Below are positions 1 through 64,000 of a stretch of 64,000 nucleotides of DNA, one piece after another; position 1 is the stretch's first letter, and each line of letters begins with the position of its first letter. The notes beneath the pieces were generated by a model, which worked only from the letters and a program-made list of their open reading frames with translations, had not been told where the DNA came from and did no database searches. The position numbers and the translations under genes are program-made. The DNA is from a virus. The stretch spans positions 32,001 through 96,000 of IMG/VR virus record IMGVR_UViG_3300033143_002031; one strand, given 5' to 3'.

Positions 1-151
1 TGGAACCCACTTCGGCCTCCAGGCGAGCCCTGAGAGGCTCCAGAGCGCCTTCCAGGAGGCCCCAGCGCAGCCCCCGCCCCGGGCACCTATCGGCAGGAGG
101 TCCACGCCACGCGGAGCGGTCATCCCCTCCAGGCGAGGCGGCGACGAGCCG

Positions 152-388
152 ATGGGCTTCACCAAGGGTGCGATCACGAAATACCACGGCCAGCGGGCCA
201 AGCGCGTGAGCCAGCGGACGCCGAGGACGACGCAGCTACCGAGCGGAGTCAAGCAGGAGATTCCGGACTCCCTGATGCAGATGCTCGGGACCGACTGGAA
301 GAACATGCGCGCCACGCGCGTCCACGACAACCGCATGACCATCAACATTGACGGTGTTCGGTTCTCGGTCTACACGAGGAGAGGGTAA
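152..388 (+). CDS. hypothetical protein
   Basis: ORF with GC3-biased codons, 4 nt upstream of the next gene. Confidence 0.55.
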   Translation: MGFTKGAITKYHGQRAKRVSQRTPRTTQLPSGVKQEIPDSLMQMLGTDWKNMRATRVHDNRMTINIDGVRFSVYTRRG

Positions 389-392
389 GACA

Positions 393-3300
393 ATGACAGA
401 CCACCATAGCCATCTTCGCCGCCTTGTTGAGTCTCGGTCGGATGATACGCACCTGGACCCCATGGCTCATTTCCAGACGCTCTCTGGCATCCGTCCGACG
501 CTTCCGGGCCTGACCGAAGAGGACGAGAGCGTCTTCGACAAGCCCCAGTGGGTCAAGGACTTCAAGGCCGGCTGGGAGGCATCGAAGAAGGCGAAGAAGG
601 AGATTCCGCCGAAGAAGGCGTACAACATGGCCCGGGTCAGCAAGAAGCACGGCACCTACTGGATCGACGGCTATGCGGCGTGGGTTGATCACAAGCGTGG
701 AGCCCACGCCCAGCCAGGTGTCCGCGACGCGAAGAAGATGGGTCTCACCGAGGACGTCGAGTTCACCGAGAGAACGGTCCTCGGAGACGTCGCGACCTTC
801 CTGAAGCGCAAGGACGTGGACAATCTCTCGGCAGCGGACGAGAAGCACGTGGCCATGATGCTGGGGCACATGGGCAAGGGCGAGCTACAGCAGATCATCC
901 GCGCGTGGGATCGGCCCCTGCACCACCGCAACCCGGAGAAGGTGTTCATCGTCGACACGGCCAAGGACGTGCTCTCCCACAAGATCCACTCCGAGGACGT
1001 GGACGACCTGGACGAGGGCGATCCCAAGATGCTGTCGAAGCTCGGGAAGCCGGTGAAGGTCGTCAAGGCTGGCGTCATGAAGCTCTACGTCTACCGCTCC
1101 AAGAGCCCGTACAGCAAGTACGCGGTGGTCGTGCAGGGCAAGGGAGGCAAGAAGGAATTGCCCGGGGCGAGCGGGAACACGCCGGAAGAGGCGATCGAGA
1201 AGACCAAGGCGATGCTGAAGAAGGCTGGTGGCAAAGTCGAGGACGTGGACGATCTCAGCGAACGCGCGCCACGCTACGCGGCGGGCGGGAAGTCGCTCGG
1301 CTACTTCCTCTCAGGTTTGGATCTCGTCATCGAGAACCAGAAGAAGTACGGCAGGCCGACCTACGTTGGTAGCGCCGTGCGCAAACTCACCCACGATCAG
1401 GCTCAGTGGGTCGTCAAGAGAGTACCCACTGCCGGATGGATGGAAGGCCCGAACCCCACCGAGGGGAAGAAGGCTGTCTATCTGGACGCGCACAGCCGCA
1501 AGATGTGGGACTTCCGAAATGAACTGGAGACCCAAGCCTACGAGGAGGACGTGGATGACCTCGGCGAGGCGGTCCCGCTCAACGTGGCGGCAAAGGAGGC
1601 CAACGCTATCGCCTCTGGTGCCGCGAAGCTGGCTCGCATGCTCGGTCAAGGACGTGCAGCGCAGATGAGCAAGAGCGACTACACCAAGGCTCGAAAGCTC
1701 GTCGGCGAGATGCTATTCACGGCTGCCAGGGCGATGGATGCTCTGAGCATGGACGTGAAGCCGATCCTTCACGCCTCGAAGCAAGCCAAGGGCGGGATGT
1801 CCGAGGCTAGCATCGTGCGAGGGGCTTCCCCGATGGCGGACCTTCCCGGCGGTGGCGGCGCAGGGATGTACGCTTCCGACCTCCAGGGGTTCGCACGCGA
1901 GTTGGGGCGGCATCTCGGACAGGCCGGAGCAGATTACCAGTCCAAGGCTGCGAACCGGGCTCGTGGTGCGCTCGGGTCGGTCTTGGCGGCCCTCGGCGTC
2001 ATCATGAAGAACATCGGCCTGGAAGCTGCTTCCATCGGCGTCCGCAAGTCGGCTCGGGGGATCTTCAAGAAGTACGGGAAGATGGCAGGGCAGTCCAATT
2101 GGCTCGAAGCCATGGAAGACGAGGACGATCTGGACGAGGCCGACAAGCTCGGCAAGCCGGACGTCATCACCGGCATGAAGTTCGGCACTCGCTACAAGTA
2201 CAACCACGGGATCTTCATCGACCACGTGGAGGACAAGCGCGAGTACCACGTCTCTCAGGCTGGGCGACCCTCGAAGAAGCTGGGGTACGCCAAGACGCTG
2301 GCCAAGGCCAAGGAGATTGCCCTGCGGAAGGGCGACTTCATGGAGAGCGCCGACGATCTGGACGAGCGCCAGAAGGTCGAGCCCGGCATGGGCGGCGAGA
2401 CCGTGCCCGGCTCGATCAAGATCCACCCCGGGAAGTGGGGTGACTTCGGCAAGCGTGGGCCGAAGACCGTGACGTCCAAGCCCGTGATGACCCGGCAGGG
2501 CTCCTTCAAGTTGAGCAGCCAAGCCCTGAAGATGTTCGCCAAGATGGGCGACACGCCGGACCAGGCCCTCTTCAAGGGTCAGCAGAAGATCATGAACGCG
2601 ATCCCGCGCGAAAAACTCCCCACGGTCATCGGGGAGACGGACATCGCGGGCGCTCAGGACGAACTAGCTCGCAACCCGAAGGGCGCTATCCAGAAGTTCA
2701 TGCGGAACATCCACAAGGTGTCTCCGAAGGCTGGCAAGATGCTCCGCGCTGTGCCGGAGAACGCCGCGCTGTACTTCTACATCTACGCGATGAACGTGAG
2801 CGGCCGGGACATGGCCGACGAGATCCTGAAGCGGTACCTCACGACTCACCAGGCGTTCAAGCCGGTGAAGAAGGAGGACGTGGACGACCTGGACGAGGCC
2901 ATGGGCCTCGTGAAGGGTGACAAGGTTCGAGTCACCAAGGGGAAGATGAAGGGGCTGAAGGGTGTAGTCACCTATGTCGGCTCAGGGCCGAAAGGCGACA
3001 AGGTATCTGTCCGCATCGACCACCCTGTGCATCGCATGATGGGACCTGCTCTTGTGGACCCGAAGATTCTTGTGAAGGAGGACGTGGACGACCTGGACGA
3101 GGCCAAAGAGCGGTTCGAGTTGGTCTACGGGTCCGGTGGGACCGGCGGCCCGTACTGGACCGAGTGGGCGGCCATGGAGCAGGCTGAAAAGCTCATGAAG
3201 GGCAGCCGCAGCGAGACGTGGATCGCGGTTGTACCCGCCCGGCAAACTACGGACCTCGCTAAGGCCAAGCCCACGGCCTACCTGCACCGGAAGAAGAAGG

Positions 3301-3464
3301 GTTGGACCAAGGGCGGCGGCATGACCCTGAAGCAGATCTTCAAGGGCCACTTCCGCGAGGGGGTCGACCCTGTGGCAGACGGCAACGTGCTGATCACTGA
3401 CGACGTGCGACGGTTCCGCGTTCTCGTGGGCATGGACCCGCTGCCGCGACGCCTGGAGGGTTGA
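393..3464 (+). CDS. putative internal head (core) polyprotein with seven acidic EDVDDL(D/S/G)E linkers and a KOW-like module
   Basis: Start moved to ATG 393 after GGAGAGG SD; repeated linkers; FQTLSGI and FRVLVGM motifs near the two ends; KOW-like VKGDKVRVTKGKMKGLKGVV. Confidence 0.7.
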   Translation: MTDHHSHLRRLVESRSDDTHLDPMAHFQTLSGIRPTLPGLTEEDESVFDKPQWVKDFKAGWEASKKAKKEIPPKKAYNMARVSKKHGTYWIDGYAAWVDHKRGAHAQPGVRDAKKMGLTEDVEFTERTVLGDVATFLKRKDVDNLSAADEKHVAMMLGHMGKGELQQIIRAWDRPLHHRNPEKVFIVDTAKDVLSHKIHSEDVDDLDEGDPKMLSKLGKPVKVVKAGVMKLYVYRSKSPYSKYAVVVQGKGGKKELPGASGNTPEEAIEKTKAMLKKAGGKVEDVDDLSERAPRYAAGGKSLGYFLSGLDLVIENQKKYGRPTYVGSAVRKLTHDQAQWVVKRVPTAGWMEGPNPTEGKKAVYLDAHSRKMWDFRNELETQAYEEDVDDLGEAVPLNVAAKEANAIASGAAKLARMLGQGRAAQMSKSDYTKARKLVGEMLFTAARAMDALSMDVKPILHASKQAKGGMSEASIVRGASPMADLPGGGGAGMYASDLQGFARELGRHLGQAGADYQSKAANRARGALGSVLAALGVIMKNIGLEAASIGVRKSARGIFKKYGKMAGQSNWLEAMEDEDDLDEADKLGKPDVITGMKFGTRYKYNHGIFIDHVEDKREYHVSQAGRPSKKLGYAKTLAKAKEIALRKGDFMESADDLDERQKVEPGMGGETVPGSIKIHPGKWGDFGKRGPKTVTSKPVMTRQGSFKLSSQALKMFAKMGDTPDQALFKGQQKIMNAIPREKLPTVIGETDIAGAQDELARNPKGAIQKFMRNIHKVSPKAGKMLRAVPENAALYFYIYAMNVSGRDMADEILKRYLTTHQAFKPVKKEDVDDLDEAMGLVKGDKVRVTKGKMKGLKGVVTYVGSGPKGDKVSVRIDHPVHRMMGPALVDPKILVKEDVDDLDEAKERFELVYGSGGTGGPYWTEWAAMEQAEKLMKGSRSETWIAVVPARQTTDLAKAKPTAYLHRKKKGWTKGGGMTLKQIFKGHFREGVDPVADGNVLITDDVRRFRVLVGMDPLPRRLEG

Positions 3465-3502
3465 TCGGCGACGATACACGGACGTAGGAAAGGACTAGGA
3501 CG

Positions 3503-3916
3503 ATGGGTGTTGTGGAACGGACATGGAAGGAACTCGGGTATGAGATCGAGGCGACGGGCTGGAAGGTATGGGTCCGGACGATGCCTCACCCGAGGAAGCA
3601 CGGAAGCCTCTGGCTCCCTCCGAAGGCGGGGAGCTTTCACGGCGAGCTACCGCACCTCCGGACGGTCTTCGCGACTGTCCTGAGTGCGGGTCCCCTGGGT
3701 GCGGCGTTGGAGTTGGAGCCGGGGGATATCATAGCCTTCAAGCGCCTGGAGTTCGCGTGGTGGAAGAAGCTGGAGTCCACGCAGGCTGATGAGTACGGTA
3801 GCGATGAGGAGTTCGTAGGTTATTTGGATGCGAACCACATCGTCTATATCGTGGAGGAAGCCGATGGTGTTCGAGTCGCACGAGACGCTGGGGAAGCTGC
3901 GGCAGCACCTATGTGA
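3503..3916 (+). CDS. divergent GroES/Cpn10-like co-chaperonin (T4 gp31-like)
   Basis: GWKVWVR..GSLWLP..ATVLSAGP..LEPGDIIAF..HIVYIVE follows the GroES strand pattern. Confidence 0.65.
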   Translation: MGVVERTWKELGYEIEATGWKVWVRTMPHPRKHGSLWLPPKAGSFHGELPHLRTVFATVLSAGPLGAALELEPGDIIAFKRLEFAWWKKLESTQADEYGSDEEFVGYLDANHIVYIVEEADGVRVARDAGEAAAAPM

Positions 3917-4520
3917 GGCTGTCGGGAAGGTCCCCTTCGGCACGATGATCGGCTGGCGCACGCCGGGCGGACGTGCCTACGGTGTCGTGGTCGGCATGGA
4001 GGGAAAGGAACTTCTCGCCCTGACGACCTACGACAAGGTCCTGAAGAAGGATCGCGGCCTGAAGTACTACCGGGACGAGGCACTGTCCAACAAACTCGAC
4101 CCCCTTATGCCCAGCGTCGTGATGGACCTCCAGCGAGTGCCGGCCGCCAAGGCGTTCAAGCACGGGCGTGTCACGGGCGCGGCCCTGAAGCCCTACACGG
4201 TGGCGGCGAAGCACCTGCAACTCGGAGGGCTCGACGGGTCCATTGGCAGCGAGTTCAAAAGAAGGAGCGAGGACATGAATTTCACAGAAGCCAACGCGAA
4301 GCTGGAAGCCATCCGGGAGGCCCTGGGCAGGCCAGGAGCAGGTCACGAGGAGAGTCGTGTCCCTGAATTCGACCATGCGTGCACGAAAGCGAAAGAGGCG
4401 GTAGGCGAAGCCTTCAAGCCGCTGCGGAAGAAGCACCCGGACGAATTTGCCAAGGTCCACAAACTCTACAGCGATGCGATCGACGCACTGGCCAAGGCAC
4501 AATACAAGTTGCGCCACTAG
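3864..4520 (+). CDS. hypothetical (possible virion) protein
   Basis: ATG 3864 after GGAGG; good codon bias. Confidence 0.65.
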   Translation: MVFESHETLGKLRQHLCEAVGKVPFGTMIGWRTPGGRAYGVVVGMEGKELLALTTYDKVLKKDRGLKYYRDEALSNKLDPLMPSVVMDLQRVPAAKAFKHGRVTGAALKPYTVAAKHLQLGGLDGSIGSEFKRRSEDMNFTEANAKLEAIREALGRPGAGHEESRVPEFDHACTKAKEAVGEAFKPLRKKHPDEFAKVHKLYSDAIDALAKAQYKLRH

Positions 4521-4529
4521 GGGGCCGGC

Positions 4530-5300
4530 ATGACCATCTATAGTGACACCCTCGGCATCCTCCAGGAGCTACGGGCTCAGTTCGAGCCGCTCGAACCTGA
4601 CGCCCCGTGGGACGGCACCCTGGACGACTGGTACGAGCACTTCGAGCGCAAACTCGATCTCGACATCACCGAAGAGGAGATGGAGGAGGGCTCCCGCGCC
4701 GTCATGCACTGGGTGAAGAAGAAGTTCGGCGCTGCCAAGATGAAGGCCCACCGCGCGTTCGTGAAGATGGTCCGCAAGAACCCGTCCGCGCACCGCCGCA
4801 AGATGCGCCAGAGCGCGAAGTACCACCGGCTCCACAAGTGGCACGACAAGCTCATGCAGAAGACCAGCCGACCCGGCTGGGTTCGTCGTCACATCCGGGC
4901 TCACGAGGAGATTCCGGACGATCTGATGGCTCTCTCCGAGCGCGACCCGGGCCAGGCGTTCATGGACCTGCCCTTCGAGCTACGCACGACTGAGGGAGGC
5001 GCCACGGACTCCGGCGCCGAGTTGACGGACAAGGGCCGCGCCAAGGCGGCTCAGGCAGCCAGCGACAAGACCGGGAAGGCCGTTCCCCAGCACTACCAGA
5101 AGACCTGCTCCATGGCGTCGTTCAACGCCAACGTCCGCTATTTCTACGATGTCAAAGGGAAGGAGTGGGAGGGCTCGAAGCAGGAGAAACTCCAGCGGGC
5201 CATTGCCGCGTCCTACAGCGTCCTGAAGCGTGCTTGTGGGGTTCACCCGAAAGAGCGCATGACCCCTTCTCAGATCGTGAAGCATGGAAGCAAGGCGTGA
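4530..5300 (+). CDS. hypothetical protein with acidic then His/Lys/Arg-rich segments
   Basis: ORF, codon bias. Confidence 0.7.
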   Translation: MTIYSDTLGILQELRAQFEPLEPDAPWDGTLDDWYEHFERKLDLDITEEEMEEGSRAVMHWVKKKFGAAKMKAHRAFVKMVRKNPSAHRRKMRQSAKYHRLHKWHDKLMQKTSRPGWVRRHIRAHEEIPDDLMALSERDPGQAFMDLPFELRTTEGGATDSGAELTDKGRAKAAQAASDKTGKAVPQHYQKTCSMASFNANVRYFYDVKGKEWEGSKQEKLQRAIAASYSVLKRACGVHPKERMTPSQIVKHGSKA

Positions 5301-5764
5301 GGGTCGCAGACACCGAGCGGTTCGGTAGGAAAGTCCAGAAATCAGCCGGGTGTTGGGTATGGGCCGCATACAAGGACAACGAAGGGTACGGACATTTCTA
5401 CTTCGAGGGACGTCGGGAGCTTGCACACCGTGTGGCGTGGGTTCTGGCAAACGGTGATATCCCGGACGATCTGTTCGTGCTTCACTCGTGTGACAATCCC
5501 TCTTGTGTTAGACCTGATCATCTCTTCCTCGGAACTCAATTGGAGAACATCCAAGATCGGAACGTGAAGGGTCGGACCTCGTGTGTGTCCCGGAACGTCG
5601 GAGCTTCGCATGGTCTCGCGAAATTGGATGAGGTGACTGTTCGTGTGGTGAGGGAGAGGTACTGTGGTGGAGGTATTACTCAGCGAGCGTTAGCCGAGGA
5701 GTTCGGGGTTTCTCAGCAGACCATTTCTAGGGCCGTGCGTGGAGAACTCTGGTCGCACGTTTGA
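5297..5764 (+). CDS. HNH homing endonuclease
   Basis: CWVW..GYG..AHRVAW..VLHSCDNPSCVRPDHLFLGTQLEN; GTG overlaps upstream stop; codon usage more AT-rich than neighbours. Confidence 0.9.
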   Translation: MRVADTERFGRKVQKSAGCWVWAAYKDNEGYGHFYFEGRRELAHRVAWVLANGDIPDDLFVLHSCDNPSCVRPDHLFLGTQLENIQDRNVKGRTSCVSRNVGASHGLAKLDEVTVRVVRERYCGGGITQRALAEEFGVSQQTISRAVRGELWSHV

Positions 5765-5772
5765 TCCCACCC

Positions 5773-5808
5773 TTTGCTCTTGACTACTCCCTTCTTATCT
5801 GGTAGCCC
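5773..5808 (+). promoter_or_regulatory. sigma70-like promoter, leaderless
   Basis: TTTGCTC-TTGACT-N17-TAGCCC, ATG 8 nt downstream. Confidence 0.55.
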
Positions 5809-5816
5809 TTGTCTTC

Positions 5817-6470
5817 ATGAGTTCAACGAAAAGAGGGGGCCAGCGCTCACCCGCAGATCAATATCCCACGCCCCCCTGGTGCGTTCATCGTCTCATGGAC
5901 CGCGTGAAGCTGCCGACCGAGGGCATCTGGTACGAGCCCTGTGCCGGCGACGGCTCGATCATTCAGACCGTCAACACACGAGGCTTCTACCCGGAGTGGT
6001 GGGCGAACGAGCTTCGCGAGGAGGAGAGGCCGAAGCTCACGGTGTCTCTGCCACGTGATGGCACGCTCACCATCGGGGACTACCTGGACCCCGGTCTCCA
6101 ACTGCCGCCTCGTGACCTCGTGACGCTGGTCAAGACGAATCCGCCCTACCGCATTGCGTGGGAGGTGTTGCACAAGAGCCTGCGTGAGTTCCCGCTGGCT
6201 CACATCATGTTGCTCCTGCGGGTAAACTTCATCGCCTCGCAGGCCCGGCACGGCTTCATGAGTCAGTTCATGCCGGATCTGTACGTGCTGCCGAACCGGC
6301 CCGGCTTCAAGGGCTGGGGCAAGACGGATAGCCCGGAATATGGCTGGTTCCACTGGCACCCGAGCCCACGGGCACGCACGCGAGGGGCTATCGAGCTACT
6401 GGAACTGACCTCGAAAGAAGAGCGGAAGCGAGTTCCCGACGCTCCGATCGTCTATCCAGTGGAAGCGTAG
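5817..6470 (+). CDS. DNA N6-adenine methyltransferase
   Basis: SAM-binding EPCAGDG and catalytic TNPPY motifs; N-terminal DQYPTP. Confidence 0.85.
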   Translation: MSSTKRGGQRSPADQYPTPPWCVHRLMDRVKLPTEGIWYEPCAGDGSIIQTVNTRGFYPEWWANELREEERPKLTVSLPRDGTLTIGDYLDPGLQLPPRDLVTLVKTNPPYRIAWEVLHKSLREFPLAHIMLLLRVNFIASQARHGFMSQFMPDLYVLPNRPGFKGWGKTDSPEYGWFHWHPSPRARTRGAIELLELTSKEERKRVPDAPIVYPVEA

Positions 6471-6481
6471 AATGTGCTGCT

Positions 6482-6733
6482 ATGAGCAGGCGAGGCAGGC
6501 CGGCGGACGACATGCCACCCATGATCGATCCGAGGTGGGCCGAGTGGTCTGCACCGCTCCTGGATTACCTTGTCGAGAAGCCCCGGACGTGGAAGGGACT
6601 GGAGGCGTGGCGCCGGTCCCAAGGTGTCAGTGGCTACCTGTTTCGCAACTGCCTCGCGTGGCTGGAAGATGCGGGGGTTGTCCGGTCTGAGGGCAGCGGC
6701 AAGCGTGTGAAGTGGAAGGAACGAAAACTTTGA
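6482..6733 (+). CDS. hypothetical protein, possible winged helix
   Basis: ORF, codon bias. Confidence 0.55.
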   Translation: MSRRGRPADDMPPMIDPRWAEWSAPLLDYLVEKPRTWKGLEAWRRSQGVSGYLFRNCLAWLEDAGVVRSEGSGKRVKWKERKL

Positions 6734-6746
6734 GAGGAGACGGACG

Positions 6747-7415
6747 ATGGGGATCAGGTTCAACAACGTGACGGTGCTCTGTGATGCGACTTGCAAGGCG
6801 TGCGAGCACAGGTGTTCGGCCGAGACTGTAGCCTCTCTCGACAATGGTCAACTCCGCGTGCTCATTCCGAGTGGCTGGACGCAGGACGGTGACATTCTGC
6901 TCGGCCCCAACTGCACGGAGGAGAGGGCTCTCAGGCTCGTGCACGGGGCCGATCTACCTGACCCGGCCGAGGACCCTCCAGCGCTTCTGGAGACGCGCAG
7001 GGATCGGCTGGAAACCATGAAGGAGGTCGTCCGCGCTGACCTGGAGGACCGCGAGGCCGAGTTCCCAGAGCTACGCGAGTTCGTCCGGCAGATCGTCTTG
7101 AAGGACGGCGACGTGCCTGACTTCCTGGGGCACATCGGTAACGGCGTGAAGACCCAGGCCGAGGTGCGCGTTCGCGGAGGGTACGTCGAAATCTCCATGA
7201 GACCGCATGGGGTGGAGTTCGACCTCACCGGGAAGAAGGCGTCCAGATGGGAGCCCGGACGGGAGAAGCTGTCCCTGACCATGAAGCATGACAACCTCGT
7301 TCTCGTGGACCCGCCGCCGTTTATGGACCCGCAGGTGGTCGAGTGGGTCCAGAACTGTCTAAAGACCATGGCGCCTGAAGAGGTGTCAGCCACCGACGAA
7401 CCCGTGGCGCAGTGA
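6747..7415 (+). CDS. hypothetical protein
   Basis: AGGAG SD, ORF. Confidence 0.7.
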   Translation: MGIRFNNVTVLCDATCKACEHRCSAETVASLDNGQLRVLIPSGWTQDGDILLGPNCTEERALRLVHGADLPDPAEDPPALLETRRDRLETMKEVVRADLEDREAEFPELREFVRQIVLKDGDVPDFLGHIGNGVKTQAEVRVRGGYVEISMRPHGVEFDLTGKKASRWEPGREKLSLTMKHDNLVLVDPPPFMDPQVVEWVQNCLKTMAPEEVSATDEPVAQ

Positions 7416-7446
7416 GCAAGATCGGCTATACTGCCCCACCTTTGGG

Positions 7447-7653
7447 GTGGAGACGATGTTGCAGTCGAGGGATGAAGTTCGCGCCCTGTTCGGCGGGGCG
7501 CAGATGCAGACCAAGGACTCGCGGCGGAGCCAGGTCGCCGCTGCGAGCTACCTGTACCAGTTGGCGGAGCAAGTCCGTGATGGCTCGGTGCAGGACTTCG
7601 ATGTCCGGTGGAACGCCGCAGGGGACGTTGAGGCTAGCGTGACGCCCCGGTGA
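7447..7653 (+). CDS. hypothetical protein
   Basis: ORF, codon bias. Confidence 0.55.
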   Translation: METMLQSRDEVRALFGGAQMQTKDSRRSQVAAASYLYQLAEQVRDGSVQDFDVRWNAAGDVEASVTPR

Positions 7654-7679
7654 CAAACTCGGGCGTCCGGAGGAGACAC

Positions 7680-8996
7680 ATGGCGAAACAACCGAAGAAG
7701 AAGCCTGTCGATGACGCTGGTGACCCTCTGTACGACAGCCTGCCAGAGGTTCCGCACAAGACGTCACCGGCCCAGGCAGCCAAGAACGTCCCGGCCAAGG
7801 TGCCGGACCAGCGTCAGAGGTTCGAGGGGGCCTCGATCGAGGGAGACGACCCTCTGAAGGACACTGGTGGGGGCGTGAGCATCCCGGACTACCAGGATGC
7901 CTACCAGCCCCCGAGCGCGCCCAAGACCGTGGAGGACGACTTCCAGGGCGGCGAGACGCGCTCTGCGATCCGTATGGCGTTCATCGGTGCCGGGCAGGGC
8001 GGGGGACGCATCGCCCAGGCGTTCTACGACATGGGCTACCGGCGTGTGATGGTCTGCAACACGACCTCGCAGGACATGGAGTCGCTCACCATCCCGGCGA
8101 AGCTGGTCATCGGCAACGATCGGGGCGGCGCCGGCAAGGACCCCGAGGAGGGAAAACTCGCAGCCCAGGAGTCCTACGAAGACCTCATGGACGCCATGAT
8201 GCGAACCTTCGGCGAGGGCGTGGAGCACGTCTACATCTGCGTGGGTGGTGGGGGAGGCTCAGGCACGGGCTCGTGGCCGGTGCTGCTCGACGCAGCGCGG
8301 GAGTACGCCAAGAGCACGAACATCGAGAAGCCCTTTGGCAAGCACCTCGGCGTGATCATGAGCCTGCCCAAGAGGAGCGAGGGCGCCAGGGTCCAGCGCA
8401 ACTCGCACATTGCGATCACCGACGCGCTGTCGAAGCTCAACCGAGGGCTCATCTCCTCCCTGGTCATCGTGGACAACGCCAAGATCCACGAGCTTTACCC
8501 CGGTCTGCCAGTGAAGCAGTTCTGGACCGTGGCCAACCGCAACTTCGCGGCTGTGCTTCACACGTTCAACCTGCTTGCGGCCAAGGACTCGGAGTACAAC
8601 ACCTTCGACCGGGCCGACCTCCGAAGCGTCGTCCAGAACGGCCTCATGGTCTTCGGCATGACGCGAGTGGAGCGCTGGCAGGGCAAGGATGACATCTCGA
8701 AAGCTGTCCGTCAGAACCTCAAGGGTACGCTCCTCGCGGACGGCTTCGACCTGTCCAAGGCGGATATGGCCGGTGCCATCGTCCTGGCCCATGATGAGAT
8801 CCTGTCCGAGATACCCATGGAGAACATCGACTACGCCTTCAGCAGTCTTGGTCGTGCGTTGGGCAACGAGGGCATCACCCTCCACAACGGCATCTACGAG
8901 AGCAAGGGCCGCGTCTCCATGCGGGTCTTCACGATCATCTCTGGCCTCGAAGCCCCTCAAGAGCGGATCGACGAGCTAGAGCAAGCGGCCCGCTAA
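7680..8996 (+). CDS. tubulin/FtsZ-family GTPase (PhuZ/TubZ-like) with ~95-aa low-complexity N-terminal extension
   Basis: FIGAGQGGGRIA, NT, GAGKDPEEG, GGGGGSGTG signature, NTFDRADL; GGAGG SD before ATG 7680. Confidence 0.92.
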   Translation: MAKQPKKKPVDDAGDPLYDSLPEVPHKTSPAQAAKNVPAKVPDQRQRFEGASIEGDDPLKDTGGGVSIPDYQDAYQPPSAPKTVEDDFQGGETRSAIRMAFIGAGQGGGRIAQAFYDMGYRRVMVCNTTSQDMESLTIPAKLVIGNDRGGAGKDPEEGKLAAQESYEDLMDAMMRTFGEGVEHVYICVGGGGGSGTGSWPVLLDAAREYAKSTNIEKPFGKHLGVIMSLPKRSEGARVQRNSHIAITDALSKLNRGLISSLVIVDNAKIHELYPGLPVKQFWTVANRNFAAVLHTFNLLAAKDSEYNTFDRADLRSVVQNGLMVFGMTRVERWQGKDDISKAVRQNLKGTLLADGFDLSKADMAGAIVLAHDEILSEIPMENIDYAFSSLGRALGNEGITLHNGIYESKGRVSMRVFTIISGLEAPQERIDELEQAAR

Positions 8997-9050
8997 CCCC
9001 TCGATCCCTGAAGAGTTTTCATCCTACCCCGTTCGCGCTACCATGTAGTC

Positions 9051-9233
9051 GTGGCTGGCCAACAGGAGTGGGAGCCGGAAGCGACCCCGCCTCGACCGCA
9101 GCCCTTGTGGAAGGTGTACGTGAACGGCCGACTGAAGGCCCTATACGGAATCGAACGGCGGGCTAGCGGAATGAGGCAGGCGAAGCTGTATGCGTGGGTC
9201 GGGGAGCAGCCCCGACGACGCCGCGCGTCCTGA
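9051..9233 (+). CDS. hypothetical small protein
   Basis: GTG-start ORF filling an intergenic gap. Confidence 0.4.
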   Translation: MAGQQEWEPEATPPRPQPLWKVYVNGRLKALYGIERRASGMRQAKLYAWVGEQPRRRRAS

Positions 9234-9274
9234 CCGCTGGTCTCGCAAACTCGATCCATGATATAGAGGATGAC

Positions 9275-18144: not shown

Positions 18145-18510
18145 TTAGCCGGCAAACTCCACCGGCTTCCGCCGCCCGCCCCGCTCCATGAACCACCCTT
18201 TGGCCCGACCACCGAGCCTACGAACCAGGCGCCCCATAGCCTCCCGAGGATCGAGGTTCCCGCAGGTATACATGTCGGCGGAGTAGAACCCGTGCTCGGG
18301 ATAGGTGTGGATGGAGGCATGCGACTCGGCGAGCCCTATGAGCACCGTCACCCCTTGCGGCGCAAAGGAGTGGTACCAGGAGTGTAGCACCGTCGCGCCG
18401 GCCTCCTCGCAGGCGTCCTGAAGGGCTCGCAGAACCTCCTTCTTATCGTTCAAGAGTGACGGGTCTGCGCCCCACGCATCGACCACCACGTGGCGTCCTA
18501 TGATCGCCAT
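18145..18510 (-). CDS. speD: S-adenosylmethionine decarboxylase proenzyme
   Basis: GRHVVVD..GVT..LAE/SHASIHTYPEHG..DMYTCG pyruvoyl self-cleavage motif. Confidence 0.93.
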   Translation of the reverse strand: MAIIGRHVVVDAWGADPSLLNDKKEVLRALQDACEEAGATVLHSWYHSFAPQGVTVLIGLAESHASIHTYPEHGFYSADMYTCGNLDPREAMGRLVRRLGGRAKGWFMERGGRRKPVEFAG

Positions 18511-18571
18511 GGGCCGACTCTACCGGACGGTGAGTTTTCGGGCCAGTCCTCGGCCTTCGGCCTCGGATTCC

Positions 18572-18586
18572 GCGACCAATGGTCGC
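18572..18586. promoter_or_regulatory. palindromic operator GCGACCA-A-TGGTCGC
   Basis: Perfect palindrome, recurs at 36213, 39748, 40066, with variants at 41221, 41573, 63645. Confidence 0.65.
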
Positions 18587-18631
18587 TGCCTGTTGCCTAC
18601 ACTTCCCTACAAATCGACACGGGTCCCGCCG

Positions 18632-18708
18632 TTTGCTCTTGACGCTGCCCCCGAAGCGCGATAGGCTGGTATTCAGATGGCGGATGACTTCCGCCAGGGA
18701 GGTACCAG
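18632..18708 (+). promoter_or_regulatory. promoter + 5' hairpin + SD cassette, copy 3
   Basis: TTGACG-N17-TAGGCT; TGGCGGA-TGACT-TCCGCCA; GGAGG. Confidence 0.8.
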
Positions 18709-19206
18709 ATGGCAGCCACTTTCAACGCAATCGCCTTTACCGCCCTCGCGGCGTTCTTGAAGGGGCTCGGATTCATCCCTACCACGATCAAGACCAAGGA
18801 CGGCCACGAGGTTGTTTTCGAGCGCCGCCACCACGGCGACGACCAACTGATCGTGCTCGTCTACACGTCCTGCTCCCCCGAGGGTGGTGCGGTCCGAAAG
18901 AAGGGCAAGGACGCGATCCGCGTCTGCCTCGTGTGCGAGAGCGACCGTGTGGCCTCCGTCCAGAAGCACTACGGCAGCTACCAGCGGGACGGGCGCCTCG
19001 GCCTCGGCAGTGCGACGAGGGTGAACAGGGCGGGGACCACCGAGTCAATCTTCCAACGTATCCGCTCCCGGGCGCAGGGGATGTACAAGTTGGCGAACCA
19101 GTTGCACAGGGGCGAGCACTGCACCTGCGGCGCTCCTCGCTTCCCCGACACCGGGAAGTGCGTTCTGCGCGGCTACTGCCCCGACAAGAACGCGAAGGCG
19201 GCGTAA
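18709..19206 (+). CDS. hypothetical protein, C-terminal Cys cluster
   Basis: Follows the cassette. Confidence 0.75.
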   Translation: MAATFNAIAFTALAAFLKGLGFIPTTIKTKDGHEVVFERRHHGDDQLIVLVYTSCSPEGGAVRKKGKDAIRVCLVCESDRVASVQKHYGSYQRDGRLGLGSATRVNRAGTTESIFQRIRSRAQGMYKLANQLHRGEHCTCGAPRFPDTGKCVLRGYCPDKNAKAA

Positions 19207-19208
19207 CC

Positions 19209-19550
19209 GTGCCTGACTTCAACATCGAAACCTCGTGGACCTGTGCCACGAATCAATACTGGACGACCCGCGTGACGGGCTCTCAGGGCGACGTCTACAC
19301 CGTGTGGTGGGGACGCCTCCCCGAGGCCCGCGTCATGGAGACGGGTGCGCAGCACGGCTGGCAGTGCGAGTGCAAGGGCTACCAGTTCCGAGGCACCTGC
19401 AAGCACATCCGCGAGGTCGACGAGAGCGGTGAGCGCTGCGGTTGGAACGCCGCGCTCGAACCCTCGGCCGAGTGCGTGCACGACGCTGACGGCGAGCCCT
19501 GCTGCCCCGAGTGCGGCGGACCCGTCCGAGCGTACCGGGTGGCGGTATGA
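19209..19550 (+). CDS. SWIM zinc-finger protein
   Basis: WQCECKGYQFRGTCKH. Confidence 0.8.
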   Translation: MPDFNIETSWTCATNQYWTTRVTGSQGDVYTVWWGRLPEARVMETGAQHGWQCECKGYQFRGTCKHIREVDESGERCGWNAALEPSAECVHDADGEPCCPECGGPVRAYRVAV

Positions 19551-19867
19551 CGCCCACAATCTTCCCAGAGTACGAGTCGGTCGAGGCGTTCGTGGAGGAC
19601 TGCTTCGATGACGAGCGCGACCACTTCACGACAGGTGACATGCAGGCGTTGAACGCGGCGACGCGCATGCGCCTCTCAGACGTCCGCAAGGCTCTGGAGG
19701 GGTACGGGCTCCTGTTCGTCCCTCGCAAGCCTCAGAAGCGTGTCAGGGGCTTCACAAGCAACCCTCATGATCGTTGGTACGGCAAAGGATCAGACAGGAC
19801 GTATGGAGGTTCCGGATGGGAGCAGATCTCAGGGTTCGCAGGTGACAAGAATCGAGGGGGCTGGTGA
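19547..19867 (+). CDS. hypothetical protein
   Basis: ATGA coupling. Confidence 0.65.
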   Translation: MTPTIFPEYESVEAFVEDCFDDERDHFTTGDMQALNAATRMRLSDVRKALEGYGLLFVPRKPQKRVRGFTSNPHDRWYGKGSDRTYGGSGWEQISGFAGDKNRGGW

Positions 19868-20238
19868 TGCGCGACCTCGACAAGATCTGTAAAGAGTGCC
19901 TTGAGTGCATCTGCAACCCCTGTGCACGGCGCGACTACGTGGAGGAGCAGCTAGAAGTAGAGGGCACGCTCGTCCTGGACGACCTGCGCCTTCAGGTGCT
20001 CCACACGTCCGCCCCGTGGGGCATGACGCGGCACCTTGTGGTCGAGCGCCACGACGGCAAGGGCGGCATCCCGTGGGAAGTCCTCCAGGCAGCCAAGGAC
20101 GAGGCTCTCGGGCCGGACGCCCTGGCCGTGGAGATTTACCCGGAGAGGGACGACGTGGTGAACGAGGTCAATCGGAGGCACCTCTGGGAAGTGCCTTCCA
20201 TGATGATCGAGGGGCTGACGCTCCGGAGGGGATCATGA
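19864..20238 (+). CDS. hypothetical protein
   Basis: Coupled ORF. Confidence 0.7.
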   Translation: MMRDLDKICKECLECICNPCARRDYVEEQLEVEGTLVLDDLRLQVLHTSAPWGMTRHLVVERHDGKGGIPWEVLQAAKDEALGPDALAVEIYPERDDVVNEVNRRHLWEVPSMMIEGLTLRRGS

Positions 20239-20462
20239 GCCTTGGGAACCCTGCTCTGGATCGGCTTTGGACGTGGGCTGTTGAAGGTTCGGGAACGGCG
20301 TGTTGTGGCGAGAGCGCGTCCTGCTACGACGCCTTCGCGCAGCGTATCGAACGTGAGGCCGGGCTTGACCCGTGGGACCCCGAGGTAGCTCGTAGGCGCA
20401 CGGGCGCGGTCAATGCAGCATGGTATGAGCAACAGGCGAAGTACGCGAAGGAGGAGTCATGA
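20235..20462 (+). CDS. hypothetical protein
   Basis: ATGA coupling. Confidence 0.55.
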   Translation: MSLGNPALDRLWTWAVEGSGTACCGESASCYDAFAQRIEREAGLDPWDPEVARRRTGAVNAAWYEQQAKYAKEES

Positions 20463-20722
20463 TCGGACAACGCGACCTGTTCTTCGGGTACTTGACGTGG
20501 GCCACCTGTTTCGTCGGCTTCTGCGGGCTCCACCGCCTGTACACCGGGCGGTACGTGACGGGGCTCCTGTGGTTCTGTACGGGCGGCTTGCTCTTCATCG
20601 GGCAGTTGATCGACCTCGGGTTCATCCCGTACTTCTGCGCCAATCCGCACATGAGCCAGCGCGAGACGCGGCTCCTCGCGGAGCAGCGGGGGGACGGGGC
20701 GGGAAATCTTCGCCAGGGGTGA
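20459..20722 (+). CDS. TM2-domain membrane protein
   Basis: GFCGLHRLYTGRYVTGLLWFCTGG..GQLIDL. Confidence 0.85.
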   Translation: MIGQRDLFFGYLTWATCFVGFCGLHRLYTGRYVTGLLWFCTGGLLFIGQLIDLGFIPYFCANPHMSQRETRLLAEQRGDGAGNLRQG

Positions 20723-20724
20723 CG

Positions 20725-20803
20725 TTTGCTATTGACACGGGCTCCGACCCGTGTTAGGGTGGTGCTCAGAGATCGGGGATGGATTCCCCGAAGGAGGATC
20801 GAG
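20725..20803 (+). promoter_or_regulatory. promoter + 5' hairpin + SD cassette, copy 4
   Basis: TTGACA-N17-TAGGGT; CGGGGA-TGGAT-TCCCCG; AGGAGG. Confidence 0.8.
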
Positions 20804-21160
20804 ATGAAGTGGCCTTTCAAGTCCCTGAAGCAATCGAGCACGTGGCCGATGCAGCCGTTCGTCGTGCAGTTCGCGGCGGCCGTGCTCAGTGCGCCTCCGC
20901 AGTCGCGGAAGGAATTCGCCGGTAAGATGATCGAGAGGTGTGTCCGCATGGGCGCCCGCCTCGCCGTCGAGTTCGGCATGCCTGCCCCACTGTTCGTGGA
21001 GGTGGCCAAGGCGCAGATCATCCGCGAGGGCGGACCGTCCGCGCAGGCGGCCTTGGCGGAGGCGTTCGGCGAGGACGTGCTCGCTACCATCGACGGCGCC
21101 GACGAGGTGCTGGCGCAGGTGCACGAAATCTTCTCGGGTGACGAGGTGCCCGAGGCGTAA
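20804..21160 (+). CDS. hypothetical protein
   Basis: Follows the cassette. Confidence 0.75.
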   Translation: MKWPFKSLKQSSTWPMQPFVVQFAAAVLSAPPQSRKEFAGKMIERCVRMGARLAVEFGMPAPLFVEVAKAQIIREGGPSAQAALAEAFGEDVLATIDGADEVLAQVHEIFSGDEVPEA

Positions 21161-21294
21161 CGCAGGGTGACAGTCTGAAATCGGCTTGCCTCCGACGGAA
21201 GACTTTACCATTGCCCGGCCCGGGGGTTCTCCCCCCAGGCCCCCGGGTCCGGGCACTTTGATGCGGGACGACTCCCGCAAGGAAGGAATGAACC

Positions 21295-21678
21295 ATGAAC
21301 GATCATCTGCTCATCACGAAGGCCGACAACCCGAGCGCGAGCCTACCCACGGGCGAGCCCGTCGCCAAGGCCCCTCAGACGGCCCCTGAGACCGTCTGCG
21401 ACCCCCGGGCCATTCTGGTCGCCGAGCGCGTCGAGAGCCCTCACGAGGTGCTTCTGGGCGATTTCGTGCAGGCTCAGGGCTGGAGTCGCCCCCGGCGCGT
21501 CGAGTTCATCGACTCGGCGGAGTCCGGCCCGGTTCTGTTCCTGGCGGACCCTGACGAGTCCCGGACGAACGAGCACGGCATCCGCCGTCTCGACGCGGAC
21601 GGCTGGGAGGGGCGCGGGGCGTGGAAGCGCTACCCGAACCTGCGCCGCGTGTGGGACGCTGCCCACGGTGGGTCCTGA
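21295..21678 (+). CDS. hypothetical protein
   Basis: ORF, AAGGAAGG SD. Confidence 0.65.
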   Translation: MNDHLLITKADNPSASLPTGEPVAKAPQTAPETVCDPRAILVAERVESPHEVLLGDFVQAQGWSRPRRVEFIDSAESGPVLFLADPDESRTNEHGIRRLDADGWEGRGAWKRYPNLRRVWDAAHGGS

Positions 21679-22000
21679 CGAGACCGCCCCCGAGGCCGAA
21701 GACCTGGAGATTGCTCTTGACCTTCAGACGTGCGATAGTACGTCTGAGGTCAGGACAGTGGCTACACGACAACGGGAGTGGCAACAGCGCATGCAGGCGG
21801 AGGGCAGATGTATCATCTGCGGCGAGGAGTCCGTTGTGCCCTGCTACTGCGAGGCCCATCGGAACCAGCGTATGAAGAAGATCCGTGAGCGGCGGGGCGA
21901 GGAGTACCAGCCACAGCAGTGTTCGGCTTGCGGCGAAGAAGGCCATAACAGGCGAACTTGTCCCCACGCGGACAAATCCCAACTCGCAGAAGCAACCTGA
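21668..22000 (+). CDS. zinc-knuckle protein
   Basis: CIIC..CEAH and CSACGEEGHNRRTC (CCHC). Confidence 0.6.
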   Translation: MGPDETAPEAEDLEIALDLQTCDSTSEVRTVATRQREWQQRMQAEGRCIICGEESVVPCYCEAHRNQRMKKIRERRGEEYQPQQCSACGEEGHNRRTCPHADKSQLAEAT

Positions 22001-22055
22001 GAGCGCGGCCCGGGGAAACGGACCGCGCTTTTCTTTGGTCTCCGAGGAAAACTCA

Positions 22056-22550
22056 ATGGGCGGCATGAGCCAGAACGACAAGAACGAGCTTCTGATCGAG
22101 ATGTTTGAAGCCCCTGTGATCGGGGCAGACTACGGGCACTACTACGACCCTCCCGAGGGGTTCGTCAAGCCCACGAGCTACCCAGGGCTCGGAGGCGGTA
22201 AGTCCATGGCGGCCATGAATGTGGGCTACGTGGACCTCGGCCTCGTCAACCCTTACGGAGAAGGGCCGAAGGACAAGAAGCTGCGCTCCACGATCCTCCG
22301 GTACGTCGTCAAACTCCTGATCGCCTCAAAGGGTAAGTCAGTCTTCATACGCGATCCGGAGTGGGCCCTGAAGGAGGTCTACCCGGGTCAAAAGGTCAAG
22401 ACCGTCCTGAAGGAGAAGGTCGAAGAAGCGCTCGAAGCCATGTTCGGCGTGGACATGCTCGTTGTCGTCAGCGGCTTCAAGGGCAAGACCGGCTTCGGCT
22501 GGCGGTTCAAGTGCACGGACCTTGCGAAGCATCCAAAGGTGGTAGCGTGA
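22056..22550 (+). CDS. hypothetical protein
   Basis: GAGG SD; codon bias. Confidence 0.7.
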   Translation: MGGMSQNDKNELLIEMFEAPVIGADYGHYYDPPEGFVKPTSYPGLGGGKSMAAMNVGYVDLGLVNPYGEGPKDKKLRSTILRYVVKLLIASKGKSVFIRDPEWALKEVYPGQKVKTVLKEKVEEALEAMFGVDMLVVVSGFKGKTGFGWRFKCTDLAKHPKVVA

Positions 22551-22843
22551 GTTGGATTCGAGACGTGCTCGACTGGGACGAGTCGCAGGACCCCGCGCAG
22601 GCGCCTGCGAAGACCCTGACGGCCCCCTGGCACGCTCTAGGGGCTCGGGACCGTCAGTTGCTCGACGCGCTTGCAGACGGCACCTGGACGAAAGAGAGTG
22701 CGCTTCGGGGAGTACTTCGATGGAGTCGAGCCCGCTTCTTCCTGACGACGCTCCGGATGGTAGCGGTCGGGTGGATCAAGGCCCGGCCGGCAAACTCCTT
22801 CCTCACGAGCGAATACCAACTGAGCCCAGAGGTGTGGAAATGA
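22547..22843 (+). CDS. winged-helix-like protein
   Basis: LLDALADG..SRARFF..MVAVGWIKA..EYQLS. Confidence 0.6.
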   Translation: MSWIRDVLDWDESQDPAQAPAKTLTAPWHALGARDRQLLDALADGTWTKESALRGVLRWSRARFFLTTLRMVAVGWIKARPANSFLTSEYQLSPEVWK

Positions 22844-23049
22844 TGGACATGGCGAATACCTCTGGTGGCAAACGGTGTGCGCACGACTGGCGCATCGTAG
22901 ACACCCGTGTCGATCAGATGTACGGCCTGGACAAGAATCCAGTCTTCGACGTGAGGTGCCGCAAGTGTGGGGCCACGCAGCAGGTAAAGGGGCAGGCTGC
23001 CCTGAAGGCGCTGTCCAACCGGGCTCCCTTCGCTACCAGCCTCGGCTGA
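22840..23049 (+). CDS. hypothetical Zn-ribbon protein
   Basis: CAHDW..CRKCG. Confidence 0.6.
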   Translation: MMDMANTSGGKRCAHDWRIVDTRVDQMYGLDKNPVFDVRCRKCGATQQVKGQAALKALSNRAPFATSLG

Positions 23050-23059
23050 GAGTTTGCCA

Positions 23060-23088
23060 TTGACATCTGTATAGCGCTCTGCTATACA
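23060..23088 (+). promoter_or_regulatory. leaderless promoter with overlapping inverted-repeat operator
   Basis: TTGACA-N17-TATACA; TGTATAGC-N5-GCTATACA. Confidence 0.75.
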
Positions 23089-23095
23089 CACCTCC

Positions 23096-23281
23096 ATGGC
23101 CAAGAAGTTCGATCGTCCTCTGCTCGTCCGTGTGGATGCTGCGCTCTTGAAGCGGCTGGATGCGCTTCTGGCCCAGCGTCAACGCGCTACCCCTCATAGC
23201 GTCATGAGCCGGTCGAGCCTGGTCCGAATGATCCTCTGGGAGGCCATCGAGCGGGAACTGGAAAGGGACGAGAGCCCATGA
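23096..23281 (+). CDS. ribbon-helix-helix (CopG/Arc-like) regulator
   Basis: LLVRVDAALLKRLD..SRSSLVRMIL. Confidence 0.8.
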   Translation: MAKKFDRPLLVRVDAALLKRLDALLAQRQRATPHSVMSRSSLVRMILWEAIERELERDESP

Positions 23282-23898
23282 CAATCCAGACGAAAGCAGA
23301 GGCGATCGAAATCCTCGAACGCTACTACGCGCACATCATTGCGCTGGGGCGATACGAGGCTACGCAGATCGCGCTAGCCGAGGGTACGATTCACAGTCGG
23401 CGTCTTCGAGCCCGACTGAAAGAGATCGACCGGCTGCCCATCGGGGACGAGCGGTGGATGGGCGCAATCTTCTCGGCCAAGGTGTTCGAGTACACCGGGC
23501 GCATGCTGGAGGTGGAGGAAGCCTCGCCGCGAACTCGTGGTGGAGGTGGGGGTGGTAGGCCCATCCGCATCTGGCGCCTGCGCGCCGGGGAGCCTTTGCC
23601 GCAACGGCCGGCAACGTGGCAGGGACAGCGCCCTCTCGGCTTCCCGGACAAGATCGACCCCGTCACCTTGAAGCTGGCCCTCGATGAGCTACGAGAAATC
23701 TTCGATCTGGCCCAACTAGTGCGTGAGCACGTCGATGCGAAGAGGAGGCAACTGATCCTTGGTCAGGAGGGGCCGACCGAGGCTGACATCGCTGCGCTGG
23801 AGAAGAAGGTCGAGAACCGGGCCACCTACACGGGTAATCACGTGATGGAACTCACGCAGGTCGGGCTCTGGCTCGCGTGGAAGACGCGGCGGGGGTGA
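23278..23898 (+). CDS. hypothetical protein
   Basis: ATGA coupling. Confidence 0.65.
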   Translation: MTIQTKAEAIEILERYYAHIIALGRYEATQIALAEGTIHSRRLRARLKEIDRLPIGDERWMGAIFSAKVFEYTGRMLEVEEASPRTRGGGGGGRPIRIWRLRAGEPLPQRPATWQGQRPLGFPDKIDPVTLKLALDELREIFDLAQLVREHVDAKRRQLILGQEGPTEADIAALEKKVENRATYTGNHVMELTQVGLWLAWKTRRG

Positions 23899-23902
23899 TG
23901 CT

Positions 23903-24571
23903 ATGCCCTATGTGATCGGAGTGGACGAATCTGGGACGGGCGCTTGGGCGGGAAGTTTTTTTGTAGGGGCAGTCGCCGTTGAGGTGGTGCCATTCAACAG
24001 TGCCATCGGGCGCCACCTGAAGGACTCGAAGAAGCTGAGTGACGCCCGGAGGCGGAAGGCGTGCCCGCTCATCCGGGAGCACGCCGCAGCCGTTGCTGTG
24101 GTGGAGGTCCCGGTCTGGCAGATCAACCTCGGACCGAGGACGGCCTGGCGCATCGCAATCTCCAAGGCCCTCATGGAGGTCCGGGAGGCCCTGGGCATCG
24201 AGCGGGAGCAGGCCGACGAGCACGCGCTCTTGATCGACGGGCCACCCGACTCGGACCTGATCACGATGCTCGGGAGCGGCGGCTGGTACCACCCGCGCTT
24301 CGAGGTGGAGGGGGACGACAAGTTCCCCGCCATCATGGCCGGGGCGATCCTCGCCAAGACAGCACGCAACGATGCCATGGTTGGGCTGTCCTCGGAGTTT
24401 CCCGAGTACGGCTGGGAGCGCAACTCGGGGTACGGCACGCCGGAGCACTGGAGGGCGTGTCAGGAGCACGGCATCACCAAGCACCACCGCCGGATCAAGC
24501 GGCTGCGGAAGTGTGAGGGCTACAAGCCCAAGGGCAACTGGTTCGATGAAGAAGGAAACCGTGACGAGTGA
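23903..24571 (+). CDS. rnhB: ribonuclease HII
   Basis: IGVDESGTG, LKDSKKL, GDDKF..IMAGAILAK..R, GYGTPEH, HRR. Confidence 0.9.
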   Translation: MPYVIGVDESGTGAWAGSFFVGAVAVEVVPFNSAIGRHLKDSKKLSDARRRKACPLIREHAAAVAVVEVPVWQINLGPRTAWRIAISKALMEVREALGIEREQADEHALLIDGPPDSDLITMLGSGGWYHPRFEVEGDDKFPAIMAGAILAKTARNDAMVGLSSEFPEYGWERNSGYGTPEHWRACQEHGITKHHRRIKRLRKCEGYKPKGNWFDEEGNRDE

Positions 24572-25127
24572 TGGTCGTTGGCAGGCTGTTCTGGAGGCGC
24601 ACAAAATGGGCGGACCGGAGTGGCAGCAAGAGGAGAAGTTCAAGCCGCTCGGCGCTTCGGGCGAGGTGCTGGGGATGAAGTGCGTCGAGCCTGGCTGCGA
24701 TGGGCTCCTCCACCTCATGTGGTCCGACCGCGTGCAACGCTACTGGTACTCGTGCACGAACTGGCCACGGTGCAAGGGCTCCCTGCCGTGCGACAAGGCG
24801 GGAGCCCCACGCGGGAAGCCCCGGACCAAGGAACTCCAGGGGTGGCGCAACAAGGCCCACGAAATCTTCGACACCTTGTGGAAGGACAAGCACTGCGCCC
24901 GATCGGCTGCCTACGCCTGGTTCCGCCGGGTGATGGTGTGCACGCCCGATCAGGCGCACATCTTCAAGCAGGATGTGGAGGGCTGCCAGAAGCTCATTGC
25001 TCTAGTCGAGGAGAAGGGACCTGGAACCGAGTTCTGGGAGTCGTGGTTCAGGCCAGGCAAGCGCGTGACGCCGAAGAAGGGCAGCGGAAAGAAGCGGCGA
25101 CGATCTACTTCTCAGGGGACTCGGTGA
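24546..25127 (+). CDS. topoisomerase-type zinc-ribbon protein with DUF3268-like C-terminus
   Basis: CVEPGC..WYSCTNWPRCKG; RNKAHEIFDTLW..RSAAYAW..HI. Confidence 0.7.
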   Translation: MKKETVTSDGRWQAVLEAHKMGGPEWQQEEKFKPLGASGEVLGMKCVEPGCDGLLHLMWSDRVQRYWYSCTNWPRCKGSLPCDKAGAPRGKPRTKELQGWRNKAHEIFDTLWKDKHCARSAAYAWFRRVMVCTPDQAHIFKQDVEGCQKLIALVEEKGPGTEFWESWFRPGKRVTPKKGSGKKRRRSTSQGTR

Positions 25128-25272
25128 TGTGTTCGAGCCAGTCCACGTTGCCGTCGATGCTAGGATCGGGATTGTCGCGAAAGATGTTCACGAGGAGACG
25201 AGGATCGTTAGGATCGCGCTTGTCACCAGGGTCCTGCGGTTCGCACGCTTGAAACCAAGGTTCCCACGGCAT
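25105..25272 (-). CDS. small acidic protein (55 aa, below ORF-track cutoff)
   Basis: AGGAG SD 6 nt before ATG; MPWEPWFQACEPQDPGDKRDPNDPRLL... Confidence 0.45.
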   Translation of the reverse strand: MPWEPWFQACEPQDPGDKRDPNDPRLLVNIFRDNPDPSIDGNVDWLEHITESPEK

Positions 25273-25304
25273 GATCGTCTCCTGGTAGAAGGGTAGAGTA
25301 GCAC

Positions 25305-25505
25305 ATGGGAGTGGATAAGTGTGAGTGCGGGAAGCGTCTACCGACGCACCTGCTAGGGATCATGAAAAGCTACGAGCACGTGTGCTCCTGCGAGCGCAGA
25401 TACGTGGACCGGGATGGGAAGTTTGCTCGGGACAGGACCGCTCCCAACTCAATCGCTGAGTATGATCGAGCCCACCCTGTGGACGGAGAGGTGGAAAAGG
25501 GATGA
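25305..25505 (+). CDS. hypothetical protein
   Basis: CECG..CSC. Confidence 0.55.
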   Translation: MGVDKCECGKRLPTHLLGIMKSYEHVCSCERRYVDRDGKFARDRTAPNSIAEYDRAHPVDGEVEKG

Positions 25506-25777
25506 GTGTAGGAAAACTTCGCCTAATTCAGTACATACGCGGACACCTCGATGCCGCTATCCACAGGTTGCTCCGACCCTACGTCGGTAGGCTCATGGAG
25601 AAGATGGCTGCCGAGGTGACGTTCGAGGGTGAGTGCGAGGATGACGACCTGCCCGACTGCGACGCTTGTGATCAGCACGGTCACTGCCCCTTCGAGGTCG
25701 GCGAGATGTACCAGGCGCCTCCCGGCTTCATGCTCGTGCGGCCGGGGCCTCCCCCGGACCCGCGCGACATGAACTGA
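25502..25777 (+). CDS. hypothetical protein
   Basis: ATGA coupling. Confidence 0.6.
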   Translation: MSVGKLRLIQYIRGHLDAAIHRLLRPYVGRLMEKMAAEVTFEGECEDDDLPDCDACDQHGHCPFEVGEMYQAPPGFMLVRPGPPPDPRDMN

Positions 25778-25784
25778 GGGCATC

Positions 25785-26174
25785 ATGGGCGAGCTACTGT
25801 TCCCGGGCATCCTGTACGGCGCACCGCTGGACGAGGAAACTCTCGGCCTCCGCAGCGGCTCGATCCACGTGTGGCGTGAGGCTGACCTCAAGACCACGCA
25901 CGTCTGGTTCGGGCGCCACGAGGGGGAGGATCGGAAGTGCGTCGGCATCGACCTGGCGCGCATCACCCACGAGGTCCCCGTCGAGTCGGAGGAGCCTCCC
26001 GGTGTGGCGATGCTGATCGACTACGGCGAGGGGCGTACCTACTCGGTCGGGAACGACGTCTGCTGGAACAGCCACGAGCGGCTCGTCTACTGCCTCGATC
26101 ACATCCTCCACGAGTGTGCCGACAGCATCTCGGAGTGGATGGACGCCGACCCTGTGGAGCTACCCGAGGACTAG
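25785..26174 (+). CDS. hypothetical protein
   Basis: ORF, codon bias. Confidence 0.7.
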   Translation: MGELLFPGILYGAPLDEETLGLRSGSIHVWREADLKTTHVWFGRHEGEDRKCVGIDLARITHEVPVESEEPPGVAMLIDYGEGRTYSVGNDVCWNSHERLVYCLDHILHECADSISEWMDADPVELPED

Positions 26175-26264
26175 GAGTTTTCCTCCCCGCCGGGGCGCCG
26201 CGCCGGTCGATAGGGCCATTTCCGCTTACCCACACTTCCCCACATATCGACACCGACTGCAACG

Positions 26265-26341
26265 TTTGCTCTTGACTCTCGCCGTGTCCTATGCGATGCT
26301 GGGTACATGGTCGCGGATGGGTTCCGCGAAGGAGGGATGAG
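26265..26341 (+). promoter_or_regulatory. promoter + 5' hairpin + SD cassette, copy 5
   Basis: TTGACT-N17-GATGCT; TCGCGGA-TGGGT-TCCGCGA; AGGAGG. Confidence 0.75.
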
Positions 26342-26599
26342 ATGAAGACGAAATACCACAACGGTGTGACCTTGAAGCTAACGACGACCGAGTGTGAGGT
26401 TGTGGACCCGAGCGCGAGAATCTGGATCATCGTTGCGACGATCGAGGGGTCCAGAGAAGTGACGTTCGGCCCGTACACCCGCCCCCAGGCGATACGCGGG
26501 TTGAACGCGCTCGCCCCCGCGTTCGGTGCGATCGAGCAGGCGTTCGCGGATGTGTGTCTCGCGATCGATACCTTCAGCCTCAACGACCTCGGGTCGTAG
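26342..26599 (+). CDS. hypothetical protein
   Basis: Follows the cassette. Confidence 0.7.
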   Translation: MKTKYHNGVTLKLTTTECEVVDPSARIWIIVATIEGSREVTFGPYTRPQAIRGLNALAPAFGAIEQAFADVCLAIDTFSLNDLGS

Positions 26600-26635
26600 G
26601 GGAGTAGAGGCCGGCAATCTTCACCGGCAGTGACG

Positions 26636-26711
26636 TTTGCTCTTGACACGCTCCCTGCTCCGTGGTAGGGTGAGAATAGATGGCGGATGACTTCCGCCAG
26701 GAAGGATCGAG
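26636..26711 (+). promoter_or_regulatory. promoter + 5' hairpin + SD cassette, copy 6
   Basis: TTGACA-N17-TAGGGT; TGGCGGA-TGACT-TCCGCCA. Confidence 0.8.
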
Positions 26712-26918
26712 ATGCCCTACGGATACGACGACTTCGACGACGGCGCGGGCTTCGCTGACCCCGGCGGCCGGAGCGCCTTGCGCGCGGCCACCCGCAACAA
26801 CCCCCGCGACCGGACCTGCCCGACCTGCGGGACCCCCAACGTGCTCACCCGCATCGACGCGGCACGGGGCTACCAGTGCGACCGCTGCGCGGACCGCGAC
26901 GAGATGGGAGGCTACTAG
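26712..26918 (+). CDS. small zinc-finger protein
   Basis: CPTC..CDRC. Confidence 0.75.
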   Translation: MPYGYDDFDDGAGFADPGGRSALRAATRNNPRDRTCPTCGTPNVLTRIDAARGYQCDRCADRDEMGGY

Positions 26919-26921
26919 GCC

Positions 26922-27134
26922 ATGATCGTCGCGAACCAGAACTTCACCGAGGCGCAGTCGTCCCTGCTCCGCTCGATGGTCTTCGCACCTTCCCAGTGGC
27001 GCTGCCCCCTCGTGAGCGACGAGGACCTGACGGACGACCTCGCCTGGCTCGCCGAGCGAGGGTACATCGTGGCGAGCGACTGGGACTGGCTCCCGACCCG
27101 TCTTGGGGCTCGTCTCGTGTGGTCGGTGGACTAG
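26922..27134 (+). CDS. hypothetical protein
   Basis: GGAGG SD. Confidence 0.6.
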   Translation: MIVANQNFTEAQSSLLRSMVFAPSQWRCPLVSDEDLTDDLAWLAERGYIVASDWDWLPTRLGARLVWSVD

Positions 27135-27168
27135 GGGGTTACAATCTTCTCGTGTGGAGGGAGCCAAG

Positions 27169-27423
27169 ATGCGTATCTGTGCGAGTTCGGGGGAGTTCAT
27201 CCCGTCTGGGGGTAGCGTGCGTTGCACCTGCGGACGCCTTTGGACAAACCACGACAAGTCGGGCGAGCCTCAGTTCGTTGTGCCCCTGCACACGAGCCAG
27301 AGGGCGGTGACTGCGGCGAAGATCCGCAAGGAACTGGACATCTATTTCGATGCGTCCGTGAGCCGGAAGCGGGTTCGCGAGACGGCTCGTCGGGACAGCG
27401 AGCGGAAGTGGGCACGACGGTAG
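27169..27423 (+). CDS. hypothetical protein
   Basis: GGAGG SD. Confidence 0.55.
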   Translation: MRICASSGEFIPSGGSVRCTCGRLWTNHDKSGEPQFVVPLHTSQRAVTAAKIRKELDIYFDASVSRKRVRETARRDSERKWARR

Positions 27424-27496
27424 CATTGGACGCGCTCTGAGCGCACCGGCTCGGAGCTACCAGGAGTCTCAGGTCTGAGACTAGGAGGATGAAATT

Positions 27497-28213
27497 ATCT
27501 GGGTATTCACGCCGATCGGCTTCTTCTCAGCCACGCTCACGAACAAGAGCTACAACGAACTGCCCCCCGAGATGCAGACTGGCCACATCATGGTCCGTGC
27601 CCGCGTGTACGATGACCTCGTGCGGCTCGTCGCCGAGCACCAGACGCGCGGGTTCGGGAGTGAGCCCGAAATCTTCGCTCTCAAGGGGCACGACTACCCG
27701 TACCGGATCGTCATCCCGCAGGTGGAGTGGATCGCTCTCGCGGCTCGCCTCGCCGAGATGGTCGACTACTCGAACTTCAAAAATGCCGTGACTGACAAGG
27801 CGGCGACTCGAATCGAGGGTGACGCGCGGCACGACCTCTACATGAAGATCTGGGGGGTCATGCACGGGGCCGAGGACTGGCTCAAGAGGCGCGTGTCGGA
27901 CCTCCGGCGCCCCCGGCCCAGGCAGGGCGGCCTGGGCTTCTGGCAGAGCCCTGGGCTCTACCACGGCGATCCTCGCAGCGACGCGGAGATGCGGGCCAAC
28001 TATGAGCCTGCGCGTGGCTGGGAGGCGTGGCTGTCGGACGAAGAGCGCGAGGCGATCGAGTGCGAGCCCCCGCTGGTCGACGGGGAGGACATCACCTTCG
28101 ACGAGGACGAGGACCCGTTCGACCTCGTGATCGACGACCCGACGCCCGATGACATCGCCCGGTTCGAGTTGGCTCTGATGCGGTCGGACCAGCGCCGAGG
28201 AAGGGGCCGGTAA
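27497..28213 (+). CDS. hypothetical protein, probable non-canonical ATC/ATT start
   Basis: AGGAGG 8 nt upstream of ATC; frame reads (I)WVFTPIGFFS..IMVRAR, closed by an in-frame TAG at 27482. Confidence 0.65.
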   Translation: MWVFTPIGFFSATLTNKSYNELPPEMQTGHIMVRARVYDDLVRLVAEHQTRGFGSEPEIFALKGHDYPYRIVIPQVEWIALAARLAEMVDYSNFKNAVTDKAATRIEGDARHDLYMKIWGVMHGAEDWLKRRVSDLRRPRPRQGGLGFWQSPGLYHGDPRSDAEMRANYEPARGWEAWLSDEEREAIECEPPLVDGEDITFDEDEDPFDLVIDDPTPDDIARFELALMRSDQRRGRGR

Positions 28214-28219
28214 TCTCCC

Positions 28220-28519
28220 ATGTTCGATCTCGACTTCAGTGAAGAGTTCTTCATGGGCGAGGGTTACGACTACTGCGCCCTACCCGAGCCCAGCGAGACG
28301 CCGACGTCCGTCCTCCAAGCCTTCGTGTCCATGCACCCGGACGACTGGGTGACCTACTGCCGCGACGTCGTGGACGTGATGCCAGGCACCGAGGCCGCGC
28401 TACCCACAGCCATGCGGCACGTCCGCAAGGTCAACTCGTGCACGACCCTGACGCCCCCTGTCGAGGTCTGCGCGGGCGGCGGCTACGTCCTGCTCGTCTA
28501 CCCGAGCGAATCCAACTAG
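28220..28519 (+). CDS. hypothetical protein
   Basis: ORF. Confidence 0.6.
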   Translation: MFDLDFSEEFFMGEGYDYCALPEPSETPTSVLQAFVSMHPDDWVTYCRDVVDVMPGTEAALPTAMRHVRKVNSCTTLTPPVEVCAGGGYVLLVYPSESN

Positions 28520-28616
28520 AGCCCCCGCCGAGCCTACTTCCAACCCCGCGCGATCTGGTGCGTTGTCCATGAAAACTCACCCGTGGTACGCTGGCTGCCT
28601 CATGAGGGAGGAAACG

Positions 28617-29159
28617 ATGAAGAAGCTACTCGTCTTGGCGGCGTTTGCGGCCATCGTCCTGGTCCCGTCTCTGGTGCTGGGACAGCCGTGCCCGCCGGTC
28701 GATATCAACCTGTCGGTGGCCGACCAGGCGCAGGAGTGGTGGATGGTGCTCCTGGACTTCCTGGTCCAGTTGTCCGCGCCGCTCGTCACGATGATCCTTG
28801 GTGTCCTTGGCACCTGGATGGTCCGAAAACTCGGTAAGAAGTGGGACGTGGAGAAGCAGCAAGCGGCGATCACCCTGACCAACAACATGGTGGCGGCCGG
28901 CGTCTCCTTTGCGGAGGAGCAGGCCCGGAAGGCGCTTCGCTCGGACAAGGTGAAGACAGAGGGAGCCGACAAGATGCAGGCCGCTGTCGATTTCGTGATG
29001 CAGCAGTTGGACTCGTCGGGACTGCCAGGCATCGCCGAGGCTGAACTGGAAGACCTGATCGAGTCGCGGCTCCACCAAGAGCGATCGAAGCCGGACGGGA
29101 TCATCCCGAATGATCCGGCAGGGCCTCTCGATCCTGAGCCCCCACCCGTCGCTGCCTGA
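28617..29159 (+). CDS. holin-like membrane protein with N-terminal signal/TM segment
   Basis: MKKLLVLAAFAA.., TM helix, AGVSFAEEQ..KMQAAVDFV resembling LL-H-type holins; upstream of endolysin. Confidence 0.6.
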   Translation: MKKLLVLAAFAAIVLVPSLVLGQPCPPVDINLSVADQAQEWWMVLLDFLVQLSAPLVTMILGVLGTWMVRKLGKKWDVEKQQAAITLTNNMVAAGVSFAEEQARKALRSDKVKTEGADKMQAAVDFVMQQLDSSGLPGIAEAELEDLIESRLHQERSKPDGIIPNDPAGPLDPEPPPVAA

Positions 29160-29189
29160 CTATCGCGCCCTACCACATAACGATTGCTC

Positions 29190-29219
29190 TTGACACATCG
29201 GCAAACTCCTGCCTATCCT
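29190..29219 (+). promoter_or_regulatory. promoter for tmRNA
   Basis: TTGACA-N18-TATCCT. Confidence 0.55.
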
Positions 29220-29278
29220 GATGGTTCACGGCTGGGGCGATTCTCTGCGGTCAATCAGGGGTACGCTGCCAGCCACAC

Positions 29279-29687
29279 GGGCTGGAAATGGCTTCGACAG
29301 GTACACGGAAGATCGAGGGAGCGTGCCGGGGATGATCGTCGCCCGTAAAAACGCGGTCGAACAGCAATTGCCAACAGCGATAGCTACCCGGAGGTTCGCG
29401 CAGCAGCGTGACCTCTCGTCCTGCCGGGGCTCTGCTCACGGCTTCGGGTCAGGGCGTCATTCAGTGGGCTGGTCTGTGAAACGGCGTCTCCGAAGAACGC
29501 CGGGGGTCCTGCACTGGTCAGGCGTCAGCCCCCACGGACGAGATAGGACGCGCGATCTAGCCCCTCCCAGTCCGGGTCTAACCAGGGAGTGGTGAAGTGG
29601 TGGGCATACCCCACCAGGCTCGGCTTGTGCACGGAGAGCCCCCGAACTGAAGGTGCGTGGACTCGGGTTCGATTCCCGACCAGTCCA
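29279..29687 (+). ncRNA. ssrA: tmRNA; tag reading frame 29370-29411 ANSDSYPEVRAAA*
   Basis: 5' GGGCTGG..GGCTTCGAC, GCGTGCCG, pk1-like CCCGTAAAAACGCGG, 3' GGACTCGGGTTCGATTCCCGACCAGTCCA with G3.U70 Ala acceptor. Confidence 0.92.
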
Positions 29688-29763
29688 AAGGTGTTGGCAA
29701 CACCGTTGCTCCACCCCTCGGCTAGCCACTGAGGGGTGGGGCGCAAACTCCTAGAGGGGGTAC

Positions 29764-30552
29764 ATGGCACTGATCATCCGAGGCACCGAGGTCGAGGTTC
29801 CCAACCTGGCCATCCGATCCTGGCACGACGACCCGAAGCTGAAGCTCGACGGTGAGGACTACCGCGCACGACCTGATACGTGGGTGCGCGGGATCATCCT
29901 TCACACGACGATGGGCATTCCTGGCGGCCGGATCAAGACGCCGCAGGACATCCAACCCGGGCTCGGCCCTGACACCGGGAGAGACGAGCGCATGGCGCAG
30001 ATGTGGTCGGCGGACGATCGGCGCGCGGGCGCGCATATCGCTGTGGACCACGACGCCTCGATCTGTTGCTTCGCGGACCTTCAGGAGCACATGCCCTTCC
30101 ATGCCGGCAACGTCAATGCGGTGACGATCGGCATCGAGATGTACCAAAACTCCAAGGGGCGCCTATACCAGGGCCAGTTGGAGGCCGTGGTGAGGCTCGT
30201 GCACTTCCTCACCAAGACGTTCTCGATCCAGCGGCAGTTGCACCACCCCTACGGGCGCCAAGCCTTGAAGCGCGGCTTGAGGCGTGGCACCGACATGGTA
30301 GGGGTCTTTGGCCACCGCGACGTGAGCAACAACCGAGGCGAAGGTGACCCCGGCAACCCGATCATGAGTTTGCTCATGGACGCCGGCTACGAGGCGTTCA
30401 ACTTCGCTCACAACGAGGACAAGGACGTCTGGGCCACGCGGCAAGAGAACCTCGGTCTTCTGCCCGATGGCGTGCCCGGTCCGAAGACGGCGGGCGCCCT
30501 TCTGACGAGGGGACGCCCTCACGGTCTCTGGGTCAACAGGCCCGGCGACTGA
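29764..30552 (+). CDS. endolysin: N-acetylmuramoyl-L-alanine amidase (Amidase_2) + C-terminal peptidoglycan-binding-like segment
   Basis: IILHTT..AHIAVD..FHAG..NAVTIGIE..GHRDV..DPG; DGVPGPKT. Confidence 0.88.
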   Translation: MALIIRGTEVEVPNLAIRSWHDDPKLKLDGEDYRARPDTWVRGIILHTTMGIPGGRIKTPQDIQPGLGPDTGRDERMAQMWSADDRRAGAHIAVDHDASICCFADLQEHMPFHAGNVNAVTIGIEMYQNSKGRLYQGQLEAVVRLVHFLTKTFSIQRQLHHPYGRQALKRGLRRGTDMVGVFGHRDVSNNRGEGDPGNPIMSLLMDAGYEAFNFAHNEDKDVWATRQENLGLLPDGVPGPKTAGALLTRGRPHGLWVNRPGD

Positions 30553-30890
30553 TGAGCGATCAACTCAGCCTAGACACGGGGCCGAACCCCTACGCGACCT
30601 TCGAGGGCAAGACCTACCTGAAGGCCGTCATCATAGCGTCGGCAAACTCCGCCTTGGCGAGGAAGGAGTGGCTCATCTTGCCGCCCGGCGTGATCTTCGA
30701 GCCTGTGAATTCGCCGTGGCCGTGGCGTTCCGTGAAGCCGCTTCCATTCAAGGGTCGGTTCCTGGCAGAGCCGGTCGAGACCCGTGACGACATGAGCCGC
30801 CTTCACGCGCTGGCACACGCCGTCAAGTGCGTTGTGGATGTACCTGACGACTGCCCGCCGATCGGGCGATGGGAGAGAGCCGATGTGTAG
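30552..30890 (+). CDS. hypothetical protein
   Basis: Coupled ORF. Confidence 0.55.
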   Translation: MSDQLSLDTGPNPYATFEGKTYLKAVIIASANSALARKEWLILPPGVIFEPVNSPWPWRSVKPLPFKGRFLAEPVETRDDMSRLHALAHAVKCVVDVPDDCPPIGRWERADV

Positions 30891-31142
30891 CCTCTGTGGG
30901 GACCCTCGACACGCCGACATGCGCTGCCCGTGCTTTGGGTACTCAGGCGGGGAGTACAGTCCGCCGGCCGAGGCGCAGCACGGCGCCGAGTCGAAGCCCC
31001 AACAGGAGTCCAAGAGCAGGGAGTTTTCCTCCCCGCCAGCCGCGCCGCGCCGACCCTCCGCCAGTCCTCCGGACCCCCAGCACTCATAGCCCCCGCACCC
31101 ACACTGACCTGCCAATCGACACACCTCCGATCTTTTTTCACG

Positions 31143-31218
31143 TTTGCTCTTGACACGAGCCCTCCCCTCGCGTAGGCTGTAAGTGAGGTCGGGGATGAGT
31201 TCCCCGAAGGAGGACAGG
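31143..31218 (+). promoter_or_regulatory. promoter + 5' hairpin + SD cassette, copy 7
   Basis: TTGACA-N17-TAGGCT; TCGGGGA-TGAGT-TCCCCGA; AGGAGG. Confidence 0.8.
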
Positions 31219-31539
31219 ATGCCCGGAACCAAGATCGCTACCGTCTACCACGCCGACACCGACGCTGTTCGCGCCCGGGGCGGGAGCGCCTTCGACTGCG
31301 AGGCCAACTGGCCCGAGGAGTACAACGTCGTGGCGCGCGTCGAGACCGGCGACCTCGGAACGGTCTTCGAGAAGACCAACCACATCGACCACGAGTGGTG
31401 GGACAACGACGGCGTGGAGCGCATCGGCCCCCCGACTCGCTCGACCTCGGTCGGGGACGTGGTGGTCCTGGACGGCGTAGCTCACCGCTGCGAGCCCTGC
31501 GGCTGGTCTGTGATCGGCCCTTTCGAGGTGGCTGCGTGA
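31219..31539 (+). CDS. hypothetical protein
   Basis: Follows the cassette; RSTSVGDVV motif. Confidence 0.8.
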   Translation: MPGTKIATVYHADTDAVRARGGSAFDCEANWPEEYNVVARVETGDLGTVFEKTNHIDHEWWDNDGVERIGPPTRSTSVGDVVVLDGVAHRCEPCGWSVIGPFEVAA

Positions 31540-31757
31540 CCCCGAAGCTGACGACAGAGGCCGTCTGCGCGGCTCTCCGGAAGCGCGGCGGGTCTGCCAG
31601 GCATAAGGTATTGGCCCGAGACCTCAAGTGCTCCTATGAGAGCCTGACGGCTTGGTTCGAGGACGAGAGCGGGTGCGAGGTCGAAGCTCGCTTGGTGCGA
31701 GGGAAGCACACGAGCCAGGTCGAGTTCCGACTGAGTGGGGAGAAGAAATCTTCATGA
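31536..31757 (+). CDS. hypothetical protein, possible HTH
   Basis: GTGA coupling; ends EKKSS. Confidence 0.6.
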   Translation: MTPKLTTEAVCAALRKRGGSARHKVLARDLKCSYESLTAWFEDESGCEVEARLVRGKHTSQVEFRLSGEKKSS

Positions 31758-32104
31758 CTGGGCGGGATGCTGGGGACTGCTATCAGGCCGCAGCGAGCTA
31801 CCTGTCGCGGCTCGGCCCGGTCCAGTCCGAGGGCTACACGCTCGTCCACGGCACCGTGAGCGGGCAGGGCTGGCTCGAAGGCCGGCGCATCGACCACGCA
31901 TGGGTCGAGGTGGACGACGGCCCGGTCGTTATGGTGATCGACCACTCGCAGGGCAAGAACCTCGTTCTGTCCCGTGATGCCTACTACCACATCGGGAAGA
32001 TCAGCCCCGACGAATGCACGCGCTACACGTCCGAAGAGGCAGTGGTCAACATGTTGCGGTCCAAGCACTTCGGACCGTGGGGAGAAGAGGAGAAATCTTC
32101 GTGA
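31754..32104 (+). CDS. hypothetical protein
   Basis: GDCY..LVHG..HAWVE; ends EEKSS. Confidence 0.75.
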   Translation: MTGRDAGDCYQAAASYLSRLGPVQSEGYTLVHGTVSGQGWLEGRRIDHAWVEVDDGPVVMVIDHSQGKNLVLSRDAYYHIGKISPDECTRYTSEEAVVNMLRSKHFGPWGEEEKSS

Positions 32105-32322
32105 GCCGCAAGCGAAAGAAGCCGCTGCCGAACCTTCACCTTGTGACGATCCCGTGCAGCACGGGGGACGAGGTGCTCGAACTGGTCCGCGACCCCGATG
32201 TGTACGGCGAGCCTGGGGTCCGCGTCTACCAGCCTGGCAGCCCTGCGCCAGACGCGGCATGGATTCCCGTCGAGAAGTTCCTGGAGGCCGCTGACAGGAT
32301 CAGAGAGGAGAAATCTTCATGA
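32101..32322 (+). CDS. hypothetical protein
   Basis: Coupled; ends EEKSS. Confidence 0.65.
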   Translation: MSRKRKKPLPNLHLVTIPCSTGDEVLELVRDPDVYGEPGVRVYQPGSPAPDAAWIPVEKFLEAADRIREEKSS

Positions 32323-32810
32323 CCACGGAGAAGACAGAGCAGCCAAGGCCGACGATCCTGCTCATGTTCGTGAGCCGCTGCGTCCTGGACGACGGTAAGG
32401 AAGGGCGCATCTACTACCGCATCACCGACGAGCAACTGGAGGATAGCGACCTCGGCGACGACGCCCCCATGCAGTTCACTCTCGGTGGCAGATCATCCTC
32501 GAAGTACATGGGAGGTGCTGCTGGCATCGTCTACCGCGTGGAGCAGCCGCCGGACAACCCGGATCAGATCTACACCGCGACGGCCCGGTACGAGGGAACA
32601 TGGCCTGATCGGGAGCAGCGTGCTGCCTGGCAGGTGACGGACCAGACCAAGGGGCAGGAGATCGCCCTGAAGAAAGAGGCGAAGAAGGCCAAGCGCGACG
32701 ACGCTGTGTTAGAGTGCCTGGCACCCATTCGCGAAGCGTACCAGCGAGCACGTGGCATGCAGCGGAACCTGCTCCTCGCCCGAGCCGTGCAGTACATCAC
32801 CAGAGGGTAG
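32319..32810 (+). CDS. hypothetical protein
   Basis: ATGA coupling. Confidence 0.75.
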   Translation: MTTEKTEQPRPTILLMFVSRCVLDDGKEGRIYYRITDEQLEDSDLGDDAPMQFTLGGRSSSKYMGGAAGIVYRVEQPPDNPDQIYTATARYEGTWPDREQRAAWQVTDQTKGQEIALKKEAKKAKRDDAVLECLAPIREAYQRARGMQRNLLLARAVQYITRG

Positions 32811-32823
32811 GGGGGAAAGCTCC

Positions 32824-33021
32824 ATGGGGGACATCCTACATCGCCAGTGCTCATGGTGCCGCCGCGTCTACCGCGACGGTCAGTGGGTCGAGGCTACCCT
32901 GGACGAGCCCTCGTCGAGCATCACGCACGGGCTTTGCCCAGAGTGCGCGGACCGTTACTACCCGGAGCCCGAGACCGCCGGGACTCCAGTGCCAGCACGA
33001 GCCCCAACGTTCAAGGCCTAG
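32824..33021 (+). CDS. small zinc-binding protein
   Basis: CSWC..SHG-like THGLCPEC. Confidence 0.7.
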   Translation: MGDILHRQCSWCRRVYRDGQWVEATLDEPSSSITHGLCPECADRYYPEPETAGTPVPARAPTFKA

Positions 33022-33212
33022 ACCCCCTCAGAACGTCCCCCAGATGGCCCATAGGCGCCTCGTAGCCTCTGGTAGGTCTCTGTGCCCCCACGCCCCGTTC
33101 GAGGGCTCTCGGAGGCTCTCAGGAGCCGTGTGGTAGGCTGGAGGCATGAGAACCCGCCGCCACGCCCCCTTCTAGGCCCCTGAGACGCTCTCCAGAGGGC
33201 CTGGGAGGCACG

Positions 33213-33386
33213 ATGTCCAGGACCAAGAGGAAGGAGCCCTACGGATCCCCGTGGGGCAAGGAATCGCCCGGCGTCAAGCGGTCGTTCCGAAGGCAGTTCC
33301 GCGCTCGGTGCAAGGCTGCGCTCCGAAGGCGTCGATACGACCGCATGCCGAGGTGGCGAGGCACGTGTGGGTGGATCACATGGTAG
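33213..33386 (+). CDS. small Arg-rich protein (57 aa, below ORF-track cutoff)
   Basis: GGAGG SD; MSRTKRKEPYGSPWGKESPGVKRSFRRQFRARCKAALRRRRY... Confidence 0.6.
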   Translation: MSRTKRKEPYGSPWGKESPGVKRSFRRQFRARCKAALRRRRYDRMPRWRGTCGWITW

Positions 33387-33410
33387 CGATCGAGGGGAGG
33401 GAGTTTGCTA

Positions 33411-33439
33411 TTGACCCACCCCTAGCTATGTGGTACGAC
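33411..33439 (+). promoter_or_regulatory. leaderless promoter
   Basis: TTGACC-N17-TACGAC with extended TG; ATG 6 nt later. Confidence 0.65.
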
Positions 33440-33445
33440 CGACCT

Positions 33446-33853
33446 ATGAAGCATCGTAGAACGAAGCTGGAGTGCATCGACATGCGGCGATTCTTCCCGG
33501 AGACATACGGGGAGACGGTAGAGGGACGGGACCCCGAGACGGGGCGCGAGAAGTGTGCGCCCGGGTGCTGTTGCTTCCAGTTCTGTGACGTCGAGTTCGA
33601 GAAGGCGACGACCGAGGAGGGTGAGACCGTCGAGGTCCACCACACGTGCGTGGACTACAGCCCCCGTTACTACTTGCCGCCGGCCGAGGTCTGGACGCTA
33701 GAGGACGCCAAGGCGAAGCGAGACGCGGACCCCGAGCGGTACCGCATCCTTGTCTCGAACATGGAGTGCAACGACATGACCCGTGTCGTCCAGACGTGCA
33801 CGGGCAACATCACCGAGTTCAACGACGGGGACGTGGTTCTCGACCCGAGGTAG
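33446..33853 (+). CDS. hypothetical protein
   Basis: ATG at predicted TSS. Confidence 0.65.
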   Translation: MKHRRTKLECIDMRRFFPETYGETVEGRDPETGREKCAPGCCCFQFCDVEFEKATTEEGETVEVHHTCVDYSPRYYLPPAEVWTLEDAKAKRDADPERYRILVSNMECNDMTRVVQTCTGNITEFNDGDVVLDPR

Positions 33854-33875
33854 GCAAACTCTCATGGAGGCAGTG

Positions 33876-34628
33876 ATGGGGAGAACAGAGTGGACATTCG
33901 GAGAGCCCGAGTTCAAGCCAGACGAGCATGGCGTGAGCCACCTGACCTACACGTTCGCGCAGGGCGTGGAGCGCATCGTGCTTGGAGTCAAAGCAGCGGT
34001 CGTCCGGCTGGCCGACATGCGGCCGATGCTCATCCCGCACCCGTTCAAGATCGGCCACCGCAACCGGACGGAGTGGTGCCTCGCAGAGCACCACATCGGC
34101 AAGCGATACAACGACGTCACGGGCGAGGAGGAGGGCGGCTTCAGGGTCCGCGCTGAGTTGAGAGACTTTGGTTCGGAGTGCCCGCCGGCCATCGAGGGCG
34201 GCTCGACCCTTCCGGACCGTGTCCTCCACGTGCTCAACATCGTTGCGCCGTTGGAGCGCCTGGTGATGTTCTCGTGCTACACGCCCGAGGGCTACTACCT
34301 CGGTGACCTGGGGAGCGCGATGAGGATCTACGGCGCGTGGGGCCTGACAAATGTCATGCCCACGTCGGTCGCGGCAGGGGGTAGCACCTCCGAGGCCGTC
34401 ACCAACAAACTCTCGTGTGCCGTGGGCTACGACCCGAAGGAGGAGAAGTGGGTGGGCTGGTCCCATCGCGCGGCGTCCTCCTTCGGTGTCGGCTACGTGG
34501 CGCGGAAGGGCTACTGCGAGACGTCGGACTACCCGGACAGCGAGCGCGCCGTGCCGGTCGGCTTCGAGGTCAAGACCCTGAACGACGCGAAGCGGTGTGC
34601 CATCGCGTTCGCCGCGTCGGTCTCATGA
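33876..34628 (+). CDS. hypothetical protein
   Basis: GGAGG SD. Confidence 0.75.
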   Translation: MGRTEWTFGEPEFKPDEHGVSHLTYTFAQGVERIVLGVKAAVVRLADMRPMLIPHPFKIGHRNRTEWCLAEHHIGKRYNDVTGEEEGGFRVRAELRDFGSECPPAIEGGSTLPDRVLHVLNIVAPLERLVMFSCYTPEGYYLGDLGSAMRIYGAWGLTNVMPTSVAAGGSTSEAVTNKLSCAVGYDPKEEKWVGWSHRAASSFGVGYVARKGYCETSDYPDSERAVPVGFEVKTLNDAKRCAIAFAASVS

Positions 34629-34831
34629 CCAACAGGCGAAAGCGGGCTGGGCAGACCGTATATCTTGACGAGTCCGGGGAGGAGTACGTGCTTGACGGGG
34701 ACGGCAACCGTCAGCCTCCCATGCAATCTCGTGTCGTATCGAAGCCGGGCGAGTTCACGACCTTCGATGATAGCCAAGGTCACTGCGCTCTGTGCGGACG
34801 CTTGACGTGCCGAGGGGGGTGCTTCAAATGA
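34625..34831 (+). CDS. hypothetical protein
   Basis: ATGA coupling; CALCG..C..C. Confidence 0.55.
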   Translation: MTNRRKRAGQTVYLDESGEEYVLDGDGNRQPPMQSRVVSKPGEFTTFDDSQGHCALCGRLTCRGGCFK

Positions 34832-34899
34832 CCGAGGAGTGCAAGCACGGGAACCAGACCAAGAAACAGGACCCACACCCCGCCAAAGGAAGAGAGACC

Positions 34900-35193
34900 A
34901 TGTTCAAGCCACTGCACGATAGGATCGTGATCAAGCAAGCCGAGGGTGACGAGAAGGTCGGCAGTATCATCATTCCCGACGAGGCTCGTGAGAAGCCGCT
35001 GGAAGGCACCGTGGTCGCTGTAGGGCCTGGCCGCGTGCTGGACACTGGGGAGTGTATCGTGCCCAGCGTGAAGGCGGGGGATACGGTTCTCTTCGCCAAG
35101 TTCACGGGTTCGGAAATCCAGATCGAGGGGGAGACCCACCTCATCGTTCACGAGCCGGACATCCTCGGTATCGTTCACTCGGCAAACTCCTAA
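34900..35193 (+). CDS. groES: co-chaperonin GroES
   Basis: MFKPLHDRIVIK..GSIIIPDEAREKPLEGTVVAVGPG..VKAGDTVLFAKFTGSEI. Confidence 0.95.
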   Translation: MFKPLHDRIVIKQAEGDEKVGSIIIPDEAREKPLEGTVVAVGPGRVLDTGECIVPSVKAGDTVLFAKFTGSEIQIEGETHLIVHEPDILGIVHSANS

Positions 35194-35254
35194 CCCCCTA
35201 CCTCAACTCTGATGTACAATGACGACCCCCGAGCGGGGTGAAAGTGAGGGCACC

Positions 35255-35820
35255 ATGGACAAGACTCTGACGGAGATCATCGTCATCTCGGACCGTAGCT
35301 CCTCAATGGCGACGGTGCGGGACGAGGCGATCAGTGGCTTCAACTCCTTCCTGAAGGAGCAGCAAGAGGCGGACATCGGCCGCTGTCTGCTCACCTACTG
35401 CCAGTTCAACACGGAGTACGAGATCGTTCACAACGGCATCCCGATCGAGGACATGAAGCCGCTGGACGCATCGACCAGGTGAAGGCACTGATCGAGCGCC
35501 AAGCCGACACCTACAAGTGGTCGTTCGTCTTCCTCGGCAAGGGTCTCGCTGCCTTTGACGGTGGCAGCCGCATGGTGGACATGGACCACAAGCAGATGTT
35601 CGTCGGGCTCGTCGGGGACGCCCCGCAGAGCCAGGCGCACGCCTACTACGCCGCGAGCCGCGCTGTCATCGGCACCCGGCGCAAGGCTGCGGGGGGCCAG
35701 TCGCTTGCGTTTTCGTCCGTGGAGAAGGATGCGTACACGAGCGTGCTCTCAGGTGACGTGGACGACGCCGAAGCCCTGAAGGACAGCGACGGCAGCACGC
35801 CGGACTCCTCGGGAGCGTGA
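35255..35820 (+). pseudogene. vWA-domain gene with internal deletion and frameshift
   Basis: DRSSSM MIDAS-like start; stops at 35482; the rest (DQVKALIE..WSFVFLG) is in another frame and the usual TALLDA/ITDG core is absent. Confidence 0.7.
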
Positions 35821-35970
35821 TGGGCGACGGGCGACATGAGGAAGACCCCTCGGAATTGGATTGGTCGATCTCATTTCCTCCGTGGGGGGTCGTGTTCGTC
35901 ATAGCCACAGCGATCATCTGCTTCACGGTCTACGAGATCGTGAAGCTCGTCGTGGGATAGGAGAAGGACG

Positions 35971-36213
35971 ATGGACAAACTCCACCCATCCATGAGCGGC
36001 ATGGAGGATACGATCCTCCACCTACCCGTGCTCAAGATGAGGGCCGAGGTGAACCGGGGCTGGTGGAAGGTCGAGGTCCAGGTGGCGCGGATGGGGCCGT
36101 ACTACAGCGGGAAGAAGAAGGACCGAAGCTACTTCTCGGCCCTGGCCAAGGCGCTCGACGCAGCGATCAAGGAAACGACGCGCTACGGACATGGGTGGGA
36201 CGGCCAGGACTAG
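35971..36213 (+). CDS. hypothetical protein
   Basis: AGGAG SD. Confidence 0.6.
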   Translation: MDKLHPSMSGMEDTILHLPVLKMRAEVNRGWWKVEVQVARMGPYYSGKKKDRSYFSALAKALDAAIKETTRYGHGWDGQD

Positions 36214-36239
36214 CGACCAATGGTCGCAAGGGACGGACG

Positions 36240-36446
36240 ATGGGCCGGTGGATTTCACTCGACGCTGTTGAGAGGGAGGGCTGGTACGTGGCGAGGTACG
36301 ACACGCCCGAACAGCCCTACCGCGTGATCCGTGCACGAGTCGGGAAGGCGAGGTCGAGACGCTACAGTCACCGGGCTCCGATCGAGGTGTGGTCGGTGCC
36401 GATAGACGAGATGGGAAGCGAGGGGGTGGACGATGGAAAACTCTGA
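36240..36446 (+). CDS. hypothetical protein
   Basis: ORF. Confidence 0.5.
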   Translation: MGRWISLDAVEREGWYVARYDTPEQPYRVIRARVGKARSRRYSHRAPIEVWSVPIDEMGSEGVDDGKL

Positions 36447-36684
36447 TCCGGTGGCTGATGCCAACGTCAGACACCTGGAAGGGTGGGTGAGAGCAATGGA
36501 CGATTCTGCTGAGTTCAAGGCCGCACGACGGACGATGGCGAAGCATCTGCGAGAGGATGAGGGTCTGAGGCAGACCTACGAGGCCAACGTCGCGATGCTG
36601 CTTCACGATCGGCACGGCATCACCGACCACGACAAGCGCAACGCGGCGGCCAAGGACATCTTGCATCTGGTCTTCGAGTCATGA
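36433..36684 (+). CDS. hypothetical protein
   Basis: ORF. Confidence 0.65.
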   Translation: MENSDPVADANVRHLEGWVRAMDDSAEFKAARRTMAKHLREDEGLRQTYEANVAMLLHDRHGITDHDKRNAAAKDILHLVFES

Positions 36685-36736
36685 GCAACAAAGACCACAT
36701 CCTTGTCACATCGAGAAGGCGGAAGCCATCTTGATT

Positions 36737-36765
36737 GGAAAACTCCCGTGACCTCGTGGTATTGT
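36737..36765 (+). promoter_or_regulatory. second-class promoter AAACTC-N14-TAnnnT
   Basis: GGAAAACTCC..TGGTATTGT; same spacing at 39767 and 40631. Confidence 0.55.
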
Positions 36766-36795
36766 GCCCGGTGACGATCGTCACCTGGAGGTCCC

Positions 36796-37326
36796 ATGCA
36801 GGGGTTCGACGCTATCAAGATCAAGACGACTCGCCGTGAAGGCAACCGAGTCACTCTGACCATCGGCGGGGAGATCCTCGGGGGCAGCATCCGGGACCTC
36901 GGAGAGTTCGTCCGCCGCATGAAGCACCTGCACCGCAAGACGATGGGAGCAGCCCCACCGGCCGAGTTCTCTGAGCACGCTTTGTTCACCGAGACCGAGA
37001 GGCAGTCCCTTCGAGAGGTCGCGAAGTACAGGCCGCCAGACCCGACCAAGTTCACGCTGTTGATGTCCGCGCGGTCTGGAAAGATGGTAAAGGATCGCCA
37101 GTACAAGACCTTCAAGGCTGCGGAAACGGCACTGAGGAAAGCGATCAAGCGCGACCTCATGACCAGCAAGAATGACCTCTACCGCGTCCAACTGTGGTCC
37201 CCCGAGAAGCCAGGTCCGCAGACCAGGGTCGCCTCGTACAGCACGGACTATCGGCCCACATCGAGCAGCGTGTGGTACAAGCGCGACGAGCACGGCCATA
37301 AGACGATGTTCAAGGTCTACTCGTGA
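36796..37326 (+). CDS. putative head-packaged protein with internal LFT..LRE leader motif
   Basis: ALFTETERQSLRE/V; GGAGG SD. Confidence 0.7.
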   Translation: MQGFDAIKIKTTRREGNRVTLTIGGEILGGSIRDLGEFVRRMKHLHRKTMGAAPPAEFSEHALFTETERQSLREVAKYRPPDPTKFTLLMSARSGKMVKDRQYKTFKAAETALRKAIKRDLMTSKNDLYRVQLWSPEKPGPQTRVASYSTDYRPTSSSVWYKRDEHGHKTMFKVYS

Positions 37327-37760
37327 AAACTCTCTTCACGGAAGGCGAGCGCCTCGGGCTTCGAGAGGCGAGGCAGACCAAGGTCTTTGGCAACGCCATG
37401 GGGCTCGTGGTCCGTAAGAGCAGCTATCCCGAGTCATTCGTGCGGCGCGGGCTCGACCTGAGAGAGCCGTTCACGGGCTACACCGTCAGCACACCAAAGC
37501 CTCACGACACCTTTCTCGGTGTCGTCGTGAAGAAGGGGAAGCAGTGGCACTATGCGGCGTCCCCTCGATACAAGACGGTGGCTAGGCGGGGTGCGATGCC
37601 GGCCCTCAAAGGGCTCGTCACGCGCTACATCACAGGCGTCATCGACAACGAGCTACGCATGAGCGATGGCACTCTGGACGGCGCGATCGAAGGGCTCGGC
37701 TGTCACATCCTCCAGCGACTTGCTCATGAGTGGGGCATCGTGAAGGAGTACGAACGATGA
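37323..37760 (+). CDS. leader-tagged putative head-packaged protein
   Basis: MKTLFTEGERLGLRE/A. Confidence 0.75.
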   Translation: MKTLFTEGERLGLREARQTKVFGNAMGLVVRKSSYPESFVRRGLDLREPFTGYTVSTPKPHDTFLGVVVKKGKQWHYAASPRYKTVARRGAMPALKGLVTRYITGVIDNELRMSDGTLDGAIEGLGCHILQRLAHEWGIVKEYER

Positions 37761-38785
37761 GGAAAACTCTCTTCACGAGGTCCAAGAGGCGAACCCTGAA
37801 GGAAGAGGCGGCCGGCGTCCCCCGTGCGATCGACATCATGGGGCAGTCCAAGGGGCTCTCCTACAAGGGGGCAACCATCGGCCGCATCCCGAACGCCTAC
37901 GTGGTCTACGCCACCAAGACGGACGGGGAGAAGACCGAGGTCGCCCGGTACTACTTCCAGGACGACAAGGCACGGGCGAAGCGCCACGCGAAGTGGGATG
38001 CCGAGAGCACCCTGAAGTCCCTGAAGCGCACTCTCGGTCTGTCCGAGGCGACCTATGAGGTGGATGCGAAAGCTCGGGCCGAGGCCAACCGTATCTGGGA
38101 CTCGATCATCTCCTACGTGAGGGGCCTCGACGGGGACTATGATTCGGTGGTCTGGACCCGCGACGGCATGATGACGATCTACCCGGTGCACACCAAGGTC
38201 CCCTACGGCATGAAGGTGTACCTTGGGCCACGGGGGATGACATCGGGCTACGGGACCGGCTCGCAGGGTAACGTCCTGGTCATCGGCAGCGTACTGTTGC
38301 ACCCGAAGGACACGACGTACCTCGACACTCGCATCACGTCCGCCTCGCTCAGGCATACGTTCGTCCACGAGTACGTTCACCACCTCGATCACATGCGTCG
38401 AGGAAAACTCCCGGACCGGCACGCCATGAGGGCTGCTCACGCTGGTGACATCGCGGGCTACCTCCGCACGCCCGAGGAGTTCAACGCCTGGTATCAGGAA
38501 ACGGCGCAGGCGGCAGAGGACAGCATCGCCGGAAAGATCAAGGTCATCGAGAGGTTCCGCTCGGTGGGCAAGGACGCGCTCGTCGTGAAGGTGGTGGCAG
38601 CCCTCCATCGGGACGTTGCCTCGTTCCCCGCGTTCCTGAAGTTCGTGGAGAAGCACAACGAGGCCGGGGACACCCTCGCGGTGCTGAAGGGCTCGAAGTG
38701 GGAGCGGAAGTGGCTCAAGCGGATGCACACGCTCTACCGGGGCCTGAAGCCGAAGGTGATGTCCATGTCGGCGGGGTCCAAGTGA
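37757..38785 (+). CDS. leader-tagged protein with HExxH zincin metalloprotease-like motif
   Basis: MRKTLFTRSKRRTLKE/E; TFVHEYVHHLD..EFNAW. Confidence 0.7.
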   Translation: MRKTLFTRSKRRTLKEEAAGVPRAIDIMGQSKGLSYKGATIGRIPNAYVVYATKTDGEKTEVARYYFQDDKARAKRHAKWDAESTLKSLKRTLGLSEATYEVDAKARAEANRIWDSIISYVRGLDGDYDSVVWTRDGMMTIYPVHTKVPYGMKVYLGPRGMTSGYGTGSQGNVLVIGSVLLHPKDTTYLDTRITSASLRHTFVHEYVHHLDHMRRGKLPDRHAMRAAHAGDIAGYLRTPEEFNAWYQETAQAAEDSIAGKIKVIERFRSVGKDALVVKVVAALHRDVASFPAFLKFVEKHNEAGDTLAVLKGSKWERKWLKRMHTLYRGLKPKVMSMSAGSK

Positions 38786-39141
38786 AAACTCTCTTCACCG
38801 AGGCCGAGCGAGCCGCCCTCTTGGAGGGCACCATCTGGCATCCGAGTCGCTCTTCGAGAAAACGGATGCGGCGCGTGCCCGGCCCGATCACGGACCCGAA
38901 CGAGGAGCCGCTGGGGTACAAGGTCGTGGGTTCGACCCTCTATGGCCGCGCGAGAGTCGTGTTGGACGGCCGGCGTATGATCCGGATTTACGAGTGGATC
39001 GACACCATGGGCTCAGAGGGCGGCCACGGGTGGAGGAAGGTCAAGAGGAAGGCCGAGCGGAACGAGGTGAAGAAGGCCCCGGGCAAGTGGGTCGACTTCA
39101 AGCCTGCGCTGGCTGCCTATCGGAAGGTCTACGAGCCATGA
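38782..39141 (+). CDS. leader-tagged putative head-packaged protein
   Basis: MKTLFTEAERAALLE/G. Confidence 0.75.
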   Translation: MKTLFTEAERAALLEGTIWHPSRSSRKRMRRVPGPITDPNEEPLGYKVVGSTLYGRARVVLDGRRMIRIYEWIDTMGSEGGHGWRKVKRKAERNEVKKAPGKWVDFKPALAAYRKVYEP

Positions 39142-39737
39142 GGAAAACTCTCTTCACGGCGGCGCAGCGGGTGGCTCTGAGGGAGTCGGCAGGTGACCCG
39201 TTCGTTGGCCTATCGCCTGAGCTACAGGAAGCGATGCGTCGGTTCGCGGAGCACCTCGCCTTTTGGATGGGCAACACCAGCAAGTACAGCGTCAAGGAAC
39301 TGCTCAAGATCTGGAAGGACAGCCCCGAGTTGCGAGCGTGGCTCAAGCGCCACGTCAACCTGGCGTCCTACACGCTCTACTACGGCACCACGACCAACGA
39401 TCGAAAGCTCCACGTAGGGGCCGCATGGAAGGGACCATCGGGCACTCAGCACTGGAGCACCGACCCTCATCGGTCGAGAGGGTTCGCAGGGCTCAATGGC
39501 AGGGTTGGGGGCTGGCCCAAGCCAGGTGGTGTACTCGTGCAGGCCCATGCGGCAGCGGCAGCGGTGATCGTTGACGTGGACCGTTTCAGCCACGTCTGCG
39601 GTCTGCACCGCGCCTCGTTCTCGAAGCTCATGACCAAGAACGACCCGAAGGAGATGTTCAGCGGCGAAGCCTACGAGGCCGAGGTGATAACGACCTCTGC
39701 CGTCAAGGGGAAGGTCACCGAGGTCGAGTGGTTCTGA
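39138..39737 (+). CDS. leader-tagged ADP-ribosyltransferase-like protein
   Basis: MRKTLFTAAQRVALRE/S; TLYYG..HWSTDP..FA..YEAEV resembles the R-STS-ExE ART core. Confidence 0.5.
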   Translation: MRKTLFTAAQRVALRESAGDPFVGLSPELQEAMRRFAEHLAFWMGNTSKYSVKELLKIWKDSPELRAWLKRHVNLASYTLYYGTTTNDRKLHVGAAWKGPSGTQHWSTDPHRSRGFAGLNGRVGGWPKPGGVLVQAHAAAAAVIVDVDRFSHVCGLHRASFSKLMTKNDPKEMFSGEAYEAEVITTSAVKGKVTEVEWF

Positions 39738-39746
39738 TCAACCCCG

Positions 39747-39776
39747 TGCGACCAATGGTCGCACCTGGAAAACTCC
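39747..39776 (+). repeat. 30-bp direct repeat, copy 1 (operator + AAACTCC box)
   Basis: TGCGACCAATGGTCGCACCTGGAAAACTCC, identical at 40065-40094. Confidence 0.9.
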
Positions 39777-39802
39777 CCGGCCCCCGTGGTACAGTCCCCC
39801 TC

Positions 39803-40054
39803 ATGAAGACGATCTTCACCGAGGCAGCGCGCCAGGCGCTTTATGAGGCGGCCCCTGTGATGGTGACAGTACCTTCGTTGCTGCTCTACCTGAAGCGGGA
39901 AAAGCAGCGTCTAAACGTCGGAATTACAAGTCTAAAACCGACCCAGCGGAAACAAGTGGAGCACACCATTTCGGTCCTCGACAGGATGATCGAGACGGTC
40001 GAGAAGTACAGCAAAAGTGGTAACCACGGAAGCCTGACCTTTCACCGTCCGTGA
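39803..40054 (+). CDS. leader-tagged putative head-packaged protein
   Basis: MKTIFTEAARQALYE/A; leaderless from TACAGT -10; AT-richer codons. Confidence 0.7.
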   Translation: MKTIFTEAARQALYEAAPVMVTVPSLLLYLKREKQRLNVGITSLKPTQRKQVEHTISVLDRMIETVEKYSKSGNHGSLTFHRP

Positions 40055-40064
40055 GCAGCCCTCC

Positions 40065-40094
40065 TGCGACCAATGGTCGCACCTGGAAAACTCC
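40065..40094 (+). repeat. 30-bp direct repeat, copy 2
   Basis: Identical to 39747-39776. Confidence 0.9.
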
Positions 40095-40105
40095 TTCGTT
40101 TGCTA

Positions 40106-40135
40106 TTGACTTCTGGCCTAACTATGTGGTACGAC
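40106..40135 (+). promoter_or_regulatory. leaderless promoter
   Basis: TTGACT-N18-TACGAC, extended TG. Confidence 0.6.
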
Positions 40136-40142
40136 GGCCCAC

Positions 40143-40619
40143 ATGGACGAGTTGCTTGAAGAGGCTCGGGCTGTGACCCTGGACAGCCTGAAGGAGCGCA
40201 GGGCAGTCTTGCCTGGGAAGTGGTATCGCACCTGGCTCCTTCGAGTCACGGGCGGGAGCACAGCGGTCCTGGAGTTCACGTTCGAGGAGTGCGAGACTGT
40301 TCTGGACGCGGTGGGGCAGAGAAACACGGCGCTCCATTGGGAAGAGGTCGAGAGGGCTCACGAGAGGTGCGTCCGGAGAACGGCTCTAGGCGATGACGAT
40401 CTGTACCTCTGCGACAAAGCATTCTACGTCAACCCTATACGGTTCTATGAGGTGTCCCGTCGTGTGAAGGCTCGGACGCAATCGAGCGTGGAGCCCCCTG
40501 AGACCCGGGCTATGAGTCAGCGCTCAGAGTCCGGGCCGCCACGGTTGAGCGGTGAGAAGCTGTTGAAGTCCACGGGGCTACTCGACCAACTCGCTCGATT
40601 GAAGGGCGGGAGCCGTTGA
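40143..40619 (+). CDS. hypothetical protein
   Basis: ATG at predicted TSS. Confidence 0.65.
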   Translation: MDELLEEARAVTLDSLKERRAVLPGKWYRTWLLRVTGGSTAVLEFTFEECETVLDAVGQRNTALHWEEVERAHERCVRRTALGDDDLYLCDKAFYVNPIRFYEVSRRVKARTQSSVEPPETRAMSQRSESGPPRLSGEKLLKSTGLLDQLARLKGGSR

Positions 40620-40665
40620 CGACCTGACTTGGCAAACTCCCTACCCGGCGTGCTATTCTGAAGAC

Positions 40666-41157
40666 ATGGAGTTCGTGGCCTTCATACGGCCCAAAGGAGA
40701 GTCCGGCCCGGTGCATATCAGCGCCTCGCCTGACCCTCATCGTATGCTGGCAATCCTTCAGGTTGGCAACCCGGCCGAACTCGAACTGATCGGCACCGTG
40801 GATGCTGCCCTCTACCCCGAGTCGTGGTGGCACGACACCCTGAGCCCCTGGCGTCACAGGGACGCCTGGTACCAGCCCAAGGCTCAGGTGCTCTGCCGGG
40901 TCGAGGATGCCCTCACAGGCGCTCTGGAGGCCCCAGAGAGGTTCGACCCACTGGAGGACCCTCCCGAGCCCTCAGACGGCTCTCAGGCCCCTCCTGACCG
41001 TGTTCCTGCCGACCTTCGGACCAAGACCCGAGAGGAACTAGTGGCTGAGAAGTGGGCCTGGCCTGTGGTGGACCCTTACCCACCCGTGAAGACGACCTCG
41101 ATTCCCGTGACCCGTGTCCTACCGCTGATCCGAAAACTCCTGCACGCGGCAGCGTAG
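40666..41157 (+). CDS. degenerate T5orf172/GIY-YIG-like domain protein
   Basis: VAFIRPKGESGPVHISASPDPHRMLAILQVGNPAELELIG. Confidence 0.6.
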   Translation: MEFVAFIRPKGESGPVHISASPDPHRMLAILQVGNPAELELIGTVDAALYPESWWHDTLSPWRHRDAWYQPKAQVLCRVEDALTGALEAPERFDPLEDPPEPSDGSQAPPDRVPADLRTKTREELVAEKWAWPVVDPYPPVKTTSIPVTRVLPLIRKLLHAAA

Positions 41158-42110
41158 CCCCTCCAATCACGCCCCTTGCGAACCTCTCACAGAGGCCGCT
41201 TTTCGACCCTTTTCGGCCTTTGCGACTGATTGGTCGCACCCCCAATGATCGAGACCCCAAAGCTAGATCGTGCTGAATTGCCCCTCTCACGGCCCTTGTG
41301 GAGCCCTTCTGCCTGCCCCTGGGACGGACCGCCCTGAGAGTCCTGACGGCCTTTGGTGCGGCCCTCCTGAGCCCTCGAAGATCGGTCTCGCGGAACCCGT
41401 CCCTCGGCCGGCGGAGAAGACCTCCCTCTCTACTCGCGGGCGCAGGAGACCGGCGGGACAGAAGAACGAAGTTCCCCTAAGCACGACTGAGCTACCCCTG
41501 ATACTAGTCCCCCAAGAGAGACCTACGGAGGAGCCTGTGCAGTGGGCTGGCGTTCTGGCCCTTGCGACCTCGTGCGACCTCATGGTCGGCCCGATTTCAC
41601 CAGGTTCCGGGGAGTTTTCATACACTTACGGCCCGGAGTGTCTGAAAACTACCCCTTTTTGGGGGGCCTGAGATCGCGCCTCGCGACGGCCACCCCCGGT
41701 CCTGAAAACTCCCCCATTCCGGGGGGTTCCACGACACGACCGCCAATAGGGGGAGTTTTCAGTGACGCCGCCGCCCTTCGCAGGGAAGCGGGTTCCGATC
41801 TTCCATCCGCCGGCCCTGCGACCTGCCCCTCCTATGGGAGGCACGGGCAGTCGTTGTCGGGTCAGGGGGCGGGGGCTCGCGGGGGCGGCCCCGGGGGCAG
41901 AAGGGTTCTTCCGCTGGCAGAAGGATTCTTCTGATCGGGTGATAGCCCAATGGTATCGGGCACTTAGGTGCTAGCGTTCGGGGACCCGGGACCCTACGAT
42001 GATCGGTCTGGCCCTGGGGCAGGTAGTTTGCTCCTCCGCCCCTACCCCTGGTACTATGCCCTTTGACCCGCTAGCCACGCAGCTAACGGGTCAGACCAGG
42101 GAGGTAGATC
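41158..42110. repeat. non-coding region with inverted TGAAAACT(C/A)CCCC boxes (origin/terminus candidate)
   Basis: Boxes at 41609(-), 41643(+), 41703(+), 41748(-); no credible ORF. Confidence 0.5.
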
Positions 42111-42332
42111 GTGGCTAGAGGGACATCACGGAGAGTCCATCTCACGGGCCGAGTGCCGAGGGAGGGTAGGCCACTGCTCTGGGCCTTCGGCTACGCGGAC
42201 TACGGGGACCTGTTCGAGGTCGAGCCCGAGAGCGCCCGGCAGATGGTGAAGCGCGGGCAGTTCGACCCGAGCGACCTGGCGTCGGTGTGCCGGCTCTGGT
42301 GCAAGCGCCACGGACACGAGGCCGAGCGATGA
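42111..42332 (+). CDS. hypothetical protein, possible HTH
   Basis: GGAGG SD; YADYGDLFEVEPESARQMVKRG. Confidence 0.6.
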   Translation: MARGTSRRVHLTGRVPREGRPLLWAFGYADYGDLFEVEPESARQMVKRGQFDPSDLASVCRLWCKRHGHEAER

Positions 42333-42643
42333 GGTTGAAAACTCCAGGCAACCCGCCTACGATCCCCGGGCCGGCGGTGCCTCCTTCCCGAACCCCCCTG
42401 GGAGGTGGGGTGTCGCCGGCATCTGGCACCCACTGCGTGTGCGGTCGACGAAAACTCAAGGGTTCCGGGCACCTACCCCGCGACCCCGTCACGGTGGCCA
42501 TCACGCAACGCCTTGAAACCATTAGAGAATCGCGCATCACGATCACCACCACGCCCCCGATCGACCTGCCTGCCCTCGCGGCCCTGCACCAAGAGGAGCA
42601 GGAGCTACGCGCGAAGCTGGTTCACATCGCGCACGCGAAGTAG
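42329..42643 (+). CDS. hypothetical protein
   Basis: ATGA coupling. Confidence 0.4.
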   Translation: MRLKTPGNPPTIPGPAVPPSRTPLGGGVSPASGTHCVCGRRKLKGSGHLPRDPVTVAITQRLETIRESRITITTTPPIDLPALAALHQEEQELRAKLVHIAHAK

Positions 42644-42978
42644 GTTTGCCCGGCCCCCGATCTCGGGGCCGCACCCCCGTCGACCTCGACCCTCGATCTC
42701 TCCTCTCGATCTCCGCCCCCGTGCCAGGGAGTTTTCACCAATGGGGGGTACCCCCCGCCTGCCGCCCACAAAAACTACCACTCCGGTTCGTCGGTCTAGT
42801 GGGAGTTTTCGGTGCGCCCGACCCCCGTGCGTCTTGAGGAGGACCCTGTCAATAGCATAGATGAATGCCATTGACCTCCCGACCTGCTCTGCCCGAGAGC
42901 CCCCGGGGCGCCCAAGACCAGAGAGCCCACCCCCCGCGCATACCGCGCCCTCTAAGTCAAGAGCATCCATGATTGCCC

Positions 42979-43007
42979 TTGACACTGCCCTCCCTTTGGG
43001 GTAGGCT
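42979..43007 (+). promoter_or_regulatory. sigma70-like promoter
   Basis: TTGACA-N17-TAGGCT. Confidence 0.7.
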
Positions 43008-43039
43008 GGGTCCTCGCATGCGAGTTTGAGGCAGACCAT

Positions 43040-43309
43040 ATGAATCCGGACAGGCGAGTCGAGGATCGGTACGACTACGACGGGTCGTGCAGACCTGGGG
43101 CGTGGACATGGGCCAGTCAGAAAAAGTTCTCCGTGGCCATATTCCAGTGGAGGAAGAAGGTCGGAGGCGGACTGAAGCGCGGCAAGGCTGTCTACCGCGT
43201 CCACGGTTGGGTGAGCGATCCGAAGAGCGTGTACCGACGGGCCGAAGAAGTCTGCGTTCTCCTGGAGAGTGGTGGCGCTCTGGAGAAGAAAGGCGAGAGC
43301 GTGCCATGA
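43040..43309 (+). CDS. hypothetical protein
   Basis: ORF after promoter. Confidence 0.7.
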   Translation: MNPDRRVEDRYDYDGSCRPGAWTWASQKKFSVAIFQWRKKVGGGLKRGKAVYRVHGWVSDPKSVYRRAEEVCVLLESGGALEKKGESVP

Positions 43310-43503
43310 GTAAGATTGAGATCGTCCTGCTGGTCCTCGCCGGGGCCTTCGTGGTCTACATGGCCGTCCTCTCGGTGGTGGGGGACGAGGCCCATGCCGA
43401 GGGGGCGGACGGTGAGCAGGCGTGCTGGGACTACCACAGGGACATCACGGGACGGCTCCGGCAGACCGAGAGCCCCTACGTCGATGAGACAGGAGCACCA
43501 TGA
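43306..43503 (+). CDS. small membrane protein
   Basis: N-terminal hydrophobic helix. Confidence 0.6.
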   Translation: MSKIEIVLLVLAGAFVVYMAVLSVVGDEAHAEGADGEQACWDYHRDITGRLRQTESPYVDETGAP

Positions 43504-44021
43504 GCGATGAGAAGGACATCAGCCTTGGGTGGGGCTCGGTACCAATCGGCCACAACGAGGGCAGAGCGCTCGACACAGGAGAAATTCACAGGGCTCCGTT
43601 GCTGCGCCGCATCGAGGGGCTTGAAGCCGAGGTGGAACGGCTGAAGGTCGCAGCGAAGAAGCCGCGAGAACCCAGTGCGTGCGACAATGCCATCGACAAG
43701 ATCGCTGTCATCTGCGGCTGCCCCGAGTGGGAGTACGCCGCCCAAGTGATACGCGATGTCAAAGCCCTTCGCGCCGAGCTTACCGAGCGCACCACCGACC
43801 GCGATGTTACGGCCCGCGCCGCTGCCGCCCTCCGTGCCGAGGTGAAGCGGCTGACGGGGCTGTGCATCGACGCGGCCCGTATCGGGTATGAGGCCGGGCA
43901 CCATGACACGGTCGAGAGCCGGTATGCCGATCCGCGTGAGATTGCCGAGGACATCGTTGGAGACCTGATCACCGACGCCCGCGCCGCGCCGTCCGAGGGA
44001 GGCAACGATGATCAAGCGTGA
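43500..44021 (+). CDS. hypothetical coiled-coil protein
   Basis: LEAEVERL/LRAEVKRL heptads. Confidence 0.7.
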   Translation: MSDEKDISLGWGSVPIGHNEGRALDTGEIHRAPLLRRIEGLEAEVERLKVAAKKPREPSACDNAIDKIAVICGCPEWEYAAQVIRDVKALRAELTERTTDRDVTARAAAALRAEVKRLTGLCIDAARIGYEAGHHDTVESRYADPREIAEDIVGDLITDARAAPSEGGNDDQA

Positions 44022-44211
44022 GACTGATGAGGCCAAGCGGACAGCGTGCGCTACAGCCGCGCGTGTTCTTGGGCTGGTAAAACCGAGGCATCTCTCCATA
44101 ACTGACGACGGGGAAGTGACGCCTGTACCGAGCACAAAGGCCGAATCACGGAGGGAGGCGTGGAAAGAGTTGCTCGGTGAACTGGCTCAGAGAGGGGGCG
44201 GCGATGGGTGA
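44008..44211 (+). CDS. hypothetical protein
   Basis: GGAGG SD. Confidence 0.5.
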   Translation: MIKRETDEAKRTACATAARVLGLVKPRHLSITDDGEVTPVPSTKAESRREAWKELLGELAQRGGGDG

Positions 44212-44575
44212 ACAAAAACAGATAGACAGTGAACGTTTGCAGTGGCAGGTCGCGGCCGAGGAGGCGGGCCGAACGGTGCAGTCCCTTCAAGCTCAGATCA
44301 GCCGGCTGAAGAAGGAGCATGCTGGGGCCATGGCTGTGCTGCGGAGAGAGCAAGAGATTCGTACAGGCATGGTGGACACTATTGTTACTCTCCGCGCCGA
44401 GGTGAAGAGGCTACAGGCGTTGCCTGACCGGATGCGTGAGATGGCTCGTAATGAGGCCCTCCGCGCCGCAGCGGCTCACGACTGCGCCGACTATGACAGC
44501 GAGTCCCACCACCTTGGGAGGGCGTCGATTCTCCGCGCCGCGCTGTCTGACGACGAGAGCAGTGATGCCTTATGA
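44204..44575 (+). CDS. hypothetical coiled-coil protein
   Basis: LRAEVKRL. Confidence 0.65.
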   Translation: MGEQKQIDSERLQWQVAAEEAGRTVQSLQAQISRLKKEHAGAMAVLRREQEIRTGMVDTIVTLRAEVKRLQALPDRMREMARNEALRAAAAHDCADYDSESHHLGRASILRAALSDDESSDAL

Positions 44576-44801
44576 CGCCGAGCGACTGAGCCGACTCCTG
44601 GAGGTGCGGTTCGTCTCTCCGACCGAGGCCCTGAAGACCGCGCTCGCTGTCAAGTACCCGCACGAGGAGATTGTGGTCGAGTACGTCGGCGACCTCACCT
44701 ACCACGTCACGGTCCCCCTGTGCTTGGACCCGCACGAGGTCTGGCTCAAGGTCAAGGACGTGATGCCCGTGACCATTCGAGTCGAGGTCAGGCACCCGTG
44801 A
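44565..44801 (+). CDS. hypothetical protein
   Basis: Codon bias. Confidence 0.6.
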   Translation: MPYDAERLSRLLEVRFVSPTEALKTALAVKYPHEEIVVEYVGDLTYHVTVPLCLDPHEVWLKVKDVMPVTIRVEVRHP

Positions 44802-45106
44802 ACCAGGGAACGAGCTACCGGAACGACGACACGGGAAACTGGTTCGATGATCCCCGAGTGGGCGTCGACCGTGGCGTGACCGCGATGGGGGACGAGCGGT
44901 TGACTTGGGACGCGGCGCTGTTCGCCAAGCACGGCTTCGCGACGTGGGCGGTGTGGGTCGACGGGGAGGACAGCGGCATCCAGGTGTGTGGCAGTTCGGC
45001 GACGGGTACACGGAGGCGCCTCAAGCTCCAGTGGGAGAACCAGACGAGCGAGCCGTTCCCGGGGCACCGCGTGTGCGTGCTGCGCTACCTGGAGACGGAA
45101 GGGTAG
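44798..45106 (+). CDS. hypothetical protein
   Basis: GTGA coupling. Confidence 0.65.
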   Translation: MNQGTSYRNDDTGNWFDDPRVGVDRGVTAMGDERLTWDAALFAKHGFATWAVWVDGEDSGIQVCGSSATGTRRRLKLQWENQTSEPFPGHRVCVLRYLETEG

Positions 45107-45131
45107 CCGGGCTGCCCGTGCCGGAGGGGGA

Positions 45132-45260
45132 ATGATCGAAGAGGAACGGTGCCCGCGTTGTGGCCGCGCTGCCATTGTCGTGGTGGGGGCACACTGGGCC
45201 TGCCTGTGGTGCGGCTTGATCGTGGCGATGTCTCGGCCTCCCGTGCCGGAGGTGGAGTGA
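45132..45260 (+). CDS. small Zn-ribbon protein
   Basis: CPRCG..CLWCG; GGAGG SD. Confidence 0.5.
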   Translation: MIEEERCPRCGRAAIVVVGAHWACLWCGLIVAMSRPPVPEVE

Positions 45261-45484
45261 TGGTGAAGAAGGTGTGGTGCGTGGAGTCTTGTGTGCGGGA
45301 CCGGCGCGGGGTGCCTGCCGAGCATCGGAAGTGCGCCCTCGCTACGCAGCCCAAGGGGCCGCCAATCTACAGAGACCCCGTCAAGGTCCGCTGCGGTTTG
45401 TGGGTCGTCCTGCCGGGGCCATTCCTACGCGATACCTCTGATTGCCAGGACTGCCCTGACGATCCCGACGTGAGGCACCCATGA
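45260..45484 (+). CDS. hypothetical Cys-rich protein
   Basis: Coupled ORF. Confidence 0.55.
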   Translation: MVKKVWCVESCVRDRRGVPAEHRKCALATQPKGPPIYRDPVKVRCGLWVVLPGPFLRDTSDCQDCPDDPDVRHP

Positions 45485-45795
45485 CCAAAGAGGAAAAGCT
45501 CATTCTCACGGCCGTCAACCTGGCGCTCGAAGCGCACGACAGGCCCGAGCGGTTCGAGCCCCACCCTTACTTCCAGATGGTCCACTGCTTCCATGTTCGC
45601 CTGCCCCTCATGCGAGTTGCTCGCATCTGGATTGACCGAGGGTTTCGGCGGCTCGACGTCTTCGAGGAGCGGCCCCCAGGCCCCCATCAGGGCAACACCA
45701 AGACCATCGGGACCTACCGAGGCACCGGCTGGCTCCCCCAGCTATGCCAGGACGCGGTGGACGCCGTGACCTCTCCGCCCCCCGTTCCGAAGTAG
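45481..45795 (+). CDS. hypothetical protein
   Basis: ATGA coupling. Confidence 0.65.
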   Translation: MTKEEKLILTAVNLALEAHDRPERFEPHPYFQMVHCFHVRLPLMRVARIWIDRGFRRLDVFEERPPGPHQGNTKTIGTYRGTGWLPQLCQDAVDAVTSPPPVPK

Positions 45796-45829
45796 CCTGC
45801 CCGTCCGACCCCCACCCTCCCGCGAAACG

Positions 45830-45869
45830 CAAGTCCCTTTTTTGGGACCCTCACCCAACTAGTAGCGCC
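45830..45869 (+). repeat. ~40-bp imperfect direct repeat, copy 1
   Basis: CAAGTCCCTTTTTTG-GGACCCTCACCCAACTAGTAGCGCC vs 47942-47982. Confidence 0.85.
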
Positions 45870-45883
45870 TTGCGAGTTTGCCA

Positions 45884-45912
45884 TTGACTACACTCTAGCT
45901 ATGTGGTAGACC
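45884..45912 (+). promoter_or_regulatory. sigma70-like promoter
   Basis: TTGACT-N17-TAGACC, extended TG. Confidence 0.6.
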
Positions 45913-45951
45913 TGGTAGATCGCCCCGCCGGGGGCGCGGCAAAGGAGCACC

Positions 45952-47997
45952 ATGGGGAAGGGTATGACCTTCGGGGTGAAGGACGCTCAACTCTACGTTG
46001 ACCGTGAATTCATGGACGCGCCCCCGCATCAGTTCCTTCGGGAGCTACTGAAAAACGCCATCGAAGCGGAAGCCGATCGAGTCGAGTTCACACCTGAATG
46101 GGGGGCGGTGCGGACGGACGGTGTGTATCGACTGAAGGTGGCCGACAACGGGCGGGGTATGACCCTGGAGGAGTTGGACACGTACATGGCCTCCTTCGGA
46201 GCGAGCGCGAGAGGTGTGGATATTCGAGGAAACTTTGGGATCGGTGCGAGGATGACCCTGCTCCCGTGGAACCATGCCGGCGTCCTAGTTCTGTCCTGGT
46301 CGAAGGAGCACCCGGACGGCCTCGGCATGGTCATGAACCTCGGCAAGGAAGGGTACGAGCTACAGACTCTTGAACAATCGATCATCGGGCACGACGTGGT
46401 GTCCCTGAAAAAGCCTCGGCGCGGGGAGTGGCTGTACGAGAAATGGGCTGCCATGAAGCCGGGCCTCATCAGCAACCATGGGACAGTGGTCGTCTGCTAC
46501 GGGAACACGGGCCACGAGGACACGTTCTTTGGGCCAGCAGGGTACACGTCGGCGAAAGGTCACGGTCTGAAGTACATCGTGAAGCAGTTGAACGAGCGCT
46601 TCTTCGACATGCCCGTCAGGGTGTACGCCTCGTGTTTCTTTTTCTCGGACCGGAGCTTTTGGCCGAAGAAAAATTCTGAGGTACTGACGGCCGATACGGA
46701 AGAAGAGGAGGAAGCGCTGCGAAACCGTATCCGTCGCAGTGACGTGAAGCACACGGATAAGATCCGAGGATACCAGTTCAAGCAGGTCTACGGAGCGAAG
46801 TACTACCTCTACGAGTCACAATCGAAGGCCGAAGAGGACAAGAGCCAGACCGTGAACGGGACCGTGACGCTTTCGGACAGGACCGAAGTGACGTGGGCCT
46901 ACAAGATGGGCAACCTTCCGGACAATCACGCTTACGCGCCGGAGAGAGGGTATATCGCAGCCCTCTTCGACGGGGAGTTGTACGAGAAGAGCTACAAGCT
47001 CTCGATGTTCCGCAGCTTCGGTGTCCACCTGAAGAGTGTCGCAGAGCGCACGTACCTGATCCTGAAGCCCCCACCGAGCGCTTTCCCGGGGAGTTCCAGA
47101 AGCCGACTCGCACTGGAAAACGAGGACGGGTATGGGTCGGAGTCGCTTCCGTGGTCCCAATGGGCAGAGGAGTTCTACAACAACTTGCCGGACTTCCTCT
47201 CCGATCAACTCGCAAACCAGGCCACCATGGAGTACGACGAGAACCTGGAGAGGTGGAAGCAGAAGGTGGAAGAGATCGCGAGCGAGAAGTGCCGGCGCTA
47301 CGTTCTTCACCTGGCCAACCACGGGCCTCACTCGGCTGGAGGGGAGGAGCACGACTCGAAACCGACGGAGAGAGATGGGGTAGGTCCGACAACCGGCCTA
47401 CGATCGAATCCGAATCGTAAGTCGGTGGGTGGGGACCAGGAGCGCACGGAGGAGGTCGAGAAAGGTAAGGCAGCCCGACGTGTGATGCGGCGTGGGGAGC
47501 TACCAGATTACTCGTGGATCTTGCTCGAAGAGATGGCAGACGAGGGCAGTCGATTCCCTGCGTGCTACTTGCCCCGAAGCAAGCGGCATCCGAAGGGTCT
47601 GCTCGTCATGGCCAAAGACCATCCCATGATCGTGGCCTTCCAGAATGAGTTGCTTGAACAAGCTCGCCCTTCAGCCCAGAACGAAGTGGTCGCTATGACG
47701 CGAACGTACTTCTACCTGAAAGCTGGCTACTACATCGCCTACACCTACGGCTTGGCGCACCACCCAGGTTGGAGCCAGGGGCGGATCAAGCAAGAACTGT
47801 GGACGGAATCTGCGCTTCTGTTTGCCTTCATTCCTGATCCCGAGGCCGACCGAATCCTGAAACGGAAGCTACAGCACAAGGCCATGAAGCAGCCTGCCAA
47901 GCCTGACCTATCTGTAGTCGACCCCGATGTCAGTCCCGGCACAAGTCCCTTTTTTGAGGACCCTTCCCCAACTAGTAGCGCCCCGAATCACAGATGA
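45952..47997 (+). CDS. GHKL (Hsp90/MORC-like) ATPase-domain protein
   Basis: FLRELLKNAIEA, VADNGRGMT, NFGIGA, GTVV. Confidence 0.88.
   Translation: MGKGMTFGVKDAQLYVDREFMDAPPHQFLRELLKNAIEAEADRVEFTPEWGAVRTDGVYRLKVADNGRGMTLEELDTYMASFGASARGVDIRGNFGIGARMTLLPWNHAGVLVLSWSKEHPDGLGMVMNLGKEGYELQTLEQSIIGHDVVSLKKPRRGEWLYEKWAAMKPGLISNHGTVVVCYGNTGHEDTFFGPAGYTSAKGHGLKYIVKQLNERFFDMPVRVYASCFFFSDRSFWPKKNSEVLTADTEEEEEALRNRIRRSDVKHTDKIRGYQFKQVYGAKYYLYESQSKAEEDKSQTVNGTVTLSDRTEVTWAYKMGNLPDNHAYAPERGYIAALFDGELYEKSYKLSMFRSFGVHLKSVAERTYLILKPPPSAFPGSSRSRLALENEDGYGSESLPWSQWAEEFYNNLPDFLSDQLANQATMEYDENLERWKQKVEEIASEKCRRYVLHLANHGPHSAGGEEHDSKPTERDGVGPTTGLRSNPNRKSVGGDQERTEEVEKGKAARRVMRRGELPDYSWILLEEMADEGSRFPACYLPRSKRHPKGLLVMAKDHPMIVAFQNELLEQARPSAQNEVVAMTRTYFYLKAGYYIAYTYGLAHHPGWSQGRIKQELWTESALLFAFIPDPEADRILKRKLQHKAMKQPAKPDLSVVDPDVSPGTSPFFEDPSPTSSAPNHR
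47942..47982 (+). repeat. ~40-bp imperfect direct repeat, copy 2
   Basis: CAAGTCCCTTTTTTGAGGACCCTTCCCCAACTAGTAGCGCC. Confidence 0.85.
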
Positions 47998-48067
47998 CCC
48001 CTACCCTCGTTTGCGGTGAAAACGATCACACAGCAGAAGCCCACAAAGCAGAACCGCGAACTTCTGC

Positions 48068-48096
48068 TTGAGTCAATAGCAAAGTTGTGCTATATG
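48068..48096 (+). promoter_or_regulatory. possible promoter
   Basis: TTGAGT-N17-TATATG, extended TG. Confidence 0.45.
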
Positions 48097-48198
48097 GTAG
48101 GGACGAGTCAGGGATGTGTCCCTGAAGGAGACCGAGATGAGTGGAAACGCCCCCGAGGACCGCAAGCCGCTGCACGTGCCTCTGCGAGGTGAGGAGTC

Positions 48199-48375
48199 AT
48201 GAGCGGAAGGAAATTCCGCATCTGGGTCGAGGTCTGCAAGGTCGACTCGGACAAGTTCCAGCGCCGGCAGTACACGGTCGAAGCTGAGACGCGCGCGAGC
48301 GCGGAGCGCCAAGCTCTCGTCATAGCCAAGGACGAGTGGGACGACGCCGTTCTCCCGCCGGAAAGGGCGCTCTGA
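48199..48375 (+). CDS. hypothetical protein (58 aa)
   Basis: GAGGAG SD; coupled to next gene. Confidence 0.6.
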   Translation: MSGRKFRIWVEVCKVDSDKFQRRQYTVEAETRASAERQALVIAKDEWDDAVLPPERAL

Positions 48376-48857
48376 TGTTCTACTGCGAGAAGTGCCGGAA
48401 TCGACACGGGTTGCTCAAGGGTGTGTCCGGATCGCGCGGCCGGTGTGAGCTATGCGGCAAGACCGCCGACTGCCACGACGTCCCCTCGTCGGCGCTGCCG
48501 CCGAAGAAGCCGCCGAAGAAGCCGCCGAAGAAGCCCGTGAGCAAGGCCGAGTCGCACGCAAGGCCGAAGCCCGAGGAGAAGCCCAAGACGACCCCTGCCG
48601 ATCCTAAGCGGTGCCAGTGCGAGCGCCCCAAGGGCAACAACTTCATGACGCTCGGAGGGACGGTGGGCCTGGCCCGCTGCCGGAATAAGCCGATCGTCAT
48701 CGCGCGCGAAAAGGCTGCCACGCACGAGGACGGGGAGGTCGGCGAGATGAGCCTCTGTCCCCACTGCATGAACAAGATGACCGAGCAGATGGGGTCGGAC
48801 TTCGCCGCCTTCCGCGCGATCGAACGCGAGGGGGAGGACAAGGGAGTCCGGCGATGA
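48375..48857 (+). CDS. Cys-rich hypothetical protein with PPKK repeats
   Basis: CEKC..CELC..CQC..CPHC. Confidence 0.7.
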   Translation: MFYCEKCRNRHGLLKGVSGSRGRCELCGKTADCHDVPSSALPPKKPPKKPPKKPVSKAESHARPKPEEKPKTTPADPKRCQCERPKGNNFMTLGGTVGLARCRNKPIVIAREKAATHEDGEVGEMSLCPHCMNKMTEQMGSDFAAFRAIEREGEDKGVRR

Positions 48858-49126
48858 AGGTCTTCAAGTACACCCTGGTCCCCGAGAGCCGGCAGGTCGT
48901 GGAGCTACCCCGAGGGGCTACGATCCTCCGCGTCGGGGCTGATGTGGTCGTGGACGACAATCTCTGCCTCTGGGCTCTCGTGGACCCTGACGAGCGCCCC
49001 GAGATGCGGATCGTTCACATCTACGGCACCGGGCACGAGGTTGTGACCCCCGAACGCCTGCGCTACATCGGGACCGCCTTCATGAGGGCGCACTCCCTCG
49101 TGTGGCACGTCTTCGAGGAGGTCTGA
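48854..49126 (+). CDS. conserved phage hypothetical protein
   Basis: MKVFKY..LCLWALVD..IYGTGH..YIGT..VWHVFE. Confidence 0.75.
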   Translation: MKVFKYTLVPESRQVVELPRGATILRVGADVVVDDNLCLWALVDPDERPEMRIVHIYGTGHEVVTPERLRYIGTAFMRAHSLVWHVFEEV

Positions 49127-49127
49127 G

Positions 49128-49352
49128 ATGGACGACACCGTGGAGAAGCGGCTGGTGAGAGTACGGAAGCTCATCCAAGAGGCCCACGACGCGGCAGCCG
49201 GGATACCGATCGACGCCGCGCATGAGCACAGCAAGATCACAGCGAGCGCGCTCCGGACCGCGATTCTCCCGGGTCTCGATCTGCTATCGCTGACGATCGG
49301 CGGTCTGCTCAAAGACGGGCAGCCGAAGCCGTTCGGAGACGGGCTGGTGTGA
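49128..49352 (+). CDS. hypothetical protein
   Basis: GGAGG SD. Confidence 0.6.
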   Translation: MDDTVEKRLVRVRKLIQEAHDAAAGIPIDAAHEHSKITASALRTAILPGLDLLSLTIGGLLKDGQPKPFGDGLV

Positions 49353-49738
49353 CCTGTCCATTCTGCCATCGCCTTCGAGGGCACAGCGTCGGCTGCCGTA
49401 TCGACGGGGCCAAGAGCTACGAGTTGGTTGACCTCATCCACGAGATGGCGGGGCTATTGGAGCGGTGGTTCCAAGCGGAAGAGTCCGGCAACACCACGGC
49501 CATGCTCGACGTGGCCGTCGCGACCCGGAAACTTCTCTACCCCCGACCCGAGGACGAGATGAAGGGCTCGCTGGCCGACGCCTGCAAGGCCCTCGACAGC
49601 GCCATCGAAGAGAGTGGCGGGGACATCACCGTGGAGGGCGCCCTGTCGGTGATGAAGGGCACGATGCAGCACGGTCCCGCGCGCGAGCGCAAGGACGTCA
49701 ACTGCGGCGACGGCTCGACGGAGGACGACGACCGATGA
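49349..49738 (+). CDS. hypothetical protein
   Basis: GTGA coupling. Confidence 0.6.
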   Translation: MTCPFCHRLRGHSVGCRIDGAKSYELVDLIHEMAGLLERWFQAEESGNTTAMLDVAVATRKLLYPRPEDEMKGSLADACKALDSAIEESGGDITVEGALSVMKGTMQHGPARERKDVNCGDGSTEDDDR

Positions 49739-49962
49739 AAGACCTGACGATGAAGCCGGACACCTCCTACGCCGTGGTGGAACTCACCGTGGAGGTCGAG
49801 GCGCATAGCTGGGGGCCGGACTACACGATCGAGCAGGCCGTGGATCAGGCCACGCGCGAGGCCACCGACAAGCTCCGGAAGGCCCTGTCCCCGAACGGCG
49901 GCTTTCGGGTGCTCAAGGCCACAGCCGTCCGGGTCGTCTGCAACGCGAAGGGGGCACCGTGA
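49735..49962 (+). CDS. hypothetical protein
   Basis: ATGA coupling. Confidence 0.6.
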   Translation: MKDLTMKPDTSYAVVELTVEVEAHSWGPDYTIEQAVDQATREATDKLRKALSPNGGFRVLKATAVRVVCNAKGAP

Positions 49963-50396
49963 CCAAGCAAGCCTTCAACAGCCAGAAGTTCGTTCGCGAG
50001 TTCATGTGTCGGCAGGTGCGCGTAGATCGTCTCTTCTCTCGGGCCTTCGAGGGTGACAGCAAGCGGGGTTGGGCCTCGCACGAGGTCACACCGTTCGTCG
50101 GTTGGGTCGTCGGTGTGACCTGGCTTCAGACGGGCTGGTACGTGAGTGGGAGCTACGACGAACAGCCGCGCCTTCAGGAGAGCGGACCCCGGATGCTTGC
50201 CTACCTCGTCACCCGGTGGCCTACCATCTCACCTCACCGGGTGCCTCCGGAGGCCGTGACGGTGCTCTCAGAGCCCGTAGAGCCCTCGTTCCTGAGCGAA
50301 CCCGCGCGCAAGGCTATGGCGCGAGACTCCGCACACTTCCCGCGAGACGAGAAGGGCCAGTTCGTCAAGGGGCCGATGCTCCCGAAGGAGGGCTGA
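49959..50396 (+). CDS. hypothetical protein
   Basis: GTGA coupling. Confidence 0.65.
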   Translation: MTKQAFNSQKFVREFMCRQVRVDRLFSRAFEGDSKRGWASHEVTPFVGWVVGVTWLQTGWYVSGSYDEQPRLQESGPRMLAYLVTRWPTISPHRVPPEAVTVLSEPVEPSFLSEPARKAMARDSAHFPRDEKGQFVKGPMLPKEG

Positions 50397-50397
50397 G

Positions 50398-50865
50398 ATG
50401 GGTACTTCGACAGACGGGCAGATCTGCTACGGCGTCCACGTCGGCGACACGCTACCGTGGGATGACGGCGAGGACGAGGACCCCTACGACGTGGAGGGGT
50501 GGTGGCGCAAGTTCTGGGGCTTCAAGCCCTCCTTCGAGCTATTCACCCCCGAGGGCGATTGGATCGACGGCGTGGCGGCCCCGCAGGAGCAGCGCGATGC
50601 CTACAACGAGGAGACGCGGGACTGGGACAAAGCTCACCCGTTGCCCTTCGAGTTGGTCAACGCCTGCTCCGGTGATTGTCCGGAGTGGATCATCGCCCTG
50701 CCCGGCACGCTCAAGAGCGCGAGCCGAGGCTACCCCGAAAAGATCTCCGAGGGGACGATCTCGCTCGTGCACAAGGACGCTGCGCTCGAACGGTACAGGG
50801 TGTTCCTGGCAGAGTTTGAGGTCGAGGGCGAGCCGTCCTGGTACCTGTCGAGCTACTGGGGGTGA
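50398..50865 (+). CDS. hypothetical protein
   Basis: GGAGG SD. Confidence 0.75.
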   Translation: MGTSTDGQICYGVHVGDTLPWDDGEDEDPYDVEGWWRKFWGFKPSFELFTPEGDWIDGVAAPQEQRDAYNEETRDWDKAHPLPFELVNACSGDCPEWIIALPGTLKSASRGYPEKISEGTISLVHKDAALERYRVFLAEFEVEGEPSWYLSSYWG

Positions 50866-50868
50866 ATC

Positions 50869-51141
50869 GTGAGTGAGTACCCGGAACACGCGAAGCTGAG
50901 AGACGTCAAGTACCAATCGCAGAAGATCGGCGAGTTCATCGAATGGCTTGGAGAGCAGAGCATGGCTGTCTGCCACTTCGACGGCAGCCTCAACCACTCC
51001 AACTACTGGCCAGCGAACGAGCCGATCAACAAGCTCCTCGCCCGCTTCTTCGGGATCGACCTGGACAAGCTGGAGGACGAGAAGACAGCGATGCTCGACG
51101 CACAGCGAGTCCTCAACGTGAAGGCGGCGAAGGGGCGATGA
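50869..51141 (+). CDS. hypothetical protein
   Basis: SQKIGEFIEWL..LLARFFGID. Confidence 0.7.
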   Translation: MSEYPEHAKLRDVKYQSQKIGEFIEWLGEQSMAVCHFDGSLNHSNYWPANEPINKLLARFFGIDLDKLEDEKTAMLDAQRVLNVKAAKGR

Positions 51142-51353
51142 AGTACCTCGTCCAACGCGCCGAAGGTCTCTGCCCGGACTGCGATCGGCCGATCTACCAT
51201 CTCTTCGAGAGGTCGGCGGACTGGCCCGCACCTCAGTTCTACATCTGCTTCCGCTGCCGGTACGTCGGGCACATTGGCCACGAGCGCCTGGAGGTGCCCG
51301 AGCCTGACGTGATCGCACGCAACCCGAAGCAGGTAGACCAGGGGGGTAGCTGA
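51138..51353 (+). CDS. small Zn-ribbon protein
   Basis: CPDC..CFRC. Confidence 0.6.
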   Translation: MKYLVQRAEGLCPDCDRPIYHLFERSADWPAPQFYICFRCRYVGHIGHERLEVPEPDVIARNPKQVDQGGS

Positions 51354-51571
51354 TGCCGACCTCGACTGATGTCCTCCTCGTGTGCCCGACCCACGGGAGC
51401 GACCCAGTGCCCTTCGAGATCGACGGAACCAAGTTCTGCTCTCGCTGCCTGGCGCACTACCTCAAGCGGTTTCTCTGGGGCAAGGTTCACGTCATGGAGA
51501 TGAGGCAGGTCGAGAAGACCTACGGCGGGGAGCCTACTGAGGTGCCTCCGGCTGGGACGAAAAAAGTCTGA
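51353..51571 (+). CDS. small Zn-binding protein
   Basis: CPTH..CSRC. Confidence 0.6.
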   Translation: MPTSTDVLLVCPTHGSDPVPFEIDGTKFCSRCLAHYLKRFLWGKVHVMEMRQVEKTYGGEPTEVPPAGTKKV

Positions 51572-51572
51572 A

Positions 51573-51809
51573 ATGGTCTACCGAACGCCAGGGAGACAGC
51601 CCGTGTTGAAGGAGTACGAGTTCAAGCTCACCCGCGAGGAAGCGATCGAGGCGATTTCTTTCTGGCTCCGAGAGGAGCGAGGGGCGGCGGTCACCCCAGA
51701 TGACGCTACAGACGCGCGACACACTCGCGTCGTGGTGGACAGTCGCCTCGTCGTAAAGGACCAGCCGCTTCGCATCACGTGGAGCGTGCTCGAAGGAAAG
51801 GAGCCGTAG
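51573..51809 (+). CDS. hypothetical protein
   Basis: ORF. Confidence 0.55.
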   Translation: MVYRTPGRQPVLKEYEFKLTREEAIEAISFWLREERGAAVTPDDATDARHTRVVVDSRLVVKDQPLRITWSVLEGKEP

Positions 51810-51811
51810 CC

Positions 51812-52126
51812 ATGGGGTTTGACGCGAACGTAGAGATCCGAGGCATCCGACCGCCGGACGCGGAGTGGAAGCAAATGAAGGCCGTGTGGGACTCCTGCGT
51901 GGATGCCGGCATCGAGGTGCCAGAGCCGGTCGCAAACTACTTCGGGGACGACGGCCCGCACGAGGAGGGGCTCTGTGTCGAGGTCGAACCTGAGATCTGC
52001 CACAACGACGATGAGTGCATGACCCTCAACATTCGTCGCCAGGTGGGCAGCTACATGCTCATCGACATGGCGAACCTGCCGGCGAACATCACGCACTTGA
52101 AGGTGTGGTTGGCGACGAGCTACTGA
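51812..52126 (+). CDS. hypothetical protein
   Basis: AGGAG SD. Confidence 0.7.
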   Translation: MGFDANVEIRGIRPPDAEWKQMKAVWDSCVDAGIEVPEPVANYFGDDGPHEEGLCVEVEPEICHNDDECMTLNIRRQVGSYMLIDMANLPANITHLKVWLATSY

Positions 52127-52584
52127 TGGCTGACATGCCTCCCAGCCTCTTCGCACTGGTAGACACCGAGTGCATGGACCCGGAGCGTCGGAAGGAACTT
52201 CTGACGAGCGCGCTCTACCACGTCTGGTCCAATCTCCCGGCCCCTCATGTCGATGGCAGCGTGGACGTCGAGAAGATCAGGCGGTTCCTGGCCGACATGG
52301 TGGAGACGCGCCGCTTCTGGCTACAGGTCTACGAGGCCGTCCTGAAGCACTACGGAACGGATGCGACCTTCCAAAGCATCGCAGACGAGGTGAACAACGC
52401 AGCCCCGCCGAAGAAGAAGGCACGGCGGCCTGTCGAAGAGCGAGAGGAGCCGGAGGAAGCACCAGCGGAGGAAGCAACGTCAGAGGGCGCGACGTGCTGG
52501 CTCTGCCGAGGGGCTGGATTCGAGGCCACCTCAGAGGGCGCGACGATCGTATGCTGCGAGTGCGGCGGCTCTGGGAGGTCGTGA
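52126..52584 (+). CDS. hypothetical protein, C-terminal CxxCxGxG zinc motif
   Basis: CWLCRGAG..CCECGGSG. Confidence 0.7.
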   Translation: MADMPPSLFALVDTECMDPERRKELLTSALYHVWSNLPAPHVDGSVDVEKIRRFLADMVETRRFWLQVYEAVLKHYGTDATFQSIADEVNNAAPPKKKARRPVEEREEPEEAPAEEATSEGATCWLCRGAGFEATSEGATIVCCECGGSGRS

Positions 52585-52874
52585 TGAGCACCAGCGCTAC
52601 TCACGTATGGGACGAGTTTTCGTTCATGTTCCAGTGGGGCGAGTGCAGCGACGGCACCAAGATCAACGCCGGGTGCTGCGGGCTCTGCGGCAACACAGGC
52701 ATGATCGACACCCGTGGACACCTGCGGACACCGGACGGCGCCGATGCGGGGGGTGTCCGGGCCTACTGCATCTGCCCCAACGGGCGCTATGCGAAGCGGA
52801 GGGCGGGCCTGAAGAAGTGGGACTCGACCAAGATTGGCCACTCGATCGTGGACGCACCGGAGGCAGTGGAATGA
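52584..52874 (+). CDS. Cys-rich hypothetical protein
   Basis: CGLCGNTG..CICPNG. Confidence 0.65.
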   Translation: MSTSATHVWDEFSFMFQWGECSDGTKINAGCCGLCGNTGMIDTRGHLRTPDGADAGGVRAYCICPNGRYAKRRAGLKKWDSTKIGHSIVDAPEAVE

Positions 52875-53266
52875 CCGACGTGAGCCCCCCGGAAATGGCC
52901 CGGGACGAAATCTTCAACGTGAACGCGAGGCGGCTGGCCCACAAGGCTCGGCGCGCTGTCGTGATGCTCGGGAAGGACCCCTCCGAAGTCGTCACCGTGG
53001 CGATCTCTGTGGACGACCCGGCCTGGACGGACCTCGCCGAGGCGCTCATGCCGGACGAGGACTGGCAACCCTACCGAGACCGGGGTGAGCTACCCCTTGC
53101 GCGGGGAACCGCCAACAAAGCGGTGCTGGAGTACGTCGCGTCCGTCGTGCCGTCGCTCGCAAAGGCCCTGTCGAATCCCGCTCCCGAGGGGCACGTCTAC
53201 GCGCTCGTGATGGCGGGCGGCGGGGCATCGGCCTACGTGGTGCCCTGGAACAAGCCGCTCAGGTGA
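52871..53266 (+). CDS. hypothetical protein
   Basis: GGAGG SD. Confidence 0.7.
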   Translation: MTDVSPPEMARDEIFNVNARRLAHKARRAVVMLGKDPSEVVTVAISVDDPAWTDLAEALMPDEDWQPYRDRGELPLARGTANKAVLEYVASVVPSLAKALSNPAPEGHVYALVMAGGGASAYVVPWNKPLR

Positions 53267-53328
53267 GCCCCGCGCGGTGGTGGAACTGGGTAGAGAGACT
53301 GATCGACTGGATCAAAGGGGACTGACGC

Positions 53329-53697
53329 ATGTACCGACACTCAGAGGCTCTGACGGGCGTGGCGAACGCGCTCTCAGAGATTGCCAAGAAGACCGAGGAC
53401 GAGGGTCCGGCCGAGGAATTGAAGATGCTCGCCCAGCAGGTCGGCGAACTGCAAGGCTACTGGCACAATGACGAGGACGCCGCCGAGTTAGGGCGCCACG
53501 GGAAGCGAGTTCCCCAGAAGACGGAGCACAGGCTCGCGCTCTTCGGCACTGGCCGAGAAAATGTGACCGACGAGGCGCAGATGGCCGAGGCGCTCGACGG
53601 GCTCGCCATCGAAGGGTGGACGATCAAGCACGTCCACTGTGACCTCATGGGTAAGCCGTCGTGGCGAGTGTTACTCACGCGGCAGGTGCCAGCATGA
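53329..53697 (+). CDS. hypothetical protein
   Basis: ORF. Confidence 0.65.
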   Translation: MYRHSEALTGVANALSEIAKKTEDEGPAEELKMLAQQVGELQGYWHNDEDAAELGRHGKRVPQKTEHRLALFGTGRENVTDEAQMAEALDGLAIEGWTIKHVHCDLMGKPSWRVLLTRQVPA

Positions 53698-54029
53698 CCG
53701 ATCTCGGCTGTGCGTGCGTGTGCTCGATGGACCACGAGGGGGCTGATGTCTCGGGAACGATGATCATCACTGCCCGGAAGAAGCACACATGCTGCGAGTG
53801 CGGGGAGGCAATCTCCCCAGGCGAACGCTACGAGGTGATCTCCGGGCTCTGGGAGGGCTCTTGGGATCGCTACAAGACCTGCCTGCCGTGCCAACGCATC
53901 CGAGACGACCTCTGCTCGTGCGGCTACCTCTTCGGAGGGCTGCGAGAGGCGATCTGGGAGGCGCTGGGGTTCGATTACGTGTCCGGGGAGTTTGCCACCA
54001 AGGGGCTGTGGAAGGACGAGGGCACATGA
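53694..54029 (+). CDS. zinc-finger protein
   Basis: ARKKHTCCECG..YKTCLPC. Confidence 0.7.
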   Translation: MTDLGCACVCSMDHEGADVSGTMIITARKKHTCCECGEAISPGERYEVISGLWEGSWDRYKTCLPCQRIRDDLCSCGYLFGGLREAIWEALGFDYVSGEFATKGLWKDEGT

Positions 54030-54226
54030 GCGGTCGAGATGAGGGGGTTGTCCGCATGGATGCCCAGATGTGGGCACTCGTGGCCGAGTTGGAGGCACTG
54101 AAGACGGAGCGCGCCGGCATGGAGGCCCTGAATCAGGGCAACGGTGGCCCCGGGTACGACGAAGAGGCGTTCTACGACGTCGCCAAGCGCATGAGTGATG
54201 TCGCGAGACGGCTCCGAGAGGTGTGA
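54026..54226 (+). CDS. hypothetical protein
   Basis: ATGA coupling. Confidence 0.6.
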   Translation: MSGRDEGVVRMDAQMWALVAELEALKTERAGMEALNQGNGGPGYDEEAFYDVAKRMSDVARRLREV

Positions 54227-54227
54227 A

Positions 54228-54476
54228 ATGTCGGACAGCGGTGGGAGCACAGGTGGGGTAGGACTGGCCACGGTTCTGACGATCGTTTTCGTGGTGCTCA
54301 AACTCACGGACGTGATCGACTGGTCGTGGTGGTGGGTGCTGTCCCCCACACTGATCGATGTTGGTCTCCTGGTCTTTCTGCTCCTCAGTGCCCTGCTCGC
54401 GAAGGCATCGGACAGGACGTGGACAGACGACCCAGACGCCGGGGAAGACCCCTGGACGTGGCCGGAGGGGGAGTGA
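54228..54476 (+). CDS. small two-helix membrane protein
   Basis: GGVGLATVLTIVFVVLKLTDVIDWSWWWVLSP. Confidence 0.8.
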   Translation: MSDSGGSTGGVGLATVLTIVFVVLKLTDVIDWSWWWVLSPTLIDVGLLVFLLLSALLAKASDRTWTDDPDAGEDPWTWPEGE

Positions 54477-54477
54477 G

Positions 54478-54672
54478 ATGGACCCTGACGCGGCGATTCG
54501 AGAGCTACGCAAGCTCCACGCGAGCGGAGGACCGGGCGACTTCGAGCGCGTGATGGAACTGATCTGCGAACTGGACACCTGGCTACTGCGTGGTGGGTGT
54601 CCTCCCAAGGACTGGCAGGCTGCCTTCGGACCCTCCGAGGTGCGCGGCCGGCTGATAGACAGGAGGACGTGA
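54478..54672 (+). CDS. hypothetical protein
   Basis: MDPDAA..LDTWLLRGG..PKDW. Confidence 0.65.
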   Translation: MDPDAAIRELRKLHASGGPGDFERVMELICELDTWLLRGGCPPKDWQAAFGPSEVRGRLIDRRT

Positions 54673-55067
54673 TGGGTGAACCGAGCCTGGTAGTTATCAC
54701 GGAGGGCTTCGGCCCTTACATGCTGCGACCGCAGCGACCGATCACTGTCATCGTTGAGCACTCTCCCTGCTTCGTCATGGGGAGACCAAACGATGACCTA
54801 CTCGATCGCATCTCCACCACGCCGACCATCAGCGATACCGTCGAGGAGGTGGTCAATCGGTTCACTATGCGCGGGGACACGGCACAGCCTGCCGGTGTCC
54901 CGATCCGACTTCACCTTATGGGGACGGTGGCCTGGGAGATTGCGAAGGCGCTTCTCGACGTGAACGACAAGAATATCATTCGGCCTGGGAGGGACCGGAT
55001 CTTCGAGGCGCTTCATGCAGTCAAGGTCGTGGATGTCAACGGCCTCACGATCGAGGTCCAGCCGTAA
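54672..55067 (+). CDS. hypothetical protein
   Basis: AGGAGG SD. Confidence 0.65.
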   Translation: MGEPSLVVITEGFGPYMLRPQRPITVIVEHSPCFVMGRPNDDLLDRISTTPTISDTVEEVVNRFTMRGDTAQPAGVPIRLHLMGTVAWEIAKALLDVNDKNIIRPGRDRIFEALHAVKVVDVNGLTIEVQP

Positions 55068-55093
55068 CGACACTGCAAGAGGAGATACAGACG

Positions 55094-55321
55094 ATGGGCG
55101 AGCGAGTGGAATGTGTGATCGAGCACGACGTACTGCTGGAGGCCGACGACGGGCGGCGCGTGGTCGGTGTGACGGCGACCTGCACGTGCTGTGACACCGT
55201 GACGCAGGCGTTCGGGACGTCCTCGGCGTCGGTCCGGAGGTGCCTGGCACAGATGCGAGAGGAGTGCCCCGGGGGCGAGAACAGCTTCTACTACGCCGAC
55301 GACGGGTCGGACGATGGGTGA
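55094..55321 (+). CDS. hypothetical Zn-binding protein
   Basis: CTCC..RCL..ECP. Confidence 0.65.
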   Translation: MGERVECVIEHDVLLEADDGRRVVGVTATCTCCDTVTQAFGTSSASVRRCLAQMREECPGGENSFYYADDGSDDG

Positions 55322-56090
55322 GCGGCACCGCAGCGAGGACCCCTACAACTGGGGCATGACCAACGCCATGCAGGACGACTGCGAAAACTGCCACTTCGCC
55401 TCGGCAGGCGGTCCGGACAAGCGCACCGCCATGGAGGCCCCGAGCTACGTGCCCGAGGACCAGGCCGAAGAGTTCCTGCGAGGCTACCGGGCCTACTGCG
55501 ACGAGCACTACGGTGAGGGCTGGCAGACCATGAAGTGGGGCTGGCACCCTGCGCTCGTGATCGGCGGGGAGAAGGGGCCAACAGACGAGTCGAAGATCGT
55601 GAACACGCCCGAAGAGGCCGCCAAGGTGTTCGGAGGAGACGAGATGGTGGACAAGACGGATGAGGGAATAAGCCTGGACGAGGCGATCGACCATGCGATG
55701 GCGAAGGCGGATGAGTGCGAGAAGTCCGGCGAAGAGGAGTGCGAGTTCGAGCACAGGAAGCTGGTTCGGTGGCTTACCGAGCTAGATGCGCTCCGTTACC
55801 GGGTGAAGCAACAGGCCAAGGACTTGGACACCACGCACGAGAAGCTGCGCGAACTGCATCGGGACGTCAGCGTCTCTCTGGACGAAGAGGTGCATGTGCG
55901 AGTCGAAATCTCCCAGTTCGACAAGCGCTGGCGCCACGCGAACAGTATCTCTCGCGATGCGTTTGCGGCACCGTTGCGCGGAGGTCTTCAGGGGGGCGAG
56001 GGTGAGCACAAGGCCGAGGTGCTACGGGACGTGATCGAGAGGGTCGCCTACGAGGCCGCGATCGGCTTCTTCGGGGAGACGCGACGGTGA
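55314..56090 (+). CDS. hypothetical protein
   Basis: Coupled ORF. Confidence 0.7.
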   Translation: MGERHRSEDPYNWGMTNAMQDDCENCHFASAGGPDKRTAMEAPSYVPEDQAEEFLRGYRAYCDEHYGEGWQTMKWGWHPALVIGGEKGPTDESKIVNTPEEAAKVFGGDEMVDKTDEGISLDEAIDHAMAKADECEKSGEEECEFEHRKLVRWLTELDALRYRVKQQAKDLDTTHEKLRELHRDVSVSLDEEVHVRVEISQFDKRWRHANSISRDAFAAPLRGGLQGGEGEHKAEVLRDVIERVAYEAAIGFFGETRR

Positions 56091-56983
56091 CACCAGATGT
56101 GACGATCATCCTGACCAGCTTCGAGCAGGAGCTACTTCTCGAACAGGCCGTTCGGATGCTGCTCACCTCGGAGTTTGTGCCCCATATGGAGCTACTCGTG
56201 GTGGACGATGCGTCGGGCAAGGGCCTCACGATGATCAAGGGGCTCTGCCATCGCGCTCGCGAGGGTGGCTTCGGTCAAGTGCGCCTGATCCGCATGGACA
56301 GTAACTATGGCCCCTCGATCGCTCGCAACGTCGGTATCGAGGAGGCGGCCGGGCGCTACCTGCACTTCCACGACGGTGACGACCTGTGGATGCCTGAAGG
56401 ATGGGCAGAAGGTGTCGAGCGCATGGACCGGGACAGACTCACGTTGTCTGTGACTGGGCTCCGAACAATTTCCGGAGTGATGTACCCCAAGAAGATCGGA
56501 CCTCCGGTACCCGAGCACGTCCACCCCATGTTCCACTTCCCTCTCGACAGCCTGCCCTACGCCACGACATTCCTCGTGCGCCGGGACGTGAAAACTCGCT
56601 ACCGCGCTGCCCTGACGTTTCCGACGAAGTTCTGGGCCGTGCCGACCTCCGGAGAGGACAATTTCTTCAAGGTGGAGGTCGCTGCCGAGGGTGACTACGC
56701 CCGCTTCGGGGAATACCGTGTCTTCCGGGGCAACCACTGGGGGACCAAGTACAACCCACCGCAGTGGCACATGCCCACCTACGCGGAGATTGCCGTGGCG
56801 GCCTTCTTCGTCCTCCGTGCTGACCTCGTAGATGCCGGTCTCGTCGTCAAGTCCTACAACTGGCTCGAAGACCAAGGTTTCGACCCTTCCGAGGTGGCTG
56901 CCGAACTGGACCGTCCGGCCGAGGACTTCCTTGAAGGGCCTCCGAGCTACCACGAGATGGACTTCGGTCCTGTTTGCTCTTGA
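56087..56983 (+). CDS. glycosyltransferase family 2 (GT-A fold)
   Basis: VTIILTSF..ELLVVDDAS..GPSIARNVGI..YLHFHDGDD. Confidence 0.85.
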   Translation: MTPDVTIILTSFEQELLLEQAVRMLLTSEFVPHMELLVVDDASGKGLTMIKGLCHRAREGGFGQVRLIRMDSNYGPSIARNVGIEEAAGRYLHFHDGDDLWMPEGWAEGVERMDRDRLTLSVTGLRTISGVMYPKKIGPPVPEHVHPMFHFPLDSLPYATTFLVRRDVKTRYRAALTFPTKFWAVPTSGEDNFFKVEVAAEGDYARFGEYRVFRGNHWGTKYNPPQWHMPTYAEIAVAAFFVLRADLVDAGLVVKSYNWLEDQGFDPSEVAAELDRPAEDFLEGPPSYHEMDFGPVCS

Positions 56984-57050
56984 CATCCCCCTCTGGCTGT
57001 GCGATGCTGGGATTATCAAGTCGTGGATGGTTTCCGCGAAGGAGGACAGA
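56973..57050 (+). promoter_or_regulatory. promoter + 5' hairpin + SD cassette, copy 8
   Basis: TTGACA-N17-GATGCT; TCGTGGA-TGGTT-TCCGCGA (G.U pair); AGGAGG. Confidence 0.75.
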
Positions 57051-57386
57051 ATGGCCCAGAAGAAGACCCCCGCAGACGCCCATGCCCAGCGTGTCCTGAA
57101 GACGATCGAAAAGAACGTCTTCGGCAAGAACCTCCGCCAGGTCGATCGGATCGAGGCCGAGTGGTACCTCATGTTCTTGTACCCCAAGGGTGCAGGGCCA
57201 AGAGACTGCGTGCAGATCGAGACGGGCGGTGCGGGCTCGACCACGATCTTCTGGAGTACCCAGGGCCACCTGCGCGAGAAGGGCGAGGTGCCGTTCTCCG
57301 AGGCCACCAAGAAAGCGTTCGCAGCGAAGCTGAAAGGCATCGCCGGCAAGATGGCCCGCTCGTGGGCCTCGAAGGCCGCCGCGTAG
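57051..57386 (+). CDS. hypothetical protein
   Basis: Follows the cassette. Confidence 0.75.
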   Translation: MAQKKTPADAHAQRVLKTIEKNVFGKNLRQVDRIEAEWYLMFLYPKGAGPRDCVQIETGGAGSTTIFWSTQGHLREKGEVPFSEATKKAFAAKLKGIAGKMARSWASKAAA

Positions 57387-57488
57387 CACCCGCCTGAGCC
57401 CCCAGACGCCCTCAGACACCCCCTAAGCCCCCAGACATGACAAGGCCCCCGCGTGCGCGCGAGCGCTCACAGGGGCCTTCTGGGCTCA

Positions 57489-57563
57489 TGGTGACCTGGA
57501 CGGGACTCGAACCCGCGTTTCCCGGCTTGAAAGGCCGGAGTCCTTCCTGTAGACGACCAGGCC
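57489..57563 (-). tRNA. tRNA-Glu(TTC)
   Basis: Cloverleaf, loop CT-TTC-AA, CCA encoded. Confidence 0.9.
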
Positions 57564-57568
57564 GAGGG

Positions 57569-57640
57569 AGCCCCCGGGCGGAATCGAACCGCCTCCTCCG
57601 GAGTACGAAACCGGCACGCCACCTTTTGCGCCTCGGGGGC
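57569..57640 (-). tRNA. tRNA-Thr(CGT)
   Basis: Cloverleaf, loop TT-CGT-AC. Confidence 0.8.
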
Positions 57641-57641
57641 C

Positions 57642-57717
57642 TGGAGCCCACGTCGGGAGTCGAACCCAAAAACTCCTGCTTACAAGGCAGGCGCTCCGCC
57701 ACCGGAGCCACGCGGGC
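57642..57717 (-). tRNA. tRNA-Thr(TGT)
   Basis: Loop CT-TGT-AA, CCA. Confidence 0.88.
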
Positions 57718-57745
57718 AGGCTGCGACGATCGAGCATCTTCGTAG

Positions 57746-57816
57746 TGACTCTGAGGGGAATCGAACCCCCATTGCCGGATTGAGAGTCCGGTCTCCTACC
57801 GTTAGAGGACAGAGCC
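57746..57816 (-). tRNA. tRNA-Glu(CTC)
   Basis: Loop CT-CTC-AA. Confidence 0.88.
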
Positions 57817-57936
57817 GAGCGGCATCCCCCTTGTACCTAGCAAAGGGGGCGTGCCCACACCCCGAAAGGGGCTCGGTCCAACGACCGATGAGACGCAGCT
57901 AGGAGCGCCGTGCGCGCACGAGAGGCCGAAGCCCCA

Positions 57937-58011
57937 CGGTGCCGATCACGGGAGTCGAACCCGTCTCTCCAGGATGGCGACCTGGCGTCTTCCCACGTAG
58001 ACTTGATCGGC
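57937..58011 (-). tRNA. tRNA-Gly(GCC), atypical (C33, A73)
   Basis: Loop TC-GCC-AT. Confidence 0.7.
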
Positions 58012-58012
58012 A

Positions 58013-58100
58013 TGGCGGCGAGCGGAGGTCTTGATCCCCACGCCTTGTGAGCGCGCACCGATTAGCAGCCGGGCTCGGGCTCCTGCCCAATTCACTCGCC
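58013..58100 (-). tRNA. tRNA-Ser(GCT), atypical T-loop
   Basis: Loop CT-GCT-AA, long variable arm, T-loop ATCAAGA. Confidence 0.8.
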
Positions 58101-58106
58101 AAACTC

Positions 58107-58193
58107 TGGCGGCAGACGGAGGTCTTGATCCCCACTCCTCTCAGAGCGCACCGCTTTCGAGGCGGGCTCGGGCTCCTGCCCAATTCATCTGCC
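58107..58193 (-). tRNA. tRNA-Ser(CGA), atypical T-loop
   Basis: Loop CT-CGA-AA, T-loop ATCAAGA. Confidence 0.8.
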
Positions 58194-58280
58194 AGGTGCC
58201 CGCATGGCTGCACGGGCGACACCGCACCCCCACACGGGCGCGCTCCGGCCCCTCATACGGGATAATAGGGAGCGCAACAG

Positions 58281-58363
58281 CGGCAGACGGGTGACTCGAA
58301 CGCCACGCCTCTCAGCGCGCACCGCCTTCCAAGCGGGCCTGGTCCCTGACCAGTTCGTCTGCC
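58281..58363 (-). tRNA. tRNA-Ser(GGA)
   Basis: Loop TT-GGA-AG, long variable arm. Confidence 0.8.
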
Positions 58364-58365
58364 AG

Positions 58366-58451
58366 TGGCGGAGGGCGGAGGTCACGATCCCCACACCTCT
58401 CGGTGCCTGTCGCTTTCAAGACGATGGCGAGCCCTGCTCGCTTCGCCCTCC
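58366..58451 (-). tRNA. tRNA-Ser(TGA), atypical T-loop
   Basis: Loop CT-TGA-AA, T-loop ATCGTGA. Confidence 0.8.
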
Positions 58452-58620
58452 TCGCTTCAAGCTCCTCGATCCATCTCGCGAGGACGTGAACCCCAGCCAA
58501 GGCATGGTCTGGAGGGATACGTGTGTCGCGATTCCAGTTACGGCAGATGGATTCGAGAGCGATCTTGGCTCGTCTGATGTCGTCTATCTCAGGAGGCATC
58601 CTGAGACCGGCAGTATATCA

Positions 58621-58695
58621 CGGTCGGGCACCGGGGAGTCGAACCCCGCGCCTCCGGTCCCCCAGACCGGCGTCTCACCCCGAGACTAGTGCCCG
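58621..58695 (-). tRNA. tRNA-Pro(GGG)
   Basis: Loop CT-GGG-GG, C1-G72. Confidence 0.85.
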
Positions 58696-58731
58696 GTGTG
58701 CCCCCTCCGAAGAGGGGACGAGAAAACTCGA

Positions 58732-59295
58732 TCAGTCGGACTCCAGAGCCCCGTGCCAGTAGACCCACGAAGCCCACTGGTCTGGCAAGGAATCACTCGC
58801 GTCGATGTGGAGAGCGACGACCGGCAGCGAGCGCGGCTTCACGGGCGTCCTCTTCAGGCGCATCCCCGCTTGCTGCGGCGTCCGGTCCCGCTTCCGATCA
58901 TTGCATGGGTAGCAGGCGGTGACGATGTTCTCCCAGACCGTCTTGCCGCCCCTCGACCTCGGTGTTACATGGTCGTAGTTGAGCTTACGGGTGGACAGCC
59001 TCTTCCCGCAGTACTGGCAGGTCCAGTTGTCCCGCGTCAGCACGTTCATGCGCGAGAACCGAACCGCCTTCTTGCGCGCGACCGCCCGCAGGAGCCGGAT
59101 GACGGCCGGCATCTTCAGCACGAACGTCCAGCCGTACTCCTTCGCCCGATCTGCCTGATCGGGGGTCATGAGGGCCTCATCGTAGCTCTCTACGACTTCG
59201 GCCTTGTGTTGGAAGAGCAACGAGACGGCCCGTTGCCAGGACACGATGCGGTGGGGTTGGTACCCCAGGTCCAGGACCAAGCATTGGCTAGACAT
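58732..59295 (-). CDS. HNH endonuclease (McrA-like) inside the tRNA array
   Basis: RDNWTCQYCG..YDHVTPRSRGG..WENIVTACYPCNDRK; AGGAGG SD. Confidence 0.92.
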   Translation of the reverse strand: MSSQCLVLDLGYQPHRIVSWQRAVSLLFQHKAEVVESYDEALMTPDQADRAKEYGWTFVLKMPAVIRLLRAVARKKAVRFSRMNVLTRDNWTCQYCGKRLSTRKLNYDHVTPRSRGGKTVWENIVTACYPCNDRKRDRTPQQAGMRLKRTPVKPRSLPVVALHIDASDSLPDQWASWVYWHGALESD

Positions 59296-59330
59296 GACCG
59301 CCTCCTTTCTTGGTGCGAAAACTCTACCAG

Positions 59331-59413
59331 TGCGAGCGGGGGGAGTCGAACCCCCATGACCTCGCGGCCGGCGGGTTTTGAACCCGCTGCGTCTACCATT
59401 TCACCACGCTCGC
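59331..59413 (-). tRNA. tRNA-Leu(CAA)
   Basis: Loop TT-CAA-AA, long variable arm. Confidence 0.88.
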
Positions 59414-59419
59414 GCGGAG

Positions 59420-59503
59420 TGCCCGCTGCGGGACTCGAACCCGCACGCCCGCACGGGGCGCCCGGGTTTAGGCCGGGTGCGTCTACCGTTTCACCAAGCG
59501 GGC
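59420..59503 (-). tRNA. tRNA-Leu(TAA), C33
   Basis: Loop CC-TAA-AC. Confidence 0.8.
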
Positions 59504-59505
59504 AA

Positions 59506-59592
59506 CGGTGCTGCGGACAGGAGTCGAACCTGCACGACCTCTCGGCCACTGGCCCCTCAAGCCAGCGCGTCTACCAATTTCACCACCGCAGC
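59506..59592 (-). tRNA. tRNA-Leu(GAG)
   Basis: Loop TT-GAG-GG. Confidence 0.88.
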
Positions 59593-59630
59593 AGGCACAA
59601 AACACAACTTTCAAAGTTATGTTTTGACAT

Positions 59631-59716
59631 CGGTGCCAGGGAGAGGAGTCGAACCTCCACGACCTTTCGGCCACTCGGGTCTGAGCCGAGCGCGTCTACC
59701 ATTTCACCACCCTGGC
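59631..59716 (-). tRNA. tRNA-Leu(CAG)
   Basis: Loop CT-CAG-AC. Confidence 0.88.
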
Positions 59717-59717
59717 A

Positions 59718-59791
59718 TGGTGGGCGATGAGGGAGTTGAACCCCCGACTCTGGTGTGTGGGACCAGCATCTTTCCGTTCGACCAATCGCCC
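59718..59791 (-). tRNA. tRNA-Val(CAC), C33
   Basis: Loop CC-CAC-AC, CCA. Confidence 0.8.
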
Positions 59792-59800
59792 AGAAATCTC

Positions 59801-59877
59801 TGGTCGGGCAGAAGGGATTTGAACCCCCGACCTCCGCGTCCCGAACGCGGCGCGCTACCAGGCTGCGCTACTGCCCG
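59801..59877 (-). tRNA. tRNA-Pro(CGG)
   Basis: Canonical; loop TT-CGG-GA, CCA. Confidence 0.93.
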
Positions 59878-59960
59878 AATGAGGGGCCGACCGCACACTC
59901 GCTTTGCCCAGGCCGTGAAGCCTCCATCCTCCTACCGGGTCAGGCCAGCCCGACGCCCCT

Positions 59961-60032
59961 CGGTCGCACGGGAGAGACTTGAACTCTCGCGGTCACGGAT
60001 ATGAGCCGTGCCTCCCACCTTGGGACCGTGCG
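59961..60032 (-). tRNA. tRNA(CAT) Met or Ile2, shortened D-loop
   Basis: Loop CT-CAT-AT; D-arm CCCA-AGG-TGGG. Confidence 0.75.
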
Positions 60033-60033
60033 G

Positions 60034-60109
60034 AAGCGGGGGGAGGATTTGAACCTCCGATCTTTTGGTTATGAGCCAAATGGGGACGACCAGACTCCCC
60101 TACCCCGCA
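60034..60109 (-). tRNA. tRNA-fMet-like (CAT)
   Basis: GCGGGG/CCCCGC acceptor with 1:72 mismatch, loop CT-CAT-AA. Confidence 0.82.
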
Positions 60110-60185
60110 GGAGCCCTTGGCGAGACTCGAACTCGCAACTCCCACCTTCGGAGGGTGGTGCCCGTTCCAATCGGGCCGCAAGGGC
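60110..60185 (-). tRNA. tRNA-Arg(CCG)
   Basis: Loop CT-CCG-AA. Confidence 0.88.
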
Positions 60186-60201
60186 ATGGTAAACTCTGGG
60201 T

Positions 60202-60348
60202 ATGGCAAAACGTCAGTACGAGAAGCCGACCTTCAAGCACGTCAAGGGGTTCGCCTTCATCATGCGCTGCACCCCGTGCCCTGATTGCAGGAACGGTGTG
60301 ACCTGCCATCGCTGTAGTTGCTGCCACGGCTGCCACGGCTGCCACTAG
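60202..60348 (+). CDS. 48-aa Cys/His-rich peptide with YxxP leader-like motif
   Basis: MAKRQYEKPTFKHVKGFAFIMRCTPCPDCRNGVTCHRCSCCHGCHGCH; 38 of 47 codons end in G/C. Confidence 0.6.
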   Translation: MAKRQYEKPTFKHVKGFAFIMRCTPCPDCRNGVTCHRCSCCHGCHGCH

Positions 60349-60420
60349 CCTCCCCACGAGGACTCGAACCTCGATCTCAAGATCCGTAATCTTGCGTGAT
60401 GTCCATTTCACTATGGGGAG
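60349..60420 (-). tRNA. tRNA-Arg(ACG)
   Basis: Loop TT-ACG-GA. Confidence 0.88.
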
Positions 60421-60422
60421 AG

Positions 60423-60494
60423 ACCAGCCGGCGGGACTCGAACCCGCGATGCACGGGAGTAGAAGTCCCGCTCCCCTCCAGTGGGGTCGGCTGG
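60423..60494 (-). tRNA. tRNA-Arg(TCT)
   Basis: Loop CT-TCT-AC; short D-arm. Confidence 0.8.
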
Positions 60495-60495
60495 A

Positions 60496-60570
60496 CGGAG
60501 GCCCCGGGGGGAGTCGGACCCACCGATTCCTGGTTTGCAGCCAGGCGTCTTTCCGTTTGACTACGGGGCC
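60496..60570 (-). tRNA. tRNA-Cys(GCA)
   Basis: Loop CT-GCA-AA; T-loop TCCGACT. Confidence 0.85.
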
Positions 60571-60626
60571 AGTAGCTCGTCCGGCTTCACCGGCACAGAG
60601 CGGACGGCGGGACTCGAACCCGCCTC

Positions 60627-60700
60627 TGGTGCAGGTAGGGGGAGTCGAACCCCCGATTCGAGGGTGGAAACCTCGCGTCTTTCCGTTAGACCACACCTGC
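60627..60700 (-). tRNA. tRNA-Gly(TCC)
   Basis: Loop TT-TCC-AC, CCA. Confidence 0.88.
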
Positions 60701-60705
60701 GAAAC

Positions 60706-60778
60706 AGCGATCTGTGCGGGACTCGGACCCGCTTCTCCGGGCTCGGCCCGGTGTTCGTCCTATGAACTACATCGACCG
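60706..60778 (-). pseudogene. degenerate tRNA (5-nt anticodon loop, broken acceptor)
   Basis: D-arm GTTC/GAAC, CCGGG-CCGAG-CCCGG, T-arm GCGGG-TCCGAGT-CCCGC. Confidence 0.6.
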
Positions 60779-60845
60779 CTGCCTACTCGCGCCCGCTCTT
60801 CTCAGGGTACTGGTCGACGCTTCCCCTGAGCCTCCTGGGAGCTTT

Positions 60846-60921
60846 CGGAGCCCCGAGCGGGGATCGAACCCGCCATCTCCGCCATACCAAGGCGGCGAAT
60901 CACCACTGATTCTTTCGGGGC
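60846..60921 (-). tRNA. tRNA-Thr(GGT)
   Basis: Loop TT-GGT-AT. Confidence 0.88.
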
Positions 60922-60978
60922 AAGCGCCCCCTACCCGCTGCAAGGCTAGGAGGGAATCGAACCCTCGTAGGGGACTGT

Positions 60979-61049
60979 TGGACACGGAGGGAATCGAACC
61001 CTCATCTCCGGCTTGCAAGGCCGGCGTCTTCCCGTTTGACGACGCGCCC
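60979..61049 (-). tRNA. tRNA-Ala(TGC)
   Basis: G3.U70; loop CT-TGC-AA. Confidence 0.88.
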
Positions 61050-61124
61050 GTGTCCAGGTGAGGCAAGCTCGGGAATCAGGTTGCGCTACCCTCGTCCCAA
61101 CGCAAGGCGCGTCCTCACCCAGAG

Positions 61125-61197
61125 TGGATCGTGCGAGAGTTGAACTCGCGACCTCCTGCATGCGAAGCAGGTGCTCTCCCAACTGAGCTAACGACCC
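61125..61197 (-). tRNA. tRNA-Ala(CGC)
   Basis: G3.U70; loop TT-CGC-AT. Confidence 0.9.
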
Positions 61198-61203
61198 AAA
61201 CTG

Positions 61204-61340
61204 CCGGCGCTCTTACCACTTGAGCTACGAAGGCCGTTTTAGGGCCTCCGACAGGACTCGAACCTGCATCTCCGGACTCGCCGACGCTCTACCACTTGAG
61301 CTACGGACACCAATTGGCGACCGACGGGACTCGAACCCGC
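61204..61340 (-). pseudogene. cluster of tRNA remnants (5' half 61204-61235; anticodon-deleted tRNA 61243-61310; 3' half 61315-61340)
   Basis: TAGCTCAAGTGGTA D-arms and GGTTCGAGTCC T-arms without intact anticodon arms. Confidence 0.6.
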
Positions 61341-61352
61341 ACCTTCGGCTAG

Positions 61353-61425
61353 TGGAACACCGGGGAATCGAACCCCGAACCTCCTGGCTGCCAGCCAGAC
61401 GCTCTCCCAGTTGAGCTAGTGCCCC
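61353..61425 (-). tRNA. tRNA-Ala(GGC)
   Basis: G3.U70; loop CT-GGC-AG. Confidence 0.9.
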
Positions 61426-61426
61426 A

Positions 61427-61501
61427 TGGTGGGCGTGGAGGGATTTGAACCCCCGATCTTCTGCGCGTCGAGCAGACGTCTTGCCACTTGACCACACGCC
61501 C
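61427..61501 (-). tRNA. tRNA-Val(GAC), C33
   Basis: Loop TC-GAC-GC, CCA. Confidence 0.82.
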
Positions 61502-61510
61502 GAAAACTTC

Positions 61511-61585
61511 TGGTACCCCGAGTGGGAATCGAACCCACGACCTGAGCCTTATAAGGACCCGTCTCTGCCACTGAGTTACCGGGGC
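61511..61585 (-). tRNA. tRNA-Ile(TAT)
   Basis: Loop CT-TAT-AA, CCA. Confidence 0.82.
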
Positions 61586-61630
61586 TCCGACTGCTCGGAG
61601 CCATGTATTCGTTCCATCGGAACCTCCTTC

Positions 61631-61705
61631 TGGTGGGGCGAGAGGGACTCGAACCCCCGTCAACCGATTCATCAGACCGGCGCTCTGCCACTGAACTACC
61701 GCCCC
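61631..61705 (-). tRNA. tRNA-Ile(GAT)
   Basis: Loop CT-GAT-GA, CCA. Confidence 0.88.
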
Positions 61706-61706
61706 A

Positions 61707-61782
61707 TGGAGCCCTCGGCGGGAGTCGAACCCGCAACCTCCGGAGTAGGAATCCGACGCACGTCCAGCCGTGCTACGAGGGC
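61707..61782 (-). tRNA. tRNA-Arg(CCT)
   Basis: Loop TT-CCT-AC, CCA. Confidence 0.88.
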
Positions 61783-61783
61783 A

Positions 61784-61861
61784 TGGGGTGATCGACGGGA
61801 CTCGAACCCGCTAGGGCCGGGATCACAACCCGGTGCCGCGACCGCTTTGGCTTCGACCACC
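61784..61861 (-). tRNA. tRNA-His(GTG)
   Basis: G-1:C73, loop TT-GTG-AT, CCA. Confidence 0.88.
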
Positions 61862-62020
61862 ATACTTCTGGCGACTCTCCCAGGAATCGAACCCGGGCCT
61901 CCGAGACAAGGCTCCTCTCATGTACCCGCTTTGCCCGGCGGTGCGAGGATCGTTGCTTGGAATCGCAGGGGACAACCCACGACCCGCTCGGTGTTCTGCC
62001 ACTACCACTATCGAGCCGTA

Positions 62021-62105
62021 TGGCTCCCCAGGGAATCGAACCCCTTGCGCGCCACCACACATAATAGCGCGATCGGGTTACAGCCGATCGTGTGGAAAGG
62101 GAGCC
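62021..62105 (-). tRNA. D-armless tRNA-Tyr(GTA)-like RNA
   Basis: GGCTCCC/GGGAGCC-A acceptor, 9-nt D replacement, GATCGG-CTGTAAC-CCGATC, long variable arm, T-loop TTCGATT. Confidence 0.75.
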
Positions 62106-62112
62106 AAACTCA

Positions 62113-64000: not shown

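Follow-up and report, generated by a model that had tools for sequence, protein, structure and literature searches.

The leader peptide and its gene cassette

The question raised by a 3.1-kb locus in the genome of an uncultured, 185-kb T4-type phage is why genes that otherwise encode unrelated proteins should share one short peptide. The peptide, M-(R)-K-T-L-F-T-x3-R-x2-L-x-E, is present there in six copies, five of which form gene starts and one of which is internal (Table 1). The core F-T-x3-R-x2-L-x-E, written as a degenerate DNA pattern, has six matches in the window, the whole 64-kb stretch of DNA that was analysed, where 0.10 are expected by chance; six or more matches occurred in 0 of 100 shuffles, and the rest of the window contains no further copy. 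A profile was built from the six copies and searched against a six-frame translation of the whole 184.7-kb genome. The six copies are the top six matches genome-wide (E 6.5e-7 to 1e-4, the F leader being the best), and matches 7 and 8 are weaker leader-like gene starts directly upstream of the window. This agrees with the preliminary description, which had placed in-frame copies at the starts of genes B, C, D, E and F and inside gene A, and which had also held that the bodies behind the leaders are unrelated: an all-against-all BLAST of the six bodies detected no similarity.

At the starts of B to F the leader is 15-16 residues long. Genes A to E are linked in a chain through ATGA/GTGA start/stop overlaps; B and D begin with GTG, overlapping the stop codons of A (GTGA) and C, respectively, and E begins with an ATG that overlaps the stop codon of D. 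The GTG starts, the overlaps and the two-module build of A and C described below correct the first reading. The database gene call for D begins at an internal methionine, so that the leader is omitted from it. Two of the proteins are composed of two modules: in A, an N-module is followed by the internal leader and a body, and in C, the leader and a first module are followed by an internal L-S-E and a body that contains an HExxH motif. The bodies of A, B, D and F have pI values of 10.2, 9.9, 10.5 and 10.2. Pfam and PHROGs gave no match for any of the six cassette proteins or for four neighbours. The cassette sits among small non-structural genes, beside a co-chaperonin-like gene.

Table 1. Features of the leader cassette and related elements, in window coordinates.
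Feature	Position	Strand	Description
Gene of 1038-aa protein	348-3464		repeated L-D-E linkers
Palindrome copy	36213-36228		16 nt
Promoter-like element 1	36736..36769	+	AAACTCC, about 10 nt, extended -10; ahead of gene A; repeat family D2
Gene A	36796..37326	+	176 aa: 62-residue N-module, internal leader (residues 63-76, nt 36976-37017), 102-residue basic body
Gene B	37323..37760	+	145 aa; leader nt 37323-37367
Gene C	37757..38785	+	342 aa; leader nt 37757-37804
C module 1	37805-38047	+	81 residues, ending in internal L-S-E
C HExxH body	38048-38782	+	follows internal L-S-E
Gene D	38782..39141	+	119 aa; leader nt 38782-38826
Gene E	39138..39737	+	199 aa; leader nt 39138-39185
Palindrome	39748..39763	.	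16 nt, between E and F; repeat families D4 and D6, inverted repeats I1/I3
Promoter-like element 2	39766..39799	+	same class as element ahead of A; -10 ends 7 nt before F ATG
Gene F	39803..40054	+	83 aa; leader nt 39803-39847
Palindrome copy	40066-40081		16 nt

Putative regulatory elements at the locus

The promoter-like elements ahead of A and F belong to an AAACTCC class that has only three members in the whole genome, all at the cassette locus. The class is conserved ahead of cassette genes in relatives, and one related contig, L027, has the same arrangement of the element ahead of its F-position gene. This locus-specific class could serve early, middle or late expression. A genome-wide search for a T4-type late promoter motif (TATAAATA-type) found none. 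The string GTGGTA was considered as a mark of late genes and rejected, as it turned out to be the extended -10 of promoters with and without a -35 element and is therefore no such mark. The palindrome between E and F recurs at the positions listed in Table 1 and once more after the major head protein gene.

Leader arrays and cargo in related phages

Related metagenome contigs possess tandem arrays of the same leader, with up to seven genes in 3.1 kb (L029). In these relatives, 29 leader copies precede 19 unrelated, mostly basic body families, which include a GNAT acetyltransferase and an HExxH protein, and the neighbours within a cassette differ from one relative to another. The pI of the cargo has a median of 9.7 and exceeds 8 in 18 of 23 cases, compared with 37% of the genome background (p = 6.6e-5). 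Body alignments among the relatives begin at the first residue after the E of L-x-E, and the abrupt end of homology noted earlier in this phage extends to its relatives, where similarity always ends at L-x-E, the next residue being A (16 of the 29 copies), S (6), V (3), E (3) or G (1). All 39 distinct leader copies collected end in L-x-E, with A, S, V, E or G as the next residue; they were gathered with a regular expression in which L-x-E was obligatory, and a profile search gave the same set. Two degenerate leader patterns had no match in viral_contigs, from which the window's own record was excluded, and the leader pattern in genome_contigs gave no arrays and seven single, unrelated bacterial matches, approximately the number expected by chance.

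Individual cargoes show how leader and body vary with respect to each other. P0012 has a homologue of the A body in its C-terminal part, preceded there by a full leader in frame and by an upstream module that differs from that of A, and shuffled modules joined by internal leader copies are found in P0008 and P0010 as well as in P0012 and gene A. The sole relative found for B, P0018, is 58% identical and has a variant leader with an identical junction, and a search for relatives of D found none. Three relatives of E have bodies that are 66-81% identical and leaders that differ at every non-core position, the leader of this family evolving faster than the body at those positions; a direct search of viral_contigs for E relatives found none. 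Motif-like strings of an ADP-ribosyltransferase of the T4 Alt type were recognised in E by eye only. Pfam gave no match for E, a PDB profile search was uninformative and the Atlas gave no convincing match, and the structural model has a pLDDT of 37.5 and is unusable, so the ADP-ribosyltransferase idea is a lead only.

A fixed junction in the HExxH family

The HExxH body of C provides the closest view of the junction, as it starts at the same A-T-Y behind very different sequences. In this phage it follows the internal L-S-E; elsewhere it follows the cassette-type leader in many wordings, a 37-residue extension ending in L-G-E, or, in the relative G001, a 9-residue leader. More distant, AT-rich homologues carry leaders of 8-10 residues ending in [LI]-x-E, one of which (L039) is very close to the T4 tag and lies at the same junction, and in the phages with distant homologues neighbouring genes reuse that phage's own leader. 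The virion module of G001 contains the homologue together with another gene that begins with the same short leader, both located between the genes for the head-tail adaptor and the tail sheath. L95, E97 and A98 of C are invariant in the alignment (A2), as are H204, E205, H208 and D211, and both the HExxH..D and the E-F-N-A motifs are invariant across 10 sequences.

An AlphaFold model of C has a pLDDT of 79, with values below 50 only for residues 1-33 and 92-98. The internal junction is one of these two low-confidence segments, and the linker is flexible in the model. Foldseek returned no significant match for the fold and VIA-align only generic helical matches. With regard to a possible identity as a zincin-type metallopeptidase, Pfam gave no match to the body, in which HExxH with a downstream D is present. 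A profile of the family found nothing in genome_contigs, and a tblastn search with the C body returned, among cultured and GenBank phages, a single match that is weak and unannotated.

The head protease and the proposed role of the leader

The genome encodes a gp21-family head protease (Peptidase_S77, PF03420; 69.7 bits against a cut-off of 27), whose gene, a protease-scaffold gene at 154019-155722 of the genome, adjoins those for the portal and the gp23-type major head protein, all three being identified by PHROGs. An L-x-E is conserved at the expected maturation site of the head protein in both this phage and G001. The co-occurrence of leader and protease is based on this one genome and, for the alternative leader, on G001, which possesses its own S77 protease; five fragments of distant phages that carry C homologues gave no Peptidase_S77 match, an uninformative result, as they are only 7-29% complete.

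It is likely, with a probability of about 65% judged from the sequence evidence, that the leader acts as a capsid-targeting propeptide particular to this lineage, which the head protease removes. In the proposed mechanism, the L-F-T-x3-R core would bind a component of the prohead core, so that any protein carrying the leader would be built into the head. The gp21-family protease would then cut after the terminal L-x-E, releasing a basic mature protein that would remain with the DNA and would probably be delivered into the next host. Internal leader copies and plain L-x-E sites would represent cleavable joints in two-module proteins. As the only sequence shared between cargo genes, the leader probably doubles as a recombination joint for cargo swaps. 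What the delivered proteins would do is more speculative still, and an anti-defence role for them may be conjectured. The core of the preliminary proposal, a portable address-and-cleavage label of the T4 type, has strong comparative support: the genome has a gp21-family protease, relatives attach the leader to no fewer than 19 unrelated and for the most part basic bodies, and across phages one body family keeps the same first residue whichever L-x-E leader precedes it. Several points count against the capsid-targeting reading: the genome has no T4-type late promoter motif and the cassette has its own promoter class, small non-structural genes surround the cassette, the leader resembles the T4 tag only in its M-K-T start and L-x-E end, and a motif as short as L-x-E is common in all proteomes.

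Alternative explanations

The shared peptide could be accounted for in other ways. It may have nothing to do with the capsid and serve in docking or regulation, for instance by being recognised by a shared chaperone, a partner protein or a host target, or by marking proteins for degradation or setting their timing; the L-x-E ending would then be a coincidence of helix-forming residues. Any protein-protein interface would give conservation at the peptide level, the locus is set amid non-structural genes, beside the co-chaperonin-like gene, with a promoter class of its own, and packaging of the cassette proteins is putative. However, docking leaves unexplained why the same body start is found behind unrelated [LI]-x-E leaders in different phages, why internal copies lie at module borders, why the cargo is basic, and why such genes are placed in the virion module of G001, and is considered improbable. 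The least probable account is that A to F are diverged paralogues from tandem duplications of which only the N-terminus is still recognisably alike. A tandem array of small, basic proteins of similar size, all encoded on one strand, would be expected of paralogues, whereas the lack of BLAST similarity among the bodies and their lengths, which range from 68 to 326 residues, the 19 body families of the relatives with their acetyltransferase and HExxH protein, the occurrence of the same body with quite different leaders, and the rapid change of the E-family leader outside its core relative to the body are not.

Conservation could also lie mainly at the nucleic-acid level, the block acting in translation start and coupling and/or as a site of recombination at which cassettes are exchanged, with the peptide as a passenger. 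Codons 2 and 3 of the leader are AAA in 22 of 23 and ACT in 21 of 23 cases despite a GC3 of ~0.8, 15 nt are identical among the leaders of B, C, D and E, the start/stop overlaps couple A to E, and leader wordings have apparently been exchanged between neighbouring genes in relatives. Past codon 3, however, synonymous sites are free to vary while F, T, R, L and E are constant. The Arg, Leu, Thr and Glu codons differ synonymously among 26 distinct leader DNA copies, indicating that the leader is under selection at the level of the peptide. Furthermore, the internal copies, which are independent of a start codon, retain the L-F-T...L-x-E core yet have lost the start-linked M-K-T and AAA-ACT. Given the free synonymous sites and the internal copies that keep the peptide, a nucleic-acid layer is real but additional, and is very unlikely to be the whole explanation.

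Comparison with known systems

[quoted passage not shown] T4 propeptides are 10-19 residues long, are cut after L/I-X-E and are sufficient to load foreign proteins (PMC9026906, PMC8442874), and the T4 internal proteins are highly basic (PMC8442874). The CTS and the leader are both N-terminal, fall within this length range, end in L/I-x-E, begin with M-K-T and a hydrophobic residue, and are attached to basic proteins of diverse and otherwise unrelated kinds in a phage that has a gp21-family protease; in both cases the cargo genes are non-core and vary between relatives (PMC9026906, PMC3012670, PMC8442874). Unlike the CTS, the leader described here is 15-16 residues long with the core L-F-T-x3-R-x2-L-x-E, has no alignable similarity to it in the middle, occurs in larger tandem arrays (six genes, and seven in L029), serves also as an internal joint of multi-module proteins, and belongs to a high-GC clade, its function being predicted from sequence. 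The preliminary description had raised the possibility of a new cargo-loading tag. As a kind of device it is not new, since reviews of T4 already describe diverse internal proteins with only a CTS in common (PMC3012670, PMC9026906); the leader would add a lineage-specific tag to a principle already described for T4 internal proteins.

In the giant phages phiKZ, 201phi2-1 and SPN3US, head and ejection proteins are cleaved as well, many head-internal ones being cut after Glu by a diverged gp21 homologue, with several sites in their propeptides (PMC9026906). These phages differ in having no single portable leader, in an S/A-x-E motif in which P3 is S/A rather than L/I, and in large paralogous protein families in place of small cassettes. 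In T4 gp22, gp67 and gp68, internal L/I-x-E sites divide one product, as is proposed for A, C, P0008, P0010 and P0012, but the T4 scaffold is degraded to peptides and expelled, whereas the shuffled modules of the cassette are predicted to be folded. Within the same window, the 1038-aa protein likewise has basic modules and an L-x-E ending followed by a small residue. The match to its linkers claimed previously holds for this motif and does not extend further: the repeated linker is a different, acidic L-D-E peptide without the L-F-T...R core, the modules are strung together in one gene as opposed to separate coupled genes, and they are not homologous to the cassette bodies.

Implications for cargo evolution

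A broader, tentative and rather doubtful suggestion is that the leader combines four functions in one joint: an mRNA start signal (AAA-ACT), a head address (L-F-T-x3-R), a protease site (L-x-E) and a patch of exchange homology. Through this patch, cargo modules would be exchanged, fused into polyproteins or split again, and the locus, given a promoter class of its own and mRNAs that are nearly leaderless, would resemble a gene-cassette system for capsid cargo. Each T4-type lineage would then have evolved its own tag to fit its own scaffold.

The load-and-clip principle was already familiar from T4 in the 1990s, and for this reason no new field is opened here. If the capsid-targeting reading is correct, the leader together with the L-x-E rule would mark virion-delivered proteins across an uncultured high-GC phage clade, and would yield a list of candidate first-strike proteins for screening against defence systems, including the HExxH protein and, in relatives, the acetyltransferase. 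Phages of other hosts could then be engineered with new packaging tags, and the T4 principle would prove to be general, with one tag per lineage. Module shuffling between single genes and polyproteins would show how such cargo sets evolve.

A shared leader on a cassette of unrelated genes

The peptide M-(R)-K-T-L-F-T-x3-R-x2-L-x-E stands at the start of five genes (B to F) of a six-gene cassette, A to F, and is internal in A. Genes A to E are linked by start/stop overlaps of the form ATGA or GTGA, and F is preceded by a palindrome and a promoter-like element. A degenerate DNA pattern of the core leader matches six times in the 64-kb window, where 0.10 matches would be expected; none of 100 shuffles reached six. 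A profile search with the six leaders, a check proposed in the preliminary description, covered the full 184.7-kb genome, of which the window is bases 32001-96000, translated in all six frames. These copies took the top six ranks, and next came two gene starts with weaker leader likeness, at genome 28297 and 30373, shortly before the window. The six protein parts behind the leader (bodies) lack similarity when compared with one another and have no match to a Pfam or PHROG family. The six copies that had been described, one of them internal, are thus all present, and the bodies are unrelated as claimed. The public gene call for D (window 38782-39141; 91 aa) begins at an internal Met and omits the GTG-initiated leader, a copy that would be hidden by automatic annotation.

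The bodies are basic, with a median pI of 9.7 and a pI >8 in 18 of 23, versus 37% of similar-size proteins in this genome (p = 6.6e-5); the six in the window range from 9.4 to 10.5. T4 internal proteins are likewise described as highly basic (PMC8442874). One body family of the relatives reaches the Pfam threshold for GNAT acetyltransferase.

Two more genes (genome 30373-32385, ending at window 385, and genome 28297-28533) begin with a looser leader, F-T-E-A-Q-R...L-x-E. The 671-residue product of the former, encoded directly upstream of a 1038-aa polyprotein, carries HEIGH, a zinc-peptidase-like motif, with Pfam scores below thresholds. In the polyprotein (window 348-3464), a recurring acidic linker connects basic modules. 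A claimed match between the cassette leader and the LxE linkers of this region (393-3464) holds for the L-D-E ending, but the linker is otherwise unlike the leader and the modules share no homology with the bodies of the cassette. Elsewhere, the window encodes a TubZ/PhuZ-type tubulin (Pfam Tubulin plus TubZ-like_C), a ParB-like protein and a DNA methyltransferase, and the gene at window 34792 reads, by eye only, like a GroES-type co-chaperonin.

Coordinates of the cassette, regulatory elements and other genes
Feature	Location	Strand	Source or remark
Six-gene cassette, A to F	window 36796-40054	+	gene listing
Tubulin, ParB-like, DNA methyltransferase and GroES-like genes	window 7650-8996, 16612-17550, 5817-6470, 34792-35193		listed jointly
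Sigma-70-like promoter class	window 14880-14970, 18620-18700, 31090-31180		example intergenic sites
AAACTCC promoter-like class	window 36740, 39770, 40634		
AAACTCC class, relatives' contigs	L018:1336, L026:3540, L027:905	+, -, -	conserved
Identical 16-nt palindrome GCGACCAATGGTCGCA	window 36213-36228, 39748-39763, 40066-40081; genome about 157390		at gene ends; the last after the major head protein gene

Leader arrays in related phages

The leader pattern had no matches in a viral contig collection, and metagenome contigs yielded ten high-GC contigs with arrays, one of which (L029) has seven leader genes within 3.1 kb. Bacterial and archaeal genomes held no leader arrays and only seven isolated pattern matches, approximately the number expected by chance. 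The leader-like start of a lone HAD-type phosphatase on an Oxalobacteraceae contig (L043:991-1035), a single copy outside any array, was judged a chance match picked by the pattern search. In total, 19 unrelated body families carry 29 leader copies, and in all 29, L-x-E is followed by A, S, V, E or G. Body-to-body alignments begin with the residue directly behind the E, which bears out, with the relatives included, the abrupt end of homology noted for the cassette. The neighbours of leader genes vary between relatives, and in the E family the bodies are 66-81% identical and the leaders differ at every non-core position.

The codon analysis covered 26 different leader DNA sequences of this phage and its relatives. 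In the window and the relatives' contigs L016-L030, AAA fills codon 2 in 22 of 23 and ACT fills codon 3 in 21 of 23, despite a GC3 of ~0.8. Such near-invariance suggests that the mRNA start region is constrained; the leading A of codon 2 also supplies the final base of the upstream TGA. From codon 4 onward, synonymous change is free at the Leu, Thr, Glu and Arg positions and the amino acids are constant; judged from codon usage, this is selection on the leader peptide. Internal copies (in A and in P0008 and P0010, multi-module proteins of relatives) lack M-K-T and its codons and keep L/V-F-T-x3-R-x2-L-x-E, and the start-linked part is therefore separable from the peptide core.

Junctions of the HExxH family

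The HExxH-body homologues of C would be the decisive family for the nature of the leader. Their bodies start at the same A-T-Y behind many variants of the cassette-type leader and, in another context, after a 37-residue extension that ends in L-G-E. In the related phage G001, which encodes its own S77 protease, the A-T-Y comes after a 9-residue leader that a neighbouring gene also has. In C itself, an additional module of 81 residues comes first, and the A-T-Y follows an internal L-S-E. This module and the body of A are also found in different arrangements, with in-frame copies of the leader as joints (P0010 and P0012), and P0008 links the C body to another module via an internal leader. An AlphaFold model of C (pLDDT 79) falls below pLDDT 50 only at residues 1-33 and 92-98, coinciding with the leader stretch and the junction inside the protein; structure comparison of the model gave no assignable fold. 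Distant C homologues in AT-rich phage fragments have leaders of 8-10 residues ending [LI]-x-E, one very close to the T4 tag, and fragments L031, L034, L035 and L038 each carry their own [LI]-x-E leader on two to five neighbouring unrelated genes (three to five in L031, L035 and L038). A likeness to the classical T4 tag is seen in the leaders of L038 and L039.

Promoters and timing

Timing is the weakest point of the case for a capsid tag. The T4-type late promoter motif is absent from the whole genome, and GTGGTA was rejected as a late-gene marker, this extended -10 being found both with and without a TTGAC -35. A strong sigma-70-like class with that -35 element (GTTTGCTCTTGAC, 17 nt, TAGGCT) precedes many small genes genome-wide. 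The cassette has its own promoter-like class (AAACTCC, about 10 nt, extended -10), with only three copies in the 185-kb genome, all at this locus. In five of six cases, its -10 ends 6-7 nt ahead of the ATG, and leaderless or near-leaderless mRNAs are therefore predicted. A 9-mer, GGAAAACTC, within the leaders of C and E is identical to the upstream box of the locus promoters, by coincidence or as a shared site. The palindrome GCGACCAATGGTCGCA, directly followed by the promoter-like element in two copies, has no T-run; instead of acting as an intrinsic terminator, it may bind a protein or form a hairpin in RNA. In G001, the virion module contains the C homologue, with the head-tail adaptor on one side and the tail sheath on the other, a position that fits late expression there.

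Head protease and comparison with T4

A Peptidase_S77 of the gp21 family (69.7 bits, cut-off 27), with a long helical extension fused at its C-terminus, is encoded between portal and gp23-type major head protein genes, confirming a T4-type head module; the genome also has tail sheath and tube genes. It thus encodes a protease of the family that in T4 cuts after L/I-X-E (PMC9026906). The major head protein has an L-x-E approximately 20 residues ahead of its conserved mature core, and this site is retained in G001.

T4 internal proteins have propeptides of 10-19 residues, for IPIII the initial 10 residues are enough for head loading, and reviews describe T-even internal proteins as diverse, with the targeting sequence as their sole shared part (PMC9026906, PMC3012670, PMC8442874). 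The cassette leader agrees with T4 capsid-targeting propeptides in being a short N-terminal peptide that ends in L-x-E, in its attachment to diverse basic bodies and in the presence of a gp21-family protease; its resemblance to the T4 tag itself is confined to M-K-T plus a hydrophobic residue at the start and L-x-E at the end. With a probability of roughly 0.65 it is this lineage's capsid-targeting propeptide of T4 type, removed by the head protease. The preliminary description had proposed a T4-like tag that might be new; the likeness stands for these features, whereas the principle is known from T4 and the novelty lies in the length, core sequence, array size and use at internal joints. The leader is therefore placed as a variant within the known T4 principle.

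What the first reader, a model, noticed from the sequence alone, without database searches (positions are those of the whole stretch)
62021..62105. D-armless tRNA-Tyr whose D-replacement loop is complementary to its variable-arm loop
Seen (minus strand): GGCTCCC-TTTCCACAC-GATCGG-CTGTAAC-CCGATC-GCGC-TATTATGTGTGGTG-GCGC-GC-AAGGGG-TTCGATT-CCCTG-GGGAGCC-A. Tyr identity elements (G1-C72, A73, GUA, long variable arm) are intact and the D-arm is replaced by 9 nt. CCACAC there can pair with GTGTGG in the enlarged variable loop. It is the only Tyr tRNA in the array. D-armless tRNAs are known mainly from mitochondria. Inference: a novel pseudoknot-like tRNA architecture.
Basis: partly seen in the sequence, partly recalled or inferred. 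Interest (0 to 1): 0.8.

Follow-up and report, generated by a model that had tools for sequence, protein, structure and literature searches.

The report
Pseudoknotted phage tyrosine tRNA without D-arm
This 85-base gene in a large phage's tRNA cluster is very probably the phage's only tyrosine tRNA, yet it is not a cloverleaf: the D hairpin is replaced by a helix between the 5' connector and the loop of the variable arm, a design kept by compensatory base changes in at least 120 distinct phage and bacterial tRNA-array genes and missed by the tRNA finders I ran.

Summary
On the minus strand, window 62021-62105 holds an 85-nt tRNA-like gene with a GUA anticodon, A73, a G1-C pair and no D hairpin. 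ARAGORN and Rfam's tRNA model do not call it.

It is the only Tyr candidate in the 184.7-kb virus record. The other 43 tRNAs cover the other 19 amino acids.

The proposed CCACAC/GUGUGG pairing is real. An orthologue in a syntenic array (L027) changes A15:U47 to C:G. Across 120 distinct relatives from phage contigs and bacterial tRNA arrays (mostly Planctomycetota), this helix is 98.9% paired, and four of its six pairs covary.

The family also corrects two details:
- The acceptor stem has 8 bp and the T stem 4 bp (8/4).
- The variable stem pairs 36-39 with 56-59.

With the anticodon left free in the search, 144 of 151 hits carry GUA.

Charging with tyrosine and use in translation are inferred, not shown. 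Some carriers also keep a canonical tRNA-Tyr, so a decoy role is not excluded.

No paper I searched describes this design. This scan has already reported the same family on other genomes; my tests agree with those notes.

The parts
62098..62105 (-). Acceptor stem, 5' strand (nt 1-8, GGCUCCCU)
   Evidence: Pairs with nt 77-84. All 8 pairs covary in the family. The 8th pair is G:C 94, U:G 14, A:U 6, U:A 5, C:G 1.
62096..62097 (-). Two-nucleotide connector U9 U10
   Evidence: UU in 118 of 120 distinct relatives. U10 and, in most members, U9 were fixed by the second search pattern. In the first set of 40 sequences, where they were free, both are at least 90% conserved.
62090..62095 (-). P helix, 5' strand (nt 11-16, CCACAC), at the place where a D stem would begin
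   Evidence: Six Watson-Crick pairs with nt 46-51. Covariation at 4 of 6 pairs; 98.9% of cells paired.
62071..62089 (-). Anticodon arm: 6-bp stem (17-22/30-35), loop CUGUAAC, anticodon GUA at 62079-62081
   Evidence: Versus L027, two compensatory pairs and one compatible change. All six pairs covary in A2. GUA in 144 of 151 hits when the anticodon was unconstrained.
62067..62070 (-). Variable-arm stem H, 5' strand (nt 36-39, GCGC)
   Evidence: Pairs with nt 56-59 in the register the family supports. The middle pair in A1 is C:G 14, G:C 13, U:A 5, A:U 4, U:G 3.
62061..62066 (-). A/U-rich spacer in the variable loop (nt 40-45, UAUUAU)
   Evidence: In the family it is mostly 6-10 nt long, 48% A and 32% U.
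62055..62060 (-). P helix, 3' strand (nt 46-51, GUGUGG), inside the variable-arm loop
62051..62054 (-). U52 G53 G54 followed by C55, directly 3' of the P helix
   Evidence: UGG is invariant in the 40 distinct sequences of A1, where the search pattern did not fix it. Its role as a stand-in for G18 G19 is inference.
62047..62050 (-). Variable-arm stem H, 3' strand (nt 56-59, GCGC)
62030..62046 (-). A60 A61 linker and T arm: 4-bp stem (62-65/73-76), loop UUCGAUU
   Evidence: The G63:C75 -> C:G change in L027 fixes the register. The T stem covaries at 2 of 4 pairs.
62021..62029 (-). Acceptor stem, 3' strand (nt 77-84), and discriminator A85; no encoded CCA (next bases UAC)
   Evidence: The discriminator is A in 117 of 120 relatives, and CCA is encoded in 81 of 120.

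Best explanation
This is a real, selected gene for a non-cloverleaf tyrosine tRNA.

Fold:
- An 8-bp acceptor stem stacks on a 4-bp T stem, giving the usual 12-bp acceptor branch in 8/4 form.
- Two U's lead into a 6-nt strand that runs straight into a 6-bp anticodon stem.
- That strand does not close a D hairpin. It pairs with six nucleotides inside the enlarged loop of a short variable-arm hairpin, so the molecule forms a pseudoknot.

Inference on shape: the 6-bp long-range helix plus the 6-bp anticodon stem give 12 stacked layers. I count about 12 layers as well in the anticodon stem, pair 26:44, D stem and two tertiary layers of an ordinary tRNA. The invariant UGG that follows the helix is placed to play the part of G18 G19 at the elbow.

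Inference on function: the RNA is cut out of the array transcript, receives CCA from the host enzyme, is charged with tyrosine by the host TyrRS (A73, G1-C84, GUA, variable arm) and reads UAY codons. That makes it the Tyr member of the phage's otherwise complete 20-amino-acid tRNA set.

Why this body was selected is the least certain step. My best guess is that it lets the Tyr decoder escape host nucleases or other factors that recognise the normal tRNA-Tyr body.
For: Structure (shown):
- Every helix, including the pseudoknot helix, is kept by compensatory changes in the orthologue L027, in 40 distinct sequences and in 120.
- Shuffles never reach the observed values (0/500). Partners slid by 1-3 columns give 37-54% pairing, against 96-99% observed.
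- Nearest-neighbour pairs show 84 double compensatory, 24 compatible and 9 disruptive changes in the P helix. L041 and L070 differ at one site outside the helix yet carry C:G against U:A inside it.

Selection:
- The gene is the best-conserved piece (86% identity) between the window's array and the syntenic array in L027.

tRNA function (indirect):
- With the anticodon free in the search, 144 of 151 hits have GUA. The discriminator is A in 117 of 120, and CCA is encoded in 81 of 120.
- All members lie in tRNA arrays.
- In the window's record ARAGORN finds tRNAs for the other 19 amino acids, so Tyr is the only one missing.
- Two phage genomes rated 99-100% complete, with 28 and 30 tRNAs, also have no cloverleaf Tyr gene in the array stretches read and only this type as a whole-genome Tyr candidate.
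- No TyrRS or CCA-adding enzyme gene was found in the record, so host enzymes would have to serve.

Counter-defence idea (literature only):
- Retron-Eco7 PtuAB depletes tRNA-Tyr, and phage tRNA-Tyr rescues infection (PMC11555353).
Against: - No expression, processing, charging or decoding data exist for any member.
- At least 12 of 53 viral loci also hold a canonical tRNA-Tyr, sometimes next door. Two complete phage genomes hold both types.
- All five planctomycete genomes checked keep a canonical Tyr gene in the Thr-Tyr-Gly-Thr cluster. No organism is therefore shown to depend on this tRNA.
- In the window and L027 a nested 9-bp variable hairpin competes with the pseudoknot and is the MFE fold.
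- Seven members of the scaffold carry UCU instead of GUA.
- The helix layout can be drawn, but I could not model it in 3D. The short UGG(N) link between the long-range helix and the variable stem constrains how far the two G's can reach.
Confidence: 0.72

Rival explanations
1. It is a tRNA-Tyr look-alike that is made but not used in translation. It could be a decoy or sponge for a host factor that targets tRNA-Tyr (a nuclease, a modification enzyme or TyrRS itself), or a regulatory RNA of the array.
For: - It coexists with a canonical tRNA-Tyr in 12 of 53 viral loci, in two complete phage genomes and in all five planctomycete genomes checked.
- The core differs from every tRNA known to work on a bacterial ribosome. 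PMC11551756 states that all known bacterial tRNAs are cloverleaf.
- Mukai et al. found some irregular array tRNAs that were charged but not used in translation (PMC5389517).
Against: - A decoy for an anticodon nuclease would explain the kept GUA loop. It would not explain the kept 12-bp acceptor branch, A73, G1-C and encoded CCA.
- In the window's phage and in two near-complete phage genomes it is the only Tyr gene in a nearly full isotype set.
Confidence: 0.17
2. It is a working tRNA but is charged with another amino acid. The candidates are serine or leucine, the other long-variable-arm classes. UAY codons would then be recoded or made ambiguous during infection.
For: The D-loop and core elements that help TyrRS, LeuRS and SerRS tell class II tRNAs apart are rearranged. 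Allo-tRNAs of 8/4 shape with non-serine anticodons are serylated (PMC5389517).
Against: The discriminator is A in 117 of 120 members, not the G73 or U73 of SerRS substrates. GUA and G1-C match bacterial Tyr identity. There is no sign of unusual Tyr codon usage, though I did not test this.
Confidence: 0.06
3. There is no pseudoknot. The RNA folds as the nested MFE structure, with an unpaired 8-9-nt connector and a long 9-bp variable hairpin. The complementarity of nt 11-16 to nt 46-51 would be incidental.
For: The MFE and centroid fold of the window's sequence is -41.3 kcal/mol. The same hairpin is possible in L027.
Against: The extra five pairs of that hairpin exist only in the window/L027 lineage and are absent from the rest of the family. 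The 11-16/46-51 pairs covary strongly.
Confidence: 0.03
4. It is a decaying tRNA-Tyr pseudogene that has lost its D arm.
For: tRNA finders do not call it. It lacks an encoded CCA.
Against: It is 86% identical to its orthologue, and every stem difference is compensated. The same layout holds in 120 distinct sequences across phages and bacteria. Many of its neighbours in the array also lack an encoded CCA.
Confidence: 0.02

Closest known systems
Canonical bacterial and phage class II tRNA-Tyr(GUA) (Rfam RF00005 cloverleaf), such as the genes in the related phage contigs G004, G005 and G007 and in the same arrays as some family members
   Same: GUA anticodon in a 7-nt loop with U33 and A37, discriminator A73, G1-C72, a variable arm, a UUCGAUU-type T loop, and a place in tRNA arrays.
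   Different: No D hairpin. The 3' strand of the D-position helix lies behind the anticodon arm, in the variable loop. Acceptor and T stems are 8/4, not 7/5. The anticodon stem has 6 bp. ARAGORN and RF00005 do not detect it.
(8/4) tRNA-Ser, (8/4) tRNA-His and allo-tRNAs of bacteria and phage tRNA clusters (Mukai et al. 2017, PMC5389517)
   Same: A 12-bp acceptor branch split 8/4, a longer anticodon stem, a long variable arm, and occurrence in phage tRNA gene clusters.
   Different: Allo-tRNAs keep a D stem-loop with a long stem and a tetraloop, mostly have G73 or U73, and are SerRS substrates. This family has no D hairpin, has A73 and has a Tyr anticodon. The paper does not mention tRNA-Tyr or a pseudoknot.
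D-armless mitochondrial tRNAs, such as metazoan mt-tRNA-Ser(AGY) and nematode mt-tRNA-Ser (PMC4013460, PMC7609411)
   Same: The D hairpin is missing and a short connector joins the acceptor and anticodon stems.
   Different: The mitochondrial forms are small (about 55-65 nt), lack a long variable arm, and work with co-evolved organellar factors. They have no conserved helix between the connector and a variable-arm loop. This family is 83-91 nt, bacterial or phage, and rebuilds the helix as a pseudoknot.
Bacterial tRNA-Sec (from my knowledge of the family, and as described in PMC5389517)
   Same: An 8-bp acceptor stem, a 6-bp helix at the D position, a 6-bp anticodon stem and a long variable arm.
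   Different: tRNA-Sec has a closed D hairpin, a 5-bp T stem, a UCA anticodon and G73.

Membership tests
Canonical tRNA cloverleaf (Rfam RF00005) | Scores at or above the family's gathering threshold | tested here: not met
   No tRNA hit at 62021-62105 even at E <= 10. None of 7 other members is hit at gathering.
Canonical tRNA cloverleaf (Rfam RF00005) | D stem-loop closed locally between the acceptor and anticodon stems | tested here: not met
   Only 9 nt lie between the 7-bp acceptor and the anticodon stem. ARAGORN of 53 members.
Canonical tRNA cloverleaf (Rfam RF00005) | 7-bp acceptor stem and 5-bp T stem | tested here: not met
   The pair 8:77 is present in all 120 sequences and covaries. 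Position 61 does not pair with 77.
Bacterial tRNA-Tyr identity set | GUA anticodon, A73, G1-C72, long variable arm | tested here: met
   Seen in the sequence. GUA in 144 of 151 hits and A73 in 117 of 120. G1:C in 113 of 120.
Bacterial tRNA-Tyr identity set | Charged with tyrosine by TyrRS | not testable with these tools
   No aminoacylation data. No phage TyrRS gene.
(8/4) tRNAs and allo-tRNAs (Mukai et al. 2017) | 12-bp acceptor branch split 8/4 or 9/3 | tested here: met
   8-bp acceptor and 4-bp T stem, with covariation.
(8/4) tRNAs and allo-tRNAs (Mukai et al. 2017) | tRNA-Sec-like D stem-loop (long stem, tetraloop) | tested here: not met
   No local hairpin is possible in nt 9-16. Feature as described in PMC5389517.
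(8/4) tRNAs and allo-tRNAs (Mukai et al. 2017) | G73 or U73 discriminator (SerRS identity) | tested here: not met
   A in the window and in 117 of 120 relatives.
D-armless mitochondrial tRNAs | D arm replaced by a short unpaired connector in a small organellar tRNA without a long variable arm | tested here: not met
   The connector is paired with the variable loop. Length is 85 nt with a variable hairpin. The context is phage or bacterial.
Pseudoknotted tRNA-Tyr of phage and bacterial tRNA arrays (family defined here and in earlier notes of this scan) | 8/4 branch, UU, 6-nt strand running into a 6-bp anticodon stem, its partner inside the variable loop followed by UGG, GUA, A73 | tested here: met
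   All features are present in the window's gene and shared with 120 distinct sequences.

The most novel reading that the evidence does not exclude
A natural, pseudoknotted, non-cloverleaf elongator tRNA works in bacterial translation. It is charged by ordinary TyrRS and accepted by EF-Tu and the ribosome. It spread on phages and mobile tRNA arrays because its rebuilt body escapes host factors that attack or recognise the normal tRNA-Tyr.
Probability: 0.4. Interest if true: 0.9.

Novelty: new variant of a known kind. Interest (0 to 1): 0.8.

Why it matters
- **The cloverleaf rule.** Outside mitochondria the cloverleaf is treated as universal. A 2024 paper states that all known bacterial tRNAs adopt it (PMC11551756). 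A widespread, covariation-supported tRNA that rebuilds its D helix as a pseudoknot would be a natural counter-example.
- **What the translation machinery tolerates.** It would show how much freedom RNase P, the CCA enzyme, TyrRS, EF-Tu and the ribosome allow. It would also offer a new scaffold for orthogonal tRNAs.
- **Annotation.** Standard finders miss it, so phage and tRNA-array inventories undercount Tyr. Here a phage that looks like it lacks only Tyr in fact carries a full set.
- **Phage-host conflict.** If the altered body is a counter-defence, it links tRNA architecture to the arms race over tRNA-targeting immunity.

Tried and rejected
- **Exact and strict pattern scans.** An exact 19-nt anticodon-arm scan of viral contigs found nothing, and so did the strict acceptor-anchored pattern.
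- **BLAST against tubulin-related contigs.** BLAST of the Tyr-His gap against seven phage contigs related through the tubulin gene found only T-arm matches. Three of those contigs (G004, G005, G007) carry ordinary cloverleaf Tyr genes. The closest relatives are fragments that stop short of the array.
- **Flanking proteins.** Searches with two flanking proteins for related loci found no relatives.
- **Cultured phages.** INPHARED gave no blastn match for three family members, including the window's. I could therefore not see how an annotator treats such a gene.
- **ARAGORN in mitochondrial mode.** It calls an unrelated 65-nt object with a 2-nt anticodon at 62005-62069 instead.
- **Anabaena (Nostoc) PCC 7120 pCC7120delta tRNA operon.** This is the one long array with published in vivo charging data. 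It has a normal Tyr gene and no family member. My relaxed descriptor there gave only chance-like hits.
- **Sole cellular tRNA-Tyr?** The idea that some bacterium uses this as its only tRNA-Tyr failed for all five planctomycete genomes checked.
- **The 153-nt stretch between this gene and tRNA-His.** Its fold is no better than shuffles, so I make no claim about it.
- **Literature.** Searches for a D-armless or pseudoknotted bacterial or phage tRNA returned only mitochondrial, allo-tRNA and general tRNA papers. The library lacks most subscription journals, so prior description cannot be ruled out.

Full report
**What is there.** The window is bases 32001-96000 of a 184,744-base IMG/VR virus record rated 88% complete. 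It has about 63% G+C and a TubZ/PhuZ-like tubulin gene. ARAGORN finds 43 tRNA genes and a tmRNA. Most lie in a 5.7-kb minus-strand array at 57489-63197. The finding sits in a 253-nt gap between tRNA-Pro(UGG) and tRNA-His.

ARAGORN in default, relaxed and mitochondrial modes, and Rfam's tRNA model down to E = 10, do not report it. In the whole record the called tRNAs cover 19 amino acids, with only Tyr missing. The single GUA-loop plus T-arm candidate is this gene. The record has no TyrRS or CCA-adding enzyme gene.

**Relatives.** Phage contigs related through the tubulin gene (53-86% identity) either stop short of the array or, for the three more distant ones (G004, G005, G007), carry ordinary cloverleaf class II tRNA-Tyr genes.

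One scan of metagenome contigs fixed only the acceptor strands, CTGTAA and TTCGA. It found three contigs with an identical 84-nt homologue. That locus, L027, holds a syntenic array (Lys, Asn, Gln, Gln, Trp, Asp, Phe, tmRNA, Pro, this gene, His, Arg, Ile, Ile). The Tyr-like gene is the best-conserved segment between the two arrays, at 86% identity.

Of its 12 differences, none breaks a helix:
- 17:35 goes G:C to C:G.
- 19:33 goes U:A to C:G.
- 63:75 goes G:C to C:G.
- 18:34 and 16:46 change on one side and stay paired.

**A large family.** A viral-contig scan fixed only part of the anticodon arm and the T loop. It returned 56 loci, and 52 of them have the same layout. A second pattern left the anticodon and anticodon stem free.

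Together these give 151 well-formed hits and 120 distinct sequences:
- The anticodon is GUA in 144 and UCU in 7.
- The discriminator is A in 117 of 120.
- CCA is encoded in 81 of 120.

The prokaryote hits are mostly Planctomycetota MAGs plus the complete chromosome of Lacipirellula limnantheis I41. They lie inside or beside runs of tRNA genes, up to about 40 in one locus. ARAGORN calls none of 53 viral members. Rfam's tRNA model at gathering hits none of seven members tested.

**Structure from covariation.** On 40 distinct sequences from the first scan (alignment A1), the structure I wrote from the family is 99.3% paired, against 82% in shuffles. Seventeen of 27 pairs change on both sides. On 120 sequences (A2) it is 96.0% paired against 70%, with a covariation score of 0.70 against 0.19 for shuffles and at most 0.13 for slid partners.

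The long-range helix (nt 11-16 with 46-51 in the window) is 98.9% paired. Pairs 13, 14, 15 and 16 take four to six standard pair types each. Pairs 11 and 12 never vary and so say nothing. Among nearest-neighbour sequence pairs this helix shows 84 double compensatory changes, 24 compatible single changes and 9 disruptive ones.

- Nucleotide 8 pairs with the base before the 3' acceptor strand (G:C 94, U:G 14, A:U 6, U:A 5, C:G 1). The acceptor branch is therefore 8/4.
- The variable stem sits directly after the anticodon stem, which puts the window's register at 36-39/56-59.
- UGG immediately 3' of the long-range helix is invariant even where the search did not fix it.

The 5' part of the variable loop is A/U-rich.

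One caveat on invariant columns: the search patterns fix the T loop in both sets, the end of the anticodon stem and its loop (CUGUAAC) in the first set only, and, in the second set, UUCC, U33, A37 and GGUGG. Their invariance there is not evidence.

**How I read the fold.** The 5' strand of the long-range helix runs without a break into the anticodon stem. It therefore lies where the 3' strand of a normal D stem lies. Its partner in the variable loop, followed by UGG, lies where nucleotides 10-19 of a normal tRNA lie. The D arm is in effect permuted around the anticodon arm.

Six plus six stacked pairs would match in length the anticodon stem, the 26:44 layer, the D stem and the two tertiary layers above it. 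This mapping, and a G18 G19-like role for UGG, are my inference. The link from the helix to the variable stem is only 3-5 nt, which limits how far the G's can reach, and I could not model RNA in three dimensions.

In the window and L027 a nested 9-bp variable hairpin competes with the pseudoknot and is the thermodynamic optimum. Its extra pairs are not conserved elsewhere in the family.

**Function.** The features that are kept are those of a tRNA that is charged and delivered: the 12-bp acceptor branch, A73, G1-C, the GUA loop and the T loop.

The gene completes an otherwise 19-isotype set in the window's phage. In two phage genomes rated 99-100% complete, ARAGORN finds 28 and 30 tRNAs of 18 isotypes and no Tyr in the array stretches I read. 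A whole-genome pattern search finds only this type as a Tyr candidate.

Against a strict need for it:
- Twelve of 53 viral loci, and two complete phage genomes, also hold a cloverleaf Tyr gene.
- All five planctomycete genomes checked keep a housekeeping Tyr gene in a Thr-Tyr-Gly-Thr cluster.

A non-translational, decoy-like role therefore stays open. I put it at about one in six. The idea that the rebuilt body evades tRNA-Tyr-directed defence rests only on published work that such defences exist and that phage tRNA-Tyr counters them (PMC11555353).

**Comparison with what is known.** The closest described molecules are the (8/4) tRNA-Ser and tRNA-His and the allo-tRNAs that Mukai et al. found in bacteria and phage tRNA clusters. 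These share the 8/4 branch, the long anticodon stem and the variable arm, but keep a tRNA-Sec-like D hairpin. That paper mentions neither tRNA-Tyr nor a pseudoknot.

D-armless tRNAs are described from mitochondria. They are small and lack this helix. A review of non-canonical tRNAs does not mention phages. A 2024 paper states that all known bacterial tRNAs are cloverleaf. A survey of prokaryotic tRNA arrays lists Tyr among the rarest isotypes found by tRNAscan-SE, which fits under-detection. I found no description of this design, within a library that lacks most subscription journals.

**Earlier notes of this scan.** After my own tests I looked up earlier findings. At least eight notes on other genomes describe the same kind of gene. 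Six follow-up reports reached the same reading: pseudoknotted or rewired tRNA-Tyr, conserved in phage and bacterial arrays, missed by finders, no paper found. These are AI notes and I do not count them as independent evidence.

**Verdict.** The structure is as well supported as covariation can make it. Function as a tyrosine tRNA is likely but untested.

Noticed in passing
window 61866-62018 (-): The stretch of about 150 nt between this gene and tRNA-His ends in a good T arm, G73 and an encoded CCA, but no finder calls it. It is absent from the orthologous array L027, where His follows Tyr after 9 nt. Its MFE is no better than shuffles (z = 0.18). Rfam gives only a weak mascRNA-like hit at 61873-61926.
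   Followed up: partly
window 62350-62410 and 63263-63353: Two non-tRNA spacer segments are conserved between the window's array and L027. One lies beside tRNA-Trp (85% identity) and one lies upstream of the first tRNA of the array (81%). Other readers flagged both places as a possible structured RNA and a leader.
   Followed up: no
L088, L090, L102, L167, L168 (with L186 and L192 as copies): Seven members of the same D-hairpin-less pseudoknot scaffold carry a UCU anticodon (loop CUUCUAA) instead of GUA. They occur in phage contigs and in MAGs labelled Hydrogenophaga, Pyrinomonadaceae and Caulobacterales. Five end in A and two in G, and most have CCA encoded. The scaffold is therefore not strictly tied to Tyr.
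   Followed up: partly
L083 5992-6165; L067 10103-10367; L076 2719-2966; L082 2812-2988: In several phage arrays the pseudoknotted Tyr gene lies directly beside a cloverleaf tRNA-Tyr(GUA), which has an ordinary CUGUAAA loop.
   Followed up: partly
L194 1061-1464 and 1842-1916, and other planctomycete array loci: ARAGORN calls tRNA-Leu genes of only 74-77 nt in these arrays, too short for the long variable arm that bacterial tRNA-Leu normally has. The window's own Leu genes are 84-86 nt.
   Followed up: no
window 29279-29687 (+) and L027 3790-4139 (-): The phage encodes a tmRNA with the tag ANSDSYPEVRAAA. In the related array L027 the tmRNA (tag ANSDNYTEVRAAA) sits inside the tRNA array between Phe and Pro, while in the window it lies 28 kb away.
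   Followed up: no
window 7650-8996 (+): A 448-aa TubZ/PhuZ-like tubulin (Pfam Tubulin and TubZ-like_C). It served to find seven related phage contigs.
   Followed up: partly
window 60707-60777 (-): ARAGORN calls an extra tRNA-Ser(CGA) of 71 nt here only with its relaxed -ps setting. This is short for a Ser tRNA.
   Followed up: no
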